Source of the DNA: Escherichia phage vB_EcoM_JB75
DNA: 64,000 nt
Strand: one strand, 5' to 3'
Sequence record: MH355584.1
A program made the position numbers and the translations under genes. This document shows, one piece after another, positions 1-64,000 of this stretch (position 1 is the first letter of the stretch; the number at the start of each line of letters is the position of its first letter). The notes under the pieces are model-generated. The model was not told the DNA's origin, did no database searches, and worked only from the letters and a program-made list of their open reading frames with translations.

Positions 1-61
1 CTTCACCTTCCAGTAATGGCTTCCATTTGTTCAAAAGTTCAGCTTTAGTTTTGATAGTCAT
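1..61 (-). CDS. 23: major capsid protein gp23, N-terminal codons only (gene runs off window edge)
   Basis: Reverse complement of 1-61 reads MTIKTKAELLNKWKPLLEGE, the T4-type gp23 N-terminus; lies directly downstream of gene 22. Confidence 0.8.
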   Translation of the reverse strand, partial: MTIKTKAELLNKWKPLLEGE

Positions 62-79
62 TTGTGTTAACCTTTAAAA

Positions 80-889
80 TTAGAAACGAGATGCGACTTT
101 CGCATATACACTTACAATATCTTCTGCACCTTGTGCAGATTTATCTTCTACAGCTTCAGTGACGAAATTCAGTCCGGCTGCTTCAGTATCAGGAGTATTT
201 ATACTCTCAGTAATAGTGCTTTCATCTTTATTAGATTTCTTCACCATTTCTACGATTGCACTCAATTTACTTGAGAATGCATCTGAATAATCCATACCTT
301 CGACCAGAGCAGAGACTTTTTCTTTTTGAGACTCAGTCAGATCTTTAGTACTTTCGCTCAATGCCACTTCACGCTGCACATAATTGATATATGCGTCACG
401 CTTATTGAGTTCTTCGAACAGACGAGCTGATTCTTCTTTATGTTCTTGCAGTTCTTCTTCCATTTCAGCTACAACATCAACTGATTCTTCTGGAACAACA
501 ACGTTGTGTTCAACGAAGAGCTCTTTCAATCCACCAAGCATGGATTCAAACAGTTCGGCTTTGATACCTTTATCTACTGCTAATTTATTTTCAGTGAGCC
601 ATTCTTTTGCAAGATGGTCAAGGAATTTAGAAGCTTGCTCAGCGATTTTCTTCTCAGCTTTTTCTTCTGCTTCTTCTTTATTTTTTTCTACTTCTTCTTC
701 TGCTTTTTCAGCAATTTTAGCGATATGAGATTCAGCTAATTTAACGGCGTGCTGCTTGACGGTAGCTTCGAATACAGTGCCGAAAGTTTCTTTTGCTTCC
801 GGAGAAATATTAACTGATTCGAAAATACTATCAAGAGCAACGGAAGCATCAATTTTTTGCGCTTCAGCAATCAGTTGTTCTTTAAGCAT
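80..889 (-). CDS. 22: prohead core scaffold protein gp22
   Basis: 269 aa acidic, helical, Glu/Lys-rich protein; size and position between 21 and 23 as in T4. Confidence 0.85.
   Translation of the reverse strand: MLKEQLIAEAQKIDASVALDSIFESVNISPEAKETFGTVFEATVKQHAVKLAESHIAKIAEKAEEEVEKNKEEAEEKAEKKIAEQASKFLDHLAKEWLTENKLAVDKGIKAELFESMLGGLKELFVEHNVVVPEESVDVVAEMEEELQEHKEESARLFEELNKRDAYINYVQREVALSESTKDLTESQKEKVSALVEGMDYSDAFSSKLSAIVEMVKKSNKDESTITESINTPDTEAAGLNFVTEAVEDKSAQGAEDIVSVYAKVASRF
196..203 (-). promoter_or_regulatory. possible late promoter TATAAATA inside gene 22, upstream of gene 23
   Basis: Exact motif about 135 nt upstream of gene 23 start; could be chance. Confidence 0.35.
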
Positions 890-916
890 TTTGTAGTCCT
901 GTTGTTTAGATAATAA

Positions 917-924
917 TATTTATA
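917..924 (-). promoter_or_regulatory. late promoter TATAAATA upstream of gene 22
   Basis: Exact motif about 30 nt upstream of gene 22 start, overlapping gene 21 stop. Confidence 0.5.
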
Positions 925-1558
925 ACGCTTTTTTCATGGCCTCTGCGAGAGCCATATAGGCGTCATCGGCACTTGTATCGGCTTCCGCCGTCTGTGATTC
1001 GGTAATTTCCTTAGGAGTTACCCATGCATCTGGAGCACTTGGACCCCATACTGCATCAACACCTACAGTTAATTTGAATCCTTCGTTTACGATACGATAA
1101 CCTTTATTTGTGTCAGTCAATGAACCTAATCCACGAGAAGAAACTCCTGGAATCCATCCGGCACGAATATTAGCTGCTAATTTATCTCCAGGACCGTGGT
1201 CACCTTCAATAACACGAGCTCGTCCGTATACGTCATTTCCTTTCCACCACATATCTTCTATAATGATAGCGGCTTGCATCGGGTCAACATTAGCGCGTGG
1301 AGGATGATTTAATTCTCCGAGAGCTTGTTTAGTTAAAACTTGCTCATTAATATAGTCTTTTACCGCTTTTTCTAATATACGTTTTGGATAAAGACGTTTA
1401 TTTCTATTGACGACTTCCGCTTGCATGAATATTCCTTCGATGTATAAACCCGGTTTTAAACCTAAGTCTTTTCCATCATGAGATTCAAGCATTGGTACGC
1501 CATCAATAATTTCGCCAGGTTGACCCCAAGTTTCAATTAGTAATTGGGGTTCATTCAT
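920..1558 (-). CDS. 21: prohead core protein and maturation protease gp21
   Basis: 212 aa, matches T4 gp21 length and position; shares 1558 with the gene 68 stop. Confidence 0.85.
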   Translation of the reverse strand: MNEPQLLIETWGQPGEIIDGVPMLESHDGKDLGLKPGLYIEGIFMQAEVVNRNKRLYPKRILEKAVKDYINEQVLTKQALGELNHPPRANVDPMQAAIIIEDMWWKGNDVYGRARVIEGDHGPGDKLAANIRAGWIPGVSSRGLGSLTDTNKGYRIVNEGFKLTVGVDAVWGPSAPDAWVTPKEITESQTAEADTSADDAYMALAEAMKKAL

Positions 1559-1983
1559 TAGCTTAATCCTAATGCTTTACGGCGTTTAAGAGCTTTTTTA
1601 CGCTTACGCTGAGCACGAGATTGACCTGCTGGATTGGCAATCTTCGTTTTGGTAGCTTTACGAGCAATTTGTCTACGTTTTGCTTTAGACAACCCGGTAG
1701 TTTGAAATGCATTACGTTCGCGGGTTTTGCGATCTTTAGTGCGAGTAATTTCACCACGGGCAGAAACATGTTTAACGATAAATTCATTTAACGGCATATT
1801 TTCATTAATAGAAGCTAATGCAACCGCTAAATCAGTTTCATCATCAAGCATATTCTCGACAATTGTATTTATATCGTCTTTATTTAAAGCAGAAGACAAT
1901 TCGTCAAAGCGACCCTGTGCTTCAGGAATAAGTGCTTCGACATTCTCGAGAACTAATTCATGAGTTTCAGGGATCAGAAGCAT
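1558..1983 (-). CDS. 68: prohead core protein gp68
   Basis: 141 aa with basic C-terminus; T4 gene order 67-68-21. Confidence 0.8.
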
Positions 1984-2221
1984 TATTCATCATCCTCGTC
2001 TTCGTCAGAGTCTTTGTCTTTTTTGTCGTCTTTATCATCACTATCTTCGTCTTCGTCATCATCCTCGTCATCAGGTTCTTCACCTTCGATTAAGAAATTA
2101 CGAGCGATAGCGATTTTTTCTTCTTTAATTAAATCAGTCGTTCTTGCAGCCATGGCTTCAGCAAATAATTTACGAGCGGCTACGAGGTCGTTTGATTTAA
2201 TAGCTTCAATTAAACCTTCCA

Positions 2222-2222
<1 letters not shown>
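1983..2222 (-). CDS. 67: prohead core protein gp67 (acidic)
   Basis: 79 aa with poly-Asp/Glu tail; T4 position between 20 and 68. Confidence 0.8.
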
Positions 2223-3847
<1,625 letters not shown>

Positions 3848-3879
3848 TTAAGCAGGATGGGGATTTCTCCCCATTCATT

Positions 3880-4371
3880 TTATTCCCAATAATCGAGAGC
3901 AAGAGTTACTTCAAAGGTTTGGATTTCATTGTTTGAATCCCAATCTAATTGAAGTTCACCCACGTTAGTAGGCCACAGACCTTTAATTTCAATTTCTTTT
4001 GTTACTGTTTTAGCATCACGAGCATATTGACGAACAATAGCGCTCTTTTTATACTCTGCAGGTTTTCCACCAGTAATTTCGTTTCCTTGACCAGCAGCAA
4101 TGCTTTGCCAATCAACAAACTTCTGGCGAGCATCATGAGCTTCATCGTTCATTACTGTAACAGTCCAGTCATCGAATGTACGATCGCCTGCTACGTTAAT
4201 TTTACGGTTCATAAATCCGACTGGAATTTTTTCTACAATACCAGCTGGTAAAGCAGTGGCTTTACATTGGAATGTAAAATTTTGTCCAAGATAAGAAATT
4301 TCTACTTGGAATAAGTTAGGTCGAGCAAAATCACCAGATTCAAACGCTCGTGTTACATCATCTACAAACAT
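3880..4371 (-). CDS. 19: tail tube protein gp19
   Basis: 163 aa, T4 gp19 length and position. Confidence 0.9.
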   Translation of the reverse strand: MFVDDVTRAFESGDFARPNLFQVEISYLGQNFTFQCKATALPAGIVEKIPVGFMNRKINVAGDRTFDDWTVTVMNDEAHDARQKFVDWQSIAAGQGNEITGGKPAEYKKSAIVRQYARDAKTVTKEIEIKGLWPTNVGELQLDWDSNNEIQTFEVTLALDYWE

Positions 4372-4385
4372 ATTAGCCTCTGTAG

Positions 4386-4393
4386 TATTTATA
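4386..4393 (-). promoter_or_regulatory. late promoter TATAAATA upstream of gene 19
   Basis: Exact motif about 15-20 nt upstream of gene 19 start; a second copy at 4445-4452. Confidence 0.55.
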
Positions 4394-4453
4394 TCCCTAT
4401 GTTTAACCTAGGGCATATAGAATTAAAGAATTAAGGATATAGTGTATTTATAT

Positions 4454-4471
4454 GGCCTGCCGAAACAGGCC
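4454..4471 (-). terminator. GC hairpin after gene 18 (attenuator/terminator candidate)
   Basis: GGCCTGCCGAAACAGGCC stem-loop between gene 18 stop and the late promoter motifs; no clean U-run. Confidence 0.35.
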
Positions 4472-4487
4472 TTTAGAATGCACCGTA

Positions 4488-6467
4488 TTAACCAGCAAGA
4501 CCAGTTAACTCATCGAAATCTGCACCAGTAGCAGTTGCTACGAAGTTCAAGGTAATGTAGTTAATGCTTCTAGCCGGTTGAATGTAGAATGTTGCAACAA
4601 ACTCATTTCTATCAATTACTGACGGAGTGTTATTTGTTGTATCGCAAACTACACGATATTCATAAATTCCACCGAGAGCTTTAATTCCCTGTAAGTATTG
4701 GGCAGTTTCTGTGCGGAATGATGAACGAGTAAACGCGTTGTTTAATTCGAACAAACGATATTTTGAACTACGTCCGATATTCGTTTTCAACATATTAAAC
4801 AGACGACGAACGTTAATACGATCAAATGGAGAAGGAACAGAAGTAGCTGTTTTATCACCATACAATACGTAACCATCACCACCTGTACCAGTTACTGGGT
4901 TGATAGCTTCTTGATATAAACGGTCGCGCTGAGCTTGGCGAGTTTCAATAGCAAGTTTAATAACGTTAAGAATCTGACCACGATTATAACCAGCTGGAGA
5001 CATCCAAGTCTGAGAAACGTTATCAGTTCTCGCGCATAAACCAGCAATGTCAGCTGCTAATGGAACCCAACGATTTACATCATTATATTTGTCATACTGA
5101 TATTTGTAGTTACCATCAATTGCTGCGTAGGTTGAACTAATATTAAAGTTATTATCAGTATATGAACCTGCCGCAGTTCTCCAGTTAACTAAATTATCTA
5201 CTGCACGAGTTACAGGAATTCCAACCACAGTTTCACGCGGAGGAGAGCACAATACTAAGCAATCTTGGCGAGCATCCCCAATTGAAACGACGTGTTTTTG
5301 GACAGTAGATGCTGTTTCTAAAGATTCACCGGCACAAGAACCCGCAATAAACAGTTGAACATCAACAGATTCACGGTCAGCAAAGAAGTCCCAAGCTTCC
5401 ATTAAATCTCCTGCTGTTACTTCAGCATTTGATGATAATCCACCAGACAGAGTTAAAATTCCAGAGAAGCCTTCTGGCCAGTTTTGTGCAGTTGCAAAAA
5501 TATATTCTGAGCCGCCTTTTGCGAAAAAGTCATCGATATAGATGTTACTATCGTAAATATCTTTTTCACCACGCTTAGTTGAAAGAACAACGCTTTGAAC
5601 AATAGCATCATTGCGACGAACTATAATAGCGTACTGTGAATCAGTTTGCGGTCCATATCCAAACACTGCTTTGGCAGTAGATGCACGAGTACCACCACCT
5701 GGATAAATTGGGAGTAATGCAGAAGCTCCTTTTGCATAGTCAGCTTTAGATACGATTTCAATTTCAATTTTATCGCCTAATTCGCCTGGATAGAGAGCTA
5801 CTACTCCTGGAATTCCATATTTTTCAAGATTTGCCTGAAAATCAACTGCTGTCATAGCAGTTTCAGCGCTCTCGATTTCAGCTAATAAAATACCGGAATC
5901 AGTAATAATTTTTCCAAGAGTTATTACTGCAGCTAAACCGGAAGAAGATGAAGAAATTTCTGCAGTCCAGTTAGAACCTAATGTTGGGTATTCGCCAACT
6001 TCTTTAGCTTTAGCAATAATTTTTGCAGTAGGAATATTAATTTTCTTAATTTTTCCATCAGCATCTACTTCGGTAATTTTACCTTCTGTTTCAACATCTT
6101 CTGAAACATATTTGACCGTGATTTTATCTCCAACCGCGTAGTTACTACCTGGGGTAGAAATTGTGTATTCAATATTACCAGCAATCGGAGATGAGTTTTT
6201 AGCGGTATCTCTATCGACAGCGCGCACAACTCGCAAATCATTTCCATATTGTAAGAAATTCATTGCAGACATAAAATAGTCAGCAGTTTCAGCTGTAGGT
6301 TGACCAAAAGTATTAACTAAATCTACTTCGTTTGTAACCTGTTTAATCTGAAAAGCAGGACCCCACTGGAATTTACCGGCCAAAGCTGCTGTACCAGTAG
6401 AGTTATTAACCACGGTGCTTTGAACCGTAGTTTCTTTGAGCTCAATGCCCGGAGATAATAAAGTCAT
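4488..6467 (-). CDS. 18: tail sheath protein gp18
   Basis: 659 aa, T4 gp18 length and position. Confidence 0.9.
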   Translation of the reverse strand: MTLLSPGIELKETTVQSTVVNNSTGTAALAGKFQWGPAFQIKQVTNEVDLVNTFGQPTAETADYFMSAMNFLQYGNDLRVVRAVDRDTAKNSSPIAGNIEYTISTPGSNYAVGDKITVKYVSEDVETEGKITEVDADGKIKKINIPTAKIIAKAKEVGEYPTLGSNWTAEISSSSSGLAAVITLGKIITDSGILLAEIESAETAMTAVDFQANLEKYGIPGVVALYPGELGDKIEIEIVSKADYAKGASALLPIYPGGGTRASTAKAVFGYGPQTDSQYAIIVRRNDAIVQSVVLSTKRGEKDIYDSNIYIDDFFAKGGSEYIFATAQNWPEGFSGILTLSGGLSSNAEVTAGDLMEAWDFFADRESVDVQLFIAGSCAGESLETASTVQKHVVSIGDARQDCLVLCSPPRETVVGIPVTRAVDNLVNWRTAAGSYTDNNFNISSTYAAIDGNYKYQYDKYNDVNRWVPLAADIAGLCARTDNVSQTWMSPAGYNRGQILNVIKLAIETRQAQRDRLYQEAINPVTGTGGDGYVLYGDKTATSVPSPFDRINVRRLFNMLKTNIGRSSKYRLFELNNAFTRSSFRTETAQYLQGIKALGGIYEYRVVCDTTNNTPSVIDRNEFVATFYIQPARSINYITLNFVATATGADFDELTGLAG

Positions 6468-6495
6468 TTTTAATCCTCTTTAATATGCTTTAATA

Positions 6496-9636
<3,141 letters not shown>

Positions 9637-9677
9637 GATTTCTCCTAATCTGGGCTTTAATTAGTTTATAATATTTA

Positions 9678-11379
<1,702 letters not shown>

Positions 11380-11385
11380 TTAAAA

Positions 11386-11401
11386 TCCTTTGGGGCCTTG
11401 C
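11386..11401 (-). promoter_or_regulatory. GC hairpin between wac and gene 13
   Basis: GGGGCCTTGCGGCCCC immediately upstream of the gene 13 SD; possible expression modulator. Confidence 0.3.
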
Positions 11402-11410
11402 GGCCCCATG

Positions 11411-12877
<1,467 letters not shown>

Positions 12878-14428
12878 TTAGTAATGAACTTTAATAATAT
12901 AGTTTAATGATATATTCCATGGTCTAGTTTCATAACCAATTAATCCTTCACGATTAAGTGTACCATGAGCATCTCTCGGTCCACCTAATTCAAATCCATC
13001 ATTAGTGAAGTATGAAGCATTATCCCAGTCGGAATATTTTCTAGTTCCAAGATATCCTTGATAAACTGACGCGCCAAATGGGCCTTCACTTCTGTTATAT
13101 TCACCCCAACCACCAGCATGTTTATGGTATGACATTTGTTGTGCCTGAACACCACCAACATGCATTCCGTCACATCCTACGCCCAGTCTATCCTTTCCAT
13201 AGCCATCTTGTCCACGTTGATTTAAAATATGACCGCCTGTGCCGGCTCCTCTGACGAAAAGACCCCGCATATCAGGAACGCCAGGATTATTCCAATCGCC
13301 ACCAAATCTTGTTCCAACTACGTTTCTATAATCAGGAAATTGGTCACCTGACACGGTTCCACCATGACACATAATCCAACCTGGAGGTGCTGAATCACCC
13401 GCAAACATCATAATAGTTCCAACCGGAACTCGTTCGGACGCATATCTTTCAGTGGCAACAGGTTGATCGCCATTTTTCCACATTCCACCGCGTGACCAAA
13501 TTCCATTTGCTGTAAGATGGTCTAAATTTAAAGAACCATTAATAGTTTGTCCACCACGAGTATTAATTACATCTGCGTTCCATGCTAATGCTCCAGAGCT
13601 ATCACCTTCAGGGGCAATACCGGCTTGCGTCGTTAATTTAACTACTCCACGCATAGAACCGGTAGCTCCTCGACCATTTAGTGTTTCACCTGTTACTGCA
13701 ACACCACCCAAATTATTATTAATTTCAGTCTGCGTTCCTAGGCGTATAACACCCTTATATTCATGTGTTGCAACAGAATTCATAAAGGTATACGGGGAAA
13801 TTGCATATCCTTCGCGGAGAGTTCCTTGACGAATTTGTGCAACAGTAGATAATTGAACTACTCCTCTCACCGATTCTGTTGCAGTGTCTTCTGAAGGAGC
13901 TATTTGCGAAATTAATTTTATTGCAAGTTTTTGGGTTTTTAGCGGAGTCATCGCAGTAGTATCATCAACTCCAGCCAAAGCTGCAGGTGTAGATGATATT
14001 TTAATAACCCCGTTTGATGACTCAGACGAATATCTATTTTTGAACACATCGTCAGTGTGGTATTTCAGTTTTTGTGGTGTTATTGATGAATTATTATCTG
14101 AGCCTTTTAATGTTTCTTCATTTGTTGAATAACGCGTTAAACCATATTTAGTTTCAGTAGCATTTGGATACAATAATCTTGTTGCTAATGTAGCTGGTGT
14201 AACGATTTTAGAATTATTAGTTCCATCTAAAACCTCTTGTTCTGACGCAATCATTGCTATTCCTTTAACTTCCATAGTTGCATCAGGAATACCATTTACG
14301 CCGATATTACTTATTTTTGATAATGCAGACTGTACTGTCGTAACAGTGCCAGGAAAATTCGATCCTACTGGATCGAATTTAACATATTTTGATTCATTTG
14401 ATACGTGCTGATATGTATTGTTACTCAT
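12878..14428 (-). CDS. 12: short tail fiber protein gp12
   Basis: 516 aa; N-terminus [13 protein letters not shown] as T4 gp12; C-terminal domain differs from the T4 sequence I recall. Confidence 0.85.
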
Positions 14429-15084
14429 GCTACTCTCTCAAAATAATAAAATACTGTAGGTTGTGTGTGACTATCTAGCGTAACAGTTTGCGCACCTAAT
14501 AATTGCCAAGTTCCATACCCAGGTTTAGAAGGAGAAATTATTTCCTGTTTGAAAGTAATTCCTTTATCAGAGTATTGTTCTAAGATATGTTCTTGGTTAT
14601 CTAAATACTTAACTTGTATTTTATTTCCTATGGTAGGATGGTCTTCAAATGAATCAATTGCAATAAATTTTACAACCATTTCCTGTAGAGCTATTCTAAC
14701 GGCACTAGTAAATTCAATTGAAGTCATTCCATTAGTAGCTTTAACTGGAATACCAAACATGTTAACAATAACTGGGTCACCTGATTTGACTGAAGTATCA
14801 GTAACGGTTCCTTCAAATGACCAATAGTCGGTCTGTTGCACGCCAGTAGGAGATACGCCGCTTATATTAACTAATACAGCTCCAACCGGTTGCTCTGCCA
14901 TATTTCTAACGTCATTGATAGCAGATTCTACATTTGAATCATAAAAACCTTTTGATATTTGTGAAATTGTTACAGCGCCTACTGGCTGATTATTCATAAT
15001 CGAAATATCATTTTTCTTAGTTCTAAAACCAAGAAAATCCGCTAAGCGGGAAATAACTCCCGCTTTATTATTAAGTAAACTCAT
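14425..15084 (-). CDS. 11: baseplate wedge / tail pin protein gp11
   Basis: Track ORF is 225 aa from TTG; the internal ATG gives 219 aa starting [10 protein letters not shown] (T4 gp11) and overlaps the gene 10 stop as TAATG. Confidence 0.85.
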
Positions 15085-16889
15085 TATGCAATCCTTATCC
15101 AACGGTATACAGTAATAGACGGTTGAATATTACTAATATTAGTAGGAGGAGTATGTGAAGAGTTTGTTGTTGCATAGTCTTCACGATATTTTGTATATAT
15201 AGGACCAGTTTCATCTGGGTCATATTGACAACCTCCAATAATAACTGATCCATTTTCATCTTCAATTAAAACTCTTTCGTCAGTTTTAGTCGCAGGAAGA
15301 TTTGCATTTTCAAGCGTTACTGACGTTGTTCCAACTGTTCCACCGGCAGTGTGTGAAGGATTTCCGCTAGAATCTAAATCATTATTGTTTAATGCAAAGT
15401 TTGGATCTGTAACATCATCGTTCCATCCTACTAAAACTTGTCCTTTACCAAATAATTTCCACGAACCAAACCCCATATAAGTCACCGGATTATTTGGGTT
15501 TATAGCATTTTCATAAATTGAACCTACAGGATAAATGCTATCGAAAATAGATGATATTGAATTATACGTTCTAGTATAAGAATCAACTTTTTCAACATTT
15601 GGCCAACCGATTTTATCAAAATCTGTTAAGGCTACATCCCCAGTAACTTCAGTAGATGATCCTTTACTAACATAACGGTCATCAGTTAATTCAATAATGT
15701 CATCTTTTTCTAAAAGAGTTCCTAAATCATTATTAAACCATGTTATAACGATTATATCACCTGATTCAAATTTTCTATCAAATAAAAGACTGACAGGTTT
15801 TCCATCTTCATATTCTATAGAATAATCTGTGTTAGATTCTTTCCATTCACCACCAAGAGATATACATCCTGCTTGCGTATCTGAGTTAGCACCTTCACAC
15901 AAAAACAGAGGATATCCTGCTGTTCCAGCTTGTTGTTGTAAAATTCCATTAAAACGAACTTCAAGAGAATTAGGATTAATAGGTTCTCCAGGAATTAATC
16001 CAAATGCAGAGAATGGAATTGATTTCATTGTTGATAAATCAGTAACGTAAATACTTCCTTCTAAAGAAGTTTTTGACGTTAATTTTGAATCTAATACTTT
16101 TATTTGGCGTCTTGTATATGAACTTCTCCATTGTGATACACCATCCATAAATGTTTCAATTTGAACAGTGTCACCAACATTACAAGGCTGTCTTAATCTA
16201 ATATTAAATCCATCAAGAGGAACCAATTCTCCTTCATTTTCCCCAGGAGATCCAAAGTCACTGTTTTCACTAAATACATCGCCATAATATAATTCATTAC
16301 CGCGGTGTTTTACTCGGATGTTATTAACATTATAGCTAGTTCCGCGGAAAACATCTAAAAAGTCTGTTTGTCCTTGAACTTCGACTAAAAATTCTTTACG
16401 TGCTACATTACTAATATCTGAACTAATAATTTTGTCAATTTGTTTGTTTTTGACATATTCCCAACGTCCTGGAGCACAATAAACGAGCTCTAAATCACTA
16501 AATTGAATATTAATTTCAACTGACGATGACGACCCTTTAATTGTATCCCCAGAAGCAGCTACTAAAGTAACTGGATTAATGTTCCATGTTGCAAATACAT
16601 CCCTAGCTCTAATTACTTTATTATAATCATTAACAGTTCCTTTAGGAAGTTGTAAAGTTACTCTTCCAGAAGAGGTATTAATAGCGTATGATTTTCCCCA
16701 CTTAGCTTTTAATGTTTGACCGGATGAAGCATTATAAGTTTTCCAGGCACCGGCTGAATATGGAACATCTCCATCGCCAAGTTCATAATAAAGTTCATCA
16801 AAGTTTTCATTTATTTTTATACCACCTTTACGCAGGTAGTCACCGGTACCATCATCAACAACATTACCGATATTAATATTTTGTTTCAT
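15084..16889 (-). CDS. 10: baseplate wedge / tail pin protein gp10
   Basis: 601 aa, T4 length and position. Confidence 0.85.
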
Positions 16890-17755
16890 TATTGAGCCAC
16901 CCCGATTTTCTGCGTAGCGATAACTTTAACTGCTGCTCTCATACCGACAGTTGAAGAACTTATAGTTGCCGTTACATAATTTTCTTTAATACTAAATGCA
17001 ATATTAGCGATTTCGTCTTCTTCTGTTTCATTTCCAACCCGCATGACAGCATATTCAGAAGAAATGACCGCTGAATTAACAGTATCTACAAGAATATTTA
17101 TTTCTGCCGTTTTAATTTTTCTTCCATCTACTGATTGGCATGTAACTAACAATTTAGCCATGTTATATTCAGTACGATGAAATAGTGGAATATCAACTGA
17201 TCCAGATGTAGAAATATTCCATGTACCTTCAGCCGGTGATTCCTTTTGACCAAACATACTTTCAATAGAATAATTCCAAACCGACGTAGAATTATCAGAT
17301 GAAATACAACGTAAAGTAACTTTACTATATGGACTAGTTACTACTAAATTACCTGAAACGCCTTTAATTGAATCAATAGCCTGAATCGTTAAAGGATTAG
17401 TAACTGATATTGATCCATTAGAGTTAATGAATTCAACACAATCGCCAAGTTCTCCTCTTTCAATAATAACTTTAACACCTACAGTAGAGGTATCAATATC
17501 ATGTCTAGTGCCAACTTTCACTGGAGTTGCGTACTCCGCGATAGAGTGCTTTTGATAATATCCAGTAGCATGGATAATTTGACCATCTGCTCCAGTGCCA
17601 TTTGCTACTGCCATTTTACGCTGATCGCCAAACGCATTATAAATTGCGTTAAAATCACTATTAATTTTATTACCACCGTCGAATAAGATATCACCAGTAG
17701 AAGCGTTACCAATTTCGCCGGTATCAATCAATTTCTTTGGTTCTTGAATGAACAT
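16889..17755 (-). CDS. 9: baseplate wedge protein gp9 (long tail fiber socket)
   Basis: 288 aa, T4 length and position. Confidence 0.85.
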   Translation of the reverse strand: MFIQEPKKLIDTGEIGNASTGDILFDGGNKINSDFNAIYNAFGDQRKMAVANGTGADGQIIHATGYYQKHSIAEYATPVKVGTRHDIDTSTVGVKVIIERGELGDCVEFINSNGSISVTNPLTIQAIDSIKGVSGNLVVTSPYSKVTLRCISSDNSTSVWNYSIESMFGQKESPAEGTWNISTSGSVDIPLFHRTEYNMAKLLVTCQSVDGRKIKTAEINILVDTVNSAVISSEYAVMRVGNETEEDEIANIAFSIKENYVTATISSSTVGMRAAVKVIATQKIGVAQ

Positions 17756-17779
17756 AGCGGTTTCCTTATGAGTTTATAG

Positions 17780-17787
17780 TATTTATA
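17780..17787 (-). promoter_or_regulatory. late promoter TATAAATA upstream of gene 9
   Basis: Exact motif on minus strand between the gene 8 terminator and gene 9 start. Confidence 0.6.
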
Positions 17788-17790
17788 AAG

Positions 17791-17813
17791 AAAAAGGGAG
17801 CCCATGGGCTCCC
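17791..17813 (-). terminator. rho-independent terminator after gene 8 (palindromic)
   Basis: GGGAGCCC-AT-GGGCTCCC palindrome followed on the minus strand by TTTTT; late promoter just downstream. Confidence 0.6.
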
Positions 17814-17818
17814 TTAAT

Positions 17819-18823
17819 TTAAAATGTAAACAGAATATTGATTTCTTCTGTCTGATCCATTGCCATGATAATAGGTGGCCTATTTTCCATATAAATCATT
17901 TCGCCCGAATGCCTCATTAAATCTTCTGGATCATAATAATCCTTTTCAGCTTTAACGTTTGGATCATTTGGATGAACTTTAGCTTCAAGAGGATTCGTGA
18001 TTATTGATATTTGTCTAAATCCTTTATTTCCCGGCAATGCAGCTTCAGGAAAATAAACTGAATCTAAATATGCTTTAAAACGAATTGTATTAGCTTTAAC
18101 ACGATAAATTAACCCAAAATCATCTTGCTGCCAAGTGAGATTATCTTCATACCCCCATCTAGTTGGGTCTTCTTTTAATTCCTCAGGCCAAGGAACTACG
18201 ATATATTCATTTGTGCATCTATTTATAGATACATCGGGCGGAATCTCAAAAAGATATTCCCAAACATATCCGTCTCCAGGTTCGATTGTTCCTTCCGCAT
18301 CTCCTCGACCTTCAGGAGGAGTCATTGACCTAACAGAAGGAGTCCATTTTCCGCCTAATTTGAGGCATTCATCCTTATTAGTTAAAGATGCTATTGAACA
18401 CATTCCGGTATCAGGAACATCTAAACAACGATATACTAACCAGCCTGCGCCTGATTCAGTAGCGTTGTAAGGAGCTGAGTTACACACTACAATATCGTTA
18501 ATTCTAAATGTGTATGGATCCGGATATCTAGTATCTCCCCAATCTCTGCGAGGAATAACAGCATCAAGCATTGATGGAAGAACTTTTACTGTTCCCATCA
18601 TATGCGTCCACATGTCAGTTACGCCTAATACAGAATCGGTTGGATAAGGTGGGGCAAAGCCCACCTCATTTTCATTTGATGACCACGGTTCTGATCTTCC
18701 AAATGTAATAAAGATAGTGTTTTTATCCGGACCACTTCCAATTGAATTATAAAAATTCAACATTTTTTCTGTTCTAAATTTTGAAGTAACTATCGCACGA
18801 TAGATAACACTTGAATCATTCAT
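17819..18823 (-). CDS. 8: baseplate wedge protein gp8
   Basis: 334 aa, T4 length and position. Confidence 0.85.
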   Translation of the reverse strand: MNDSSVIYRAIVTSKFRTEKMLNFYNSIGSGPDKNTIFITFGRSEPWSSNENEVGFAPPYPTDSVLGVTDMWTHMMGTVKVLPSMLDAVIPRRDWGDTRYPDPYTFRINDIVVCNSAPYNATESGAGWLVYRCLDVPDTGMCSIASLTNKDECLKLGGKWTPSVRSMTPPEGRGDAEGTIEPGDGYVWEYLFEIPPDVSINRCTNEYIVVPWPEELKEDPTRWGYEDNLTWQQDDFGLIYRVKANTIRFKAYLDSVYFPEAALPGNKGFRQISIITNPLEAKVHPNDPNVKAEKDYYDPEDLMRHSGEMIYMENRPPIIMAMDQTEEINILFTF

Positions 18824-21800
18824 CTATTTTAACCTGTGTTGGATTTTCAGGGTCTCTTGGATTTCCTATATTATCTTTTAGACGTTTATTAACTAAATCC
18901 CTAAATTGTGCAAATGTTGTTCCAGATGCATCAAATAGAGGACTCATTAATTTACGTCGTTCAGATGGCAATTGACCTTGAAATATTGAATTATTATTTT
19001 CAGCATTGTAGTCATCAGGAAGAGGATATTTTACACCAGCCATTGGGCCAGGTTCATAAATTGCTTCTCCTGTTACTGAATCATGTTCAATTTCGCCAGT
19101 TGGAGTTAATTTAGCTACTCTATCAGCATATTCAGTAGGCAATCCAGAATCCCATTTGTAGTTTTTATATTTATTAATTATTGTCTCTGTGTGTTTAAGA
19201 GTTAAACCGACATTAATAAACATAGTTAAAAGCGTGATTGCTATAAATCCAAATCCTACTGGATGAACAAAACGAATAACGTCAGATTTCCAACGAGAAG
19301 AAGGTAAATTGGATTTAATTTTCATTACATAATATGATCGACTTCTATTAATATAGTCTATATTATTTTGAAGCAAATCCTTTCCTTTAACCCCACGAAT
19401 AATTTCGCCTTCAAAACTAGGAAGTCTTTCTGCTTTAACTTCTTGCCCTGCTATTAAACGCCCCAAAAGATTATGTATAGTCACGGTCCATTGCAATTTA
19501 CCATTAGAATAACTTCTTTCTATATAAGTAACATTACATCTTCCTGTAGCTGTATAAATCGTTTGTCCTACTAAATCCTCAGTCAAAGAATCAGATTGAA
19601 CGATTATATCATATTCAGTACCAGCTCCAGATTCAATTTCAATTTCAACTTCTTCATTATAAAGAACTTTAAAAAGAAATTTGTATGATGCTTCAATTCC
19701 TTTAGTAGAATAAAAATCATAACTACGTGATTCAAAAAATCTTGCAACAGCATCACGTTTGTCAGCATTTAAATAAATGTTTCTTTTATATATCTCTGAC
19801 CACAAATATTCCCACGCATGCTCTTCTCGTGGATACTGATTACGAATTAAATTTCGTAAATTATTATACTGAGTTCCGTATCCGTCAGAAAGATATTGAA
19901 TATATGCTTCACAAAATGCCTCAAAATTCGAATCCTGCAACAAATAAGAATCAGGCATCATTGTGCCAATTAATGGTCTTAAATCAGGGTCAGCTAATCC
20001 ATGCTCTTCTTCTGGCGACCAAGGAGTCTCATGCTCTTGGTTTTGTAAAAATGCTTTTAAAAATACTCCAGTCGGCTTCCAAATAATTTCTACTGTATCT
20101 CTCACACGATAGTTAAAATCATAATAAGAAATTATTTCACCAGAAGATTTATAAAAAAGCATCCCAGACGCATATTTTTTAAATCCCGTGAATTTAACAT
20201 TTGGCATTACTATCGTGCAATCACCATCATCCCAGTATTCATGAACTAATCTATCTGGTGATGTTTCCGGAATATTTTCTATAACTTTAGTGTATTTTAA
20301 ATCAGCATAAACTACTACAGCTCTATCAGAATTGTTTATCCAACAGCGTGTGTTAGATTTTTTAGACCAGTTAAAGAACGGTTCTGCGTAGTATTTCATT
20401 GGTTGAGGAGTAAAAGTCTCCCAATCAGATTTTTCATCCGCTATAAATGCCATCATATGATAATGCTTATCAGCTAACCATTCACGAGGAAATTCATATT
20501 TAACAGCACCGATTAACTGATATTTTGCTGCAGTTTCAGGGTCATTAACAATGTTATCACTTAAAAATTTAAAATTACTCGAAGATAGAGAAACTAATTT
20601 ACCGTCAGTTGACATATTCGCATATCCAGGTTGAATACGTCTTCTTTCTTCTTCGGTATTACCGAAAACTCTTTTCCATGTTTTCGTGTCTTGATTCAAA
20701 ACATATATTCCTTTATCAGCAGAATCAATTATTTTTGATGTTCTAGGATTAGCATTTAATGTTTCAACTTCACCAATAATAAGAGCAAAAACTTTATCAC
20801 CGATAGAATCCATTTTATAGCATACTGCTTTAGGATTTCCGGTTATAGTCATTGTATCAGGTTCAAAAAGTCTTTCCGAATATGTTGGAGATAATGGATC
20901 AGAATCTATAGGTGCATTACTCGTTTTTATGTATCTAACTTTGTCTCTGGCGACAACGTAAATGTAATCATCGGTGCAAGTAATAGCTTCAGCTATACGA
21001 TACACATTTGCAGGTAATGTAGCATAAGTACCAAAGATTTCAACATCAAATCCTAAATGAAGTTGGTCTCCTAATTTAGCAAATGTTATATCCTGCGAAC
21101 TGAATCTGACATCATCTGCTGACCATCTAACGTCAGTCGATTTACGGCCATAGAAAATCTTATCGTATCCTAGAACGTATGTTGTGTTTGCAGATTGGTA
21201 ATATACAGTCTTAGATAAAGGATATCCTACACGGTCATTGAAGAGCTTTACAGCTTTCCAAGTTTGTCCTTTATCATTTGATACTTTAACTACGGGTTGA
21301 TAACGCTCAAAAAGATATAGAATCCCTTCTGATTCCATCAAATAAACTCGGTTAATATCCTTACATATTTGCTGAATAGAACCTTGTATTTCATGATACT
21401 CGTTTTCACCAATAATAAAATTACTAATTGATGAGACATCAGCATACGATGGGCTGAACTGAAATGATTCATTCATCAACGCAGCCATTATTGTGTCATT
21501 ATTAAAATTAACATAATCAGAATTATTAAGAGTAAATTTTTCCTGAATGAATTTATTGGCTAATTGCATTTCAATCATGTTTTGAAATGTATAAGCGTTT
21601 GTAGCAAAAGTTTCAAACTCTTCGGTATAAATCCAATCAGACTGCTCAAAATCTTGCGCAGCTGTAGCTACTCTGATAATGTATGATGTCAATGGATTAG
21701 CATCATCAAAAAAGAAGCTGTTATTTGCAGTATATCCTAAGTTAATCCATCTGTATTGATTACTCGGGAGATTTTCCCCCGAGTTTGTTTTTGTCTCAGC

Positions 21801-21914
21801 GATTTCTACAAAATAGTAGAAATTAGCACCAACGTCATCCCAGCGTACTTGCACCTGATTTGCGGATAACTTGGAAATTCTGAGACTAGTGACTGAAGGT
21901 GCTTTTACTGTCAT
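18816..21914 (-). CDS. 7: baseplate wedge initiator gp7
   Basis: 1032 aa, T4 length and position. Confidence 0.85.
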   Translation of the reverse strand: MTVKAPSVTSLRISKLSANQVQVRWDDVGANFYYFVEIAETKTNSGENLPSNQYRWINLGYTANNSFFFDDANPLTSYIIRVATAAQDFEQSDWIYTEEFETFATNAYTFQNMIEMQLANKFIQEKFTLNNSDYVNFNNDTIMAALMNESFQFSPSYADVSSISNFIIGENEYHEIQGSIQQICKDINRVYLMESEGILYLFERYQPVVKVSNDKGQTWKAVKLFNDRVGYPLSKTVYYQSANTTYVLGYDKIFYGRKSTDVRWSADDVRFSSQDITFAKLGDQLHLGFDVEIFGTYATLPANVYRIAEAITCTDDYIYVVARDKVRYIKTSNAPIDSDPLSPTYSERLFEPDTMTITGNPKAVCYKMDSIGDKVFALIIGEVETLNANPRTSKIIDSADKGIYVLNQDTKTWKRVFGNTEEERRRIQPGYANMSTDGKLVSLSSSNFKFLSDNIVNDPETAAKYQLIGAVKYEFPREWLADKHYHMMAFIADEKSDWETFTPQPMKYYAEPFFNWSKKSNTRCWINNSDRAVVVYADLKYTKVIENIPETSPDRLVHEYWDDGDCTIVMPNVKFTGFKKYASGMLFYKSSGEIISYYDFNYRVRDTVEIIWKPTGVFLKAFLQNQEHETPWSPEEEHGLADPDLRPLIGTMMPDSYLLQDSNFEAFCEAYIQYLSDGYGTQYNNLRNLIRNQYPREEHAWEYLWSEIYKRNIYLNADKRDAVARFFESRSYDFYSTKGIEASYKFLFKVLYNEEVEIEIESGAGTEYDIIVQSDSLTEDLVGQTIYTATGRCNVTYIERSYSNGKLQWTVTIHNLLGRLIAGQEVKAERLPSFEGEIIRGVKGKDLLQNNIDYINRSRSYYVMKIKSNLPSSRWKSDVIRFVHPVGFGFIAITLLTMFINVGLTLKHTETIINKYKNYKWDSGLPTEYADRVAKLTPTGEIEHDSVTGEAIYEPGPMAGVKYPLPDDYNAENNNSIFQGQLPSERRKLMSPLFDASGTTFAQFRDLVNKRLKDNIGNPRDPENPTQVKIDE

Positions 21915-23893
21915 TGTGATATAGGCTCCAAATCGATAGTTAAGTATTGTGGACGTAAGTCATTTTCAAATACAATCAGTGAACCATCGCGAGTAAAGAT
22001 AACATCATCGGTTGGGTCAGAATATAATTCAATAGTCTGAACTTCAAATTTTTCAGATGTTAAATTAATTTTAGCGATATTCCAATAAATCATGTCAGCT
22101 GGATAATTTATTTCACCGATAACATAGTATTTGTCGCGTCCATCAGAATTTGCTAATTTGTTAAAATCGTTGCCCGTATACGGCTGAATGTTTTCATTTT
22201 CTGTAACATCGCCAGAATCAAATGGACCAATAATAACTTTACCAATTCCTTTAGAATCTCGGTCTGTTGATACTATACGAACGTCATATAATACATCTTC
22301 TTCTAAACCAGTATCAGGATTTACAACCTTTCGTCCAGAATTAAATGAAAACGTATTAGATTCCATAGAACGATCTTTTATTTGATTATTGTATTTAATA
22401 CCTGCTTCAGGCGTTTTATAGAAGTTTTGTACTTCACGAACAATTTGAATTGTCGCTGATGAGCCAATGATAGAATGATCTGCATCATCTACATATGTCA
22501 ACATCTTAGATTTAGCGAAAGATGAATTAAAAATTTCTACGTCTTCGGTATAATAACGATCAATTTTATCAATTATTTGACCTTCGAGCCACTGTTCGGA
22601 TTCTTGCAGCTTATTTAAAGCATATGTGACTTTTAAATTAGTCTTAATAAAAAGATAATTAGGAGAAATAATTGATGGCGTAATAGGAGCTAAATTATAG
22701 TCTTTGAGATAATTTTTAATATCTTCACGCTGTACGGTAGTTAAATACAGACCTGATTTAGGTTTAGCAGCAATAAATGCATACCCAGGTTTAGTAGAAT
22801 CAGTGAAAGTTTGAACTGCCTGAATAATAGAACCAAATCTCTCTGAAACGAATGTATCATAGTCAGTCGCAGTTACGCAGCGTTGCTGGGTTTCGCGTTT
22901 AATAGTACCCAATTCGCGAATACGCTCAATATCTTCTGGATCACCGCCGCCGTCTGCTCCAACAAAATCTGGGTCATCATTTGGGTTTTCATTAATGTTG
23001 ATGACAGTTATATTTGTCAATGTATCTGCATATGAAAATCCGACTGCGCCATTCGCATCTGCACCGTTAGTACTGATGTACTCAATAACAATCGTAGAGT
23101 TCTGAGTAGGTTTAAGACCTCCAATATAATTAGCAGTCAATGCTCCTTCTGCCGCATTAACGGAAATCTCACCTTCACCAAAATAAAATTCAGTATTTCC
23201 ATCAATAGTTTCACGCATGTAGTAAATTGTTGATGTAGAACCAGCATGAACCATTGACTTTCTTGTCCAGTTAATCCATTCTGCTCCATCAACATACAGC
23301 TTAACTTGGTTTCTATCTATATTTTTGTCATAAATGATAATAGGTGTTAATTTATCATAAATGATTTCAGTTCTTACTATACGTCCCTGGGCCAATTTTA
23401 AACGTGGAAAATATTGGTTATTTTTATCACGAATAGCAATAACGTCTTCGGTAGAAACGAAGTTATATGGATTAACAGAAGTATCTTTTGCATATGCTAA
23501 AAAGCGAGTTCCGCGAGGAATTGTAATGTAATTCCTATTCAATGCGTCGGTGCATGTTAACATAATTTCGGTTTGCGCAGCGGATTTTGAAGTAGGTAAA
23601 TATCCGTTATCTTGTGCAGCTTGAACAACTGAGCTTCGTAAGTTAGCAGTACGCATAAAGCTTTCATATACAGCAGCATTACCAAACTGCTGAATGTACA
23701 GCGTATTATAAGCCAAAAGGTCACACAGAACGTTTAATCTTGAGCCTTCAAAATCATAATCCAAAAATTCATTTTGGCCATTAAGCCATTCAATGAGGTT
23801 TTGTTTTATTTCAGCAAACGTACCCCCGACGAATATCTCGGGAATAGCATTTGCTGTTCTTGTTAATTGATAATTTACAGGGGTATTTGCCAT
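21911..23893 (-). CDS. 6: baseplate wedge protein gp6
   Basis: 660 aa, T4 length and position. Confidence 0.85.
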   Translation of the reverse strand: MANTPVNYQLTRTANAIPEIFVGGTFAEIKQNLIEWLNGQNEFLDYDFEGSRLNVLCDLLAYNTLYIQQFGNAAVYESFMRTANLRSSVVQAAQDNGYLPTSKSAAQTEIMLTCTDALNRNYITIPRGTRFLAYAKDTSVNPYNFVSTEDVIAIRDKNNQYFPRLKLAQGRIVRTEIIYDKLTPIIIYDKNIDRNQVKLYVDGAEWINWTRKSMVHAGSTSTIYYMRETIDGNTEFYFGEGEISVNAAEGALTANYIGGLKPTQNSTIVIEYISTNGADANGAVGFSYADTLTNITVININENPNDDPDFVGADGGGDPEDIERIRELGTIKRETQQRCVTATDYDTFVSERFGSIIQAVQTFTDSTKPGYAFIAAKPKSGLYLTTVQREDIKNYLKDYNLAPITPSIISPNYLFIKTNLKVTYALNKLQESEQWLEGQIIDKIDRYYTEDVEIFNSSFAKSKMLTYVDDADHSIIGSSATIQIVREVQNFYKTPEAGIKYNNQIKDRSMESNTFSFNSGRKVVNPDTGLEEDVLYDVRIVSTDRDSKGIGKVIIGPFDSGDVTENENIQPYTGNDFNKLANSDGRDKYYVIGEINYPADMIYWNIAKINLTSEKFEVQTIELYSDPTDDVIFTRDGSLIVFENDLRPQYLTIDLEPISQ

Positions 23894-23901
23894 TTTAAAT
23901 C

Positions 23902-24195
23902 CTATTTAATGAATACTTTAGATGATGCCTGAGCCACAGTATCACCGCATGATATTGGATCAGCCATTTGAACAGCTTTCTTTCCAGTGACATATACCTT
24001 AGAAGTTCTAGGTTGTGTCACTCCGCCATGTGTTTCATATGGCTTTTTAATTTCTGTATGTTCTGTAATTGGATCGCCTGCTACTAGAACAGCAATTCCT
24101 CCAGTGAATACTTTACTTTGCGTAGCATTCACAACTGTTGGAGGCCACGCTTCATGGCCAGCAGTAACACACTTATCATAACTCAATCCTGACAT
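23902..24195 (-). CDS. 5.4: PAAR-repeat baseplate spike tip protein gp5.4
   Basis: 97 aa small beta-rich protein immediately after gene 5/5.1; T4 gp5.4 length. Confidence 0.8.
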
Positions 24196-24753
24196 TTATG
24201 ACCTCTCATATACATAGCTTCTTAATTTATTAGCCCAACGACTCCAATTTCCAACTATAGTTTTTGTGTAATTTTTAACTAGAGTTTTTCTTACTGGAGC
24301 AGGAGGATCAGTCGGTTCAGTAGTATCAGAAGATGACCTAGAATTACTGCCAGAACCTCCAGATTCACTTTGTTCTTGGTAGTCATATATTAATGTTACT
24401 TCGTAAGTGAATGTCTTCTGGAGATTTTGAGGAGCTTTCCACAAATACAACTGAGTATCAGAATCAGTAGGAAGTTCTTCCCATGAAGCAGCAGTTTTAA
24501 ATTCATCGCCTAAACGATATTTCAACGCGTCATTTCCAAATCCAAACACAGATTCATATGTTCCATATAAGCGATTTTCTTCTACTAAAACCCCAGGAGT
24601 TTCTTCGTAACTAGTTATATTTATAGATACTAACGTTTCACCTGTTTCTAATTGAGCGGTAAAGGTGACGTCGATAGAAGAACCTTCCATGGATTCTCCT
24701 AAATCAGCGCTCATTGGAAGTATATTAGCCAATGTCAATCCTCGATCCATCAA
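24196..24753 (-). CDS. 5.1: hypothetical protein gp5.1
   Basis: 185 aa ORF overlapping the 3' end of gene 5, as T4 5.1. Confidence 0.65.
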
Positions 24754-26452
24754 TTGTGTATTGACCGGATGAAATAGAACTCATAGATGCCATTTTTTCT
24801 GTCCAATCACCACCAACGTCCCAATCAACTGTCCCAGCAACTTTCCAAGAAAGATTTCCATTTACTGTATTAGTTTGATTACCTTCAACTAAAGTGGTAG
24901 CATCTCCTTTAACTGTGATGTCAGCATTACCTTCAACTACAATAGTAACATTACCTTTAACTAGGATAGTTCCATTGCCTTCAACAGTTTTCGTTTCGTC
25001 GCCACGTACAAATATTGTATTGCTTCCATCTATCTGGTGAAGACGATTATCCATGTTGTAATAAATTTCTGATCCACCGACGTTAGTCTTTTTATCACCG
25101 GCTACCAAAAAATTACCATCAGCGTTGGTTATATCATACAAATTATCAACAGTTTTTCTTGTTCTTCTTCCTGACGGTGATACTTCTTCATAAGTTCCAG
25201 TTGGATGAACTAATCTGTATCGTTCTTGCCCAGGGGTATCATCAAATTCCTGAATATGTCCACTTTCAGTTTCCATTGTATGCACATAAGGATATTCACC
25301 TTTATATGAAGAAACTGGTTCTTTGAATAAAATTCTCGAGTCATTTGGAATAGGAGGGTCAGCAGGGTCAGAAGATTTAGCTACAGTAGCAGCCATTGCT
25401 GATAGAGACCTAGCTGGGGTTTTCACTTCAACGCCATATGATTCTAAATTTCCCGTAAGAATAATCATGGTAACACGGGATGCACGGCCTTTTGTTTGTT
25501 GATACCACAATGAATCACGACCGGCTTTATATGCTTTTTCCCAATCTCCTGCTAACATAGCAGTTAACATTGTGTTAAATTTAGCTACACCGCCAACACC
25601 CATCTGAAACGCCATATTTTCTAATGCCATTTGACGAGAACGGTTGACAGCTTGCCAGACTGGTCCTACTTTAGAATGTGATTTAATATCCCTTTGCATA
25701 TCAGCCAAATCACGTTCAAATAAAGTCGTCGCTTCTTCCATTGTAATAGAACCTGGGTTTCCAGTAATTTCACGACCAACTTGTTTCGATAAAACTTTAT
25801 TAATTTGAGCCATATCACGAACTGGCTGCTTCATGATAAGATGACCAATACCAATTGTCGGATATCCTTCTGTATCCCAATAGACTTTTAGTCTTAATCC
25901 TTCATCACGGCGAAGCATTTCAGCCATTGACATATTTGGATTATCATCAGTTGGAATCTCTGATAGCGGTCTATCATCAGGATTTATCGCAGTGTCTAGA
26001 TTGCTATCTTGGATAATATTAGAAGACGAATCATATCCTACTTCTCCGCCTTGGTTTAATACATTAGTATCATTTCCTAAACGTCTAGGATATTGCCCAG
26101 TTGGGTCAGAAAATCCTTCAAGTCTATTCGGTTTTTCGCGAACTATTCCACCATACGTGCCAAGGACAATTCCGTTAGTTTTCCATTTGTCTAAAAAATG
26201 ACCATAAACTCTAGTTCCTTCTACCGGTCCAGTAACAGAACCTCCAATTCCAGACATTGCTGCAGAAGTTATAGGTTGAATAACTGACATCCATGGTAAT
26301 TTTTCAGTTGGAATACCCATTACATCGCCTTGTGCTCTTTGAGGTGGATGCAGACCAACCACACGAACACGAACACGACCTAATTTTAATGGGTCCATTC
26401 TATCTTCAACAACACCAACAAACCAATTAAGGTTATTACTTATCATTTCCAT
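24725..26452 (-). CDS. 5: baseplate hub / cell-puncturing device with lysozyme domain gp5
   Basis: 575 aa; contains T4-lysozyme-like segment MAEMLRRDEGLRLKVYWDTEGYPTIGIGHL; T4 gp5 length. Confidence 0.9.
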   Translation of the reverse strand: MEMISNNLNWFVGVVEDRMDPLKLGRVRVRVVGLHPPQRAQGDVMGIPTEKLPWMSVIQPITSAAMSGIGGSVTGPVEGTRVYGHFLDKWKTNGIVLGTYGGIVREKPNRLEGFSDPTGQYPRRLGNDTNVLNQGGEVGYDSSSNIIQDSNLDTAINPDDRPLSEIPTDDNPNMSMAEMLRRDEGLRLKVYWDTEGYPTIGIGHLIMKQPVRDMAQINKVLSKQVGREITGNPGSITMEEATTLFERDLADMQRDIKSHSKVGPVWQAVNRSRQMALENMAFQMGVGGVAKFNTMLTAMLAGDWEKAYKAGRDSLWYQQTKGRASRVTMIILTGNLESYGVEVKTPARSLSAMAATVAKSSDPADPPIPNDSRILFKEPVSSYKGEYPYVHTMETESGHIQEFDDTPGQERYRLVHPTGTYEEVSPSGRRTRKTVDNLYDITNADGNFLVAGDKKTNVGGSEIYYNMDNRLHQIDGSNTIFVRGDETKTVEGNGTILVKGNVTIVVEGNADITVKGDATTLVEGNQTNTVNGNLSWKVAGTVDWDVGGDWTEKMASMSSISSGQYTIDGSRIDIG

Positions 26453-27026
26453 AAGATTTCTCCATTATACGTATAAGGTCGTTCATAAATGAATTAATGT
26501 CTGATTTTGCTATTATTTTTATTTGACGAAGTTTTTCATTTTCAAGAACAGCATCTTCATACGTATTAACAGCAGCAAGTGCTCCTTCATATTGAGGATA
26601 TTTTCTAGCTTTATCACCTTTATCATACCAAACATATGGATTATCATCGTATGATATTAAATTATAAAATTTTTCACCGTTCTCATTCACATGATATACT
26701 ATTTGGTCTCCACCTACATTTTTGTATTTTTGTATAGATGCTTGATAAGCTGCTTCTTGTGAAGTAATCCATCCATAATACGGGTCATAATTATCATTAC
26801 ACATCAATAAAACCCAATACAACTGTGGATTTCCATATATAGTATTTGCTAATTCTTCCGGGCGTGGTGAACCTTTGATATAATAAGTACGTAAGCGGTA
26901 TCCCGCAAGAGCGCGTTTAAAATAGTCTTTATAGTTTCTAAAAATATCTGTCATAGGAATAGTCGGCGCGTTTTTATTCACCGTTTTGGCCGCATATTCA
27001 ATCGGATCAAAAAATGTAAAGAGCAT
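26436..27026 (-). CDS. 53: baseplate wedge protein gp53
   Basis: 196 aa, first gene of the late baseplate block, divergent from gene 4. Confidence 0.85.
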   Translation of the reverse strand: MLFTFFDPIEYAAKTVNKNAPTIPMTDIFRNYKDYFKRALAGYRLRTYYIKGSPRPEELANTIYGNPQLYWVLLMCNDNYDPYYGWITSQEAAYQASIQKYKNVGGDQIVYHVNENGEKFYNLISYDDNPYVWYDKGDKARKYPQYEGALAAVNTYEDAVLENEKLRQIKIIAKSDINSFMNDLIRIMEKSYGNDK

Positions 27027-27039
27027 GGGCCCTCCTGTT

Positions 27040-27047
27040 TATAAATA
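27040..27047 (+). promoter_or_regulatory. T4-type late promoter (TATAAATA) for gene 4
   Basis: Exact TATAAATA about 27 nt upstream of the gene 4 ATG. Confidence 0.55.
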
Positions 27048-27054
27048 TATTATC

Positions 27055-27062
27055 TATTTATA
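27055..27062 (-). promoter_or_regulatory. T4-type late promoter (TATAAATA) for gene 53
   Basis: Top-strand TATTTATA, i.e. TATAAATA on minus strand, about 30 nt upstream of gene 53. Confidence 0.55.
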
Positions 27063-27073
27063 AGGAGAATCCA

Positions 27074-27526
27074 ATGGCATATTCTGGAAAATGGGTTCCT
27101 AAAAATATATCAAAGTATAGAGGTGACCCTAAAAAAATTACGTATAGATCAAATTGGGAAAAATTCTTTTTTGAATGGTTAGATAAAAATCCAGAAATTA
27201 TTGCATGGGGTAGTGAAACAGCAGTAATTCCTTATTTTTGTAATGCAGAAGGGAAAAAACGTAGATACTTCATGGATATTTGGATGAAAGATTCTTCTGG
27301 ACAAGAATTTTTTATTGAAATAAAACCTAAAAAAGAAACACAACCACCAGTTAAACCAGCACATCTAACAACCGCAGCGAAGAAAAGATTTATGAATGAA
27401 ATTTATACATATTCTGTTAATACCGACAAATGGAAAGCAGCGCAAGCTTTAGCTGAAAAGCGTGGAATAAAATTTAGAATTCTGACAGAAGATGGATTAC
27501 GAGCTCTTGGCTTTAAGGGGGCATAA
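27074..27526 (+). CDS. 4: head completion protein gp4
   Basis: 150 aa, T4 length; divergently transcribed from 53. Confidence 0.85.
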
Positions 27527-28350
27527 TGGCTATTTTTCAAATAATTAATGAAAGCACTCCCCAAGTTCCAAAGGTTAAGCAATCATTAAACGAAAAGAAA
27601 TGGATTCAGATAGGTCTTGAATATAAAAAGGCCAAAGCAAAAGGAATGACAGGAAAGCAATTTGCTGAAGAAAGAGGAATCAAATACTCTACGTTTACTT
27701 CAGCAATGTCAAAATATGCTTCAGGAATTAAAACGGCTGAAAAGATTCAAAAGCTTGAATCAAAACCAATGAATAAACTCAATAAGCAAGAAAGACAACT
27801 GCTTATGATAAATTCATTCAGACAAACATTGCGTGATAAAATTCGTAATGAAGGTGCAGCAATTAATAATAAAACCAGAAAGTGGTTTGCTGAAACTATT
27901 AAGCAAGTAAAAGGACATAAAGTTGTTCGCCCGCAGCCGGGACGAATATATGCTTTTGCTTATGATGCTAAACACAAGGAAACTCTTCCTTACTGGGATA
28001 AATTTCCTTTAATAATTTACCTTGGTTTAGGTAAGCATAATTTAATGTATGGATTAAACTTGCACTATATTCCACCTAAAGCTCGTCAACAGTTTCTAGA
28101 AGAGCTTTTAAAGCAATATGCAAATACACCTACTATTACTAATAAAACGAAATTAAAAATTGATTGGAGTCAAGTGAAAGGATTTAGGGGCGCAGACCAA
28201 ATGATTAAGGCATATATACCTGGTAATATTATGGGTAGCCTTGTTGAAATCGCCCCGAAAGACTGGGCGAACGTTGTGTTGATGCCACTTCAGCAGTTCG
28301 TTTCAAAAGGAAAACGTTTCTCTGCAAACAAAGTCTGGTCAAATATCTAA
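27526..28350 (+). CDS. 2: DNA end protector protein gp2
   Basis: 274 aa, T4 length and order 4-2-3. Confidence 0.85.
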
Positions 28351-28456
28351 TTCTATTATCTTCCATTCTTTTCTGTTGTTTGTTCTAAATGGAATTGAAT
28401 GGAAGGGACTTAGACCCATTATACCACCAACAGTTATAAAGCATTATGAGGAATAT

Positions 28457-28987
28457 ATGTCGCAAGCTCTGCAACAAATTTTTAACCAAGCAAATACAAC
28501 TAACTTTGTAGTATCAATACCACATAGTAATACTACATCTGCTTTTACTTTAAATGCTCAGTCAGTTCCTATTCCAGGAATTAGAATACCTGTTACTGAT
28601 ACCGTGACTGGGCCGTTTGGACTGGGCCGAGCACAACGTCCAGGTGCTACATTTGAGTACGATCCACTCATCGTGAGATTTATAGTTGACGAAGAGCTTA
28701 AGTCGTGGATAGGAATGTATGAATGGATGCTAGGAACTAGTAACTATCTTACAGGCGAAAATACTGCCCAAAAAACAGGTCCTGAATACATTACGCTTTA
28801 CATTTTAGATAATAGTAAAACTGAAATCGTGATGTCAATAAATTTTTATAAGCCCTGGGTTTCTGACCTGTCTGAAGTAGAATTTAGCTACACGGAAGAT
28901 TCAGACCCGGCTTTAGTATGCACAGCAACGATTCCTTATACGTATTTTCAAGTAGAAAAAGATGGCAAAATTATAGCAGAAGTTTAA
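28457..28987 (+). CDS. 3: tail completion / sheath stabiliser gp3
   Basis: Track ORF 28376-28987; ATG at 28457 behind GAGGAA gives 176 aa starting MSQALQQIFNQ (T4 gp3). Confidence 0.8.
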   Translation: MSQALQQIFNQANTTNFVVSIPHSNTTSAFTLNAQSVPIPGIRIPVTDTVTGPFGLGRAQRPGATFEYDPLIVRFIVDEELKSWIGMYEWMLGTSNYLTGENTAQKTGPEYITLYILDNSKTEIVMSINFYKPWVSDLSEVEFSYTEDSDPALVCTATIPYTYFQVEKDGKIIAEV

Positions 28988-29036
28988 TGCTTCAGTTTCA
29001 TGTGTTATAATCTTAACTAAATTTGAGGAGAAACAT

Positions 29037-29761
29037 ATGAAACTAATCTTTTTAAGCGGTGTAAAGCGTAGTGGAAAAGATACTACTGCTGATTTTATCA
29101 TGAGCAATTATTCTGCAGTTAAATACCAACTTGCTGGTCCTATTAAGGATGCATTGGCTTATGCATGGGGAGTATTTGCAGCAAATACCGACTATCCTTG
29201 CTTAACTCGTAAAGAGTTTGAAGGAATTGACTATGATCGTGAGACTAATTTAAATCTAACTAAATTAGAAGTAATCACGATTATGGAACAAGCATTTTGC
29301 TATCTTAATGGTAAAAGCCCAATTAAAGGTGTGTTTGTTTTTGATGACGAAGGACAAGAATCAGTTAATTCCGTAGCATTTAACAAGATTATTGACGTTA
29401 TAAATAATATTGAAGATCAATGGTCAGTCCGTCGTCTGATGCAAGCCCTAGGTACGGATTTGATTGTTAATAACTTCGACCGCATGTACTGGGTAAAATT
29501 ATTTGCTTTAGATTATCTTGATAAATTTAACTCAGGTTATGATTATTATATCGTTCCTGATACCCGTCAAGATCATGAAATGGATGCGGCTAGGGCGATG
29601 GGTGCTACAGTAATTCATGTAGTTCGTCCTGGTCAAAAATCCAATGATACACATATTACAGAAGCTGGATTGCCAATTCGTGATGGCGATTTAGTAATTA
29701 CAAACGATGGTTCTCTTGAAGAACTTTTTTCTAAAATTAAAAATACACTAAAGGTACTATA

Positions 29762-29762
<1 letters not shown>
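29037..29762 (+). CDS. 1: deoxynucleoside monophosphate kinase gp1
   Basis: 241 aa; P-loop GVKRSGKDT; T4 gp1 length and position. Confidence 0.9.
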
Positions 29763-30447
<685 letters not shown>

Positions 30448-30456
30448 TTTCACAAA

Positions 30457-30498
30457 GTTGTTTACATACTGATGAGGTAGTGATACTATTACCTCATC
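30457..30498 (+). promoter_or_regulatory. T4-type early promoter with dyad-embedded -10
   Basis: TTTCACAAAGTTGTTTACAT with -35-like GTTTAC, then GATGAGGTA-gtgatactat-TACCTCATC (perfect 9-bp inverted repeat around the -10). Confidence 0.6.
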
Positions 30499-30520
30499 AA
30501 AATTAATTAGGAAAATAAAA

Positions 30521-30778
30521 ATGAAAACTTTCAAAGAGTTTGCTACAAAAACTACTATCACTGAATCTTCCCATGGTATGGAAGTAAAGCTTGGAATGGC
30601 TTTAGCTGAAGCTGAGCGTCTTTTCTCTCGTATTAAAGAACTTGCTGCTGCGGTCGATCCTTCATCTTTTAAAGGAGACCAAACTAAAGTTAAAGCACTT
30701 TTAGCATTATGCTCCGATGCAGGAGAAATTGCTAAAAATGGTTCTAAGATGAAGAAACGATTAGAAGATTTAAAATAA
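30521..30778 (+). CDS. internal-protein-like small protein with capsid-targeting-like N-terminus
   Basis: 85 aa; N-terminus MKTFKEFATKTTITE resembles the T-even IP capsid targeting sequence with a gp21-type ITE cleavage site; own early promoter. Confidence 0.6.
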   Translation: MKTFKEFATKTTITESSHGMEVKLGMALAEAERLFSRIKELAAAVDPSSFKGDQTKVKALLALCSDAGEIAKNGSKMKKRLEDLK

Positions 30779-30787
30779 TTTCACAAA

Positions 30788-30828
30788 GTTGTTTACATAG
30801 GGTTTTAGTTGTGATACTATTACCCTAT
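30788..30828 (+). promoter_or_regulatory. T4-type early promoter with dyad-embedded -10
   Basis: Same TTTCACAAAGTTGTTTACAT block; ATAGGGT ... gtgatactatt ACCCTAT. Confidence 0.6.
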
Positions 30829-30854
30829 CAAAACAAAACCAAATGGAAATCAAA

Positions 30855-31088
30855 ATGAAAACTTACCAAGAATTTATTGCTGAAACTGCTGATGTAAAAG
30901 TTGAGTTTATTTACTCTGGCAAGAAAGATAAAATGGGTGAAATGCCTCATGGAGTTCTTCGTGATGCATTAGATAATTTCGGTCAACTCGCCGCAGAAGA
31001 TTACGGTGATAAAATTGTTGTTACTGGTCCTGCTGCAGTTATTGAAAAATGGGCAGCAGAAAATAAATCAATTTTTCGTAAAAAATAA
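30855..31088 (+). CDS. internal protein (CTS MKTYQEFIAE)
   Basis: Track ORF from 30843; the ATG at 30855 gives MKTYQEFIAE, the canonical T4 IP capsid targeting sequence; own promoter and SD. Confidence 0.7.
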   Translation: MKTYQEFIAETADVKVEFIYSGKKDKMGEMPHGVLRDALDNFGQLAAEDYGDKIVVTGPAAVIEKWAAENKSIFRKK

Positions 31089-31128
31089 GTTTACTTTTAG
31101 ATAGGGTAGTGATACTATTACCCTATCT
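31086..31128 (+). promoter_or_regulatory. T4-type early promoter with dyad-embedded -10
   Basis: GTTTAC then AGATAGGGTA-gtgatactat-TACCCTATCT (perfect 10-bp inverted repeat). Confidence 0.6.
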
Positions 31129-31146
31129 ACTACTGAGGAGAATAAA

Positions 31147-31332
31147 ATGAAACGTTGTGAATTAATTCGAAATGTTGCTATTGCAATTTCTGCTTCCGCT
31201 TTCAGTTTTTCAATGTTTGTTGGATTTATATGCGGATTATTGACTACGGCAGAAAATGTTTTTTCACTTGTAGTAGCATTTTTAATTGGTTTAATTGCTA
31301 TTGTTATGGATAAAATTTCTAAAGGTGAATAA
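31147..31332 (+). CDS. small hydrophobic (membrane) protein
   Basis: 61 aa, two hydrophobic stretches; SD GAGGAG upstream. Confidence 0.5.
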   Translation: MKRCELIRNVAIAISASAFSFSMFVGFICGLLTTAENVFSLVVAFLIGLIAIVMDKISKGE

Positions 31333-31730
31333 TGAACGTTGAATATTATGTATATGCGGATTACGAAAATAATCCGTCTAAAGATGAAGATAATCGTTTA
31401 GGTGTAGATGCTTTCGATTCCCCTGCGGCGGCATGGCAATGGGTTGAAAGAACCGATATTCCTTACCGTTATATTGAAGTGGTTGACCACGCAGGAAACA
31501 AGTATCCTAAGGAAGCATATGTTGCTTCCGGGAAGGTAAATTTCCTTTTGTTTGCAGGTGATAATTATTATCCCCGTGGTGGGTATACCGATTTAATTGC
31601 TAAAGCATTCTCTGAAGATGAACTCCGTGACATTATCAAAGAAAATGAAAACAAACCGATGGATTCTAATCGCTTTGATTGGTGGCAAATCGTAAATGCT
31701 AATACTCACACTATTGTTGATGAAGGCTGA
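31332..31730 (+). CDS. hypothetical protein
   Basis: 132 aa ORF, ATGA overlap with upstream gene. Confidence 0.5.
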   Translation: MNVEYYVYADYENNPSKDEDNRLGVDAFDSPAAAWQWVERTDIPYRYIEVVDHAGNKYPKEAYVASGKVNFLLFAGDNYYPRGGYTDLIAKAFSEDELRDIIKENENKPMDSNRFDWWQIVNANTHTIVDEG

Positions 31731-31732
31731 TA

Positions 31733-32020
31733 ATGATTCTTTATGCGAAAGTATCATCCATTGAAAATGGATATAAATATGATCAAGACGCGGCTAAAGC
31801 TTTGATTGATGATTATGGCATTTTAACCTGTTTTGAAGTTGAAAAGGTTTACATTGACCGTTCATCTTCTCAAGTTAAATTAGTGAAGGAAGACCGCAAA
31901 TTTAATACAGTAAATTTTGATTTCTTTATTGAAACAGAAAAAGGTCCTCTTGAATATGATATTTTCAAGAATCCTTTGGGTCTTGAATGTATCGTAAATA
32001 CGTATTATCATAAATGGTAA
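31733..32020 (+). CDS. hypothetical protein
   Basis: 95 aa ORF in operon context. Confidence 0.5.
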   Translation: MILYAKVSSIENGYKYDQDAAKALIDDYGILTCFEVEKVYIDRSSSQVKLVKEDRKFNTVNFDFFIETEKGPLEYDIFKNPLGLECIVNTYYHKW

Positions 32021-32117
32021 ATATGCTTTAAGAATTATTTGTTATTATTAACTCATACCGCACTGATTAATACCCTCTATCATTAGGGGTTCTTGTTAGA
32101 GAGCCTTTGTTAATAAT

Positions 32118-32190
32118 TGGGAATTAGCCAAGTTGGTAAGGCATAGCACTTTGACTGCTAGATGCAAAGGTTCGAGTCCTTTATTCCCAG
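32118..32190 (+). tRNA. tRNA-Gln (anticodon UUG)
   Basis: Cloverleaf by eye: acceptor TGGGAAT/ATTCCCA, anticodon arm TAGCA-CTTTGAC-TGCTA, T-loop GGTTCGAGTCC. Confidence 0.8.
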
Positions 32191-32191
32191 C

Positions 32192-32278
32192 GCGAGAATG
32201 GTCAAATTGGTAAAGGCACAGCACTTAAAATGCTGCGGAATGATTTCCTTGTGGGTTCGAGTCCCACTTCTCGCACCA
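32192..32278 (+). tRNA. tRNA-Leu (anticodon UAA)
   Basis: Acceptor GCGAGAA/TTCTCGC, anticodon loop CTTAAAA, long variable arm, encoded CCA. Confidence 0.8.
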
Positions 32279-32283
32279 AATTT

Positions 32284-32357
<74 letters not shown>

Positions 32358-32367
32358 ATTTAATTTA

Positions 32368-32441
32368 CTCCGTGTAGCTCAGTTTGGTAGAGCGTCTGCT
32401 TTGGGAGCAGAATGTCGTAGGTTCAAATCCTGCCACGGAGA
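32368..32441 (+). tRNA. tRNA-Pro (anticodon UGG)
   Basis: Acceptor CTCCGTG/CACGGAG, anticodon arm TCTGC-TTTGGGA-GCAGA, T-loop GGTTCAAATCC. Confidence 0.8.
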
Positions 32442-32443
32442 CT

Positions 32444-32533
32444 GGAGGCGTGGCAGAGTGGTTTAATGCACCGGTCTTGAAAACCGGCAGTCGCTCCGGC
32501 GACTCATAGGTTCAAATCCTATCGCCTCCGCCA
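32444..32533 (+). tRNA. tRNA-Ser (anticodon UGA)
   Basis: Acceptor GGAGGCG/CGCCTCC, anticodon loop CTTGAAA, long variable arm, encoded CCA. Confidence 0.8.
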
Positions 32534-32538
32534 GTTTT

Positions 32539-32614
32539 GCTGATTTAGCTCAGTAGGTAGAGCACCTCACTTGTAATGAGGACGTCGGCGGTTCGATTCC
32601 GTCAATCAGCACCA
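32539..32614 (+). tRNA. tRNA-Thr (anticodon UGU)
   Basis: Acceptor GCTGATT/AATCAGC, anticodon arm CCTCA-CTTGTAA-TGAGG, encoded CCA. Confidence 0.8.
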
Positions 32615-32615
32615 A

Positions 32616-32690
32616 GGCCCTGTAGCTGGAAGGTTCAAGCAAGCGACTCATAATCGCCAGATGGTGGTTCAATTCCACCCAGGGCCACCA
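32616..32690 (+). tRNA. tRNA-Ile/Met (anticodon CAU; T4-type tRNA-Ile reads AUA after modification)
   Basis: Acceptor GGCCCTG/CAGGGCC, anticodon loop CTCATAA, T-loop GGTTCAATTCC, encoded CCA. Confidence 0.7.
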
Positions 32691-32703
32691 AATTAAGAAT
32701 TAA

Positions 32704-32790
32704 GGGGAGTTATCCCGTAGAGGTAGCGGTGTGGACTGTAAATCCATTGTCATTGCGACTCGGGTGGTTCGACTCCATCACTCCCCACCA
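32704..32790 (+). tRNA. tRNA-Tyr-like (anticodon GUA), long-variable-arm type
   Basis: Acceptor GGGGAGT/ACTCCCC, anticodon arm GTGGA-CTGTAAA-TCCAT, variable arm, T-arm GGTGG-TTCGACT-CCATC, CCA; D-arm is weak so it could be a variant or pseudo-tRNA. Confidence 0.55.
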
Positions 32791-32794
32791 ATTT

Positions 32795-32869
32795 GGATGT
32801 GTAGCTCAGTGGTAGAGCAGTTGACTGTTAATCAATTGGTCCATGGTTCGAATCCATGCATGTCCGCCA
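32795..32869 (+). tRNA. tRNA-Asn (anticodon GUU)
   Basis: Acceptor GGATGTG/CATGTCC (two GU pairs), D-arm GCTC-AGTGGT-AGAGC, anticodon loop CTGTTAA, T-arm CATGG-TTCGAAT-CCATG, CCA. Confidence 0.7.
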
Positions 32870-32873
32870 AATA

Positions 32874-32949
32874 CGAGGCATAGCTCAGAAGGAAGAGCAA
32901 GGACCTTCTAAGTCCTGGGTCGTAGGTTCGATCCCTACTGCCTCGACCA
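32874..32949 (+). tRNA. tRNA-Arg (anticodon UCU)
   Basis: Acceptor CGAGGCA/TGCCTCG, anticodon arm AGGAC-CTTCTAA-GTCCT, T-arm GTAGG-TTCGATC-CCTAC, CCA. Confidence 0.8.
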
Positions 32950-33049
32950 GACAAGAAGCCGGGTCGCTACCGGCAAGTCGTCGGACTGATGTTCCCTGTT
33001 TAAGGACTGGTATTAATAAATCTTTATGTTTTGTTAATGTCCCCTTATA

Positions 33050-33225
33050 TCACAGCAGAAACGGCGCACCGAATTATCGATTCGAGGAAATATCTTTGCC
33101 GTAAGCCGAGTAGCGTTTTTGACGGAACGTTCGGATATGGTCGAGATATGGCCTTTTAAAAATATTGAGTAGCGTCAACTGCTTAATAACCGGGTTCGAA
33201 TCCCGGCGTTTCGTACAAACACTTG
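33050..33225 (+). ncRNA. candidate small stable RNA with tRNA-like T-arm (possible counterpart of T4 species 1/2 RNAs)
   Basis: Non-coding stretch after tRNA-Arg containing CCGGG-TTCGAAT-CCCGG with flanking AGAAACG/CGTTTCG complementarity about 150 nt apart; ends at a terminator. Confidence 0.35.
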
Positions 33226-33265
33226 CCTTAGCAGGTGGAACCCCGACAAGGTTGCCGCAAGGCTT

Positions 33266-33293
33266 AGCCCCGACCGAAAGGTTGGGGCTTTTT
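33266..33293 (+). terminator. rho-independent terminator (copy 1 of a duplicated element)
   Basis: AGCCCCGACC-GAAA-GGTTGGGGCT followed by TTTTT. Confidence 0.7.
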
Positions 33294-33339
33294 AGTATAA
33301 ATAAGTATATTAAAACCCCGAATTAAAACAGGAAATAAG

Positions 33340-33813
33340 ATGAAATCATATGCTCAATTTTTAAATGAAGCGGTGTTAAATGAAGCATCTAGCACCGAAA
33401 TTCAAGCTGTCGCAAAAGCAGCCATTGCAGCGGGTAAATATTCCTATAAAGATGCTTCTGACGAATCACGATTCCAATTTGCTCGCGACATGAAAGCAGA
33501 AGGATTTACGGGAAATGCAGTTAGTATGGCCTGGAAAAGTCTAGTTGCTACTGGCGCTGCTTTTGCAAAGGCTTCGGGTAAACCTGCTCCTAAAGCAGAT
33601 CCTAAAGCGGCACAAGAAAAAAATATCGTTAAAGGAATTATCGCTAAATATGAAGCTATCCTTAAAGAGCTTTTAGTAATCAAAACCGAAGGCCAAAAGT
33701 TAGCCCGTGCTTATAGTTTCAAAGATAATCCACATGTTCACTCTCTTGAGTATGTTGAAGACATCCAAAAAATTATTAAAGACCGCATTTGGTCTGCTAA
33801 ACAAATCAAATGA
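33340..33813 (+). CDS. internal-protein-like protein (CTS-like MKSYAQFLNEA)
   Basis: 157 aa, Ala/Lys-rich; CTS-like N-terminus with LNE cleavage motif; flanked by identical terminators. Confidence 0.6.
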   Translation: MKSYAQFLNEAVLNEASSTEIQAVAKAAIAAGKYSYKDASDESRFQFARDMKAEGFTGNAVSMAWKSLVATGAAFAKASGKPAPKADPKAAQEKNIVKGIIAKYEAILKELLVIKTEGQKLARAYSFKDNPHVHSLEYVEDIQKIIKDRIWSAKQIK

Positions 33814-33820
33814 CATTCTT

Positions 33821-33848
33821 AGCCCCGACCGAAAGGTTGGGGCTTTTT
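33821..33848 (+). terminator. rho-independent terminator (copy 2, identical)
   Basis: Same hairpin and T-run immediately after the 33340-33813 gene. Confidence 0.7.
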
Positions 33849-33938
33849 AGTTTGAATCACATAGAGAATGCTGCTACGGATAGTAACAAAGTAATAAATA
33901 ATTAATAACCAACCGATAAATTATTTCAAGGATTTTAA

Positions 33939-34502
33939 ATGAAAACCTATGCCGAATTTTTAACCGAAGCAGCAAAATTACCATCTGAAGCAGATCTTAC
34001 TAAAGTATTCTTCCAATTGGACCCAAAAGACCGCGGCGATTTTCTTAAGTGGAAAGCTAAAGCTATTGAAATGTACAACATCGATAATAGTTCTTTTACA
34101 ATGAGTCAAGAAAATAAATTCAATAAAGCATTTTTCAAAATTTCTAAGAAATTGGCATCTGGCGCTCAGGTTCCTAAATCTGTGTTAGCTACTCCTGAAC
34201 GCGCACCTGTTAAAATTTCTAAGAATATGTTCGACACTAAAAAATACGTTAATGCTTTGAATAAAGCTCTTGATGCATTGGATGATGCAAAGAAGGCAGC
34301 CCGCGATCTTCAAGACGTGTACACCGATTTTGACCGCAAAACTAAAGGTTCTATTTCAAATAGCGAACGCAATAGTGTAAGTGTTTATTCTGATAGCCTT
34401 GATGTTCTTGGCGATGCGTATACTGAAATTAAAAATCGTATTAACACTGCATCTAAGCTAAAAGCTGCTGCAGAAGCTATAATAACTAAACTAGGTAAAT
34501 AA
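33939..34502 (+). CDS. internal-protein-like protein (CTS-like MKTYAEFLTEA)
   Basis: 187 aa; CTS-like N-terminus with LTE cleavage motif; terminator follows. Confidence 0.6.
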   Translation: MKTYAEFLTEAAKLPSEADLTKVFFQLDPKDRGDFLKWKAKAIEMYNIDNSSFTMSQENKFNKAFFKISKKLASGAQVPKSVLATPERAPVKISKNMFDTKKYVNALNKALDALDDAKKAARDLQDVYTDFDRKTKGSISNSERNSVSVYSDSLDVLGDAYTEIKNRINTASKLKAAAEAIITKLGK

Positions 34503-34510
34503 TTTTAAAT

Positions 34511-34536
34511 CCCTATCTAAATGATAGGGCTTTTTG
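34511..34536 (+). terminator. rho-independent terminator
   Basis: CCCTATC-TAAAT-GATAGGG followed by CTTTTT. Confidence 0.6.
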
Positions 34537-34663
34537 GTATCTAGGCCTTTCTGGACCTCTCTAGGCATCATTTAGTTTATACCCTTTATAATATATTATC
34601 CTATCCTTTAATTGCCCATCCCTGCCCTAGAATTCCCTAAAAATTTTTTCACAAAACTGTTTA

Positions 34664-34692
34664 CATCTCTGTTCTTCCATGGTACTATACAA
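34664..34692 (+). promoter_or_regulatory. T4-type early promoter
   Basis: TTTTTTCACAAAACTGTTTACAT ... TGGTACTATACAACTATC. Confidence 0.55.
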
Positions 34693-34731
34693 CTATCAAC
34701 TACTGATACAGAAAACAACTTGGAGAATGAA

Positions 34732-34995
34732 ATGGATAATTACGGCGAACTGTTCAACTTCTTTATGAAATGCGTTTCAGAAGATTTCGGTCGTACAGTG
34801 AATGATATTAAAGTTATCGGTCCTGAACATCCGATGTTTGAAACTTACGCAGTAATGGGTAATGAAGACGGTCAGTGGTATACTGTAAAGGTTGTGATTA
34901 ACATGTTCACTGCTGAAAGTTATGTTAAACTGTCTTCTAAAGTTTACCATGATAACGACGAAATCGCTGAAGAATATTTCAATAATATGAAATAA
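34732..34995 (+). CDS. hypothetical protein
   Basis: Track ORF 34612-34995 runs through the promoter; ATG at 34732 behind GGAGAA gives 87 aa. Confidence 0.5.
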   Translation: MDNYGELFNFFMKCVSEDFGRTVNDIKVIGPEHPMFETYAVMGNEDGQWYTVKVVINMFTAESYVKLSSKVYHDNDEIAEEYFNNMK

Positions 34996-35027
34996 GTTTA
35001 CATAGGTTCATGATTGAGATATTATGA
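34994..35027 (+). promoter_or_regulatory. T4-type early promoter
   Basis: AAGTTTACATAGG ... GAGATATTATGA. Confidence 0.5.
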
Positions 35028-35051
35028 GCCTATACAAATGAGGAAAACATT

Positions 35052-35387
35052 ATGAAACGTAACTTTAGTAAAGCTTTTTGTAATAGAAATAATTATCCTG
35101 AAGAGCTTTTTGAATCTAAGGACTTTAAAGAGTTTAACGAACGTTCTCAAAACATGCCTGTACAATGGGTGTTAGATTATGCCAAACGTATCTTTGAAGG
35201 CGTGCGGGATATTTGTCCTGATGATGAAGCTCCTTATTTTAAAAAGGCTTGGGAACTCGCCAACCAAGCATATATCAATGCTTTAGAATCTTCTAAAGGT
35301 ACTGACGATGATTTTATTTTATTGGCTATCAATGATGCCGTTATCGAGGCCATTGACGTCTTTATCGATGAGCTAGACGAAGAATAA
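35052..35387 (+). CDS. hypothetical acidic protein
   Basis: 111 aa; early promoter and SD upstream. Confidence 0.5.
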   Translation: MKRNFSKAFCNRNNYPEELFESKDFKEFNERSQNMPVQWVLDYAKRIFEGVRDICPDDEAPYFKKAWELANQAYINALESSKGTDDDFILLAINDAVIEAIDVFIDELDEE

Positions 35388-35418
35388 GTTTACAATCTAT
35401 TAAAACGTGATATTATCT
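35387..35418 (+). promoter_or_regulatory. T4-type early promoter
   Basis: AAGTTTACAATC ... GTGATATTATCT. Confidence 0.5.
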
Positions 35419-35443
35419 AATTATACCAACCTAAGGAAATACT

Positions 35444-36037
35444 ATGAACACACTGAAGAAAATTGTTGAGTTTATTCGCACTAAACTTGGTTCTGCTATG
35501 GCTAAAAATCTATCTGTTGAAGAACAGTATACTGCTGCAGCAGCAAAACTGCTTGATAAAATTAAAGACCTAAAAACTGCTTCTGTTAAATCTATTAATG
35601 AAGAAAAACGTATTCGTGAACTTATTGTTGAAAAGAATAAGCAGGCCGAATCAAAAGAGCGTGAAATTCGCAAGCTTCTTTCTGAAGGTCAAGATGTAAC
35701 AATGCATGCTAAACTCGGTTTACTATATCGTCGAACAGCTGAGCAGTTGACTACTAAGGCTGACGGTTATGCTGAAATGCGAATTGAAATCGCCAAGAAA
35801 GTAGTTGAGTTAGATGATGCTCGTCAAGAACTTGCAGTTAAATTGGAATATATCCGTGAAACTCGTGCGGCAAATGCCCTTGGAATTAGTACTGCCGATG
35901 ATGTAGTTGAAATTGCAGCACTGACTAAGGTTGATATTGAAGATACCCTTGCTCGAGTTGAAACCTTTAATGGTAATATTTCTGGGGTTGAAACTACCTC
36001 TGCCGATGTTCAGGAATACATTAATTCTCTGAAATAA
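35444..36037 (+). CDS. predicted helical coiled-coil protein
   Basis: 197 aa with heptad-like Glu/Lys/Leu periodicity; early promoter upstream. Confidence 0.5.
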
Positions 36038-36078
36038 TGATAAGGGGTTTCGGCCCCTTATACTTGGAGTAAATAGGA

Positions 36079-36693
36079 ATGAAAATGAAAATGCAAAGTG
36101 ATTTCAATTCAATGTTTGAAGAGTTCCAAAGACAGGTTGATGTTCCAGACCAATTACTAAATGCTCTTAAACGCATGGCAGAAGGACGTAATTACTATTG
36201 GGGGTCTTCATATGAAACTGATGAAAGCCTTTCCGGAAGATTTTCTAGAGGTAAAAAGTCTTTAATACGTCCTGGAATACTCATTAACAGTATTGAATCA
36301 ATTCATTCATTGACATGCGATTTTGATGTTGAATTTACTGATTTCATTTCTCCTGAATGGACGGTATGTTATTTAAACGACGATTTTGATTATCTCGGTG
36401 TTTATAGTTTAAGTGACGCATGGTTTAAACGTAATTTACAAAAGTCAAATTTATTCTATATTGATACTACAGTAAAATTTCAGGGAAAGAAATATTTCTT
36501 TACTCTTATAGTTGATTCTGAAACGAAGCATGAAAATAAACGTATTCTTAGTAAAAGAAATATCTTGAATATTGTTGATGATCTTTTTGATAAATTAGTG
36601 GAAAATCCTAATTTTGAAAGTGATTTATTACTAGAAAAATTTGTTAAGGAATGTAGAGAATATGTCAAAACCATCACTATACCTTCCAAGTAA
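36079..36693 (+). CDS. hypothetical protein
   Basis: 204 aa; C-terminus EKFVKECREYVK resembles the C-termini of the next three genes. Confidence 0.5.
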   Translation: MKMKMQSDFNSMFEEFQRQVDVPDQLLNALKRMAEGRNYYWGSSYETDESLSGRFSRGKKSLIRPGILINSIESIHSLTCDFDVEFTDFISPEWTVCYLNDDFDYLGVYSLSDAWFKRNLQKSNLFYIDTTVKFQGKKYFFTLIVDSETKHENKRILSKRNILNIVDDLFDKLVENPNFESDLLLEKFVKECREYVKTITIPSK

Positions 36694-37054
36694 ACCGTTG
36701 AAGTATGAATTAAAGCGTCAGATAATTTCTACTGATGTGTTAATAGGTCCTGTTATACTCATATCATTTGTAATTCTATTGATTATTGGAGGTGTTTTAG
36801 ATGTTATGACTGATATTGATTCTGGCGAAATACTTGTGTTAATGCTAATTCTTCCATTAATAGTTCCACTTTTATTAGTACCCGTAAATTGGGTAGGATA
36901 CTGGTATCAAGGAAGGCATTATCGTAAACGCGTACGTGATTGGAAAGCACAGTGTAAAAAGATTAAAAAGGAACATCAGCTTAAACTTGCTGCGCATGAA
37001 TTTGATGAAATTATGAAATTTGTTAAGGAATCACGATGCAAAAGCCAAAACTAA
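36662..37054 (+). CDS. small membrane protein, paralogue 1
   Basis: Track ORF from 36641; ATG at 36662; two predicted TM helices; ends EIMKFVKESRCK. Confidence 0.5.
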   Translation: MSKPSLYLPSKPLKYELKRQIISTDVLIGPVILISFVILLIIGGVLDVMTDIDSGEILVLMLILPLIVPLLLVPVNWVGYWYQGRHYRKRVRDWKAQCKKIKKEHQLKLAAHEFDEIMKFVKESRCKSQN

Positions 37055-37398
37055 ATAAAGTCAAATATTCGTTTCCAGAGGCACTATTAATTCTTGCCGT
37101 ATCAGCATTTGCAGCTCTTGCAGGTAGTCTTATTGGATTGTTAATTGATTGTTTTATTTTAAACATCGACGGCACAGTAATTATAACAGAGGTTTGGAGT
37201 GAACTTCGTTTTACTATAGCGATTTCATTATTTTCATTCTTTGGTACCATGTTATATTTTCATTATGATAATTTTAAAATAAATTGGCAAAGAAAAAAGG
37301 ATTACAAAATACAATTAAAAGAATATAATAGCTACATGTCTTATATTGAAAATGAGTCAATGAAAGAGTTTGTGAGTGATTGTAGGAAAATTAAATGA
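37036..37398 (+). CDS. small membrane protein, paralogue 2
   Basis: 120 aa, two hydrophobic helices; ends EFVSDCRKIK. Confidence 0.5.
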   Translation: MQKPKLNKVKYSFPEALLILAVSAFAALAGSLIGLLIDCFILNIDGTVIITEVWSELRFTIAISLFSFFGTMLYFHYDNFKINWQRKKDYKIQLKEYNSYMSYIENESMKEFVSDCRKIK

Positions 37399-37513
37399 TT
37401 TTAAAAACTCGCTGGTATGATTTAGATGATGGGGATGATGGCATTTCAGTTGATAGAGTTGACTGGAATGGTTGTTCCGAAGATATGAAAATTTGTTGAT
37501 TAGGGAGTTTAGA

Positions 37514-37863
37514 ATGGGATATCAAGCAGCTAAGCCATTTACTGTAACAGATGATAAGTTCGTATGTATTCAAAACGGTCGCGCTAAGTTAACGAATGCT
37601 GATTGGTTCACAGATAAGAAGGTTCTTCTGTGGTATATCATTAGTCTTCCTATATCATCGTTCGTATTTTACTTTTTTATAAAAAATCCAATGGACAGAA
37701 TAGGAGATTGGGTTCTTTTAACTATACTTGTTAATATTTTTACAGCAGCAGTATTATCAGGAATATGGCGTATGTTCATTGAAATGCCATGGCGTTTACG
37801 CAGACAACAAAAGATTTTTGATGAAAAGAAATATACTCAAAATTTAAATAACTTTATCACTGA

Positions 37864-37882
<19 letters not shown>
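37514..37882 (+). CDS. small membrane protein, paralogue 3
   Basis: Track ORF from 37472; ATG at 37514 behind GGGAG; hydrophobic helices; ends NFITECRKLK. Confidence 0.5.
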
Positions 37883-38851
<969 letters not shown>

Positions 38852-38886
38852 AGTTGTTTACTTTCTCCTAGAATTGTGATAGTATA
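38852..38886 (+). promoter_or_regulatory. T4-type early promoter
   Basis: AGTTGTTTACTTT ... TGTGATAGTATATT. Confidence 0.5.
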
Positions 38887-38939
38887 TTCACAGTTGCTTG
38901 AAGAGACAAATTACTAATTAAAATATTTAAAGGAAACAT

Positions 38940-39413
38940 ATGAAAACATATCAAGAATTTATCACTGAAGCAGCTATTAATTCTCAAATTATTGCTGAAT
39001 CTTTTACTGATCTTTTGAAATTTAAAAAAGGTCAAAAAATTACTGCTGTATTGGATGATGGTACAGAAGTTGAGATGGATGTACAGGGATATAATTATGC
39101 AGTAGATGGAAAACTGTATAATAAATCTCATGCTAAATTTGATTCATTTGACGACTTTGTTAATACAGTTGAAGATGAAAAAACTCGTCGATCCATTGCA
39201 ACTGGTGATGCTAAGGTTCTTATGGCACATGGTCATGAACGCATTCGCGCTAAACAGAATAAAATGGGTGAAGATAATTTTGCATTAGTTGGTTATCAAT
39301 CTGGTAAACAAACTTATGGCTATCAACGTACTGCTACAATGTATAATAAAAATGGTAAAATTGCCTTTGTAAATAGTAAAGGTTCTATTCAGTACGTTAA
39401 ATCGTTCAAATAA
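38940..39413 (+). CDS. internal protein (CTS MKTYQEFITEA), in the ipIII position
   Basis: 157 aa; canonical CTS with ITE cleavage site; early promoter upstream. Confidence 0.7.
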   Translation: MKTYQEFITEAAINSQIIAESFTDLLKFKKGQKITAVLDDGTEVEMDVQGYNYAVDGKLYNKSHAKFDSFDDFVNTVEDEKTRRSIATGDAKVLMAHGHERIRAKQNKMGEDNFALVGYQSGKQTYGYQRTATMYNKNGKIAFVNSKGSIQYVKSFK

Positions 39414-39566
39414 GCAAATAAGAAATATGGGAACAAACTGGACCTCATGATTCTATGAGGGATTCCCGCCAACCTGTAATAAGGTCGAGCCTGAGTGCGG
39501 TAATGGGTAAATACAGAAATGGACAATTCATGCGCCATGGAATGGCCCAAATTTAGAGAGAATAAA

Positions 39567-40106
39567 ATGAGAACATTTTTAACTGGTCCTTATCTATCCC
39601 TGATGAATGCTTTTACACACCATTCTGATGCTAGAGTAGAAGAAATTTGTAAAAACGATTATATCCCACCATTTGAAGACTTACTTAAACAGTATTGCAC
39701 ACTTCGACTAGATGGTGGACGTCAATCCGGTAAATCAATTGCTGTGACTAACTTCGCTGCTAATTGGTTGTATGATGGCGGAACAGTTATTGTTCTTTCT
39801 AATACTTCAGCTTACGCTAAAATTTCTGCAAATAACATTAAAAAGGAATTTTCGCGTTATTCTAATGATGATATACGTTTTCGTTTATTTACTGATTCTG
39901 TGCGCAGTTTTATTGGTAATAAAGGAAGCAAGTTCAGAGGTTTATCGCTTTCACGAATTTTGTATATAATTGATGAGCCTGTTAAATCTCCTGATATGGA
40001 TAAAATTTACGATATTCATATTGAAACTGTGCAACACTGCTGCAATAGTAAATGTTGCATTGGTGGTATTACTCGTCCACAGTTTTTCGTAATCGGAATG
40101 CAATGA
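39567..40106 (+). CDS. small P-loop NTPase with C-terminal Cys cluster
   Basis: Walker A GGRQSGKS, Walker B ILYIIDEP, C-terminal HCCNSKCC; start taken at ATG 39567 behind GAGAG. Confidence 0.55.
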   Translation: MRTFLTGPYLSLMNAFTHHSDARVEEICKNDYIPPFEDLLKQYCTLRLDGGRQSGKSIAVTNFAANWLYDGGTVIVLSNTSAYAKISANNIKKEFSRYSNDDIRFRLFTDSVRSFIGNKGSKFRGLSLSRILYIIDEPVKSPDMDKIYDIHIETVQHCCNSKCCIGGITRPQFFVIGMQ

Positions 40107-40432
40107 TGACAGACACTCAGCTTTTCGAATATCTTTATTTTTCGCCAAAAACTATTAAAAATAAATTGGTGAATCATTTTGAAATTTTAGCAAATAATAA
40201 CATTTTGAGCGAATTTTATCCCAAGCAATACAAATTACAAAAAGGTGTATTCAAAGGATGCAGAGTTTTGTGCACTGCTCCTAATGCAAGATTAATGAAT
40301 AAAATTCCGTATTTTACCATGGAATTTATTGATGGACCTTTTAAAGGATTAATTACGCAAAGTTTAATGGCATATGATTCTGAGCCGTTTTTAATTAAAG
40401 AACAATCTTGGATAAATTTATTTTCTAATTGA
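40103..40432 (+). CDS. hypothetical protein, translationally coupled to the P-loop NTPase
   Basis: ATGA overlap with upstream stop; 109 aa. Confidence 0.5.
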
Positions 40433-40439
40433 GGTTTAT

Positions 40440-40802
40440 ATGAAAGCATATCAAATTCTTGAAGGCACACACAAAGGCACTATTTATTTTGAAGATGGTA
40501 TTCAAGCACGAATTATCGTTTCTAAAACCTTTAAAGAGGACTCTTTTGTAGACCCAGAAATTTTCTATGGTTTGCATGCCCGTGAAATTGAAATTGAGCA
40601 ACAGCCTACAGTTAAAATTGAAGGTGGTCAACACCTGAACGTTAACGTTCTGCGTCGTGAAACTCTGGAAGATGCAGTTAAGCATCCGGAAAAATATCCG
40701 CAGCTGACCATCCGTGTATCCGGTTATGCAGTTCGCTTTAACTCTCTGACTCCGGAACAGCAGCGCGACGTTATCGCTCGTACCTTTACCGAGAGTTTGT
40801 AA
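40440..40802 (+). CDS. autonomous glycyl radical cofactor (GrcA/YfiD-like; T4 Y06I-type)
   Basis: 120 aa; C-terminal ~60 residues match E. coli YfiD/GrcA as I recall it, including the radical glycine in RVSGYAVRF. Confidence 0.85.
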
Positions 40803-41023
40803 TGGCAAAGATAATTATTGAAGGTTCTGAAGATGTGCTAAATGCTTTCGCCGAGTGGTTTAGTAATTCAGGCGAACAGCAATTTAATGAAGCCTGGAAT
40901 ATGGGTGATATTGATGGAATTTATCCTACGACAGAAATTTCTGTTCAGGGATATGGCATTCATGAACCTATTCGTTTAGTTGAATACGATTTATGCACTG
41001 GTGAGGAAGTCAAATATGATTGA
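40802..41023 (+). CDS. hypothetical protein
   Basis: 73 aa ORF, start overlaps upstream stop. Confidence 0.5.
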   Translation: MAKIIIEGSEDVLNAFAEWFSNSGEQQFNEAWNMGDIDGIYPTTEISVQGYGIHEPIRLVEYDLCTGEEVKYD

Positions 41024-41282
41024 AGATATTAAGGGTTATAAACCACATACCGACGAAAAAATCGGTAAAGTAAATGCTATTAAAGACGCTGAAGTTCGTT
41101 TAGGACTTATCTTTGATGCTTTATATGATGAATTCTGGGAAGCGTGGGACGATTGCGAAGACTTTGAACTCGCGAAGAATTATGCTGAAAGCCTCGATCA
41201 GTTAGCTATTGCTAAAACGAAACTCAAAGAAGCCAGTATGTGGGCTTGTCGTGCTGTGTTCCAACCAGAGGAAAAATACTAA
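41016..41282 (+). CDS. hypothetical protein
   Basis: ATG at 41016 overlaps upstream stop (ATGA); 88 aa. Confidence 0.5.
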
Positions 41283-41560
41283 TGGCTCAATTAAGCGCAG
41301 GGTTTGGTTATGAGTATTATACTGCCCCTCGTCGTGTGTCTGCTGCTCCTAAGAAAATTCAAAGTCTTGATGACTTCCAGGAAGTAGTCCGTAACGCTTT
41401 CCAGGACTATGCACGGTATCTTAAAGAAGATTCACAGGACTGTCTCGAAGAAGATGAAATTGCTTACTATACGCAGCGTCTTGAACAGCTCAAAAATCTA
41501 CATGAGGTTCGTGCAGAAGTTTCAAAGTCTATGAATAAATTGATTAGATTTAAAGAATAA
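41282..41560 (+). CDS. hypothetical protein
   Basis: TAATG overlap start at 41282; 92 aa. Confidence 0.5.
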
Positions 41561-41561
41561 C

Positions 41562-41594
41562 TGTTTACTTTTCCTCTTGACTGTGGTATAATTT
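41562..41594 (+). promoter_or_regulatory. T4-type early promoter (upstream of regB)
   Basis: CTGTTTACTTTT ... TGTGGTATAATTT. Confidence 0.55.
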
Positions 41595-41619
41595 TTCTAT
41601 CAGTTAAGAGGAGAACAAC

Positions 41620-42081
41620 ATGACTATCAATACAGAAGTTTTTATCCGTCGAAATAAGCTTCGTCGTCACTTTGAGTCGGAGTTTCGTCAAATTAACAAT
41701 GAGATTCGTGAGGCATCAAAAGCAGCAGGAGTCTCATCGTTTCATCTAAAATATTCTCAACATCTTCTTGATCGTGCAATTCAACGGGAGATTGATGAGA
41801 CATATGTTTTTGAATTATTCCATAAAATAAAAGACCATGTTTTAGAAGTTAATGAATTCCTGAGTATGCCTCCGCGTCCTGACATTGACGAGGATTTTAT
41901 TGATGGGGTTGAATATCGTCCTGGACGTTTAGAAATCACAGATGGAAATCTTTGGCTTGGATTTACGGTTTGTAAGCCTAATGAGAAGTTCAAAAACCCG
42001 TCACTTCAATGCAGGATGGCAATTATCAACAGTCGTCGTTTACCAGGAAAGGCTTCTAAAGCAGTAATTAAAACTCAATGA
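41620..42081 (+). CDS. regB: site-specific endoribonuclease RegB
   Basis: 153 aa; length and position match T4 regB; own promoter and SD. Confidence 0.8.
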   Translation: MTINTEVFIRRNKLRRHFESEFRQINNEIREASKAAGVSSFHLKYSQHLLDRAIQREIDETYVFELFHKIKDHVLEVNEFLSMPPRPDIDEDFIDGVEYRPGRLEITDGNLWLGFTVCKPNEKFKNPSLQCRMAIINSRRLPGKASKAVIKTQ

Positions 42082-42088
42082 GGTAAGC

Positions 42089-42634
42089 ATGAGAAAAGCA
42101 CTACTCGCTGGTCTATTGGCCATTTCAATGATGGCACATAGCTCCGAGCATACTTTCAGTAATGTCCAACTCGATAACATGCGTTACGCGTATCAATTCG
42201 GGGAACAATTTTCTAAGGATGGAAAATATAAAACACACAAAAATATCCACAAGAGCGGATTAGGTCATATAATGGCTGCTATTTTATGGCAAGAAAGCTC
42301 TGGCGGAGTTAATTTAAAATCTAAACCAAAGCATCACGCTTATGGAATGTTCCAAAATTATTTGCCTACTATGCGAGCAAGAGTTAAGGAACTTGGTTAT
42401 AATATGACCGATGCTGAAATAAAAAGAATGTTGAATAAACGATCCAATTCAGCTTCCTGGGCGTACATTGAACTTTCTTATTGGTTAAATATACATAAGG
42501 GCGATATAAGAAAAGCAATATCATCTTATAATTCGGGATGGAATGTTAAAGCAGGTTCTAAATATGCTTCTGAAGTCCTAGAAAAGGCTAATTACCTTAA
42601 AAATAATAAACTTTTGGAAATAGTAAATGACTAA
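42089..42634 (+). CDS. secreted lytic-transglycosylase-like protein (T4 vs.1 position)
   Basis: N-terminal signal peptide MRKALLAGLLAISMMAHS; SLT-type motifs LWQESSGG and YNSGWN. Confidence 0.6.
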   Translation: MRKALLAGLLAISMMAHSSEHTFSNVQLDNMRYAYQFGEQFSKDGKYKTHKNIHKSGLGHIMAAILWQESSGGVNLKSKPKHHAYGMFQNYLPTMRARVKELGYNMTDAEIKRMLNKRSNSASWAYIELSYWLNIHKGDIRKAISSYNSGWNVKAGSKYASEVLEKANYLKNNKLLEIVND

Positions 42635-42974
42635 AATTTTGGTTTTATGTATAGGATTAATTTCATTTTCTGCTTCTGCGTCAGCAGATACATCATATAC
42701 TGAAATTAGAGAATATGTAAATCGCACTGCGGCAGATTATTGTGGGAAAAATAAAGCATGCCAAGCTGAATTTGCGCAGAAATTAATATATGCATATAAA
42801 GACGGAGAAAGAGATAAATCAAGCAGATACAAAAACGATACATTATTAAAACGATATGCTAAAAAGTGGAATACCTTAGAATGTTCAGTTGCGGAGGAGA
42901 AAGATAAAGCCGCTTGTCATTCAATGGTTGACCGTTTGGTAGATTCTTATAATCGAGGATTGAGTACTAGATGA
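42627..42974 (+). CDS. vs: valyl-tRNA synthetase modifier-like protein (T4 vs position), signal peptide
   Basis: 115 aa as T4 Vs; N-terminal signal sequence and four Cys. Confidence 0.55.
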   Translation: MTKILVLCIGLISFSASASADTSYTEIREYVNRTAADYCGKNKACQAEFAQKLIYAYKDGERDKSSRYKNDTLLKRYAKKWNTLECSVAEEKDKAACHSMVDRLVDSYNRGLSTR

Positions 42975-43438
42975 TTGTAAAATATATCAAGGGCGATATT
43001 GTCGCCCTTTTCGCTGAAGGTAAAAATATTGCGCATGGATGCAATTGTTTTCATACTATGGGTTCAGGCGTAGCGGGTCAATTAACCAAAGCTTTCCCTA
43101 AAATTTTGGAAGCTGATAAATTACAGACTGAATGGGGTGATGTAACTAAACTCGGTTCTTACTCAGTCTATGAAAAATACTTTAGGACTCATAAAGCGTA
43201 TTGCTTCAACCTTTATACTCAATTTCAACCAGGGCCAAATTTTGAGTATTCCGCTTTAATGAATTGTATGTTAGAATTAAATGAGTTTGGTGAAAATAAA
43301 CTGATTAAACCTACAATCTATATGCCTAGGATTGGTGCAGGCATAGGTAAAGGGAACTGGGATATTATTGAGGGGATTTTAGATACATATTCCTCTAAAT
43401 TAGAAATTGTGATTGTTGATTGGGAACCGTTATTATGA
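42971..43438 (+). CDS. macro-domain protein
   Basis: 155 aa; macro-domain glycine-rich motifs HGCNCFHTMGSGVAGQ and IGAGIGKGNW. Confidence 0.6.
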   Translation: MIVKYIKGDIVALFAEGKNIAHGCNCFHTMGSGVAGQLTKAFPKILEADKLQTEWGDVTKLGSYSVYEKYFRTHKAYCFNLYTQFQPGPNFEYSALMNCMLELNEFGENKLIKPTIYMPRIGAGIGKGNWDIIEGILDTYSSKLEIVIVDWEPLL

Positions 43439-43647
43439 ATATACATTATCCACATCCATATGACCCAAAGAATAAGGCAGTAATTATTCGTCAATGGGAA
43501 CGCATTTGCCGTACTAAATGTCCAATTAATAGTCCGCATGATGTAGATAAAGACTACATTGGAACATTCGTTGAATATACCTTTATTGATAAGAAAGGTC
43601 GTAAACAGCATGTAGAAGAATACTGCTTAAAGGTTACATGGTTATGA
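43435..43647 (+). CDS. hypothetical protein
   Basis: Track ORF from 43420; ATG at 43435 overlaps upstream stop; 70 aa. Confidence 0.45.
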   Translation: MNIHYPHPYDPKNKAVIIRQWERICRTKCPINSPHDVDKDYIGTFVEYTFIDKKGRKQHVEEYCLKVTWL

Positions 43648-43850
43648 GCCAAACTAGTATTCTTAAAAATGCCCATTGTGAAAGGTGTAAATGGCCAGTT
43701 GTTTTTGCTTTATGCAACGATGAAATGGCTTGTGATTTCGATTATTGGTGCTATTGTTCTAATAAAGGATGCATCAATCATAAAGGTGAAGGATTTTATT
43801 CGGGATTTTATCCTTATCCAGATTTCGTTAAAGAAGGTAAACCGAAATGA
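43638..43850 (+). CDS. Cys-rich small protein (possible zinc-binding)
   Basis: 70 aa with CxxC...C...CxC...C pattern. Confidence 0.45.
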   Translation: MVMSQTSILKNAHCERCKWPVVFALCNDEMACDFDYWCYCSNKGCINHKGEGFYSGFYPYPDFVKEGKPK

Positions 43851-44020
43851 ATAGTTTTGAGTTACAGTATGAAGTGTTACGTGAGCTTGATAATTTAATT
43901 GAACTCGCTGTCAATAAAGGTTTTGCCATTGGAATCGGTCAAAAAGATACTGGTCATTTAACTATGGAAATATTTAAGCAAAAGCGAATTATTTTAAAAC
44001 TCCTGGAAATTAATATATGA
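43847..44020 (+). CDS. small hypothetical protein (not in ORF track, 57 aa)
   Basis: ATGA-coupled to the genes on both sides. Confidence 0.4.
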   Translation: MNSFELQYEVLRELDNLIELAVNKGFAIGIGQKDTGHLTMEIFKQKRIILKLLEINI

Positions 44021-44202
44021 GTCTGAGTAAAGAACAAAAAGATAAATTGTTTGAGCTTATCCATGAACTTCTAGATGAGCATACAGAAGCAAACACCTTT
44101 TATGATGAATACGGCCCGTTATCTCCCGAACAGCAGGAAGAATTTGCTGATCGGTTTGATAAGAAAGAAAATGAATTAATAGCTTATGTGAATACGCTTT
44201 AA
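44017..44202 (+). CDS. hypothetical acidic protein
   Basis: 61 aa, coupled ORF just before tk. Confidence 0.45.
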   Translation: MSLSKEQKDKLFELIHELLDEHTEANTFYDEYGPLSPEQQEEFADRFDKKENELIAYVNTL

Positions 44203-44211
44203 GAAGGTGAT

Positions 44212-44793
44212 ATGGCGAGTTTAATTTTTACTTATGCAGCAATGAATGCTGGAAAATCTGCTTCTCTTTTGACTGCCGCACATAATTATAAAGAACGTGG
44301 AATGAGTGTATTAGTTCTTAAACCCGCTATTGATACTCGCGATTCTGTCTGTGAAGTTGTTTCTCGCATTGGAATTAAACAGGAAGCGAATATTATTACA
44401 GATGATATGGATATTTTCGAGTTCTATAAATGGGCTGAAGCACAAAAAGATATTCATTGCGTATTTGTAGATGAAGCCCAGTTTTTAAAAACTGAACAGG
44501 TGCATCAATTAAGTCGAATTGTTGATACATATAATGTTCCTGTTATGGCTTATGGATTAAGGACTGATTTCGCTGGAAAATTGTTTGAAGGTTCTAAAGA
44601 ACTTTTAGCGATTGCAGATAAACTTATTGAACTAAAGGCGGTTTGTCATTGCGGTAAAAAAGCGATTATGACAGCTCGATTAACGGAAGATGGAACACCA
44701 GTTAAAGAAGGTAATCAAATCTGTATTGGTGATGAAATTTATGTTTCTTTGTGTAGAAAACATTGGAATGAATTAACTAAAAAGCTCGGTTAG
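44212..44793 (+). CDS. tk: thymidine kinase
   Basis: 193 aa; P-loop AAMNAGKSASLL, Walker B VFVDEAQF, zinc-ribbon cysteines; T4 tk length. Confidence 0.95.
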   Translation: MASLIFTYAAMNAGKSASLLTAAHNYKERGMSVLVLKPAIDTRDSVCEVVSRIGIKQEANIITDDMDIFEFYKWAEAQKDIHCVFVDEAQFLKTEQVHQLSRIVDTYNVPVMAYGLRTDFAGKLFEGSKELLAIADKLIELKAVCHCGKKAIMTARLTEDGTPVKEGNQICIGDEIYVSLCRKHWNELTKKLG

Positions 44794-44835
44794 TGCAAAA
44801 GTTATAAATAGGTTTATCTAACTAAAGGGGTATAT

Positions 44836-45048
44836 ATGCTACAATTAACTGAAAAGCAACTTCGCAATCTTACTGTTCTTCAATTAGATGAAATTCGTAG
44901 GGAAGTTGGAAATATCATTTCAGCTTTGCGTCGAGAAGTATCACTCAACCAATCTCCGGCAGACTATACTAGATTGCGAAATTTTGAAAAATACCTTGAT
45001 AAAGTTAAGGCCGTGCATCGGCATAAAGTAAATACAGGACAAAAATGA
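44836..45048 (+). CDS. hypothetical protein
   Basis: 70 aa ORF with SD AAGGGG. Confidence 0.5.
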
Positions 45049-45060
45049 TAGGAGGCCTTT

Positions 45061-45354
45061 ATGGCCTTAAAAGCAACGGCACTATTTGCCATGCTAGGAT
45101 TAGCGTTTGCTTTATCTCCACCAATTGAAGCGAATGTCGATCCTCATTTTGATAAATTTATGGAATCTGGTATTAGACACGTTTATATGCTTTTTGAAAA
45201 TAAAAGCGTAGAATCATCTGAACAGTTCTATAGTTTTATGCGAACGACTTATAAAAATGACCCGTGCTCTTCCGATTTTGAATGTATAGAGCGAGGCGCG
45301 GAGATGGCACAATCATACGCTAGAATTATGAACATTAAATTGGAGACTGAATGA
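45061..45354 (+). CDS. rI: lysis inhibition regulator RI
   Basis: 97 aa; N-terminal signal-anchor MALKATALFAMLGLAFALSPPIEA; recalled T4 RI sequence nearly identical. Confidence 0.8.
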   Translation: MALKATALFAMLGLAFALSPPIEANVDPHFDKFMESGIRHVYMLFENKSVESSEQFYSFMRTTYKNDPCSSDFECIERGAEMAQSYARIMNIKLETE

Positions 45355-45737
45355 AATTCAGCGACTTTTCACAAAGTGGAAAACCTTCAAAGGCAGATGA
45401 ATACTTAGGTTTATTAATGGCTGCACAAGCTTATTTTCATTCTGCGCATTTTGAAACTAAAAGTTATGCTAGACACAAAGCATACGATTTTATTTTCTCT
45501 GAGTTGCCAGATCTGATTGATAAATTTGGTGAGCAATATTTGGGGTATTCTGGTAGAAAATACACGCCTTCTATTCCAGATGCCAGTAAACTTCCTACCG
45601 ACACAATTAAAATGATTGATCGCATACTAGACCAATCTAACAGCATTTATAAAGAAATGCCTCCAGCCATTCAAAGCACGATAGATGATATTACTGGAAT
45701 GTTTTACCAGAGTAAGTATCTTCTTTCCCTCGAATAA
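45351..45737 (+). CDS. hypothetical protein
   Basis: 128 aa; terminator follows. Confidence 0.5.
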
Positions 45738-45740
45738 CAT

Positions 45741-45764
45741 TAGTCTCCTTCGGGAGACTTTTTT
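45741..45764 (+). terminator. rho-independent terminator
   Basis: AGTCTCC-TTCG-GGAGACT followed by TTTTTTC. Confidence 0.7.
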
Positions 45765-45772
45765 CATTTTGC

Positions 45773-45806
45773 CGGTTTACTTTCCGTTTGAGCTGTGGTA
45801 CTATAC
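45773..45806 (+). promoter_or_regulatory. T4-type early promoter
   Basis: CGGTTTACTTTC ... TGTGGTACTATACAACTATC. Confidence 0.55.
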
Positions 45807-45832
45807 AACTATCGGATAAAGAGGAGAACATC

Positions 45833-46021
45833 ATGAAAATTGAAGCACTTAATCAAGAAGGAAATATCTACGTCATCATTAATGGTGATTTTTTCGTCGA
45901 CATGGATGAAGTTACTAGTGAAGAACTTGTAGAACTTCTTAAGAAACGTTATGATATGTGTGATGAAGCTGCAACTCATATGGCGTGTGCAATATTCTCT
46001 CTTTCATATGTGGTGGAATAA
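45833..46021 (+). CDS. hypothetical protein
   Basis: Track ORF from 45788; ATG at 45833 behind promoter and SD AGAGGAG; 62 aa. Confidence 0.45.
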
Positions 46022-46224
46022 TGACTAGAATTGAACAAGCAGATAAAATTAAAGAATTGGTAGCTTTAATTCGCAAAGCAGATGAGGAACTTAGTGACTT
46101 TGCTTGGTTTTCGGCAGGCATTGCAAATAAAGGTATTGAAAAATTTGAAGCTAAAGTTGATAATGCTTTAGAAGCGTTAGATATGTTTCTTGATGAAATT
46201 ATCGATCATAATACGAGAGTGTAA
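46021..46224 (+). CDS. hypothetical protein
   Basis: TAATG-coupled start; 67 aa. Confidence 0.45.
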   Translation: MTRIEQADKIKELVALIRKADEELSDFAWFSAGIANKGIEKFEAKVDNALEALDMFLDEIIDHNTRV

Positions 46225-46226
46225 GT

Positions 46227-46421
46227 ATGCTAACACGCGAACAGTTTGAAAAAATCATTAAATTAGCACGTGATATTGAAATAGATTCATATCAATTAGC
46301 AGTTGAGCATTGTGAAGGATATTCATACGATGGTATAGAAGCAGCTAAAAAGGATTTGGATAAATCTAAAGCTAAGTTAGTTCAATATCTTGAAATGATT
46401 AGGTGGAATAATGAAAACTGA
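46227..46421 (+). CDS. hypothetical protein
   Basis: 64 aa coupled ORF. Confidence 0.45.
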   Translation: MLTREQFEKIIKLARDIEIDSYQLAVEHCEGYSYDGIEAAKKDLDKSKAKLVQYLEMIRWNNEN

Positions 46422-46584
46422 AAAGCAGATGTTTTTAATGAAGCTAATTGAAGAATATGCTAATGCAGTTTCTGACTATGAATGTTCTTCTCGTGAAAGA
46501 GGTACAGCTTTCGCTAAAGAAGAATTGAAAATCATGGTTGATGCTCATACAAAGCTTCAGAATTTTATTGAAAACGTCATTTAA
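46411..46584 (+). CDS. small hypothetical protein (not in ORF track, 57 aa)
   Basis: ATG overlapping upstream gene end; followed by an early promoter. Confidence 0.35.
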   Translation: MKTEKQMFLMKLIEEYANAVSDYECSSRERGTAFAKEELKIMVDAHTKLQNFIENVI

Positions 46585-46618
46585 TGGTTTACAAGTTGGC
46601 AAGGTTATGGTATAGTAA
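46585..46618 (+). promoter_or_regulatory. T4-type early promoter
   Basis: TGGTTTACAAGT ... TATGGTATAGTAAT. Confidence 0.5.
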
Positions 46619-46751
46619 TCTTGTCAACTGCCAAGGAGAAGAGAATGAAAATTTTGTTTGTTGTGTATGTGATGATTCAATATAATTACCCAATGTTTAC
46701 TTATAATCTAGTGAACAACATTATTGATATTATTCAAAGGAGTATGTAATT

Positions 46752-47309
46752 GTGAGTGAGTCGAAGAGAATCAATATGAAACGATTAGTATTAGAAGTTA
46801 GTCCGCTTTTTGGTGAATTGGCTATAGAAAAAGTAAATAACATGTATCGTTTGACACAAGAAGACGATATGCTGTATTTTACGCCTAGTGAAATCATTCA
46901 TTTAACCCAAATTGAATATCCTTATACTGATAAAATAGTAAGCATCAATGATGAGCACAAAATTCATTTTTATTCTTCATGCCCAGGATTTAATATTAAA
47001 AGTGAGTCAATGTGTTTATCAGTTATTCATTGGGATAGTTTTATAGCTAAGATTAAATATTTTTATTATTCTAATGAAAGAAAACATAGTTTAAAATGGC
47101 TCAAAAATTGCAATGCTATTATTACTAACGATTGCAATCAGAATGATGAAACTCTTTTAAATGTATCAAAATGTTATGAAGAGGGAGATGTCTTAACTAT
47201 TCGTCAAATTGATGATTTTCGATCACATATTGTCACATTTACCAAAGACGAAGCTATTGCGCTAAAGACTTATCTTGATTCTGTCATTCCAACTATGATT
47301 TCAAAGTGA
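46752..47309 (+). CDS. hypothetical protein, paralogue A
   Basis: 185 aa, GTG start after AAGGAG; C-terminus resembles next gene. Confidence 0.5.
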   Translation: MSESKRINMKRLVLEVSPLFGELAIEKVNNMYRLTQEDDMLYFTPSEIIHLTQIEYPYTDKIVSINDEHKIHFYSSCPGFNIKSESMCLSVIHWDSFIAKIKYFYYSNERKHSLKWLKNCNAIITNDCNQNDETLLNVSKCYEEGDVLTIRQIDDFRSHIVTFTKDEAIALKTYLDSVIPTMISK

Positions 47310-47315
47310 GGAAAT

Positions 47316-47837
47316 ATGTTTATTTCAAGTGAAAGTGGTTTAATTCGTGTTGAATTTAAAAATGACATCTTCCTTATTCAAGGAGATGATATTATTAAAA
47401 TGAGTTATGACGAAATCAAGAAAATTTGTCATGCTCTTGAAATCCGTGGAAAAGTAAATGCTACTATCGATATAGGTGATTTATGGGTGACACTTTATGA
47501 AGTATCCGAAGGATTTAACATTGAAGATGAAAACAACATCTTAGCTATTGATAAAAGAAGTGATTTGTTTGATGTGTTAAAAGTTTATGAACAGTCAAAC
47601 GGTGGAAGAAAAGCTGCATTGATTTATCAAAAACCACATTCATGTGGAACTGCTTCAATCGTTTCAAATATTGAAGATGAAACTGATACTTATATGTGTG
47701 TTTTAAAAGCTGGTGGTGACCGTCATCCGGATTTTATTTCTATTCGTCAAAACAATGGAGAAATTTCATTATCAAAATCAGAAGCTGAAGCTATGATTAA
47801 GTATTTAACAACTGTTACACCTTCAATGAAAGGATAA
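47316..47837 (+). CDS. hypothetical protein, paralogue B
   Basis: 173 aa; C-terminus SKSEAEAMIKYLTTVTPSMKG parallels TKDEAIALKTYLDSVIPTMISK of the preceding gene. Confidence 0.5.
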   Translation: MFISSESGLIRVEFKNDIFLIQGDDIIKMSYDEIKKICHALEIRGKVNATIDIGDLWVTLYEVSEGFNIEDENNILAIDKRSDLFDVLKVYEQSNGGRKAALIYQKPHSCGTASIVSNIEDETDTYMCVLKAGGDRHPDFISIRQNNGEISLSKSEAEAMIKYLTTVTPSMKG

Positions 47838-47839
47838 TT

Positions 47840-48301
47840 ATGATTATTAATGAAAGCTCTTGGCATTATAAATTATTCAAAATGTTTAACGACGAATGGA
47901 AACGACCTAAGACACTGTGTGCGTATTTTTGGTCTATTGTTATTCCTACATTTTTTGTTTCTTTTTTCGGATGTACTATACTCGCAGGTCTAACTATTAT
48001 CTGCGCAGAAATCATGCAGAAATGGCTTATTTTCGGTAGTTTATGGACTCTTATTCCATCAGCATTTATACTTGCTATTTTGCTTGTTTTACTTATTATT
48101 GGTTCATTTGTTATTCCTGCACAACTACATGAAAAATATAAAGATTATAAATGGAAAAAGGATTATGCTTTACATGTAGAAAATATTGATAGGGCGTATA
48201 AAGGTTTACCTCCTATTCAACCCAAGAAATCTATTATCGTCGAATTTTTAAAAGCGCGTAAAGCTAAAGTATGTCCTGTTATTGAATATAAGGCTGAATG
48301 A
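47840..48301 (+). CDS. integral membrane protein
   Basis: 153 aa with about three hydrophobic helices. Confidence 0.5.
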   Translation: MIINESSWHYKLFKMFNDEWKRPKTLCAYFWSIVIPTFFVSFFGCTILAGLTIICAEIMQKWLIFGSLWTLIPSAFILAILLVLLIIGSFVIPAQLHEKYKDYKWKKDYALHVENIDRAYKGLPPIQPKKSIIVEFLKARKAKVCPVIEYKAE

Positions 48302-49311
48302 TGAAAACAGTAATGAAAAGCTATTTTGGTAGTCATCTTTATGGAACTTCTACTCCAGAATCTGATGTAGATTTTAAAGAAATCTTTGTTCCTCCTGCTC
48401 GTGATATTCTTATCGGAAATGTTAAAGAGCATATGAGTAAAAACACTAACAACACATCATCTAAAAACACTAAAGATGATATTGACCACGAATTGTATAG
48501 TCTTAAATATTTCTTTAAATTAGCAGCAGATGGTGAAACTGTAGCGTTAGATATGCTTCACACTCCACCTGAGTTAGTGGTTAAATCTGATTTGCCTGAT
48601 GTGTGGAAGTTTATTCAAGACAACCGTTCTCGTTTTTATACGACTAACATGAAATCCTATTTAGGATATGTCCGTAAGCAAGCTTCTAAATACGGCGTTA
48701 AGGGTTCTCGTTTGGCTGCATTACGCGATGTATTGAAAGTAGTTAATCAAATCCCTGAGCAATGGGTTGATTACCAAGAAGATGGTTCTATTAAGCAACG
48801 TCGCACTAAAGTTGAAGATATTAAGCATCGTCTTCCAGAAAACGAGTTCTGTGAATGGGTGTTCCATAATCATGAGAAAACAGGCCCACAAACGTTCTAC
48901 ACTGTGTTGGGTCGTAAATATCAGACAACACTTTCTCTTATTGAGCTTAAGCAGTCTTTGAATAAACTTGATGCCGAATACGGTGAACGCGCTCGTAAGG
49001 CTGAAGCGAATGAGGGCATTGACTGGAAAGCTTTGAGTCATGCTTGTCGTGGTGGACTCCAACTATTGGAAATTTACAAAACTGGTGACTTAGTCTATCC
49101 ACTTCAAGACGCTCCATTTATTCTCGACGTGAAGTTGGGTAAACATCCATTTAAAACTGTTCAAGAGTTTTTGGAAGATGTGGTCGATCAAGTAGAAGCA
49201 GCATCTACTGAAGCTTCTAAGAACGGTATGCAGCAAAAAGTAGACATGGGTTTCTGGGATGACTTCCTTGAGAAGGTCTATCTCGAAAACCATCGAAGTT
49301 ATTATAAATGA
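48298..49311 (+). CDS. predicted nucleotidyltransferase (Pol-beta-like fold)
   Basis: 337 aa; N-terminal FGSHLYGTSTPESDVDF fits the GS-x(9-13)-DxD signature; terminator follows. Confidence 0.55.
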   Translation: MMKTVMKSYFGSHLYGTSTPESDVDFKEIFVPPARDILIGNVKEHMSKNTNNTSSKNTKDDIDHELYSLKYFFKLAADGETVALDMLHTPPELVVKSDLPDVWKFIQDNRSRFYTTNMKSYLGYVRKQASKYGVKGSRLAALRDVLKVVNQIPEQWVDYQEDGSIKQRRTKVEDIKHRLPENEFCEWVFHNHEKTGPQTFYTVLGRKYQTTLSLIELKQSLNKLDAEYGERARKAEANEGIDWKALSHACRGGLQLLEIYKTGDLVYPLQDAPFILDVKLGKHPFKTVQEFLEDVVDQVEAASTEASKNGMQQKVDMGFWDDFLEKVYLENHRSYYK

Positions 49312-49312
49312 T

Positions 49313-49336
49313 AGGGAGCCTTCGGGCTCCCTTTTT
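49313..49336 (+). terminator. rho-independent terminator
   Basis: GGGAGCC-TTCG-GGCTCCC followed by TTTTTT. Confidence 0.7.
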
Positions 49337-49358
49337 TATTTAAAAATTTTTTCACAAA

Positions 49359-49394
49359 ATTGTTTACAAGCATAAAGCTTTATGGTACTATACA
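49359..49394 (+). promoter_or_regulatory. T4-type early promoter
   Basis: TTTTTTCACAAAATTGTTTACAAG ... TATGGTACTATACAACTATC. Confidence 0.55.
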
Positions 49395-49428
49395 ACTATC
49401 AAAACAAACACTTAAACGGAAAAACAAA

Positions 49429-49578
49429 ATGAAAATTACACCAATTGAAGTAAAAAAGTTGATTGACACAGAAGAAATTTCAGAGTGTTTTGAAAGTTTC
49501 TTAGAAGATGCAACTGAAGATAATGCAGTTTATCTCGCTCAGAAAATTATCGAAACTTATTTGGAGAAGAATCAATGA
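49429..49578 (+). CDS. small hypothetical protein
   Basis: Track ORF 49360-49578 overlaps the promoter; plausible start at ATG 49429 (49 aa). Confidence 0.4.
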   Translation: MKITPIEVKKLIDTEEISECFESFLEDATEDNAVYLAQKIIETYLEKNQ

Positions 49579-49838
49579 CAGTTTACGTAGATGTTTTAAT
49601 GAATCATGGATGGAAACTTCGCGGTCATCCAACTAAAAATTGTCATATGTTCACTGATGGAGATATTGAAGAGCTTCATGAAATGGCAGAAGCAATAGGA
49701 ATGAAACGTTTTTGGTTTCAAGATAAACGCATTAAACATTATGACTTACACGCTCGCCGACGCCAAAAAGCTGTAGAACTTGGAGCTGTAGAAGTATCTC
49801 GCCGTGAAGCGGTAAAAATTTGGCGAACGTTAAAATAA
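49575..49838 (+). CDS. hypothetical protein
   Basis: 87 aa coupled ORF. Confidence 0.5.
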   Translation: MTVYVDVLMNHGWKLRGHPTKNCHMFTDGDIEELHEMAEAIGMKRFWFQDKRIKHYDLHARRRQKAVELGAVEVSRREAVKIWRTLK

Positions 49839-49880
49839 ATTGTTTACAGAAGGGTAGTAGTGTGATACTATTACCCTATC
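49838..49880 (+). promoter_or_regulatory. T4-type early promoter with dyad-embedded -10 (upstream of P-loop ATPase)
   Basis: ATTGTTTACAGAAGGGTAGTAGTGTGATACTATTACCCTATC; GGGTA ... TACCC dyad as in the IP-gene promoters. Confidence 0.55.
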
Positions 49881-49907
49881 AAAACAAATGTGAGATTGGA
49901 GAATAAA

Positions 49908-50876
49908 ATGAAAACTGTAACTATCAATAAGGGTATCTACTTCGGTAAAGAAATCTCTGGAACTTTTGAGCTCTTAGGTGAATGGTTCCCAGATAATGCT
50001 CCGGTAGATGCACAAGGAGATGGTAAAGTTTTTGTTGAAATTGACGGTAAGCGTCGCGGTGTTTGGGTTTACAAATCAGACATTTCATATGATGGTGTAA
50101 AAGTTGAAGAAGTTAAAGAATCATATGAAGATATGAAAACCCGCATTAATAAAAGATTTAATGTTATGGGAATGATGACGAATGGTATTATTAACGGAAA
50201 CATTCGTTCATTAATTATCTCGGGAGCAGCAGGTATTGGTAAAACGTATTCTTTAGATAAAGCTTTAAATAAAGCAAATGATATTGGATACATTGAATAT
50301 AAAAGCATTAACGGTAAAATCTCTGGTATCGGTCTTTATGAACAGCTCTGGAATAATCGTGAAGAGAATTCTGTCCTTTTGATTGATGATGTGGATGTTT
50401 TCTCTGATATGGACATTCTTAATCTTCTGAAAGCTGCTCTGGACACTGGAGAGACCCGTAAAGTCTGCTGGAGCACTGCATCTTCTTACTTAGAAGAAAA
50501 AGGCATTGAGCGTGAGTTTGAATTTAAAGGAACGATTGTTTTTATCACAAACGTTGATATTGACCGCGAATTAGACCGTGGTACTAAACTTGCTCCACAT
50601 TTACAAGCATTAGTGTCCCGCTCAGTTTATTTAGATTTGGGTGTTCACACTAATGAAGAAATTATGGTCAGGGTTGAAGATGTTATTCTTTCAACCGACA
50701 TGATGCAAAAGCGCGGTCTTTCTGATGAAGAAACTTATAAAGCATTATCATGGATGAAAGTTAATGTTAATCGTTTACGCAATGTTTCACTGCGTACTGC
50801 TCTTTATCTTGCTGACTTTATTATGACCGACAAAAACGGTTGGGAAGAAATCGCTGAGGTTACTCTTCTGAAATAA
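49908..50876 (+). CDS. P-loop ATPase
   Basis: Walker A SGAAGIGKTYS, Walker B LLIDDVD; start taken at ATG 49908 behind GGAGAA. Confidence 0.6.
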   Translation: MKTVTINKGIYFGKEISGTFELLGEWFPDNAPVDAQGDGKVFVEIDGKRRGVWVYKSDISYDGVKVEEVKESYEDMKTRINKRFNVMGMMTNGIINGNIRSLIISGAAGIGKTYSLDKALNKANDIGYIEYKSINGKISGIGLYEQLWNNREENSVLLIDDVDVFSDMDILNLLKAALDTGETRKVCWSTASSYLEEKGIEREFEFKGTIVFITNVDIDRELDRGTKLAPHLQALVSRSVYLDLGVHTNEEIMVRVEDVILSTDMMQKRGLSDEETYKALSWMKVNVNRLRNVSLRTALYLADFIMTDKNGWEEIAEVTLLK

Positions 50877-50975
50877 ATTCATAAGAGGACTTCTATGACA
50901 AAAAGGCAGTTCAGAAATAGATTATATGGACTGCCATTAAAAAGATGACTAGAATTAAACTGGTGAATGGAGGTA

Positions 50976-51281
50976 ATGATGTTATACTCAAAGGCTCGTG
51001 AAATTTACGAAACTAAAATTAAAGAAGCAGTATTTAAGTTCGCAACGACAATGCGATGGACAAATGACTGGGAGTATTCAAAAAATCATAAGAAGCCCAT
51101 GGTGACAAGAAAGGCTCATATGTTAGTGTTAATAGACCGTGAGCAGATTAAAGCCCGAGAAGCCCTCCAGAATCATAAAAAGGCTGCCTTTGAATGGTTT
51201 ATGGATAACACTGCTCCTGAGACTAAGAAAGCGGTAAGCGCATGGTTCAGTGGAAAAAATTGTGAAAGAAGTTTCTTTTAG
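50976..51281 (+). CDS. hypothetical protein
   Basis: Track ORF from 50967; start ambiguous between adjacent ATGs behind GGAGG. Confidence 0.45.
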   Translation: MMLYSKAREIYETKIKEAVFKFATTMRWTNDWEYSKNHKKPMVTRKAHMLVLIDREQIKAREALQNHKKAAFEWFMDNTAPETKKAVSAWFSGKNCERSFF

Positions 51282-51316
51282 TGGTTTACAAGACTGTTCC
51301 TCTGTGGTACTATACA
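51282..51316 (+). promoter_or_regulatory. T4-type early promoter
   Basis: GTGGTTTACAAG ... TGTGGTACTATACAACTATC. Confidence 0.55.
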
Positions 51317-51340
51317 ACTATCAACTACGGAGGAACAAAA

Positions 51341-51868
51341 ATGAATGCTAAAGATATTTTCAACTTGGTAAACTACAATGATGGTAAATTTAAATCTGAA
51401 GCTCAAAGCAAGTTCTTTAATGATGTCTCAATCGGTGGTGAAATCACGGTTGATGGAGGACAAATTTACAAATCCCGTTGGAATTGGATCGTTATTATTG
51501 ATGAGATTGGTATTGTAGAAATTTACAAGAATACGAATAAAAATCGTACATTACACTGGTCTCGTGATACTAACGAACAGTACAAAAAGGATAAAGCATC
51601 TAAATTATCTCGTGTAACTCAAGAAGATATTGAGTTCATCAAGAAAGATATTTTGATGTATGATAACTTAATTGCTGAAGAGCAAGCTGTTATTGATAAA
51701 TTTGATGAGATTAAAGCTTCTCGTGAAATTCCTGATTTTATGAAAGAATCAGTAAATGAACGATACACTCTCATTTCAGAGCGTATTGAAACTTACAAAA
51801 AGCAAAGAGCTGAACGCCAGAATACTCTTCGGAAGTTTGAAGAACGGTTAAAGACGGTACTCGCATAA
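51341..51868 (+). CDS. hypothetical protein
   Basis: Track ORF from 51281 overlaps promoter; ATG at 51341 behind GGAGGAA; 175 aa. Confidence 0.5.
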   Translation: MNAKDIFNLVNYNDGKFKSEAQSKFFNDVSIGGEITVDGGQIYKSRWNWIVIIDEIGIVEIYKNTNKNRTLHWSRDTNEQYKKDKASKLSRVTQEDIEFIKKDILMYDNLIAEEQAVIDKFDEIKASREIPDFMKESVNERYTLISERIETYKKQRAERQNTLRKFEERLKTVLA

Positions 51869-51923
51869 CCGCTTTATACCAAGGATGGTATAATGGTTCT
51901 AAGCCCTTTTAATTGAGATTATT

Positions 51924-52328
51924 ATGAAACAGTTGATAATTAAAAGATTGAATTTATTGATATGTTGTTTATGTGTAGTAGTTGCATATGGTTATTATGC
52001 AATTAATGATTATATGCATTATAAAGATTATGATGTTACTGTAGTTAATACCCTTACAGGAACTCAAGGAAAGGGGTCTAGTTTATCGTTTATTGCCGTA
52101 TATGAACTCAAAGACGGTTATAGATTTAGTGAATATATTTCACCAGAGATGTATTCATCAATAGAAAAAGGCGATAATATTACTGTAAGTTTACGTCCTT
52201 TCGACGTAAAACAGACATTGTTTGATAATATTGTTTGGTTCTTTGGAATGGTATTAGTTCAATCTGTATGCGGTGCTTATATAGTCTTTTCCATCATATT
52301 CTGTGTATTTAGTAAAATTGAAAATTGA
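51924..52328 (+). CDS. membrane protein
   Basis: 134 aa with N- and C-terminal hydrophobic helices. Confidence 0.5.
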   Translation: MKQLIIKRLNLLICCLCVVVAYGYYAINDYMHYKDYDVTVVNTLTGTQGKGSSLSFIAVYELKDGYRFSEYISPEMYSSIEKGDNITVSLRPFDVKQTLFDNIVWFFGMVLVQSVCGAYIVFSIIFCVFSKIEN

Positions 52329-52339
52329 GTGAGGAAAAT

Positions 52340-53230
52340 ATGTCAGTAGTAATTAATAATGTCAATGCAGTAATTAAATCTTTAGTTAATAAAAAAATGA
52401 TGAATGAATGGACTGTACTTCGTCGTGGAGAGCCAGATAAATTTTTTCATAGATTTAACCCAACTTTGGATTTGAATGTTATTGACAGAGATGTTCATGC
52501 CAAAATTTTAGATAAATTTAAAGTTGATATTGGATTTGGATTAGAAAAACATTTACAGCGAACAAACGGGTCTGGAATGAGTTTATCTAATCGCATCATG
52601 AAAGCCCTTAATAAAATTGGAGCGTTGTCTCGTATTAACGCGAGTGAAATCCTTCGCAATTATAATAAAGGATATGACCTTTATGGTCGACTAATGCCGA
52701 AATTATCATTTGACCAAATGATTGCGGATTTGTGGGAAAATCAACGACGATTATTAGCATTAGGCGCTCGATTAGCTAAAGGTCTAGATAAACAAATGAT
52801 TTTTAAGACCAATAATACAGAAGACCTTAAATGCTTTAAATTTAGTACTCGTGGAGATGATTATTACATCAGAGCTCACTCTACAGATTATGTCAATATG
52901 GGGCATCATCTCTGTTTAGCTTTTGAAGTTTTAAAAGAAGCTGGAACATTAGAATATTCATCTGGTGCTAAATGTCCGATTGGTTCAAGTTGTATTTTAA
53001 TTTATCGCCCGGATGAATCCAGTTCATCTAAATTACCTACAAAACCTGTACCAGTTCGCAGTAATGAAAAACATTCTGAACAAATTGCTTATTTTAATAA
53101 GCAGATTGAAGAGCTAAATATTTCTATTCAGCAATATGATGATGAAATTTTCAGACTATCTGGATTGAGTAGTAAAGCTAAATCTGAGCGTGAAAAATTA
53201 ATTAAAATCGTTGATTTACTTAAATCTTAA
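52340..53230 (+). CDS. paralogous family protein 1 (C-terminal coiled coil)
   Basis: Track ORF from TTG 52325; ATG 52340 behind GAGGAA; about 296 aa. Confidence 0.55.
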   Translation: MSVVINNVNAVIKSLVNKKMMNEWTVLRRGEPDKFFHRFNPTLDLNVIDRDVHAKILDKFKVDIGFGLEKHLQRTNGSGMSLSNRIMKALNKIGALSRINASEILRNYNKGYDLYGRLMPKLSFDQMIADLWENQRRLLALGARLAKGLDKQMIFKTNNTEDLKCFKFSTRGDDYYIRAHSTDYVNMGHHLCLAFEVLKEAGTLEYSSGAKCPIGSSCILIYRPDESSSSKLPTKPVPVRSNEKHSEQIAYFNKQIEELNISIQQYDDEIFRLSGLSSKAKSEREKLIKIVDLLKS

Positions 53231-53238
53231 GGAACACC

Positions 53239-54267
53239 ATGAAAACTCGTTCTCAAATTGAAGATATGGTTCGTAATGCCAGCTATACTCGTGATGTTAT
53301 GACATTTTTGTGTGAAAATAATTTAGACCCTGATAAAGTTAATCGTGTTATTCATCACTTTAAGTATACGAATAGCAGTGAATGGGTGCGTAATTTTAGT
53401 AAAGCAGGGTATATTACACAAATGACTGCTCGTGAACAGCTCACCGATTTCTGTAAAACTATTGATTATAAAAATCCTTTGATTGTTCAAGGCGTTGGTC
53501 AAAGTAAGGTCGATTTATCATCTGGATTTTTCAATCCAAATCATTATCGAATTGAATGGAGATTTATTGCTCTGTTCCGTAGACAATTAAAGCAAATTTT
53601 GTCGACGGCTAGTCGATTAAAAGGTTCTGACATTAACTTAAAGAACCTGAAATTTGATGGTTATACTCTTCAGATGGAAGTAAGACCGTTAAAAGAAAAT
53701 AATAGAACTGCACGAATTAGCTTTAAGCCTAATACTAAAAATTCTCTTTCAATTTGTGAATGTCTTAAATCACAGCTGACAGAAGCATTTAAGTATATGG
53801 ATGTTGTTGCTGCTGTTCAATCTAAGATTTTACCTCGTTTTGAGCGAAATTGGGAACATACAACAACATATGAACTTGATATGATCGTTTCATTTAAATA
53901 TGAATTTTTGAGAAAGGATGAAATTGTTCAAGAGAAAAAGCAGGAAGTGCAAGATACCTTAAATTTAAATTTATCCAATTACTTATCAAACGATCCTAAA
54001 TGTTGGATGTACAGTTCAAGTAACATAGATGCATGTAAACTTAATAAAGTGAGTTTTCTTCCTACTGAAAATTCAAATTTTAAACCTGTAGAAAAATGGC
54101 ACGCTGATGCGATTGAAAAGTCTCTTAAGGCAGTAGATGATGAACTCGTTAAAGCGACCAATGAAATGCTAGAAGCTGAAAAGGCGTTAGAACAAGCTCA
54201 GTCAAGGGTTCAAAATCTGGCAAAGCAACGTTCTAAACTGAACAATGCACTAAATGCACTGAACTAG
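53239..54267 (+). CDS. paralogous family protein 2 (C-terminal coiled coil)
   Basis: 342 aa; internal RFIALFRRQLKQILSTASRL motif shared with neighbours. Confidence 0.55.
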   Translation: MKTRSQIEDMVRNASYTRDVMTFLCENNLDPDKVNRVIHHFKYTNSSEWVRNFSKAGYITQMTAREQLTDFCKTIDYKNPLIVQGVGQSKVDLSSGFFNPNHYRIEWRFIALFRRQLKQILSTASRLKGSDINLKNLKFDGYTLQMEVRPLKENNRTARISFKPNTKNSLSICECLKSQLTEAFKYMDVVAAVQSKILPRFERNWEHTTTYELDMIVSFKYEFLRKDEIVQEKKQEVQDTLNLNLSNYLSNDPKCWMYSSSNIDACKLNKVSFLPTENSNFKPVEKWHADAIEKSLKAVDDELVKATNEMLEAEKALEQAQSRVQNLAKQRSKLNNALNALN

Positions 54268-54298
54268 TTTACTTTGCCACAAGGATGTGGTATAATGT
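54265..54298 (+). promoter_or_regulatory. T4-type early promoter (inside the paralogue array)
   Basis: TAGTTTACTTTG ... TGTGGTATAATGT. Confidence 0.55.
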
Positions 54299-54321
54299 TT
54301 TTACTTTCTACTGAGGAGATT

Positions 54322-55326
54322 ATTATGACTCGTAACGAATATATCAAATCATTCAATAGCGTTATTGATGATAAAGCTATACCGATGTTTGGCCAAAATA
54401 GCGTTCTTTCTATTATCAATCAATGGCTCAATAGTGTTGATGCAAGTATTGTTTCTTCTACTAAATTTATTCATGAAATTCGTAAAATTTCTAGCCGTGT
54501 AGATAAAGATGTTATCAAGAAAACCTTTAAAGAGTCTCGTCTTCTTTCATATTTGGTTAATCGGGATATTCTTGGTAATTTTGGGAAAGAAATTAAACGA
54601 ACTAAAGATGTAGTAGGATACAATTGGTTCGGTGATGTTAATTCTTATCATCTTAATATTAAAGAAGACCCTGAGAATATTTTTACTCGTCGTTGGATCA
54701 GTAATTTCAGACTTTTTAAGAAACAAATTCTAAAATCAGCTTCTAAATTATGTTATGGCGATTATCGTCAAATTCATCCTTTGGCTTCTGATATGATTAT
54801 CATAAAAGAATATGAACTTGATAAAAATAAAGTATCTATTTTTGTGAATTATGGATTTTTTACACCAGAAACTAACCAAAAGAATATTAATAAATTTTTC
54901 TCAATTGCTAGCACTATAACTCGTCAATTAGAGACCGCATTACTTTGTATGGAAACAGTAGAAAATATTCATACATATCCTTTTAAGAATATATGCGGTT
55001 GGGAAGGATATAAACTCGTAATTAGCCTTCGTGAAGTGAAATGTGCTTATTCACCTACTGATAAAGAAATTTACCAACAAAAATGTGATGAAATTGTGAA
55101 TACTCCTAAAGAAGAAACTACCCTTGAGGAACTAATGGAATGTCTTGATGATTCACCTGAACCGATAGAAATTCGTCCAGAAGTTATTGCACTAGAAAAA
55201 GCTTATAAAGAAGTTCTAGAAATTTCTAATAAAGCGCAGAAAGAATATGAGCAGGCTAAAAGGATTTGGGAAGAATCTGTTAATCGTCTTGATCGTCTGG
55301 AACAAGCTTTACAGTTAATTAAGTAA
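54322..55326 (+). CDS. paralogous family protein 3 (C-terminal coiled coil)
   Basis: Track ORF from 54274 overlaps promoter; ATG 54322 behind GAGGAG; about 334 aa. Confidence 0.55.
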   Translation: MMTRNEYIKSFNSVIDDKAIPMFGQNSVLSIINQWLNSVDASIVSSTKFIHEIRKISSRVDKDVIKKTFKESRLLSYLVNRDILGNFGKEIKRTKDVVGYNWFGDVNSYHLNIKEDPENIFTRRWISNFRLFKKQILKSASKLCYGDYRQIHPLASDMIIIKEYELDKNKVSIFVNYGFFTPETNQKNINKFFSIASTITRQLETALLCMETVENIHTYPFKNICGWEGYKLVISLREVKCAYSPTDKEIYQQKCDEIVNTPKEETTLEELMECLDDSPEPIEIRPEVIALEKAYKEVLEISNKAQKEYEQAKRIWEESVNRLDRLEQALQLIK

Positions 55327-55378
55327 TTTAAAGCCAAGGATGGCTCGGAGTATAAATCATTAACCAAGTGAGAAGAAC

Positions 55379-56305
55379 ATGAAAACTCGTAAACATTATA
55401 TTGATTATTTTGACAGTCTTATTACTAAACATCGTAATTATCAGATAGGACACAGAGCAGTAATCAATAATATTCTTCGTGATTTTTTAGACTATATTGG
55501 ATGGGAAAACCATATTTGTAAAGATACACAAAATGCGTATTCACATTCTCTTGGTTCTTTGCTCGAGTGGTTCAAACGTTCCCGATTACTATCTTCTGTG
55601 ATAGCTGTTAATAATGTTAAAAAATTTATGTATCCAAGCTACATTGAGACTAATGTATCAAATGCTAGTGTTGTTACATTTAATATTATTAACGACGTGA
55701 AAAGAACTTATTTAGAAGAATGGTTTTCTAAAGATAGTAAAGAAAAATTTGCTAGTGAATTTTCACACGAATTCAATAATAACGTGAATATGCTTTTTAA
55801 GCATTCTCGTAGACTGTTTTGTCATGGTGATAACCGTACTATTAATGTGAATGTAAAAGACTGGGTTACGGCTAAATTCACTCCATCGTCCCAGAATGGG
55901 CAATTTGAATTGTCAATTATCATTTGTGCTCCGCACGAGATATATAAAAATCTTCCGTATATGAAACCACGCGAAGCTAATAAACACAATGAAACTATTA
56001 GTTCTTTGGCTTATAATTTACGCGTGTTATTATCTGATATGGATGTAGTCAAATCCTTTGATGATAATACGAATTATGGTCTTTCGCTGTTTGAAACTAA
56101 ATTTGTTATTAAATTAAAGGACCCTAGTGAATTTAAACCTACCCCAAAATCCAATCATGGAAATGATACTATGAAAGAAGAACGCGAATATCTCAGTGCC
56201 CGTTTGATTGAAGTTGAAAAACAGATTGAAGAGCATACTAAAGTTCTTAAGGCTTTAACCGCCAAAGCAAATGGTTTACGTAATGCTATTGAGGTATTGA
56301 AATGA
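55379..56305 (+). CDS. paralogous family protein 4 (C-terminal coiled coil)
   Basis: 308 aa; N-terminus MKTRKHYIDYFDSLI parallels MKTRSQIEDMVRN of protein 2. Confidence 0.55.
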   Translation: MKTRKHYIDYFDSLITKHRNYQIGHRAVINNILRDFLDYIGWENHICKDTQNAYSHSLGSLLEWFKRSRLLSSVIAVNNVKKFMYPSYIETNVSNASVVTFNIINDVKRTYLEEWFSKDSKEKFASEFSHEFNNNVNMLFKHSRRLFCHGDNRTINVNVKDWVTAKFTPSSQNGQFELSIIICAPHEIYKNLPYMKPREANKHNETISSLAYNLRVLLSDMDVVKSFDDNTNYGLSLFETKFVIKLKDPSEFKPTPKSNHGNDTMKEEREYLSARLIEVEKQIEEHTKVLKALTAKANGLRNAIEVLK

Positions 56306-56691
56306 AAAAGCGTTTATTAGAAGACATTGCAGCTTCAAGTAATTCCAGTTTAATTAAAATTATTATGGCTGGTGAGGAAGATGATATGGAAATGCGTGGA
56401 AAGATTCACGGCTGCGACGATTTAGATTTTAAACCTCCAGCATGGGATGCTATTATGGCTATGGTTGAACGACGTGAAAGAGCTTCTAAAAACGTTCCTA
56501 ATTGCCCTGAATGCGGTACTGAACAAGTTCAATTGATTAACTGGCGTAAACCAGAGCTTGAATATAAATGCCGTCAATGTAAACATAAATTCAGTAAGCA
56601 TGCTCCGGAAATGGTTAAATTGCCTGACTCTACTGAGTTCTTTAAAGAACTTGTGAGTGTTCAACCAATGCCTAATAATATTTTGGATTAA
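56302..56691 (+). CDS. zinc-ribbon protein
   Basis: 129 aa; CPECG...CRQC pattern. Confidence 0.5.
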
Positions 56692-56693
56692 AA

Positions 56694-56936
56694 ATGACCA
56701 AGCGTAAAGAATATATGGAGGCTGCTGAAAAGGCAGTCCGTGAATTAGCAATAGCTTATTATAATGAACATGGTAAATTTCCTGATAGATACAGCGTGCT
56801 TAAATCTGCTTTAACTCGTTCATATAAAAATATGCTATCAGAAGTAAGTGATATTATATACAAACATAAAGAACAAACGGGCCAAAGTCTTGATTACGAC
56901 GAGACTTTTAAACAAGTACTAGGAATTAAGGAATAA
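56694..56936 (+). CDS. hypothetical protein
   Basis: 80 aa coupled ORF. Confidence 0.5.
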
Positions 56937-56937
56937 T

Positions 56938-57201
56938 ATGTTTAAAGTATATGGTTATGATAGCAACATTCATAAATGTGTGTATTGCGATAATGCAAAA
57001 CGTCTTTTGACCGTGAAGAAACAGCCGTTTGAATTTATCAACATTATGCCGGAAAAAGGTGTTTTTGATGATGAGAAAATTGCTGAGCTTCTGACTAAAC
57101 TAGGTCGTGATACTCAAATCGGCTTGACAATGCCCCAGGTATTTGCTCCTGATGGAAGTCATATTGGTGGATTTGACCAACTGCGAGAATATTTTAAATG
57201 A
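56938..57201 (+). CDS. nrdC: glutaredoxin/thioredoxin NrdC
   Basis: 87 aa; active site CVYC; matches recalled T4 NrdC. Confidence 0.9.
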   Translation: MFKVYGYDSNIHKCVYCDNAKRLLTVKKQPFEFINIMPEKGVFDDEKIAELLTKLGRDTQIGLTMPQVFAPDGSHIGGFDQLREYFK

Positions 57202-57413
57202 TGCTCGAAGGAACTGACTATATTCATGATTACCGCGGAAGCGCGGTATATGTAGGTGATGAAGTTGCAGTTTATTATGGGTATGGAACTTTGATGACAG
57301 CCAAGGTTATTCAAATTAAAAATAATCGTGCTAAACTCGAAGTTTATTATTCTAATGGTGAAAAGTCTATTTCTAAGTGGAAATACGGCGATTGTATGGT
57401 TAAATTGGGGTAA
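57198..57413 (+). CDS. hypothetical protein
   Basis: 71 aa coupled ORF. Confidence 0.5.
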   Translation: MMLEGTDYIHDYRGSAVYVGDEVAVYYGYGTLMTAKVIQIKNNRAKLEVYYSNGEKSISKWKYGDCMVKLG

Positions 57414-57415
57414 AT

Positions 57416-57586
57416 ATGATTTACGATATTAATGTATCAAGAACTCCGTCAATGGTTACTATTCCAGCCGAAGAACTAGATCGTCTTCAGAAAATTGAAG
57501 AGCTTCTTTGGGAAATTGAATCTGATTTGCCATCAGGATTAGAATCCTGGATTGATTATGAAGAACTTAATAAGCTTCGGGGTTAA
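57416..57586 (+). CDS. small hypothetical protein (not in ORF track, 56 aa)
   Basis: ATG at 57416 right after upstream stop. Confidence 0.35.
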   Translation: MIYDINVSRTPSMVTIPAEELDRLQKIEELLWEIESDLPSGLESWIDYEELNKLRG

Positions 57587-57708
57587 ACCTTGGTGGGCGG
57601 CTAGATGGGAAACTGTAGAGCCAGAGCCGGAAGAACCGGTTTACACTGATGAAGAAACAGTATATAATGAACCAACGATAAATGACTTAATTGATATGGA
57701 GATGGGAC

Positions 57709-58194
57709 ATGATTACAGTAGATAAGTGGTTTAGAATTAATCGTGTTGATACAGGGCTATGTAATTACTGGCCGGAACTTAGTGCAGGTACTGTCTTTAA
57801 AGTTCGTGAACTTGCAAAAGAATGTGAAGATGATATAGAACCTGATACTGGAATTATTGAAATTGAACTTTCCGACGGAAAGATTATTAACATCTATGAT
57901 AAGCCAATTACATACTGGTGTTTGTGGAATACTGAATCCGTTGAAAATGGCGAAATTGAAGAAGTTGTAGAGAGAACTAGCCAAGATGTTCAGAAGCCTA
58001 AAGCCGCTTTTCAAGGTGAACGTATTTCATACGCATTAGCTAAATTAGCTGCGCAAGAAAATAATGATGGCTATGAAGGTAACCTGATGCAAGCTGCCGC
58101 AGAGTACATTGAATGGCTTGAAACTCAAATTTCTTTTTCTGACCAAAAGATTCGGCAATATAAGCGATTGCATCAAATGTTTTACAATACTTGA
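57709..58194 (+). CDS. hypothetical protein (start uncertain)
   Basis: Track ORF from TTG 57691; ATG 57709 behind GGAGATGGG gives 161 aa. Confidence 0.5.
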   Translation: MITVDKWFRINRVDTGLCNYWPELSAGTVFKVRELAKECEDDIEPDTGIIEIELSDGKIINIYDKPITYWCLWNTESVENGEIEEVVERTSQDVQKPKAAFQGERISYALAKLAAQENNDGYEGNLMQAAAEYIEWLETQISFSDQKIRQYKRLHQMFYNT

Positions 58195-58407
58195 AAAAAC
58201 TCAAAATTCTTTTTCTGACAGGACATTTTAATGAAAACCGAATTGGTTTATACTGAAAAGTTAAATGGCGGTAAGGTTTGGAAACTTTTTATTAAAGGAC
58301 ATTCTACGGACCCTCATATGACCACTTGCGTAGGAACCTATTCTCGTCCTACTAAAAAGATGATTCGACAGTATAAACGATTGCATCGAATGTTTTACAA
58401 TACTTAA
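58124..58407 (+). repeat. local direct repeats (about 20 and 34 bp, two copies each) around the end of the 57709-58194 gene
   Basis: CTCAAATTTCTTTTTCTGAC (58124) vs CTCAAAATTCTTTTTCTGAC (58199); TATAAGCGATTGCATCAAATGTTTTACAATACTT (58160) vs TATAAACGATTGCATCGAATGTTTTACAATACTT (58374). Confidence 0.6.
58231..58407 (+). CDS. small ORF sharing a duplicated C-terminus with the preceding gene (not in ORF track, 58 aa)
   Basis: Ends KMIRQYKRLHRMFYNT, near-duplicate of KIRQYKRLHQMFYNT at 58150-58194. Confidence 0.35.
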   Translation: MKTELVYTEKLNGGKVWKLFIKGHSTDPHMTTCVGTYSRPTKKMIRQYKRLHRMFYNT

Positions 58408-58449
58408 AAATAATAAATACCCTTATCTATTTAAGGTAAGGGTTTTATT

Positions 58450-58923
58450 ATGTTATTGACTGGCAAATTATACAAAGAAGAAAAACAGAAATTTTATAAT
58501 GCACAAAACGGTAAATGCTTAATTTGCCAACGAGAACTAAATCCTGATGTTCAAGCTAATCACCTCGACCATGACCATGAATTAAATGGACCAAAAGCAG
58601 GAAAGATACGTGGATTGCTTTGTAATCTCTGCAATGCCGCAGAAGGTCAAATGAAGCATAAATTTAATCGTTCTGGCTTAAAGGGACAAGGTGTTGATTA
58701 TCTTGAATGGTTAGAAAATTTACTTACTTATTTAAAATCCGATTACACCCAAAATAATATTCACCCTAACTTTGTTGGAGATAAATCAAAGGAATTTTCT
58801 CGTTTAGGAAAAGAGGAAATGATGGCCGAGATGCTTCAAAGAGGATTTGAATATAATGAATCTGACACCAAAACACAGTTAATAGCTTCATTTAAGAAGC
58901 AGCTTAGAAAGAGTTTAAAATGA
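58450..58923 (+). CDS. 49: recombination endonuclease VII (Holliday junction resolvase)
   Basis: 157 aa; zinc-binding cysteines CLICQ...CNLC and HLDHDHELNG; matches recalled T4 gp49. Confidence 0.9.
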   Translation: MLLTGKLYKEEKQKFYNAQNGKCLICQRELNPDVQANHLDHDHELNGPKAGKIRGLLCNLCNAAEGQMKHKFNRSGLKGQGVDYLEWLENLLTYLKSDYTQNNIHPNFVGDKSKEFSRLGKEEMMAEMLQRGFEYNESDTKTQLIASFKKQLRKSLK

Positions 58924-59457
58924 CAATTGAAAAAGAAATTGAAGGATTGATTCATAAAACTAATAAAGACCTTTTAAACGAGAATGCTAATAAAGATTCT
59001 CGTGTTTTTCCAACTCAACGGGACCTTATGGCTGGTATTGTGTCTAAACACATTGCCAAAAATATGGTCCCGTCTTTTATTATGAAAGCGCATGAAAGCG
59101 GAATTATTCATTTCCATGATATTGATTATTCCCCTGCTCTTCCATTTACTAATTGCTGTTTAGTAGATTTAAAAGGAATGCTTGAGAACGGATTTAAGCT
59201 TGGTAATGCACAGATTGAAACTCCTAAATCAATTGGCGTTGCTACTGCAATTATGGCACAAATTACTGCACAGGTTGCTTCTCACCAATACGGCGGAACT
59301 ACATTTGCTAATGTCGATAAAGTACTTTCTCCTTATGTTAAACGCACCTACGCAAAACATATTGAGGATGCAGAAAAATGGCAAATCGCTGATGCGTTGA
59401 ATTATGCTCAATCTAAAACAGAAAAAGACGTATACGATGCATTCCAAGCTTATGAGT
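58920..59457 (+). CDS. nrdD: anaerobic ribonucleotide reductase NrdD, exon 1
   Basis: In-frame stop 59463-59465 lies just inside the predicted intron; exon end placed at the U of UAUGAGU that can pair with intron GCUCAU. Confidence 0.75.
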
Positions 59458-60481
59458 TAATTTAATTCAGGCTCATGTAAAACCGGTCTAAACGGGGAAC
59501 CTCTCTAGTAGACAATCCCGTGCTAAATGTTCTTTTGAACTAAATGCCTAACGACTAACCGTGATGAATGTAGCGGTGTAGAATAGAAGCTAATGCTATT
59601 CGAAACGGCCGGCATCGAAAGATGAAGATATAGTCTAATCTGCATGGCGACATGCAGCAGTCATCTTGTATAAATAAGATTATCTTATGAATACGAGGTG
59701 AAACAATGAAATGGATAAAAAGACGTTGTACTAAAATAAAAGATAAAGACGCATTTACATACTTAGTTAAGTTTTCTAATGGCGACATTTATATCGGTTA
59801 TAAAAAATTTAGAACAATTAAAAACAAGCCCACAAACTGGAAAACTTACACAACGTCATCTAAGTATATAAATGAACGCTTAAAAACTGATACACCTACT
59901 AAATGGATAATTTTAAAAACATTTGATAGTTATAAAGATGCATTAAAACATGAAGAAGAGGTCATACGTAAGTATTTTTATAGCAAAAAATGTTTAAATA
60001 AATCCATAGGCGGTAAAAAGTTTTATAAGCATCCGGATACTGAAGAACATATTCAAAAATTAAGAGATGCTCATAAGGGTAAAGTGTTATCCGAATCTCA
60101 TAAAAACAATATAAAATCTTCTGTAGCTGAATATTATGCTAAAAACGGAAGATCTAAGGAACATGTGCAAAATAATATCAATAGTCGAAAAAGTAAAAAA
60201 CAAGTATCGATAAAGCTTAAAAATAAAACTTTTAGAAGTTTTAAAAAAGCAGCGGAATATTTAAATTGCACTGAAAGTGAAGTCGAAACTCATCCTCTTG
60301 TTTTGAGTATTAAGACTACTATTCATAAAGTTCCTGAATATGTGGTTGTTGACGGTATTAAGTATACGTCTTATATAGAAGCAGCTAAAGCGCTAAATTT
60401 TCATCCTAGCACTATAAAAGAACGTTGCATATCTATGGACTATCCAAATTTTGTTGTTTCATATAAACGGGCATGAATTTG
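59458..60481 (+). mobile_element. group I self-splicing intron in nrdD (sunY-type) carrying a homing endonuclease ORF
   Basis: Interrupts the NrdD frame; 5' core 59470-59700 has P7-like GACUA/UAGUC; ORF occupies the 3' part; splice sites inferred from P1 pairing, terminal G and frame, +/- a few nt. Confidence 0.7.
59706..60476 (+). CDS. GIY-YIG homing endonuclease (I-TevII-like)
   Basis: 256 aa; GIY-YIG motifs GDIYIGYKK and second YxG block; lies inside the nrdD intron. Confidence 0.8.
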   Translation: MKWIKRRCTKIKDKDAFTYLVKFSNGDIYIGYKKFRTIKNKPTNWKTYTTSSKYINERLKTDTPTKWIILKTFDSYKDALKHEEEVIRKYFYSKKCLNKSIGGKKFYKHPDTEEHIQKLRDAHKGKVLSESHKNNIKSSVAEYYAKNGRSKEHVQNNINSRKSKKQVSIKLKNKTFRSFKKAAEYLNCTESEVETHPLVLSIKTTIHKVPEYVVVDGIKYTSYIEAAKALNFHPSTIKERCISMDYPNFVVSYKRA

Positions 60482-61782
60482 CGACTCATGCTGAATATAA
60501 TGATGAAGTAAATACACTTTTCAGCTCTAATGGACAAACGCCTTTTGTAACAATTACATTTGGTACGGGAACTGACTGGACTGAACGAATGATTCAGAAA
60601 GCAATTCTGAAAAATCGTATTAAAGGTCTTGGTCGTGATGGGATAACTCCTATTTTCCCTAAGCTTGTTATGTTTGTTGAAGAAGGTGTTAATCTTTATA
60701 AAGACGATCCGAACTATGATATTAAGCAGCTTGCTCTAGAGTGCGCAAGCAAAAGAATGTATCCTGATATTATTTCAGCTAAGAACAATAAAGCTATCAC
60801 CGGCTCATCTATTCCTGTTTCTCCAATGGGTTGCCGCAGTTTCTTGAGTGTGTGGAAAGATTCAACCGGTAATGAAATTCTTGATGGACGTAATAATCTT
60901 GGTGTTGTAACACTGAATCTTCCTCGTATCGCATTAGATTCTTATATTGGAACACAGTTCAATGAACAGAAATTTATCGAATTGTTCAATGAGCGAATGG
61001 ATTTATGTTTTGAAGCTTTGATGTGTAGAATTAGTTCCTTAAAAGGAGTTAAAGCTACTGTTGCTCCTATTCTTTATCAAGAAGGTGCATTCGGGGTTCG
61101 TCTTAAACCTGATGACGATATAATTGAGTTATTTAAAAACGGCAGAAGTTCAGTGTCTTTAGGATACATTGGTATTCACGAATTGAATATTCTTGTCGGT
61201 CGTGATATTGGACGAGAAATTTTAACTAAAATGAATGCTCATCTTAAACAGTGGACTGAAAGAACCGGATTTGCTTTTAGTTTATATTCGACTCCTGCTG
61301 AAAACCTTTGTTATCGCTTCTGTAAACTTGATACAGAAAAATATGGAAGTGTAAAAGATGTTACCGATAAAGGCTGGTACACTAACAGTTTCCATGTTTC
61401 AGTAGAAGAAAATATTACTCCGTTTGAAAAGATTTCTCGTGAAGCGCCATATCATTTCATTGCGACAGGTGGTCACATTTCTTATGTTGAACTTCCTGAT
61501 ATGAAAAATAACTTGAAAGGTCTTGAGGCCGTATGGGATTATGCTGCACAACATTTAGATTATTTTGGTGTTAACATGCCGGTAGATAAATGTTTTACAT
61601 GCGGAAGTACCCATGAAATGACTCCTACTGAAAACGGATTTGTTTGTTCTATTTGTGGAGAAACTGATCCTAAAAAGATGAATACCATAAGAAGAACGTG
61701 TGGTTATTTGGGAAATCCTAACGAACGCGGATTTAATCTCGGTAAAAATAAAGAAATCATGCATAGGGTTAAACACCAATGA
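60482..61782 (+). CDS. nrdD: anaerobic ribonucleotide reductase NrdD, exon 2
   Basis: Glycyl-radical motif RRTCGYLG near C-terminus; Cys-rich zinc site CFTCGS...CSICG. Confidence 0.8.
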
Positions 61783-62249
61783 ATTATGATAGATTTTATC
61801 CTTGCGATTTTGTGAATGGCCCTGGTTGCAGGGTCGTTCTTTTCGTTACAGGTTGTTTGCATAAATGCGAAGGGTGTTATAATAAATCAACATGGAATGC
61901 TAGAAATGGTATTCCATTCACTGGTGAAACACTAGAACAATTAATTGAATGTTTGAATAATGATTATATAGAAGGATTAACTATAACTGGAGGAGACCCT
62001 CTCTATCCTGATAATCGAGATGTTATTCATTGCATCGTTCAAACAGTAAAAAATCTTTATCCCAATAAAAGCATTTGGTTGTGGACAGGATATAAGTTTG
62101 AAGATATTAAACAACTAGAAATGCTTAAATATGTTGATGTTATTATTGATGGGAAGTATGAGAAAAATCTTCCGACTAAAAAGCTATGGAGAGGATCAGA
62201 TAATCAGCGGCTTTGGTCAAATACCGATGGGGTGTGGAAACATGATTAA
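61779..62249 (+). CDS. nrdG: anaerobic RNR activating enzyme NrdG (radical SAM)
   Basis: 156 aa; radical-SAM cysteine triad CLHKCEGC; overlaps nrdD stop. Confidence 0.85.
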   Translation: MNYDRFYPCDFVNGPGCRVVLFVTGCLHKCEGCYNKSTWNARNGIPFTGETLEQLIECLNNDYIEGLTITGGDPLYPDNRDVIHCIVQTVKNLYPNKSIWLWTGYKFEDIKQLEMLKYVDVIIDGKYEKNLPTKKLWRGSDNQRLWSNTDGVWKHD

Positions 62250-62364
62250 ATTGAATTACATTATGGATACTATAAATGATATGATTTTTCATTTTGGTCC
62301 AGAATTTTATTCGCAGTATAGTTTAGTGCTTATCAATGCTTGGTTAATTAATTAAGGGTAAAAT

Positions 62365-62580
62365 ATGTATAAATTTCGTAAAGGTTTAGCTGATTTTCTT
62401 ACAACTGTAACATTCTTTCTGTTTATGGCAGTTGGAGCTATTTTCCTTATTCCTTTTATTGCTATATTTTTCGTGATTAGTTTGATTTCTCCAGAAAAGG
62501 GCTTATCTTCTAGTGAGTTCAATGAGCGTCTGGATAAAATTACTAACAAGCTGAATTCTGTTCTTGATAAAAAGGCTTAA
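62365..62580 (+). CDS. small membrane protein
   Basis: 71 aa with one long hydrophobic segment. Confidence 0.45.
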   Translation: MYKFRKGLADFLTTVTFFLFMAVGAIFLIPFIAIFFVISLISPEKGLSSSEFNERLDKITNKLNSVLDKKA

Positions 62581-62582
62581 TT

Positions 62583-62894
62583 ATGATTAGTTTTGAGCGG
62601 TATGTGGTAGAGAGTTGGAAGGGTTTTGACATGTTCGGTAATGACTATTATTTTTACGAATGTAGTCTAAATCCTAGTTTTTGGGCTGGACGTGAACGAG
62701 ATCTCGAAGAAATTAATGCTCGTGCCGAATTGTTAGGTGAACTGCCTACGGTTTATTTTACCTTTGATGCGTCTGGATTTGTTATCCAGGTTTATTTTCC
62801 TGAAGAAAACTCTGGTGAGGATTCTGTTAATCCTCCTTATTGGGCTTACCAAGGAATTATTTCTCGTGGAACAAAACTCGAACTTAAAGAATAA
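62583..62894 (+). CDS. hypothetical protein
   Basis: 103 aa coupled ORF. Confidence 0.5.
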   Translation: MISFERYVVESWKGFDMFGNDYYFYECSLNPSFWAGRERDLEEINARAELLGELPTVYFTFDASGFVIQVYFPEENSGEDSVNPPYWAYQGIISRGTKLELKE

Positions 62895-62895
62895 G

Positions 62896-63189
62896 ATTGA
62901 AGTCTATGGAATTCCAGATGAAGTAGGTCGTTGTCCTGGATGTCAATCAGTTACAAAACTTCTAAAGGAGCTCAATGCTCCTTTTACTTTCTATAAAGTT
63001 CTTACAAATAACGGTAAGATTGAGTATGATCGTCCACTGATTGTATCTCTTGCTAAACGCGCTGGATTCACATCTCTTAACATTCGTTATCCAGTCATTT
63101 TCATTAATGATTCTAGACAAAAGAACATTAAACACTTCAAAGAAACTCTCATTTCACTTGGATATGATAGAGATATCATAGAAGACTAA
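62896..63189 (+). CDS. nrdH: glutaredoxin-like protein NrdH (start codon unresolved)
   Basis: CPGC redox motif; no in-frame ATG, so initiation must use GTG near 62866 or AUU at 62896; terminator follows. Confidence 0.6.
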   Translation: MEVYGIPDEVGRCPGCQSVTKLLKELNAPFTFYKVLTNNGKIEYDRPLIVSLAKRAGFTSLNIRYPVIFINDSRQKNIKHFKETLISLGYDRDIIED

Positions 63190-63192
63190 GAC

Positions 63193-63215
63193 AGGCCCTC
63201 TGGGCCTTTCTTTCT
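63193..63215 (+). terminator. rho-independent terminator after nrdH
   Basis: AGGCCC-TCT-GGGCCT followed by TTCTTTCT. Confidence 0.6.
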
Positions 63216-63283
63216 CACATTCTGTATATTACCATTCTAAGCTATCGTTCCTTTCTTATCATTCCCTAAAATAATTTTCACAA

Positions 63284-63320
63284 AGTTGTTTACAAGAAGT
63301 TCAAACTGTGGTATTATTAA
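63284..63320 (+). promoter_or_regulatory. T4-type early promoter
   Basis: ATTTTCACAAAGTTGTTTACAAG ... TGTGGTATTATTAA. Confidence 0.55.
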
Positions 63321-63347
63321 CATATGAATTACCTTTGAGGATTTGAT

Positions 63348-63530
63348 ATGGTTATGATTGATAAAGAAATTAAAAAGGGACAGTATTATCTTATTAATGG
63401 TAATGCTGTTCGCGTTACTTACGTAAATGGTTATGATGTTTATTATCTTATACTTAAGTTACATAAACACATGATTTGCGATCGTGCTGCATTTAGTTCA
63501 GTTGCTAAGGAAATTAAACTCCATGGGTAA
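63348..63530 (+). CDS. hypothetical protein
   Basis: 60 aa ORF behind early promoter and SD GAGGA. Confidence 0.45.
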   Translation: MVMIDKEIKKGQYYLINGNAVRVTYVNGYDVYYLILKLHKHMICDRAAFSSVAKEIKLHG

Positions 63531-63816
63531 AACGTATCGTCGTAAAGACTTGAAAGTTCGTGATTATGACTATTTCGGAAAGCGTAAAGCTCCTGATGGT
63601 GTAAGTCATAAAGATATGGTTGAAAACATTTTTCGCTCAGATAAATGGCGTAGAATGAAAGGTATTGATTCAGAAGTTAAAGATGAGTTAAATCGTCAAT
63701 TACGCGGTGAAGTAAGAAAGTTGAAAAAATCAGTTTACATTGACGATGATTTTGATTATAATACTTCTCAACGAGTTGCTAAACGTAAATCAAACGAGTG
63801 TTATCGTTATAGCTGA
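63523..63816 (+). CDS. hypothetical basic protein
   Basis: Track ORF from 63484; internal ATG about 63523; Lys/Arg-rich. Confidence 0.4.
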   Translation: MGKTYRRKDLKVRDYDYFGKRKAPDGVSHKDMVENIFRSDKWRRMKGIDSEVKDELNRQLRGEVRKLKKSVYIDDDFDYNTSQRVAKRKSNECYRYS

Positions 63817-63956
63817 GGAAAATATGAATATCAAACGAATGCTTTTTAAGCAGGGGTTATATACTTTAAATGTTACTCCAAAAGGCGATACAACTAAGTG
63901 GTCAGTAAATGACTGGATTAAATTTATTGATGAAAATGGCAATTGGGAAATTTAAA

Positions 63957-64000
63957 TGAATCCTGAATCTAAATTATCGCAGCGAATTGCTGAAGAACGC
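63957..64000 (+). CDS. 5' end of a gene continuing beyond the window
   Basis: ATG at 63957 opens a frame to the window edge (MNPESKLSQRIAEER). Confidence 0.3.

Follow-up and report, generated by a model that had tools for sequence, protein, structure and literature searches.

What are the four consecutive genes at positions 52340-56305 on the + strand of the window (the 64-kb stretch of DNA that we analysed), and are they related to each other? We found that they are the Tequatrovirus genes nrdC.6, nrdC.5, nrdC.4, and nrdC.3, which encode proteins of 296, 342, 333, and 308 amino acids, respectively (Table 1). The starts of two genes were revised relative to a program-made list of open reading frames: nrdC.6 begins with the ATG at 52340, and nrdC.4 begins with the ATG at 54325, which has the SD sequence GAGGAG. 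A first-pass annotation of this DNA had described four consecutive genes of about 300-340 amino acids with a common architecture, two of them beginning with MKTR. With the coordinates verified, this description is accurate (296-342 amino acids), and the two proteins are those of nrdC.5 and nrdC.3; nrdC.4 begins with MTRNEY. No further copies of the family were found elsewhere in the 64-kb window, and no Rfam families were found within the array region.

Table 1. Genes, protein features, and predicted promoter of the array (window coordinates; aa, amino acids)
Feature	Coordinates	Strand	Details
nrdC.6	52340..53230	+	296 aa; PF26899 Phage_T4_Y05B, phrog_2257; the most divergent paralogue
nrdC.6 basic helix LWENQRRLLALGARLAKGL	52730..52786	+	aa 131-149; aligns with the basic helices of the other three paralogues
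nrdC.6 C-terminal heptad-repeat helices	53081..53227	+	aa 248-296; P = 0.0005; AF2 helices 243-272, 278-295
nrdC.5	53239..54267	+	342 aa; PF23882 DUF7235, phrog_2351
nrdC.5 basic helix RFIALFRRQLKQILSTASRL	53560..53619	+	aa 108-127; aligned to the nrdC.4 helix with high confidence
nrdC.5 C-terminal coiled coil	54118..54264	+	aa 294-342; a/d 93% hydrophobic; 0/2000 shuffles equal
Predicted T4 early-type sigma-70 promoter GTTTACtttgccacaaggatgTGgTATAATg	54267..54297	+	nrdC.5-nrdC.4 gap; consensus match
nrdC.4	54325..55326	+	333 aa; PF26897 Phage_T4_Y04OP, phrog_1435
nrdC.4 basic helix RWISNFRLFKKQILKSASKL	54691..54750	+	aa 123-142; AF2 helices 116-130, 132-140, pLDDT about 90
nrdC.4 C-terminal coiled coil	55177..55323	+	aa 285-333; one 48-residue helix in the AF2 model
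nrdC.3	55379..56305	+	308 aa; PF26897/phrog_1435
nrdC.3 basic helix MLFKHSRRLFCHGD	55790..55831	+	aa 138-151; aligned to nrdC.4 QILKSASKLCYGD
nrdC.3 C-terminal coiled coil	56156..56302	+	aa 260-308; P = 0.004

The coiled coil and the internal basic helix that had been proposed for these proteins are both present in all four. The last 49 residues of each protein form a single unbroken heptad register, which is identical in the four proteins when counted from the C-terminus. Within these 49 residues, 79-93% of the a/d positions are hydrophobic, versus 20-26% of the other positions, and shuffling gave P values of at most 0.004 (up to 0.0135 for nrdC.3 if a 42-residue window was used instead). The basic helices have net charges of +2 to +6, hhalign places all four against one another, and within each family this helix is the block of highest conservation. 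For example, N134-Q152 of nrdC.6 is invariant across 47 homologues. In every protein, the basic helix is followed by G-D.

Pfam and PHROGs divide these proteins into three families of unknown function that they treat as unrelated (nrdC.6, nrdC.5, and nrdC.4 with nrdC.3), whereas we place them in one superfamily. As for the existing families, nrdC.5 matches PF23882 over its full length (400.9 bits, E = 5.6e-120; the gathering score is 30 bits), while the same model gave only 11.4 bits for nrdC.3 (E = 0.22) and no match for nrdC.4 or nrdC.6. Both databases already put nrdC.4 and nrdC.3 together: phrog_1435 matches them at E = 5.7e-168 and E = 6.4e-101, respectively, and all of the nrdC.4 homologues have a precomputed match to PF26897. 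nrdC.6 matches phrog_2257 (E = 2.1e-151), and 105 of its 105 homologues match PF26899. Matches to DUF4164, CENP-F, SEC10/PgrA, BrxC, and designed helical repeats (from Pfam, NCBIfam, PADLOC, and PDB sequences) were rejected as coiled-coil noise, as none passes its curated cut-off; BrxC (E = 0.007, 12 bits) was the only match of the array proteins to the PADLOC defence models.

When the four proteins were compared to each other with BLASTP, nrdC.4 and nrdC.3 alone reached E = 6e-4. BLASTP is too insensitive to detect paralogy in this array, so we replaced these comparisons with profiles. nrdC.3 is the nearest paralogue of nrdC.4: an HMM for nrdC.4 matches nrdC.3 at 1e-15 to 1e-19, and hhalign gave E = 7e-13. 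A combined profile of nrdC.4 and nrdC.3 aligned to nrdC.5 across 252 collinear columns (E = 1.5e-6), and with the tails removed, the match persisted (E = 1.6e-5, with a score of 43.8 versus 13.7 ± 2.5 for column shuffles). The evidence for nrdC.6 is weaker. Its matches to the nrdC.4 and nrdC.3 family profiles are marginal (E = 0.045-0.06), those to the nrdC.5 family profiles have E = 0.14-0.5, and a merged profile of nrdC.5, nrdC.4, and nrdC.3 reached E = 1e-3, anchored at the basic helix. Without the tail, hhalign gave a borderline E = 0.045 for nrdC.6, with a score above 60 of 60 column shuffles and with the same two conserved helices aligned. An exhaustive phmmer search with nrdC.3 returned only its own cluster and fragments, with no bridge to the other families. 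Formal alignment, via profiles, thus gives pairwise similarity above chance, with a borderline link to nrdC.6.

Predicted structures extend this comparison. We used AF2 models of nrdC.6 (pLDDT 78) and nrdC.4 (pLDDT 81.5), in which the secondary-structure elements follow the same order, also outside of the tail. With Foldseek, the nrdC.4 model matched nrdC.3 (E = 4e-9) as well as two nrdC.6 models in BFVD, from JS10 (E = 3.7e-6) and Sf25 (E = 3e-5), with a probability of 1.0. Six distant BFVD targets are common to the nrdC.4 and nrdC.6 models (E = 1e-8 to 1e-4). Different placement of the domains kept the Foldseek TM-scores for the array models below 0.5. According to these models, and to the profiles in the case of nrdC.5, all four proteins share one predicted fold family. 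The proposal that the four genes are paralogues therefore stands on profiles and predicted structures, and fails by plain pairwise BLASTP except for nrdC.4 and nrdC.3.

Could nrdC.6 be unrelated to the other three, with its size and coiled-coil tail alike through convergence or composition? The weak profile-profile E-values would fit this, as would its separate family in both Pfam and PHROGs, and the nrdC.3 representative was missing from the Foldseek matches of the nrdC.6 model. We nevertheless consider it very unlikely, given the matches of the nrdC.4 model to nrdC.6 models, the shared distant targets, the identical element order outside of the tail, the tail-less alignment that beats every shuffle, and the adjacency of nrdC.6 to its neighbours in phages ranging from those of E. 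coli to those of Acinetobacter. The membership of nrdC.6 rests mainly on structure and synteny, to which sequence adds only E = 1e-3. Other identities for the whole array fare worse. Many GenBank records carry product names such as “thioredoxin” for these genes, which would make them thioredoxin-like or accessory to nucleotide reduction; but the label nrdC.N means merely an open reading frame adjoining nrdC, and the names stem from the label. With no Pfam or NCBIfam match to thioredoxin or glutaredoxin even at E ≤ 1, and with AF2 topologies of nrdC.6 and nrdC.4 that are not thioredoxin-like, we give this idea practically no credence. A structural or morphogenetic role, akin to tail-terminator or tail-completion proteins, is barely more plausible: we did not find the strong structural match, late expression, and virion role that would mark a lambda gpU-like protein.

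The array is an ancient set of tandem paralogues from one Straboviridae-specific family. At the N-terminus of each protein is a helical domain that varies; it is followed by a conserved basic helix-kink-helix with a G-D turn at its end, then by a beta-beta-alpha-beta-beta domain, a variable linker, and a C-terminal heptad-repeat helix of ~48 residues. By Foldseek, the superfamily reaches T4-like phages of Acinetobacter, Pectobacterium, Enterobacter, Serratia, Erwinia, Klebsiella, and Yersinia. The nrdC.6-nrdC.5-nrdC.4 arrangement is kept in Dhaka-, Gapriver-, and Mosigvirus-like loci, nrdC.3-type genes occur in Mosigvirus, and Acinetobacter phage Acj61 has a tandem pair upstream of nrdC. (Distant arrays were reached via Foldseek matches and by direct inspection of the Acj61 locus; a search for related loci in IMG/VR returned close relatives only, and single-sequence hhalign gave no significant match between the Acj61 pair and the family profiles.) Individual members come and go: LH2 has a deletion of nrdC.4, G8 and T2 carry it in split form, and Mosigvirus mar005P1 lacks it; there is also a fusion of nrdC.5 to nrdC.3.

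The first-pass annotation had also called the array rapidly diversifying. Relative to its neighbours this is so: across related phages, dN/dS is 0.10-0.32 in the array versus 0.01-0.07 for the neighbours, or several-fold to about 30-fold higher, with nrdC.3 evolving the fastest. Variation clusters in residues 20-60 and the linker; the coil and the basic helix remain conserved. No dN/dS value reaches 1, so positive selection is not demonstrated; selection is purifying on net, and the array is ancient, as Acj61 illustrates, rather than a recent burst. The internal early promoter that had been noticed before the third gene is real as a predicted consensus match. It reads GTTTAC-17-TGgTATAAT, with a short hairpin and then a T-run in the spacer, and 11 Tequatrovirus loci preserve it with 0-1 mismatches.

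What do these proteins do? For nrdC.5, the earlier statement that they match no characterised protein no longer holds. The gene in the window is the orthologue of T4 nrdC.5, at the same position and with about 93% amino acid identity. T4 nrdC.5, which was termed an early gene, is a counter-defence gene against Dsr1, a SIR2 defence of E. coli ECOR17, and its expression alone restores plating of the deletion mutant on cells with Dsr1 as the sole added defence (Srikant, Guegler & Laub 2022, PMC9391042). This phenotype belongs to the T4 allele, to which the window's allele is similar but not identical. Literature searches for DUF7235, anti-Dsr1, and Dsr1 inhibitors found nothing beyond that paper.

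The surroundings also point to host interaction. In a HIDEN-SEQ preprint (bioRxiv 10.1101/2025.11.20.689424), the nrdC.8 orthologue counters Druantia III and nrdC.1 counters Septu, and another neighbour of the array, 49.2, counters OLD (PMC13096335). We also asked if bas37_0203, published as an anti-Druantia III gene, might belong to the array; it does not, being the orthologue of nrdC.8, which lies two genes upstream. The HIDEN-SEQ supplements report that nrdC.3 through nrdC.6 are all non-essential in both T4 and Bas37; in the passages covered, under the conditions listed there, nrdC.3, nrdC.4, and nrdC.6 had no significant effect on fitness, the nearest being bas37_0201 (nrdC.6), with a log2 fold change of -0.73 (q = 0.81). 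Of the proposed role in host interaction or exclusion, the first half is supported by nrdC.5, by dispensability, and by the anti-defence neighbours; the exclusion or toxicity half is unsupported.

With a probability of roughly 60%, we favour the view that these ancient tandem paralogues are early, non-essential coiled-coil oligomers, each of which blocks a different host immune protein. An anti-defence role is published for nrdC.5 only; since nrdC.5 is known to switch off Dsr1, nrdC.6, nrdC.4, and nrdC.3 are good candidate inhibitors of other defences. Judging from the heptads, each paralogue would act as an oligomer, whose globular heads may bind and block their targets directly, ahead of the late phage proteins. 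For nrdC.5, the target would be the SIR2 NADase Dsr1, most likely at the TPR sensor with which Dsr1 recognises the major capsid protein (PMC12803255); what suggests sensor blocking is this recognition, along with the early timing and sufficiency of nrdC.5. The other three would be specificity variants for other targets. A bolder version, which we regard as a long shot, is that these proteins provide a sensor-blocker scaffold that can be reused: its conserved coiled-coil oligomer would carry an alpha+beta core resembling conserved phage neck and tail proteins, and each paralogue might be an early decoy or plug for a different bacterial pattern-recognition sensor of conserved phage structural proteins (Dsr1/Avs7-type TPR and others). 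If so, one ancient family would give Straboviridae broad, modular evasion of immunity.

Alternatively, the genes are true paralogues, but their primary job is early host takeover or regulation (modulating, for instance, host or phage metabolism or when late proteins appear), while the rescue of infection on Dsr1 cells by nrdC.5 is indirect. The mechanism of nrdC.5 is unpublished, and it may affect Dsr1 by an indirect route; the basic helix, which is strongly conserved, could bind nucleic acid or membrane; and an old family, syntenic across Straboviridae and under net purifying selection, with three members lacking a phenotype in the available HIDEN-SEQ data, would be consistent with such a job. 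On the other hand, nrdC.5 by itself suffices for plating where Dsr1 is the only added defence (PMC9391042), the array genes are variably lost and (in the available HIDEN-SEQ data) dispensable in lab strains, they lie within a cluster of proven anti-defence genes, and we detected no DNA-binding, RNA-binding, or enzyme families among the domain matches of the array proteins. We think this alternative unlikely, and we prefer inhibition of separate host defences.

NrdC.5 has so far stood as an orphan anti-Dsr1 factor to which no relatives had been assigned. Should it belong to a set of four paralogues that share a scaffold and have tandem relatives in T4-like phages of many hosts, then nrdC.6, nrdC.4, and nrdC.3 are ready candidates for inhibiting other defences, and the conserved parts (basic helix and coiled coil) could be separated from the variable parts (residues 20-60 and the linker) in studies of mechanism or in specificity swaps. 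In that case, databases could also join three DUFs now listed as “unrelated” and drop the false “thioredoxin” labels. With many counter-defences by now anticipated among the accessory early genes of T-even phages, the result does not come as a surprise, but it is useful and can be tested.

The closest known protein is T4 NrdC.5 itself (Y05A_BPT4, DUF7235), whose architecture and, by profile and structure, fold family are shared by nrdC.4, nrdC.3, and nrdC.6; unlike it, these three fall outside of DUF7235 (E = 0.22 for nrdC.3). A functional analogue is DSAD1 of phage SPbeta, which inhibits the SIR2 defence DSR2 by binding the DSR2 protein (PMC10981675, PMC11087589, PMC10973363). In both cases, an early phage protein neutralises a SIR2 NADase that senses a late structural protein, which is the tail tube for DSR2 and the major capsid protein for Dsr1. 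None of our searches with the array proteins retrieved DSAD1, and its architecture appears to be different.

T-even phages have other accessory anti-defence sets, such as the dmd-tifA-adfA “anti-TA island” and the internal proteins IPI/IPII/IPIII, and Pin (a Lon inhibitor) is a local neighbour of the array. Like those clusters, in which each gene counters one host system, the array is non-essential, clustered, variably present, and located in an early region. Whereas its neighbours nrdC.8, nrdC.1, gp49.2, and Pin are unrelated small proteins, nrdC.3 through nrdC.6 are a family of paralogues of ~300-340 amino acids with a common coiled-coil scaffold.

Over the 4.7 kb around the array, identity is 99.7% to Escherichia phage vB_EcoM_Shinka and 90-96% to about 460 further Tequatrovirus genomes. 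In RB51, an annotated relative, the same four genes are named nrdC.6, nrdC.5, nrdC.4, and nrdC.3, with nrdC.7 and nrdC.2 on either side and nrdC (glutaredoxin) and endonuclease VII downstream. The first-pass annotation described them as divergent paralogues, two of which begin with MKTR; these are nrdC.5 and nrdC.3. (nrdC.4 begins with MTRNEY, and MKIKTR is present in nrdC.5-like genes of other genera.) GenBank records widely name nrdC.3-.6 and other nrdC.N ORFs "thioredoxin" and gp49.2 "ribonucleotide reductase"; these names look like annotation artefacts spread from locus names. The tRNA cluster in the window is the usual T-even tRNA region.

Features of the array and of other parts of the window
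Feature	Window coordinates	Strand	Remarks
tRNA cluster	32118-32946	+	Ten tRNA genes
tRNA	32706-32785		Score just over Rfam gathering threshold
nrdC.8	51341-51868	+	Orthologue of Bas37_0203, reported Druantia type III inhibitor (HIDEN-SEQ preprint)
nrdC.6	52340-53230	+	True start ATG 52340; 296 aa
nrdC.5	53239-54267	+	342 aa; stop TAG 54265-54267
Early-type promoter	54267-54297	+	GTTTAC-17 nt-TGgTATAAT; consensus match only
Promoter spacer	54275-54292	+	Hairpin CCACA-AGGA-TGTGG, then TAATGTTTTT
nrdC.4	54325-55326	+	True start ATG 54325, SD GAGGAG ahead; 333 aa
nrdC.3	55379-56305	+	308 aa
nrdC.1	56694-56936	+	Reported Septu inhibitor (HIDEN-SEQ preprint)
nrdC-pin interval	57198-57725	+	Short ORFs only (71, 56, and 57 aa)
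pin	57691-58194	+	
58-aa ORF	58231-58407	+	Between pin and gene 49

By plain BLASTP among the four proteins, only nrdC.4 and nrdC.3 are significantly similar (E = 6e-4). Taken alone, this kind of pairwise test, which the first-pass annotation had proposed, would speak against paralogy, but more sensitive profile and structure comparisons support it. The family phrog_1435 matches nrdC.4 at E = 6e-168 and nrdC.3 at E = 6e-101, an HMM of nrdC.4 matches nrdC.3 orthologues (E = 1e-15 to 1e-19), hhalign aligns the two at E = 7e-13, and Pfam already joins them in PF26897 ("Phage_T4_Y04OP"). A tblastn search turned up nrdC.5-like genes in Gapriver- and Dhakaviruses that have diverged to about 28% identity, and we widened the nrdC.5 profile with these sequences before running hhalign. 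The widened profile matched nrdC.4 plus nrdC.3 with E = 1.5e-6 (probability 90%, 252 collinear columns). Without the coiled-coil tails, the E value was 1.6e-5 and the score was 43.8, versus 13.7 ± 2.5 in 60 column shuffles. The link to nrdC.6 by sequence is marginal: its match to nrdC.4 plus nrdC.3 has E = 0.045-0.06, yet scores above 60 of 60 column shuffles, and its match to the merged.5/.4/.3 profile has E = 1e-3. In both nrdC.6 alignments, the anchor is the same pair of conserved helices.

The AlphaFold2 models of nrdC.6 (pLDDT 78) and nrdC.4 (pLDDT 81.5) arrange their elements in the same order. An N-terminal helical domain comes first, then a helix-kink-helix with an added short helix; these are followed by two beta-hairpins on either side of a long helix, a linker modelled at low confidence, and one or more long C-terminal helices. 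When these models were compared to BFVD with Foldseek, nrdC.4 hit nrdC.3 of fPS-65 (E = 4e-9) and also nrdC.6 of JS10 (E = 3.7e-6, probability 1.0) and of Sf25 (3e-5). Six distant targets, from Pectobacterium PM2, Enterobacter IME523, Acinetobacter fHyAci03, Acj9, and Acj61, and Serratia CBH8, were common to both models (E = 1e-8 to 1e-4). Domain orientation differs, which keeps the TM-scores at only 0.4-0.5. Separately, in nrdC.6 of Shigella phage Sf25 (our protein P0120, 378 aa), an internal stretch of about 82 residues is exactly duplicated in tandem; it spans the alpha/beta domain and runs into the beginning of the coiled coil.

A C-terminal heptad-repeat coiled coil and an internal basic helix had been noted in each gene, and both hold up. 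The last 49 residues of all four proteins form one unbroken heptad register, the same in each when counted back from the C-terminal "...L-K", with 79-93% hydrophobic residues at a/d positions versus 20-26% elsewhere (shuffle P <= 0.004; 0.0135 for nrdC.3 with a 42-residue window). All four basic-helix strings are present (net charge +2 to +6). This helix is the most conserved block within each family (N134-Q152 of nrdC.6 is invariant across 47 homologues, and the conserved residues of nrdC.4 are W124, F128, I135, K141, G145, and D146), and profile-profile alignment sets the helices of the paralogues opposite each other.

The order nrdC.6, nrdC.5-like, nrdC.4 is kept in all Dhaka- and Gapriver-type loci that we fetched. 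Tequatroviruses have both nrdC.4 and nrdC.3, and Mosigvirus mar005P1 has nrdC.6, nrdC.5, and an nrdC.3-type gene without nrdC.4. In Acinetobacter phage Acj61 (Twarogvirinae), two Foldseek targets are neighbouring genes, p121 (304 aa) and p120 (330 aa), on one strand just upstream of nrdC; both have heptad tails, and p120 has a recognisable "LLGIEGRFAKRDNR" helix. Given this tandem pair and the conserved order, the family is ancient in Straboviridae. (A further tandem pair annotated in Acj61, Acj61p076/p077, consists of two 372-aa ORFs beside gene 40 [our locus L023, 9028-11322]; it is annotated "putative copy of Acj61p076" and, as far as we checked, is unrelated to the nrdC.3-.6 family.)

The array had also been called rapidly diversifying. 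Within Tequatrovirus, the four genes do change more quickly than the genes around them, with dN/dS of 0.10, 0.19, 0.20, and 0.32 for nrdC.6,.5,.4, and.3, versus 0.01-0.07 for nrdC, gp49, nrdC.1, nrdC.8, nrdC.9, and nrdC.10, and nrdC.3 alleles go down to 60% amino acid identity. But dN/dS is below 1 for every gene compared, and this is an ancient tandem family rather than a recent burst. Variability peaks at residues of about 20-60 and in the linker before the coil (180-280 in nrdC.5), while the basic helix and coil are conserved. Natural phages can do without the array genes: LH2 carries a deletion of nrdC.4, the gene is split in G8 and, along with nrdC.6, in a T2 record, and four metagenomic contigs carry an nrdC.5::nrdC.3 fusion without nrdC.4. 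In the fusion variant (loci L024, 3570-4900, and L025, 1931-3261; protein P0119), a truncated nrdC.5 (115-aa ORF) precedes a 299-aa fusion protein in which the middle part of nrdC.5 is joined to the C-terminal half of nrdC.3 at non-homologous positions.

As for the proposed internal early promoter before the third gene, the consensus match is conserved, and the promoter is a prediction from sequence. The match begins on the final base of the nrdC.5 TAG. Eleven Tequatrovirus loci keep it with at most one mismatch, among them LH2, where it now lies ahead of nrdC.3. The spacer hairpin and TAATGTTTTT could be a weak terminator for the nrdC.6-nrdC.5 transcript that overlaps the promoter for nrdC.4.

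Downstream, the 58-aa ORF, which is also annotated in Bas35 (bas35_0193), ends in the last 15 residues of pin, encoded by nearly the same 45 nt (...IRQYKRLH(Q/R)MFYNT*). The arrangement suggests an inserted small ORF bordered by a duplicate of the pin 3' end. Full-length gp49.2 (106 aa in RB51), which inhibits OLD (PMC13096335), is not obvious in the nrdC-pin interval, as in Bas38; vB_EcoM_JB75 may lack this anti-OLD gene.

A T4 deletion mutant does not plate on ECOR17 or on MG1655 with ECOR17 dsr1, and T4 nrdC.5, described as an early gene, restores its plating on Dsr1 cells (Srikant, Guegler and Laub, eLife 2022, PMC9391042). Dsr1 is reported to detect phage major capsid proteins through its TPR sensor (2026 preprint, PMC12803255). 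According to the HIDEN-SEQ preprint (bioRxiv 10.1101/2025.11.20.689424), nrdC.3-.6 are non-essential in T4 and Bas37, nrdC.1 is an anti-Septu gene, and bas37_0203, which we mapped to the nrdC.8 orthologue outside the array, is an anti-Druantia III gene. Published anti-defence genes thus lie on both sides of the array, in what is a dense counter-defence neighbourhood. The four genes, the nrdC.5 phenotype, and the Pfam pairing of.3 with.4 are already known; in the searchable literature, we found no paper that unites.6,.5, and.4/.3 as a single fold family, and none that reports its tandem arrangement as conserved as far as Acinetobacter phages. The paralogue family opens direct, cheap experiments.

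The most likely mechanism, to which we give a probability of roughly 60%, is that the array proteins are early-made coiled-coil oligomers whose heads bind host immune proteins. The main rival accepts the paralogy and holds that the effect of nrdC.5 on Dsr1 is indirect; we consider this unlikely. If the array proteins do bind immune proteins, the C-terminal coiled coil would hold the oligomers together, the globular heads would bind their host protein before the late trigger appears, and nrdC.6,.4, and.3 would be specificity variants. The target of NrdC.5 would then be the Dsr1 sensor, with DSAD1 and DSR2 as the model, by analogy, for this binding.

Follow-up and report, generated by a model that had tools for sequence, protein, structure and literature searches.

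Genes and conserved features of the locus

The window (the whole stretch of phage DNA that was analysed, 64,000 nucleotides) belongs to a T4-like phage of the genus Tequatrovirus and contains, in order, nrdC, 49.3, 49.2, 49.1, pin, ORF58, gene 49 and nrdD, together with the sequence features listed in Table 1. Across positions 57600-58500 the closest match was Escherichia phage vB_EcoM-fFiEco06 (99.7% identity), and 700 phage records match this interval. Dozens of phages that were sequenced independently, RB32 and RB33 among them, have the 901-nt arrangement over its full length at a minimum of 98% identity, and the haplotype of the window is found in about 115 phage records, again with RB32 and RB33 among them. 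No Rfam family matched at the gathering score within 57000-61500.

Table 1. Features of the pin to gene 49 region, with positions in the window (locus types A to D are defined in the text)
Feature	Position	Strand	Description
nrdC	56938-57201		glutaredoxin
49.3, 49.2, 49.1			three small ORFs between nrdC and pin
pin, 161 aa	57709-58194	+	PinA, host Lon protease inhibitor; PF10465 Inhibitor_I24, phrog_2167; named pin in homologous phage records
pin body, residues 1-146	57709-58146		
short repeat R1	58121-58143	+	within pin, encodes ...ETQISFSD
acquired pin tail, residues 147-161	58147-58191		TGA stop 58192-58194
long repeat R2	58147-58198	+	pin tail codons KIRQYKRLHQMFYNT, stop codon and A-run
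recombination junction TGAAAAAA	58192-58199	+	CTTGAAAA (after C-type pin) joined to AACTCAAA (inside B-type pin)
non-coding pin remnant	58197-58231	+	3' end of ancestral-type (148-aa) pin; includes R1' 58197-58219
Shine-Dalgarno-like AGGA	58220-58223	+	7 nt before ORF58 ATG
ORF58, 58 aa	58231-58407	+	DUF7279 / phrog_3272 small protein
long repeat R2'	58357-58411	+	native ORF58 3' end (KKMIRQYKRLHRMFYNT, TAA stop); donor-type copy of pin tail
conserved hairpin	58419-58443	+	over gene 49 ribosome-binding region; stem 10 pairs, -18.1 kcal/mol, z -4.83
gene 49	58450-58923	+	recombination endonuclease VII; PF02945 2.4e-21, PF09124 1.5e-33
nrdD	starts 58920		

The pin product matched PF10465 (Inhibitor_I24) across residues 4-141 (2.3e-47; 160.8 bits, gathering cut-off 27) and phrog_2167 over residues 1-146 of that 146-position profile (9e-66). 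The remaining residues, 147-161, do not match the pin profile but instead match positions 44-58 of phrog_3272, the family to which ORF58 belongs. The gene is the orthologue of T4 PinA (UniProt P07068; MEROPS/Pfam Inhibitor_I24), with 161 aa and the same fused tail as in T4 and T6. T4 PinA is known to bind and inhibit the host Lon protease (Hilliard et al. 1998). Since the pin of the window shares 90-96% identity with T4-type pins, it presumably inhibits Lon as well, and no functional difference from T4 PinA would be expected from the sequences. Shorter pins also occur in nature, with lengths of 148 aa and about 137 aa, and these lack the last 15 residues of the 161-aa PinA.

ORF58 matched PF23945 (DUF7279) across residues 7-56 at 3e-17 and 62.7 bits (gathering cut-off 24.5) and phrog_3272 over residues 1-58 (3.4e-34). 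It is a homologue of RB69ORF087c and, per a note in the JS98 record, of RB32 ORF078c; relative to that family it is a full-length member, located at the same site upstream of gene 49 and ending in the same tail. The family was found by tblastn in 357 phage records from several genera, and homologues lie immediately upstream of gene 49 in Tequatrovirus, in Dhakavirus (JS98, VR5, dhabil and NC-G) and in Mosigvirus (RB69ORF087c). ORF58 is under purifying selection, with dN/dS values of 0.04-0.34 in 36 pairwise comparisons in which dS reached more than 2. The Pfam score above the gathering cut-off, these dN/dS values and the constant position in three genera together identify ORF58, as far as sequences can, as an old, conserved and real gene, and it should carry the label DUF7279 in annotations. 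The family is narrow, as an exhaustive profile search recovered only about five true representatives at the 50% clustering level (long multi-stretch profile matches look like repeat-protein noise). A scan of IMG/VR yielded 11 loci, too few for a census. No second DUF7279-like ORF was present within the 64-kb window.

The AlphaFold model of ORF58 (pLDDT 81.7, the other four models being poor) has three strands and then, over residues 42-56, a helix, and the predicted fold is a three-stranded sheet with a C-terminal helix. A fold search with this model against the PDB returned nothing at E ≤0.001 (best, 0.27). The most conserved part of the protein is the C-terminal helix, RPTKKMIRQYKRLHRxFY, and a tail of the form RPTKKMIRQ[YF]KR[LF]HRxFY is common to the homologues in Dhakavirus and Mosigvirus.

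Direct repeats in pin and ORF58

The first-pass annotation of this DNA had proposed that the 3' end of pin is repeated about 215 bp downstream with a few substitutions, and that pin and ORF58 share their last 15 residues; each of these observations was reproduced. Both repeats are present. The long repeat aligns 58149-58211 with 58362-58424 at 83% identity across 63 nt, with a start-to-start spacing of 213, and in its core (58149-58198 vs. 58362-58411) 44 of 50 bases are equal. The proteins end in ...SFSDQKIRQYKRLHQMFYNT (pin) and ...TKKMIRQYKRLHRMFYNT (ORF58). The short repeat aligns 58121-58143 with 58197-58219, at a spacing of 76, and 22 of its 23 bases are equal. The elements follow one another in the order R1, R2, R1', ORF58 body, R2'. 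A further claim, that a short repeat precedes each long copy, applies directly to the first copy, but the second short copy precedes the start of ORF58 and lies 137 nt upstream of the long repeat. The top ungapped direct-repeat score within 57600-58500 was 34, whereas 60 shuffles that preserved dinucleotides averaged 10.2 and never exceeded 14.

There is virtually no chance that the repeat is a sequencing or assembly artefact. Different laboratories have independently assembled more than 100 genomes with the same architecture, those of RB32 and RB33 included, and the long copies are unlike at 6 of 50 positions, which is not expected from a collapsed or duplicated read; on these two grounds we ruled an artefact out. 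The alignments, along with the match of the pin tail to phrog_3272, indicate that a DUF7279 gene was the source of R2, which corresponds to its 3' end.

Direction of the transfer

Similarity to the ORF58 family within pin is confined to the tail, residues 147-161, and a profile built from ORF58 homologues gave only a low-scoring match to pin (21 bits). All pins outside locus types A and C, defined below, lack the tail. The RB69 pin ends in ...YLERRLS, those of JS98, VR5, dhabil and NC-G (Dhakavirus fragments) end in ...RFSDEAF, and the distant pins P0048, P0049 and P0050 end in ...FSSKSF, ...FSDRGF and ...FNAKSF, respectively, whereas the DUF7279 genes downstream of the outgroup pins all possess the tail. 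Because outgroup and distant pins are tail-less, the neighbouring DUF7279 genes are tailed, and the pin profile ends at residue 146, the tail is native to ORF58, and pin is the recipient of a piece that is, in the ORF58 model, essentially the C-terminal helix.

The first-pass annotation had read the locus in the opposite sense, as a partial duplication or recombination scar in which a duplicated pin terminus created the 58-aa ORF. A scar is indeed present and may loosely be called a duplication, but the direction of copying is reversed, given that ancestral and outgroup pins have no tail, and the proposed origin of ORF58 had to be abandoned. Copying of the pin 3' end downstream, by chance closing a new and possibly untranslated 58-aa ORF, would account for the existence of the repeats and for the tail being the sole part common to both ORFs. 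It is nonetheless extremely improbable, as ORF58 is an older gene, a selected Pfam and PHROG member with its 357 records in several genera, and carries its tail even beside a tail-less pin; the outgroup comparison already refutes such an origin.

Within pin, the tail looks relaxed. Three residues that are invariant in the ORF58 family, R46, H52 and R53, are changed in pin tails (R46Q in T4; H52N in G8, slur03 and F1; R53Q in nearly all), and the pin-tail haplotypes show about five non-synonymous and two synonymous differences. The tail may therefore be a largely unconstrained appendage of pin. The structure model of pin (pLDDT 64, with the tail below 50) is too weak to place the packing of the tail.

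Locus types and the fusion junction

Alignment of related phages resolved four discrete locus states. Type A, the state of this window, has the 161-aa pin, the remnant and ORF58. Type B (Sa45lw, JEP6 and G50) has a 148-aa pin ending in ...SFSDRAF, the TAA of which shares bases with the ORF58 start codon in the string TAATG. Type C (T4, T6 and G8) has the 161-aa pin followed directly by gene 49, without ORF58, and type D (HY03 and KRT47) has the 148-aa pin, with ORF58 removed between TTTTAAT and ACTTGAAA. Estimates from evenly spaced samples and identity bins put the counts at about 115 for type A, 85 for B, 235 for C and 70 for D.

The T4 junction reads TCTGACCGA joined to ATGATTCAG (in a longer reading, TCTGACCGA joined to ATGATTCAGCAA), and it corresponds to the B-type pin sequence TCTGACCGA(GCG TTT TAA) plus ORF58 from codon 44, (AAG)ATGATTCGG or (AAG)ATGATTCGGCAG. 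The fused sequence, TCTGACCGA followed by ATGATTC..., can be rebuilt from the adjacent parental genes with the reading frame kept, and the parents are extant in Sa45lw, JEP6 and G50. We consider it likely that the 161-aa pin of T4 and of the window arose by a deletion that fused pin residues 1-146 in frame to the C-terminal helix of ORF58, a level of confidence that applies to the whole four-step history proposed here. The ancestral locus (step 1) would have been of type B, with a 148-aa pin (...SFSDRAF) coupled via TAATG to the 58-aa DUF7279 gene. A deletion of about 137 bp (step 2) would then have taken the last pin codons and ORF58 codons 1-43, giving rise to the 161-aa PinA of type C. Junctions of equal length form a substitution series, in which T4 has CGAATGATTCAG, SHFML-11, S2_01 and KK4 have CAAATGATTCGG, and T6 shares CAAAAGATTCGG with the window; since the junction of SHFML-11 and S2_01 bridges those of T4 and the window, the fusion appears to have arisen once. 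With the later exchange described next, at least two recombination events would have taken place at the pin, DUF7279 and gene 49 junction of T-even phages.

Origin of the type A arrangement

Up to CTTGAAAA, the pin tail of the window shows no difference from the T6 tail. Next comes AACTCAAAATTCTTTTTCTGACAGGACATTTTAATG, a homologue of the final 31 nt of a B-type pin, and in the old pin frame the remnant reads TQNSFSDRTF before a TAA (58229-58231) that overlaps the ORF58 ATG, as it does in type B. Compared with Sa45lw, JEP6 and G50, the remnant has GACCGAGCGTTTTAATG against GACAGGACATTTTAATG; R1' and ORF58 are closest to those of the B-type phage Sa45lw, with 97% amino-acid identity for ORF58. 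At the junction itself, T6 and T4 have CTTGAAAATAATAAATA, B-type pins have GGCTTGAAACTCAAA, and the window has CTTGAAAAAACTCAAAA, the join being located in an A-run that is one A shorter in phage F1.

These alignments are most simply explained by an illegitimate exchange in which a T6-like type C phage and a Sa45lw-like type B phage took part. In this third step, a T6-like fused pin would have been joined, in the A-run after its stop, to a Sa45lw-like B segment that opens with the final 31 nt of its pin, which would have restored ORF58 downstream and left both a 35-nt dead pin remnant (R1') and two tail copies in direct orientation, 213 bp apart. No B-type donor with the exact AGGACA remnant was found among the best-ranked matches. 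The order of steps 2 and 3 is one that we infer. The ORF58 copies of type A hardly vary (110 records at ≥99% identity), whereas the ORF58 copies of type B and the tails of type C are diverse, which suggests that type A is the younger haplotype.

Alternatively, type A could be an intermediate from which all T4-like C types descend. An unequal exchange between two B-type genomes at the CTTGAAA/A-run microhomology would have produced a 289-bp tandem duplication comprising the pin 3' end and ORF58, in-frame loss of the first ORF58 body would have yielded type A, and recombination between R2 and R2' would have yielded the C types. This route predicts the same junction sequence, it agrees with the single origin of the fused tail shared by types A and C, and the deletion leading from A to C demonstrably occurs (in fPS-65 and KK4, discussed below). 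However, it takes three events instead of two and passes through an unstable 289-bp tandem repeat. Moreover, most C types have a B-like TGA stop and downstream sequence and not the A-type TAA, and the near-invariance of type A ORF58 beside the diverse C tails and B copies makes type A look younger. We therefore regard descent of type C from type A as unlikely and favor the exchange between types C and B. Because the region is a mosaic, its flanking polymorphisms favor neither order of events.

The rearrangement would also have changed how ORF58 is translated. The Shine-Dalgarno-like site reads AGGA, AAGG or AGGG in A-type variants and GAGCG in type B, where ORF58 probably relies on the TAATG overlap with pin and not on this site. 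In type A, ORF58 is uncoupled from pin and most likely translated from its own AGGA, which may be a newly gained, independent ribosome-binding site. Type A ORF58 thus differs from the RB69ORF087c/RB32 ORF078c family in that a dead pin remnant lies between the two genes and AGGA replaces the TAATG coupling. No promoter-like or terminator-like site was detected at 58195-58230, between pin and ORF58, and we rejected the idea of an ORF58 cassette with its own promoter on the absence of such a promoter-like site.

Repeat-mediated loss of ORF58 and related rearrangements

In the fourth proposed step, the 50-bp tail copies would serve as substrates for homologous recombination, by which ORF58 would be precisely removed and a T4-like locus regenerated. 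Natural products that are chimeric between both repeat copies do exist, as expected of a deletion hotspot. The type C phage fPS-65 has the R2 markers CAAAAG..CAA..AAG on the 5' side, followed by the R2' marker CGA and the A-type-specific TAA stop, and in KK4, also of type C, the crossover lies further 3', with CAA kept and TAA present. Both loci are, judging from these markers, products of recombination between R2 and R2', and because their crossover points differ they represent two independent 213-bp deletions. The product of an R1 x R1' deletion, a 148-aa pin ending in DRTF beside ORF58, was not seen among the best-ranked matches.

Rearrangements of the same genes are found outside Tequatrovirus. 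In Mosigvirus, DUF7279 genes are located on both sides of pin. In one Mosigvirus-like contig (L030), pin ends in ...EYLERR/FHRDFYNVY, where an ACGTTT microhomology joins it, with the frame kept, to the nine final codons of an 087c-type gene, and this fusion is independent of the one in T4-type phages. Two further loci (L031 and L032) show a clean deletion of the downstream DUF7279 gene, and in them the N-terminus of pin is preceded, in one reading frame, by a fused copy of the upstream DUF7279 paralogue (RB69ORF089c type). ST0 has lost pin, and the one DUF7279 gene left to it combines the upstream paralogue with the tail of 087c (...HRNFY/NVY), which implies recombination between two DUF7279 tails. 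Tail-mediated fusion or deletion evidently recurs at this locus in Mosigvirus. In JS98, the halves of pin are separate ORFs and their order is swapped.

Comparison with known systems

Phages of the T4 type reportedly carry mobile PeSL (promoter-early stem-loop) cassettes, and the present locus resembles these in having a small ORF between direct repeats in a plastic early region. Unlike PeSL, the repeats here are coding 3' ends, ORF58's own and that of its neighbor, and the interval from pin to ORF58 contains neither a stem-loop nor a promoter-like site. We rejected a PeSL cassette because the flanking repeats are not an early promoter plus stem-loop. A closer parallel is the short-homology (illegitimate) and repeat-mediated recombination of T4-type genomes, which leads to deletions, duplications and gene fusions (Petrov et al. 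2010, PMC2993671). As in those cases, the apparent breakpoints at this locus fall at microhomologies of 1-7 bp (A-run, ACGTTT, TTTTAAT), and the resulting direct repeats of about 50 bp would then have been resolved by homologous recombination. Beyond these precedents, the full natural series (B, C, A, D and secondary C) survives in sequenced phages, with each step readable. The mechanism is ordinary phage recombination and not a new one, and the genes were already annotated and in Pfam.

A selective explanation of the tail was also considered, in which the amphipathic, aromatic DUF7279 helix is a selected module that binds Lon, as a degron mimic, or PinA, and its capture by pin was favored for better targeting of Lon. 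Such a module is compatible with the independent in-frame capture of the tail in the T4 type and in L030, with one full-length N-terminal fusion of DUF7279 to pin found in two metagenomes, and with the presence of DUF7279 genes on both sides of pin in Mosigvirus. In addition, the tail ...RLHRMFYNT loosely resembles the SulA degron Sul20, ...KIHSNLYH (H-x-x-[LF]-Y), of which the critical C-terminal Tyr19 and His20 contact the Lon N-domain. However, this likeness consists of only a few residues, and the tail is a packed helix in the ORF58 model, while Sul20 is a free coil. The residues invariant in the DUF7279 family are not kept in pin tails, pin occurs without the tail in D-type phages and L031, and DUF7279 occurs without pin in ST0 and S16. 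We consider a selected module improbable, and we are similarly doubtful of the broader proposal that DUF7279 and PinA form a functional pair acting against host Lon or proteostasis, with the DUF7279 helix as a portable Lon- or PinA-binding module. If the two were such a pair, T4 PinA would owe some of its behavior to the tail that it took over from DUF7279, and the recurrent, independent fusions (T4 type, L030 and L031/L032) would constitute Rosetta-stone evidence of their partnership.

The chief value of the fusion lies in the caution and the opportunity it offers for PinA-Lon biochemistry. The PinA used in all Lon-inhibition biochemistry, the 161-aa protein of T4, would be a chimera, and in about 150 of its sequenced relatives Pin has 148 aa and lacks those last 15 residues of the T4 protein, which provides a natural truncation series for mapping the Lon-binding determinant. 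Our literature searches found no published account of a pin::DUF7279 fusion. Annotation pipelines should not count the tail as part of the Pin family. The locus also appears to keep every intermediate of fusion, re-acquisition and repeat-mediated loss, and it offers a clean case of the turnover of a small accessory gene in T-even phages.

The region upstream of gene 49

The hairpin over the ribosome-binding region of gene 49, which reportedly has a regulatory role in T4, is preceded by a late-promoter-like AATAAATA. We rejected a DNA-level regulatory role for the repeat, as D-type phages and L031 are without it and yet keep the hairpin and promoter region; judging from the same loci, gene 49 does not require the repeat at the DNA level. 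The hairpin is unchanged (invariant columns) and the late-promoter-like box untouched in every one of the four locus types, and from the constancy of the hairpin it follows that every rearrangement breakpoint lies upstream of it.

Rearrangements of pin and DUF7279 genes in related phages

A second DUF7279 paralogue lies upstream of the Lon-inhibitor gene pin in Mosigvirus (Table). The RB69 copy of this upstream paralogue, RB69ORF089c, has an apparent frameshift at an A-run; unlike RB69, comparison locus L020 has its frameshift in the downstream DUF7279 copy. Phage ST0 lacks pin and possesses only one DUF7279 gene, a chimera in which the body of the upstream paralogue is joined to the tail of the downstream, RB69ORF087c-type gene (..HRNFY/NVY, slash at the junction). 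This chimeric gene implies that pin was deleted through recombination between the two DUF7279 tails.

Fusions were also found on either side of pin. In L030, a Mosigvirus pin is fused in frame to the final nine codons of an RB69ORF087c-type DUF7279 gene (..EYLERR/FHRDFYNVY). This fusion is an independent event, and the ACGTTT microhomologies are the deletion endpoints that produced it. In L031 and L032, an upstream DUF7279 paralogue (..HRNFYRGY) is joined in frame to the pin N-terminus, giving a 191-aa protein, and the DUF7279 gene downstream of pin has been cleanly deleted.

JS98 carries pin as two separate ORFs with the order of the halves swapped: the N-terminal half is matched by orf77 at E 2e-4, and the C-terminal half by orf78 at E 2e-10. 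In VR5, dhabil and NC-G, pin is reduced to a 57-aa C-terminal half. S16 has a DUF7279-like gene, together with another small ORF bearing a similar KPTKAQIRNRKKWARTYW tail, and pin is absent nearby; the DUF7279 family is therefore not bound to pin in every genus.

Coordinates of features in the window and comparison loci
Feature	Location	Strand	Source or detail
DUF7279 paralogues, Mosigvirus	L005 346-462; L020 911-1081, 1497-1622		L005 346-462, RB69ORF089c
Chimeric DUF7279 gene	L038 1001-1171		Escherichia phage ST0, Mosigvirus
pin::DUF7279 tail fusion	L030 2501-2926		Logan SRR20302901; compared with RB69 L005 464-1066
DUF7279-pin fusion protein, 191 aa	L031 2501-3076; L032 1510-2085		two ENA metagenome assemblies
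pin halves as separate ORFs	L006 529-1004		phage JS98
DUF7279-like gene, second small ORF	L037 1001-1165, 1530-1697		Salmonella phage S16, Gelderlandvirus
nrdD reading frame, GIY-YIG ORF	window 58920-60476	+
Near-consensus sigma-70-type promoter	window 57640-57668	+	TTTACA, 17 nt spacer, TATAAT; 11/12

Other features of the window

The nrdD frame stops at 59465, after 181 aa, and is followed by a 256-aa ORF (59706-60476, +) with GIY-YIG (SegE-like) and NUMOD1 domains. This layout is similar to the intron and homing endonuclease of T4 nrdD. In the nrdD region of the window, Rfam found no intron at gathering score. The putative promoter lies within the 49.1/49.2 region, approximately 40 nt upstream of pin, and is plausibly an early promoter for pin and the DUF7279 gene that follows it, ORF58.

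Follow-up and report, generated by a model that had tools for sequence, protein, structure and literature searches.

Organization of the nrdD locus

The window, a stretch of 64,000 nucleotides from the T4-like Escherichia phage vB_EcoM_JB75 (MH355584.1), contains a split nrdD gene that is flanked by the gene for endonuclease VII (gp49; 58450–58923) and by nrdG (61779–62249). The best DNA matches are Tequatrovirus genomes, with about 99% identity. The Pfam profile NRDD is found on both sides of the interruption: the upstream ORF (58920–59465) corresponds to profile positions 1–141, and the downstream ORF to positions 145–562, starting from its residue 19, which is the codon GAA at 60505. The unspliced translation of exon 1 ends at a UAA codon (59463–59465), 8 nt inside the intervening segment. 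The locus is divided as follows.

58920–59457, plus strand: nrdD exon 1, 538 nt, ending ...GCU UAU GAG U; 97.4% nucleotide identity to T4
59458–60502, plus strand: predicted group I intron, subgroup IA type, 1045 nt; assigned from the RF00028 match, the T4 alignment and 605 records with an uninterrupted junction
60503–61782, plus strand: nrdD exon 2, beginning AU GAA GUA AAU; 96.3% nucleotide identity to T4

Joining of the two exons as GAG U/AU GAA (the slash marks the splice point here and below) gives a NrdD protein of 605 residues that contains the segment ...AYEYEVNTLF... and differs from T4 NrdD by three substitutions, which are conservative. The predicted spliced junction is ...GCUUAUGAGU/AUGAAGUAAAU..., which may also be written ...GCTTATGAGT/ATGAAGTAAATACAC, and the correct join for nrdD in JB75 would be 58920..59457,60503..61782. 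The inspected records with this type of intron annotate two nrdD fragments with no join, the second of which starts either within intron sequence or past the exon boundary. These annotations carry spurious nrdD starts in place of the joined 605-residue coding sequence.

Some further features are seen in the neighbourhood. A pin-like gene upstream (57691–58194) is partly duplicated at its 3' end: 58149–58211 recurs at 58362–58424 as a 63-nt copy with 83% identity, and the copy yields a 58-residue ORF (58231–58407) with the same C-terminus, ...IRQYKRLH(Q/R)MFYNT. A 23-nt repeat (58121–58143 and 58197–58219) is located near the same gene. On the other side, nrdG of JB75 directly overlaps the stop codon of nrdD. 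T4 has mobC, a free-standing HNH endonuclease gene, between nrdD and nrdG, and other endonuclease genes occupy this interval in SA20RB (MobC-like) and in BYEP01 (a NUMOD3 protein).

The insert begins with a complete group I core

A search of positions 59380–60600 with the Rfam group I model RF00028 gave a match at 59422–59657 that spans the full model (1–253) with 72 bits (E = 5.1e-18), the gathering score being 50. As controls, the same search gave 105 bits for the nrdD intron of T4, which self-splices in vitro, and 72 bits for a JB75-type intron from which the ORF has been naturally deleted. A scan of the whole 64-kb window at the gathering threshold listed ten tRNAs and missed the intron. 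Because the intron is found when 59380–60600 is searched alone, the miss represents a filter effect and not an absence, and other split ribozymes in windows of this kind could escape whole-window Rfam scans in the same manner. The ten tRNA genes lie on the plus strand at 32118–32946, and one of them (32706–32785) is barely above the Rfam threshold, with 30.2 bits.

The helices of the core were laid out by homology to T4, and each pair was then checked. All pairs are standard.

59451–59477, plus strand: P1, exon UAUGAGU (59451–59457) with the internal guide GCUCAUG (59471–59477)
59483–59657, plus strand: catalytic core
59483–59488 with 59607–59612, plus strand: P3
59492–59497 with 59516–59521, plus strand: P4
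59502–59504 with 59510–59512, plus strand: P5
59522–59523 with 59546–59547, plus strand: P6
59529–59532 with 59537–59540, plus strand: P6a
59553–59557 (GACUA) with 59631–59635 (UAGUC), plus strand: P7, identical in sequence to P7 of T4
59558–59561 with 59574–59577, plus strand: P7.1
59581–59586 with 59596–59601, plus strand: P7.2
59613–59616 with 59621–59624, plus strand: P8
59640–59646 with 59651–59657, plus strand: P9, with a GCGA loop

P1 forms with seven of seven pairs that are identical in T4, places the wobble U59457.G59471 at the splice site, and carries in its loop (59458–59470) the strand that takes part in P10. The P1 drawn by Rfam, in which the exon segment 59426–59457 folds as a hairpin, was dropped in favour of the exon/guide P1 common to T4. 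P3 and P7, the guanosine-binding helix, both form and cross each other in a pseudoknot, and the insert's first 200 nt hold the complete P3–P9 core. The presence of P7.1 and P7.2 between P7 and the 3' strand of P3 assigns the intron to the IA type.

In a two-sequence alignment, the cores of JB75 and T4 are 68% identical, and all 49 named core pairs form in both introns. Twelve of these pairs are changed on both sides with respect to T4, including two or three each in P7.1 and P7.2, as compared with 0–2 in controls in which the 3' partners were slid by 1–3 columns. RNAalifold alone recovers the nested helices, with 13 compensated pairs. Taken together with the exon and ORF comparisons, these data indicate, with a probability that we put at about 0.93, that 59458–60502, located at the site of the T4 nrdD (sunY) intron, is a mobile group I intron that splices itself and, with its P7.1 and P7.2, is of the IA type.

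The intron ORF and its control region

The 3' portion of the intron is occupied by an ORF that starts 49 nt past P9, downstream of P9 and of a P9.1-like hairpin.

59706–60476, plus strand: intron ORF, 256 residues, GIY-YIG homing endonuclease, I-TevII paralogue
59661–59701, plus strand: P9.1-like hairpin, 59661–59671 paired with 59691–59701

The translated ORF matches PF19835 (GIY-YIG) over residues 9–86 with 26.6 bits (cut-off 25) and NUMOD1 with 25.3 bits (cut-off 22.8). Both margins are small, so the alignment to I-TevII is the stronger evidence for its identity: the two proteins align over their full length (257 aligned positions) with 56% identity and 72% similarity (E = 1e-101). The ORF also belongs to PHROG 314, homing endonuclease (E = 3.6e-29), and none of the NCBIfam models matches it. 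As a close homologue I-TevI found no backing, as no match to the td region with E of at most 1e-5 occurred among the tblastn matches listed.

The P9.1-like hairpin hides the Shine-Dalgarno sequence of the ORF (GAGGUGA, 59695–59701), and its 5' arm contains the T4 late-promoter motif TATAAATA (59669–59676). It folds with a minimum free energy of -17.3 kcal/mol (z = -6.2), and none of 200 shuffled sequences folds as well. A mechanism that combines a hairpin over the ribosome-binding site with a late promoter has been described for I-TevI and I-TevII as well as I-TevIII (PMC2988022), and by analogy the JB75 ORF is probably controlled in the same way.

Most of what the initial annotation had read from the letters is upheld by these comparisons. 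An interruption of the nrdD frame by an insert bearing a GIY-YIG gene agrees with NRDD on both ORFs and with PF19835 and the I-TevII homology on the insert. The group I core at the start of the insert, including P7 as GACUA/UAGUC, is recovered by the Rfam model that it had named as a check (72 bits, with the gathering score at 50), the core proper occupying the first 200 nt, and formal folding, its other concern, finds the group I pairings present (49 of 49 named pairs, and the nested helices by RNAalifold). The proposed P1, UAUGAGU with GCUCAU(G) and a terminal U.G, holds with the same seven pairs as in T4; so do the 5' junction after 59457, on the T4 alignment and the intronless alleles, and the sunY-like layout, in which the core precedes the endonuclease ORF on its 5' side. 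The exception is the 3' end.

The 3' splice site

The 3' end of the intron was assigned by comparison. The nrdD coding sequence of T4 is a two-part join that spans 2851 nt and encodes 605 residues, which leaves an intron of 1033 nt. Of all placements of a 1033-nt intron in T4, only GAGU/UAACG...CAUUG/AUGAAG yields the segment AYEYEVNTLF, and this is the reading of the crystallised T4 NrdD (PDB 1h78). The T4 site aligns with ...AUAAUG(60502)/AUGAAG in JB75, corresponding to the junction 59457/60503. A synthetic 147-nt sequence built across this junction matched 605 phage records at a coverage of at least 80%, with identities of up to 98.6%. The intronless alleles of T2 and vB_Eco_mar005P1 read GCTTATGAATATGAAGTAAAT at the junction and match the joined 59457/60503 sequence, so that the inserted block is exactly 59458–60502, with no repeated-base ambiguity. 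Only the Tyr junction makes the NRDD profile continuous (141 to 145). The 3' junction is therefore placed after G60502, and predicted splicing removes 1045 nt and creates the junction codon U/AU (Tyr).

The elements at the 3' end are listed below.

60471–60491, plus strand: P9.2 hairpin, GCAUGA, a 9-nt loop and UCAUGC, with pairs between 60471–60476 and 60486–60491
60492–60502, plus strand: 3' tail UGAAUAUAAUG; its last base, 60502, is the terminal G (omega G)
59636–59637 (UA, just after P7) with 60498–60499 (UA, tail positions -3 and -4), plus strand: P9.0, 2 bp
59466–59469 (UUCA) with 60504–60507 (UGAA), plus strand: P10, duplex energy -4.4 kcal/mol

P9.2 overlaps the stop codon of the ORF (UGA, 60474–60476), and its 3' arm includes the sequence ACUCAUG, which resembles a second guide sequence. 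Six pairs form in JB75, in the T4 nrdD intron (GUAGAG/CUCUAC, 10-nt loop) and in the T4 td intron (GGUAAG/CUUAUC, 9-nt loop). Four of the six are changed on both sides between JB75 and T4 nrdD, and all of these still pair. The pairs were compared by hand and by script, as automatic alignments put the one-base difference in loop length inside the stem; with the gap misplaced in this way, RNAalifold on the automatic tail alignment saw just three pairs. The P9.2 fold alone is weakly better than shuffled sequences (z = -1.85).

The tail conforms to a motif UGAA-N-A-N-A-N-UG that is common to JB75, T4 nrdD (UGAACACAUUG) and T4 td (UGAACAUAAUG). P9.0 comprises UA/AU pairs in JB75, UA/GC in T4 nrdD and UA/GU in td, and hence appears compensated across the three introns over its 2 bp. 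A second register of P9.0, in which bases 3–4 of J7/9 pair with tail positions -1 and -2, fits both nrdD introns and breaks in td (C-U), and was rejected; the same applies to a pairing of the tail with L7.1 (AAUGU with ACAUU) that is apparent by eye in T4 and is not kept in JB75. P10 occupies the same register in T4, where it has 3 bp, and in JB75 it may be extended by 60509–60513 with 59460–59464 (an AUUUA/UAAAU block). These two short pairings, P9.0 and P10, would position G60502 as the terminal G of the intron.

The initial annotation had located the 3' junction after G60481 by restoration of the reading frame, with an intron of about 1024 nt and UCG as the junction codon. Six in-frame G positions keep the frame open (60469, 60481, 60490, 60502, 60508 and 60547), and frame restoration alone therefore cannot decide the 3' junction. 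The frame is also restored by the acceptors 60469, 60481, 60490, 60508 and 60547, which were discarded on grounds of structure and of protein comparison. The T4 alignment that the annotation had suggested as a check thus bears out its 5' junction and moves the 3' junction by 21 nt to G60502, as do the 605 records and 1h78, with the corresponding changes in length (1045 nt) and codon (UAU). More generally, frame restoration together with a terminal G is insufficient to call the 3' splice site of a group I intron.

Two of the other acceptors merit a closer comparison. Splicing of the same intron after G60481 would read GAGU/CGACUCAUG, as opposed to GAGU/AUGAAG after G60502, and would remove 1024 nt with the codon UCG; in its favour, the frame stays open from G60481 on into nrdD. 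The product would have seven extra residues, with STHAEYND in place of a single Tyr, and HMMER places a gap of seven residues at this point against both 1h78 and a second solved NrdD, 9d3x. The 21 nt that follow G60481 occur in no intronless allele examined, the homologous position in T4 is not a splice site, and G60481 itself is one of the nine loop nucleotides of P9.2, the compensated hairpin. When the guide loop was paired with the 12 nt downstream of every candidate G, the P10-like duplex of G60481 reached -0.4 kcal/mol, joint weakest of the six in-frame candidates, against -4.4 kcal/mol for G60502. We consider this junction extremely improbable. The best duplex of this kind (-5.0 kcal/mol) belongs to G60490, which is also in frame and is followed by CUGAAU (60491–60496), perfectly complementary to AUUCAG (59465–59470) adjoining the P1 guide. 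With G60502 as the main site, G60490 could then serve as a cryptic or alternative site, from which a minor isoform of NrdD, four residues longer (AYE-SEYND-EVN), would result. Against this, G60490 is paired inside P9.2 and is without a P9.0 partner in register, the corresponding base of T4 is A, the T4 guide loop cannot pair with its own CUGAAC, and the product would be unlike any known NrdD; such an isoform is thus very unlikely. Opening of P9.2 would make G60490 a possible cryptic site.

A different reading is that the insert no longer splices, and that NrdD is either made as two polypeptides from a gene in pieces or inactivated. The two separate nrdD coding sequences with no join in the inspected GenBank records would agree with this, and nrdD is dispensable in aerobic laboratory growth. 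Yet compensatory change has kept intact all of the core helices, P9.0 and P10, the terminal G and the U.G pair of the 5' splice site, and natural derivatives with a deleted or frameshifted ORF retain all RNA elements. The exons are open and specify a protein that is nearly identical to the functional NrdD of T4, and the second fragment lacks its own start codon and ribosome-binding site where the exon truly begins. Loss of splicing is accordingly hard to credit, and a splicing-competent intron that ends at G60502 is the reading adopted here.

Proposed mechanism

Sequence and comparison place U59457, the 3' end of exon 1, in P1 at the 5' splice site against the guide GCUCAUG, and point to G60502 as the terminal G selected by P9.0 and P10. 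By homology to T4, guanosine-initiated self-splicing would restore the nrdD mRNA. Expression of the endonuclease is expected to follow the T4 pattern. In early and middle read-through transcripts the gene would be silent, as the hairpin masks its ribosome-binding site, and the protein would be made late, from the TATAAATA promoter within that hairpin. In mixed infections the endonuclease would then cut intronless nrdD near the insertion site, and repair would copy the intron together with adjacent exon sequence. Homing of the JB75 intron is in this respect inferred from the behaviour of its T4 counterpart.

Distribution, decay of the ORF and exon flanks

In the phage collection, 45 records contain the JB75-type intron (at least 95% identity) and 25 the T4 type. 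The 45 near-identical copies are spread over different Tequatrovirus genomes. Phages with the JB75 type include HY03, JK45 and IME537. A protein-level search returned no third intron lineage at the nrdD site, and a literature search found no paper that describes the JB75-type intron.

Several copies have a damaged ORF. In BYEP01 most of the endonuclease ORF is deleted, which leaves an intron of 345 nt (1270–1614 of its locus); 215Ecol030PP has a second, different internal deletion of the ORF; and in 236Ecol005PP the ORF is frameshifted into two pieces (1903–2674 of its locus). All three retain the core together with P9.1, P9.2 and the tail. This pattern of decay fits a loss of the endonuclease under continued selection for splicing.

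The exon sequences next to the insertion site also vary. Position 59456, which pairs with C59472, is G in the intron-bearing alleles that were read (T4, U5 and four JB75-type copies), and its counterpart is A (GAA-U) in both intronless alleles examined, T2 and vB_Eco_mar005P1. This silent G/A difference in the exon travels with the intron. Between JB75 and T4, ten silent changes are found at +8 to +38 of exon 2 (60510–60540), after which the two sequences are identical for 134 bases, until the next difference at +173. I-TevII cuts 13–15 nt downstream of the insertion site, and it binds and cuts within the +8 to +38 region of exon 2. Within about 90 nt of the junction, JB75 differs from the intronless allele of vB_Eco_mar005P1, a Mosigvirus allele, only at -2 and +37. 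The pattern of the flanks is consistent with co-conversion in the course of homing and, possibly, with a difference in target preference, without proving either of them.

Comparison with known systems

The biology of the JB75 intron is known; the intron represents a second lineage at the sunY site of T4 and brings little that is new in kind. The closest relative is the T4 nrdD intron itself, which has the same insertion site (GAGU/AUGAAG), identical P1 and guide sequences and identical P7 and P9 stems. The order of the parts is also the same: core, P9, a ribosome-binding-site hairpin with a late promoter, ORF, P9.2 and a tail that ends in G. The I-TevII protein has 258 residues and the T4 intron 1033 nt, as compared with 256 residues and 1045 nt in JB75. 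By contrast, sequence identity between the two introns is about 66% (core 68%, ORF 63%, tail 62%), whereas the exons are 96–97% identical. The sequences of P3, P4, P6a, P7.1, P7.2, P8 and P9.2 differ with compensation by their partners, and the potential for P10 is longer in JB75. Phage U5, whose previously sequenced nrdD intron is one of the accessions in the Sandegren and Sjoberg series, carries the T4 type with 99.9% identity. Such near-identity to T4 contrasts with the 66% of JB75, so that the JB75 intron constitutes a distinct, homologous lineage.

The T4 td intron, which encodes I-TevI, belongs to the same subgroup and shares with JB75 a GIY-YIG endonuclease, P9.2 and a tail of the UGAACAUAAUG type. 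It differs in its host gene and guide sequence and in the position of the ORF, which lies in the P6a loop and not 3' of P9; a shorter P7.1 loop is a further difference in this comparison. Two blocks of the JB75 core, 59487–59528 (42 nt, J3/4-P4-P5-P6) and 59541–59557 (17 nt, P6'-P7), are identical to td, and the T4 nrdD intron differs at several positions within both. This suggests that the core of JB75 is a mosaic, derived either by exchange between introns or by td-like ancestry of one part. Recombination between introns has been seen in T4 in the laboratory. We offer as a tentative idea, which is rather unlikely to hold in full, that a second, old nrdD intron lineage rivals that of T4 for the same site and that the td blocks are traces of natural intron recombination. 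If this is true, the JB75 ORF and I-TevII may differ in target preference, given their identity of 56% and the ten clustered silent changes between the two alleles in exon 2, and each intron-bearing allele may be immune to, or open to invasion by, the other.

Interrupted genes of related kinds are found in other phages. In Aeh1, where nrdA is split by mobE, an intron is absent and the two polypeptides assemble (PMC10448857). Both cases have a homing-endonuclease gene inside an RNR gene that is annotated in two parts; unlike in Aeh1, the endonuclease gene of JB75 is surrounded by a complete group I ribozyme. In Vibrio phage F88, nrdD is also interrupted (875–1627 of its locus), and the insert contains an HNH endonuclease gene. 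The 3' part of that insert resembles P7.1–P9 of JB75 (73.7% identity over 120 nt), and the insert probably represents a distinct nrdD intron of group I.

Among these systems, the JB75 intron stands as a natural partner of the sunY intron of T4, strongly diverged yet isostructural: 12 core pairs and four P9.2 pairs are doubly compensated. With an I-TevII paralogue at the same site, the two could be used together in studies of the choice of a distant 3' splice site and of endonuclease specificity.
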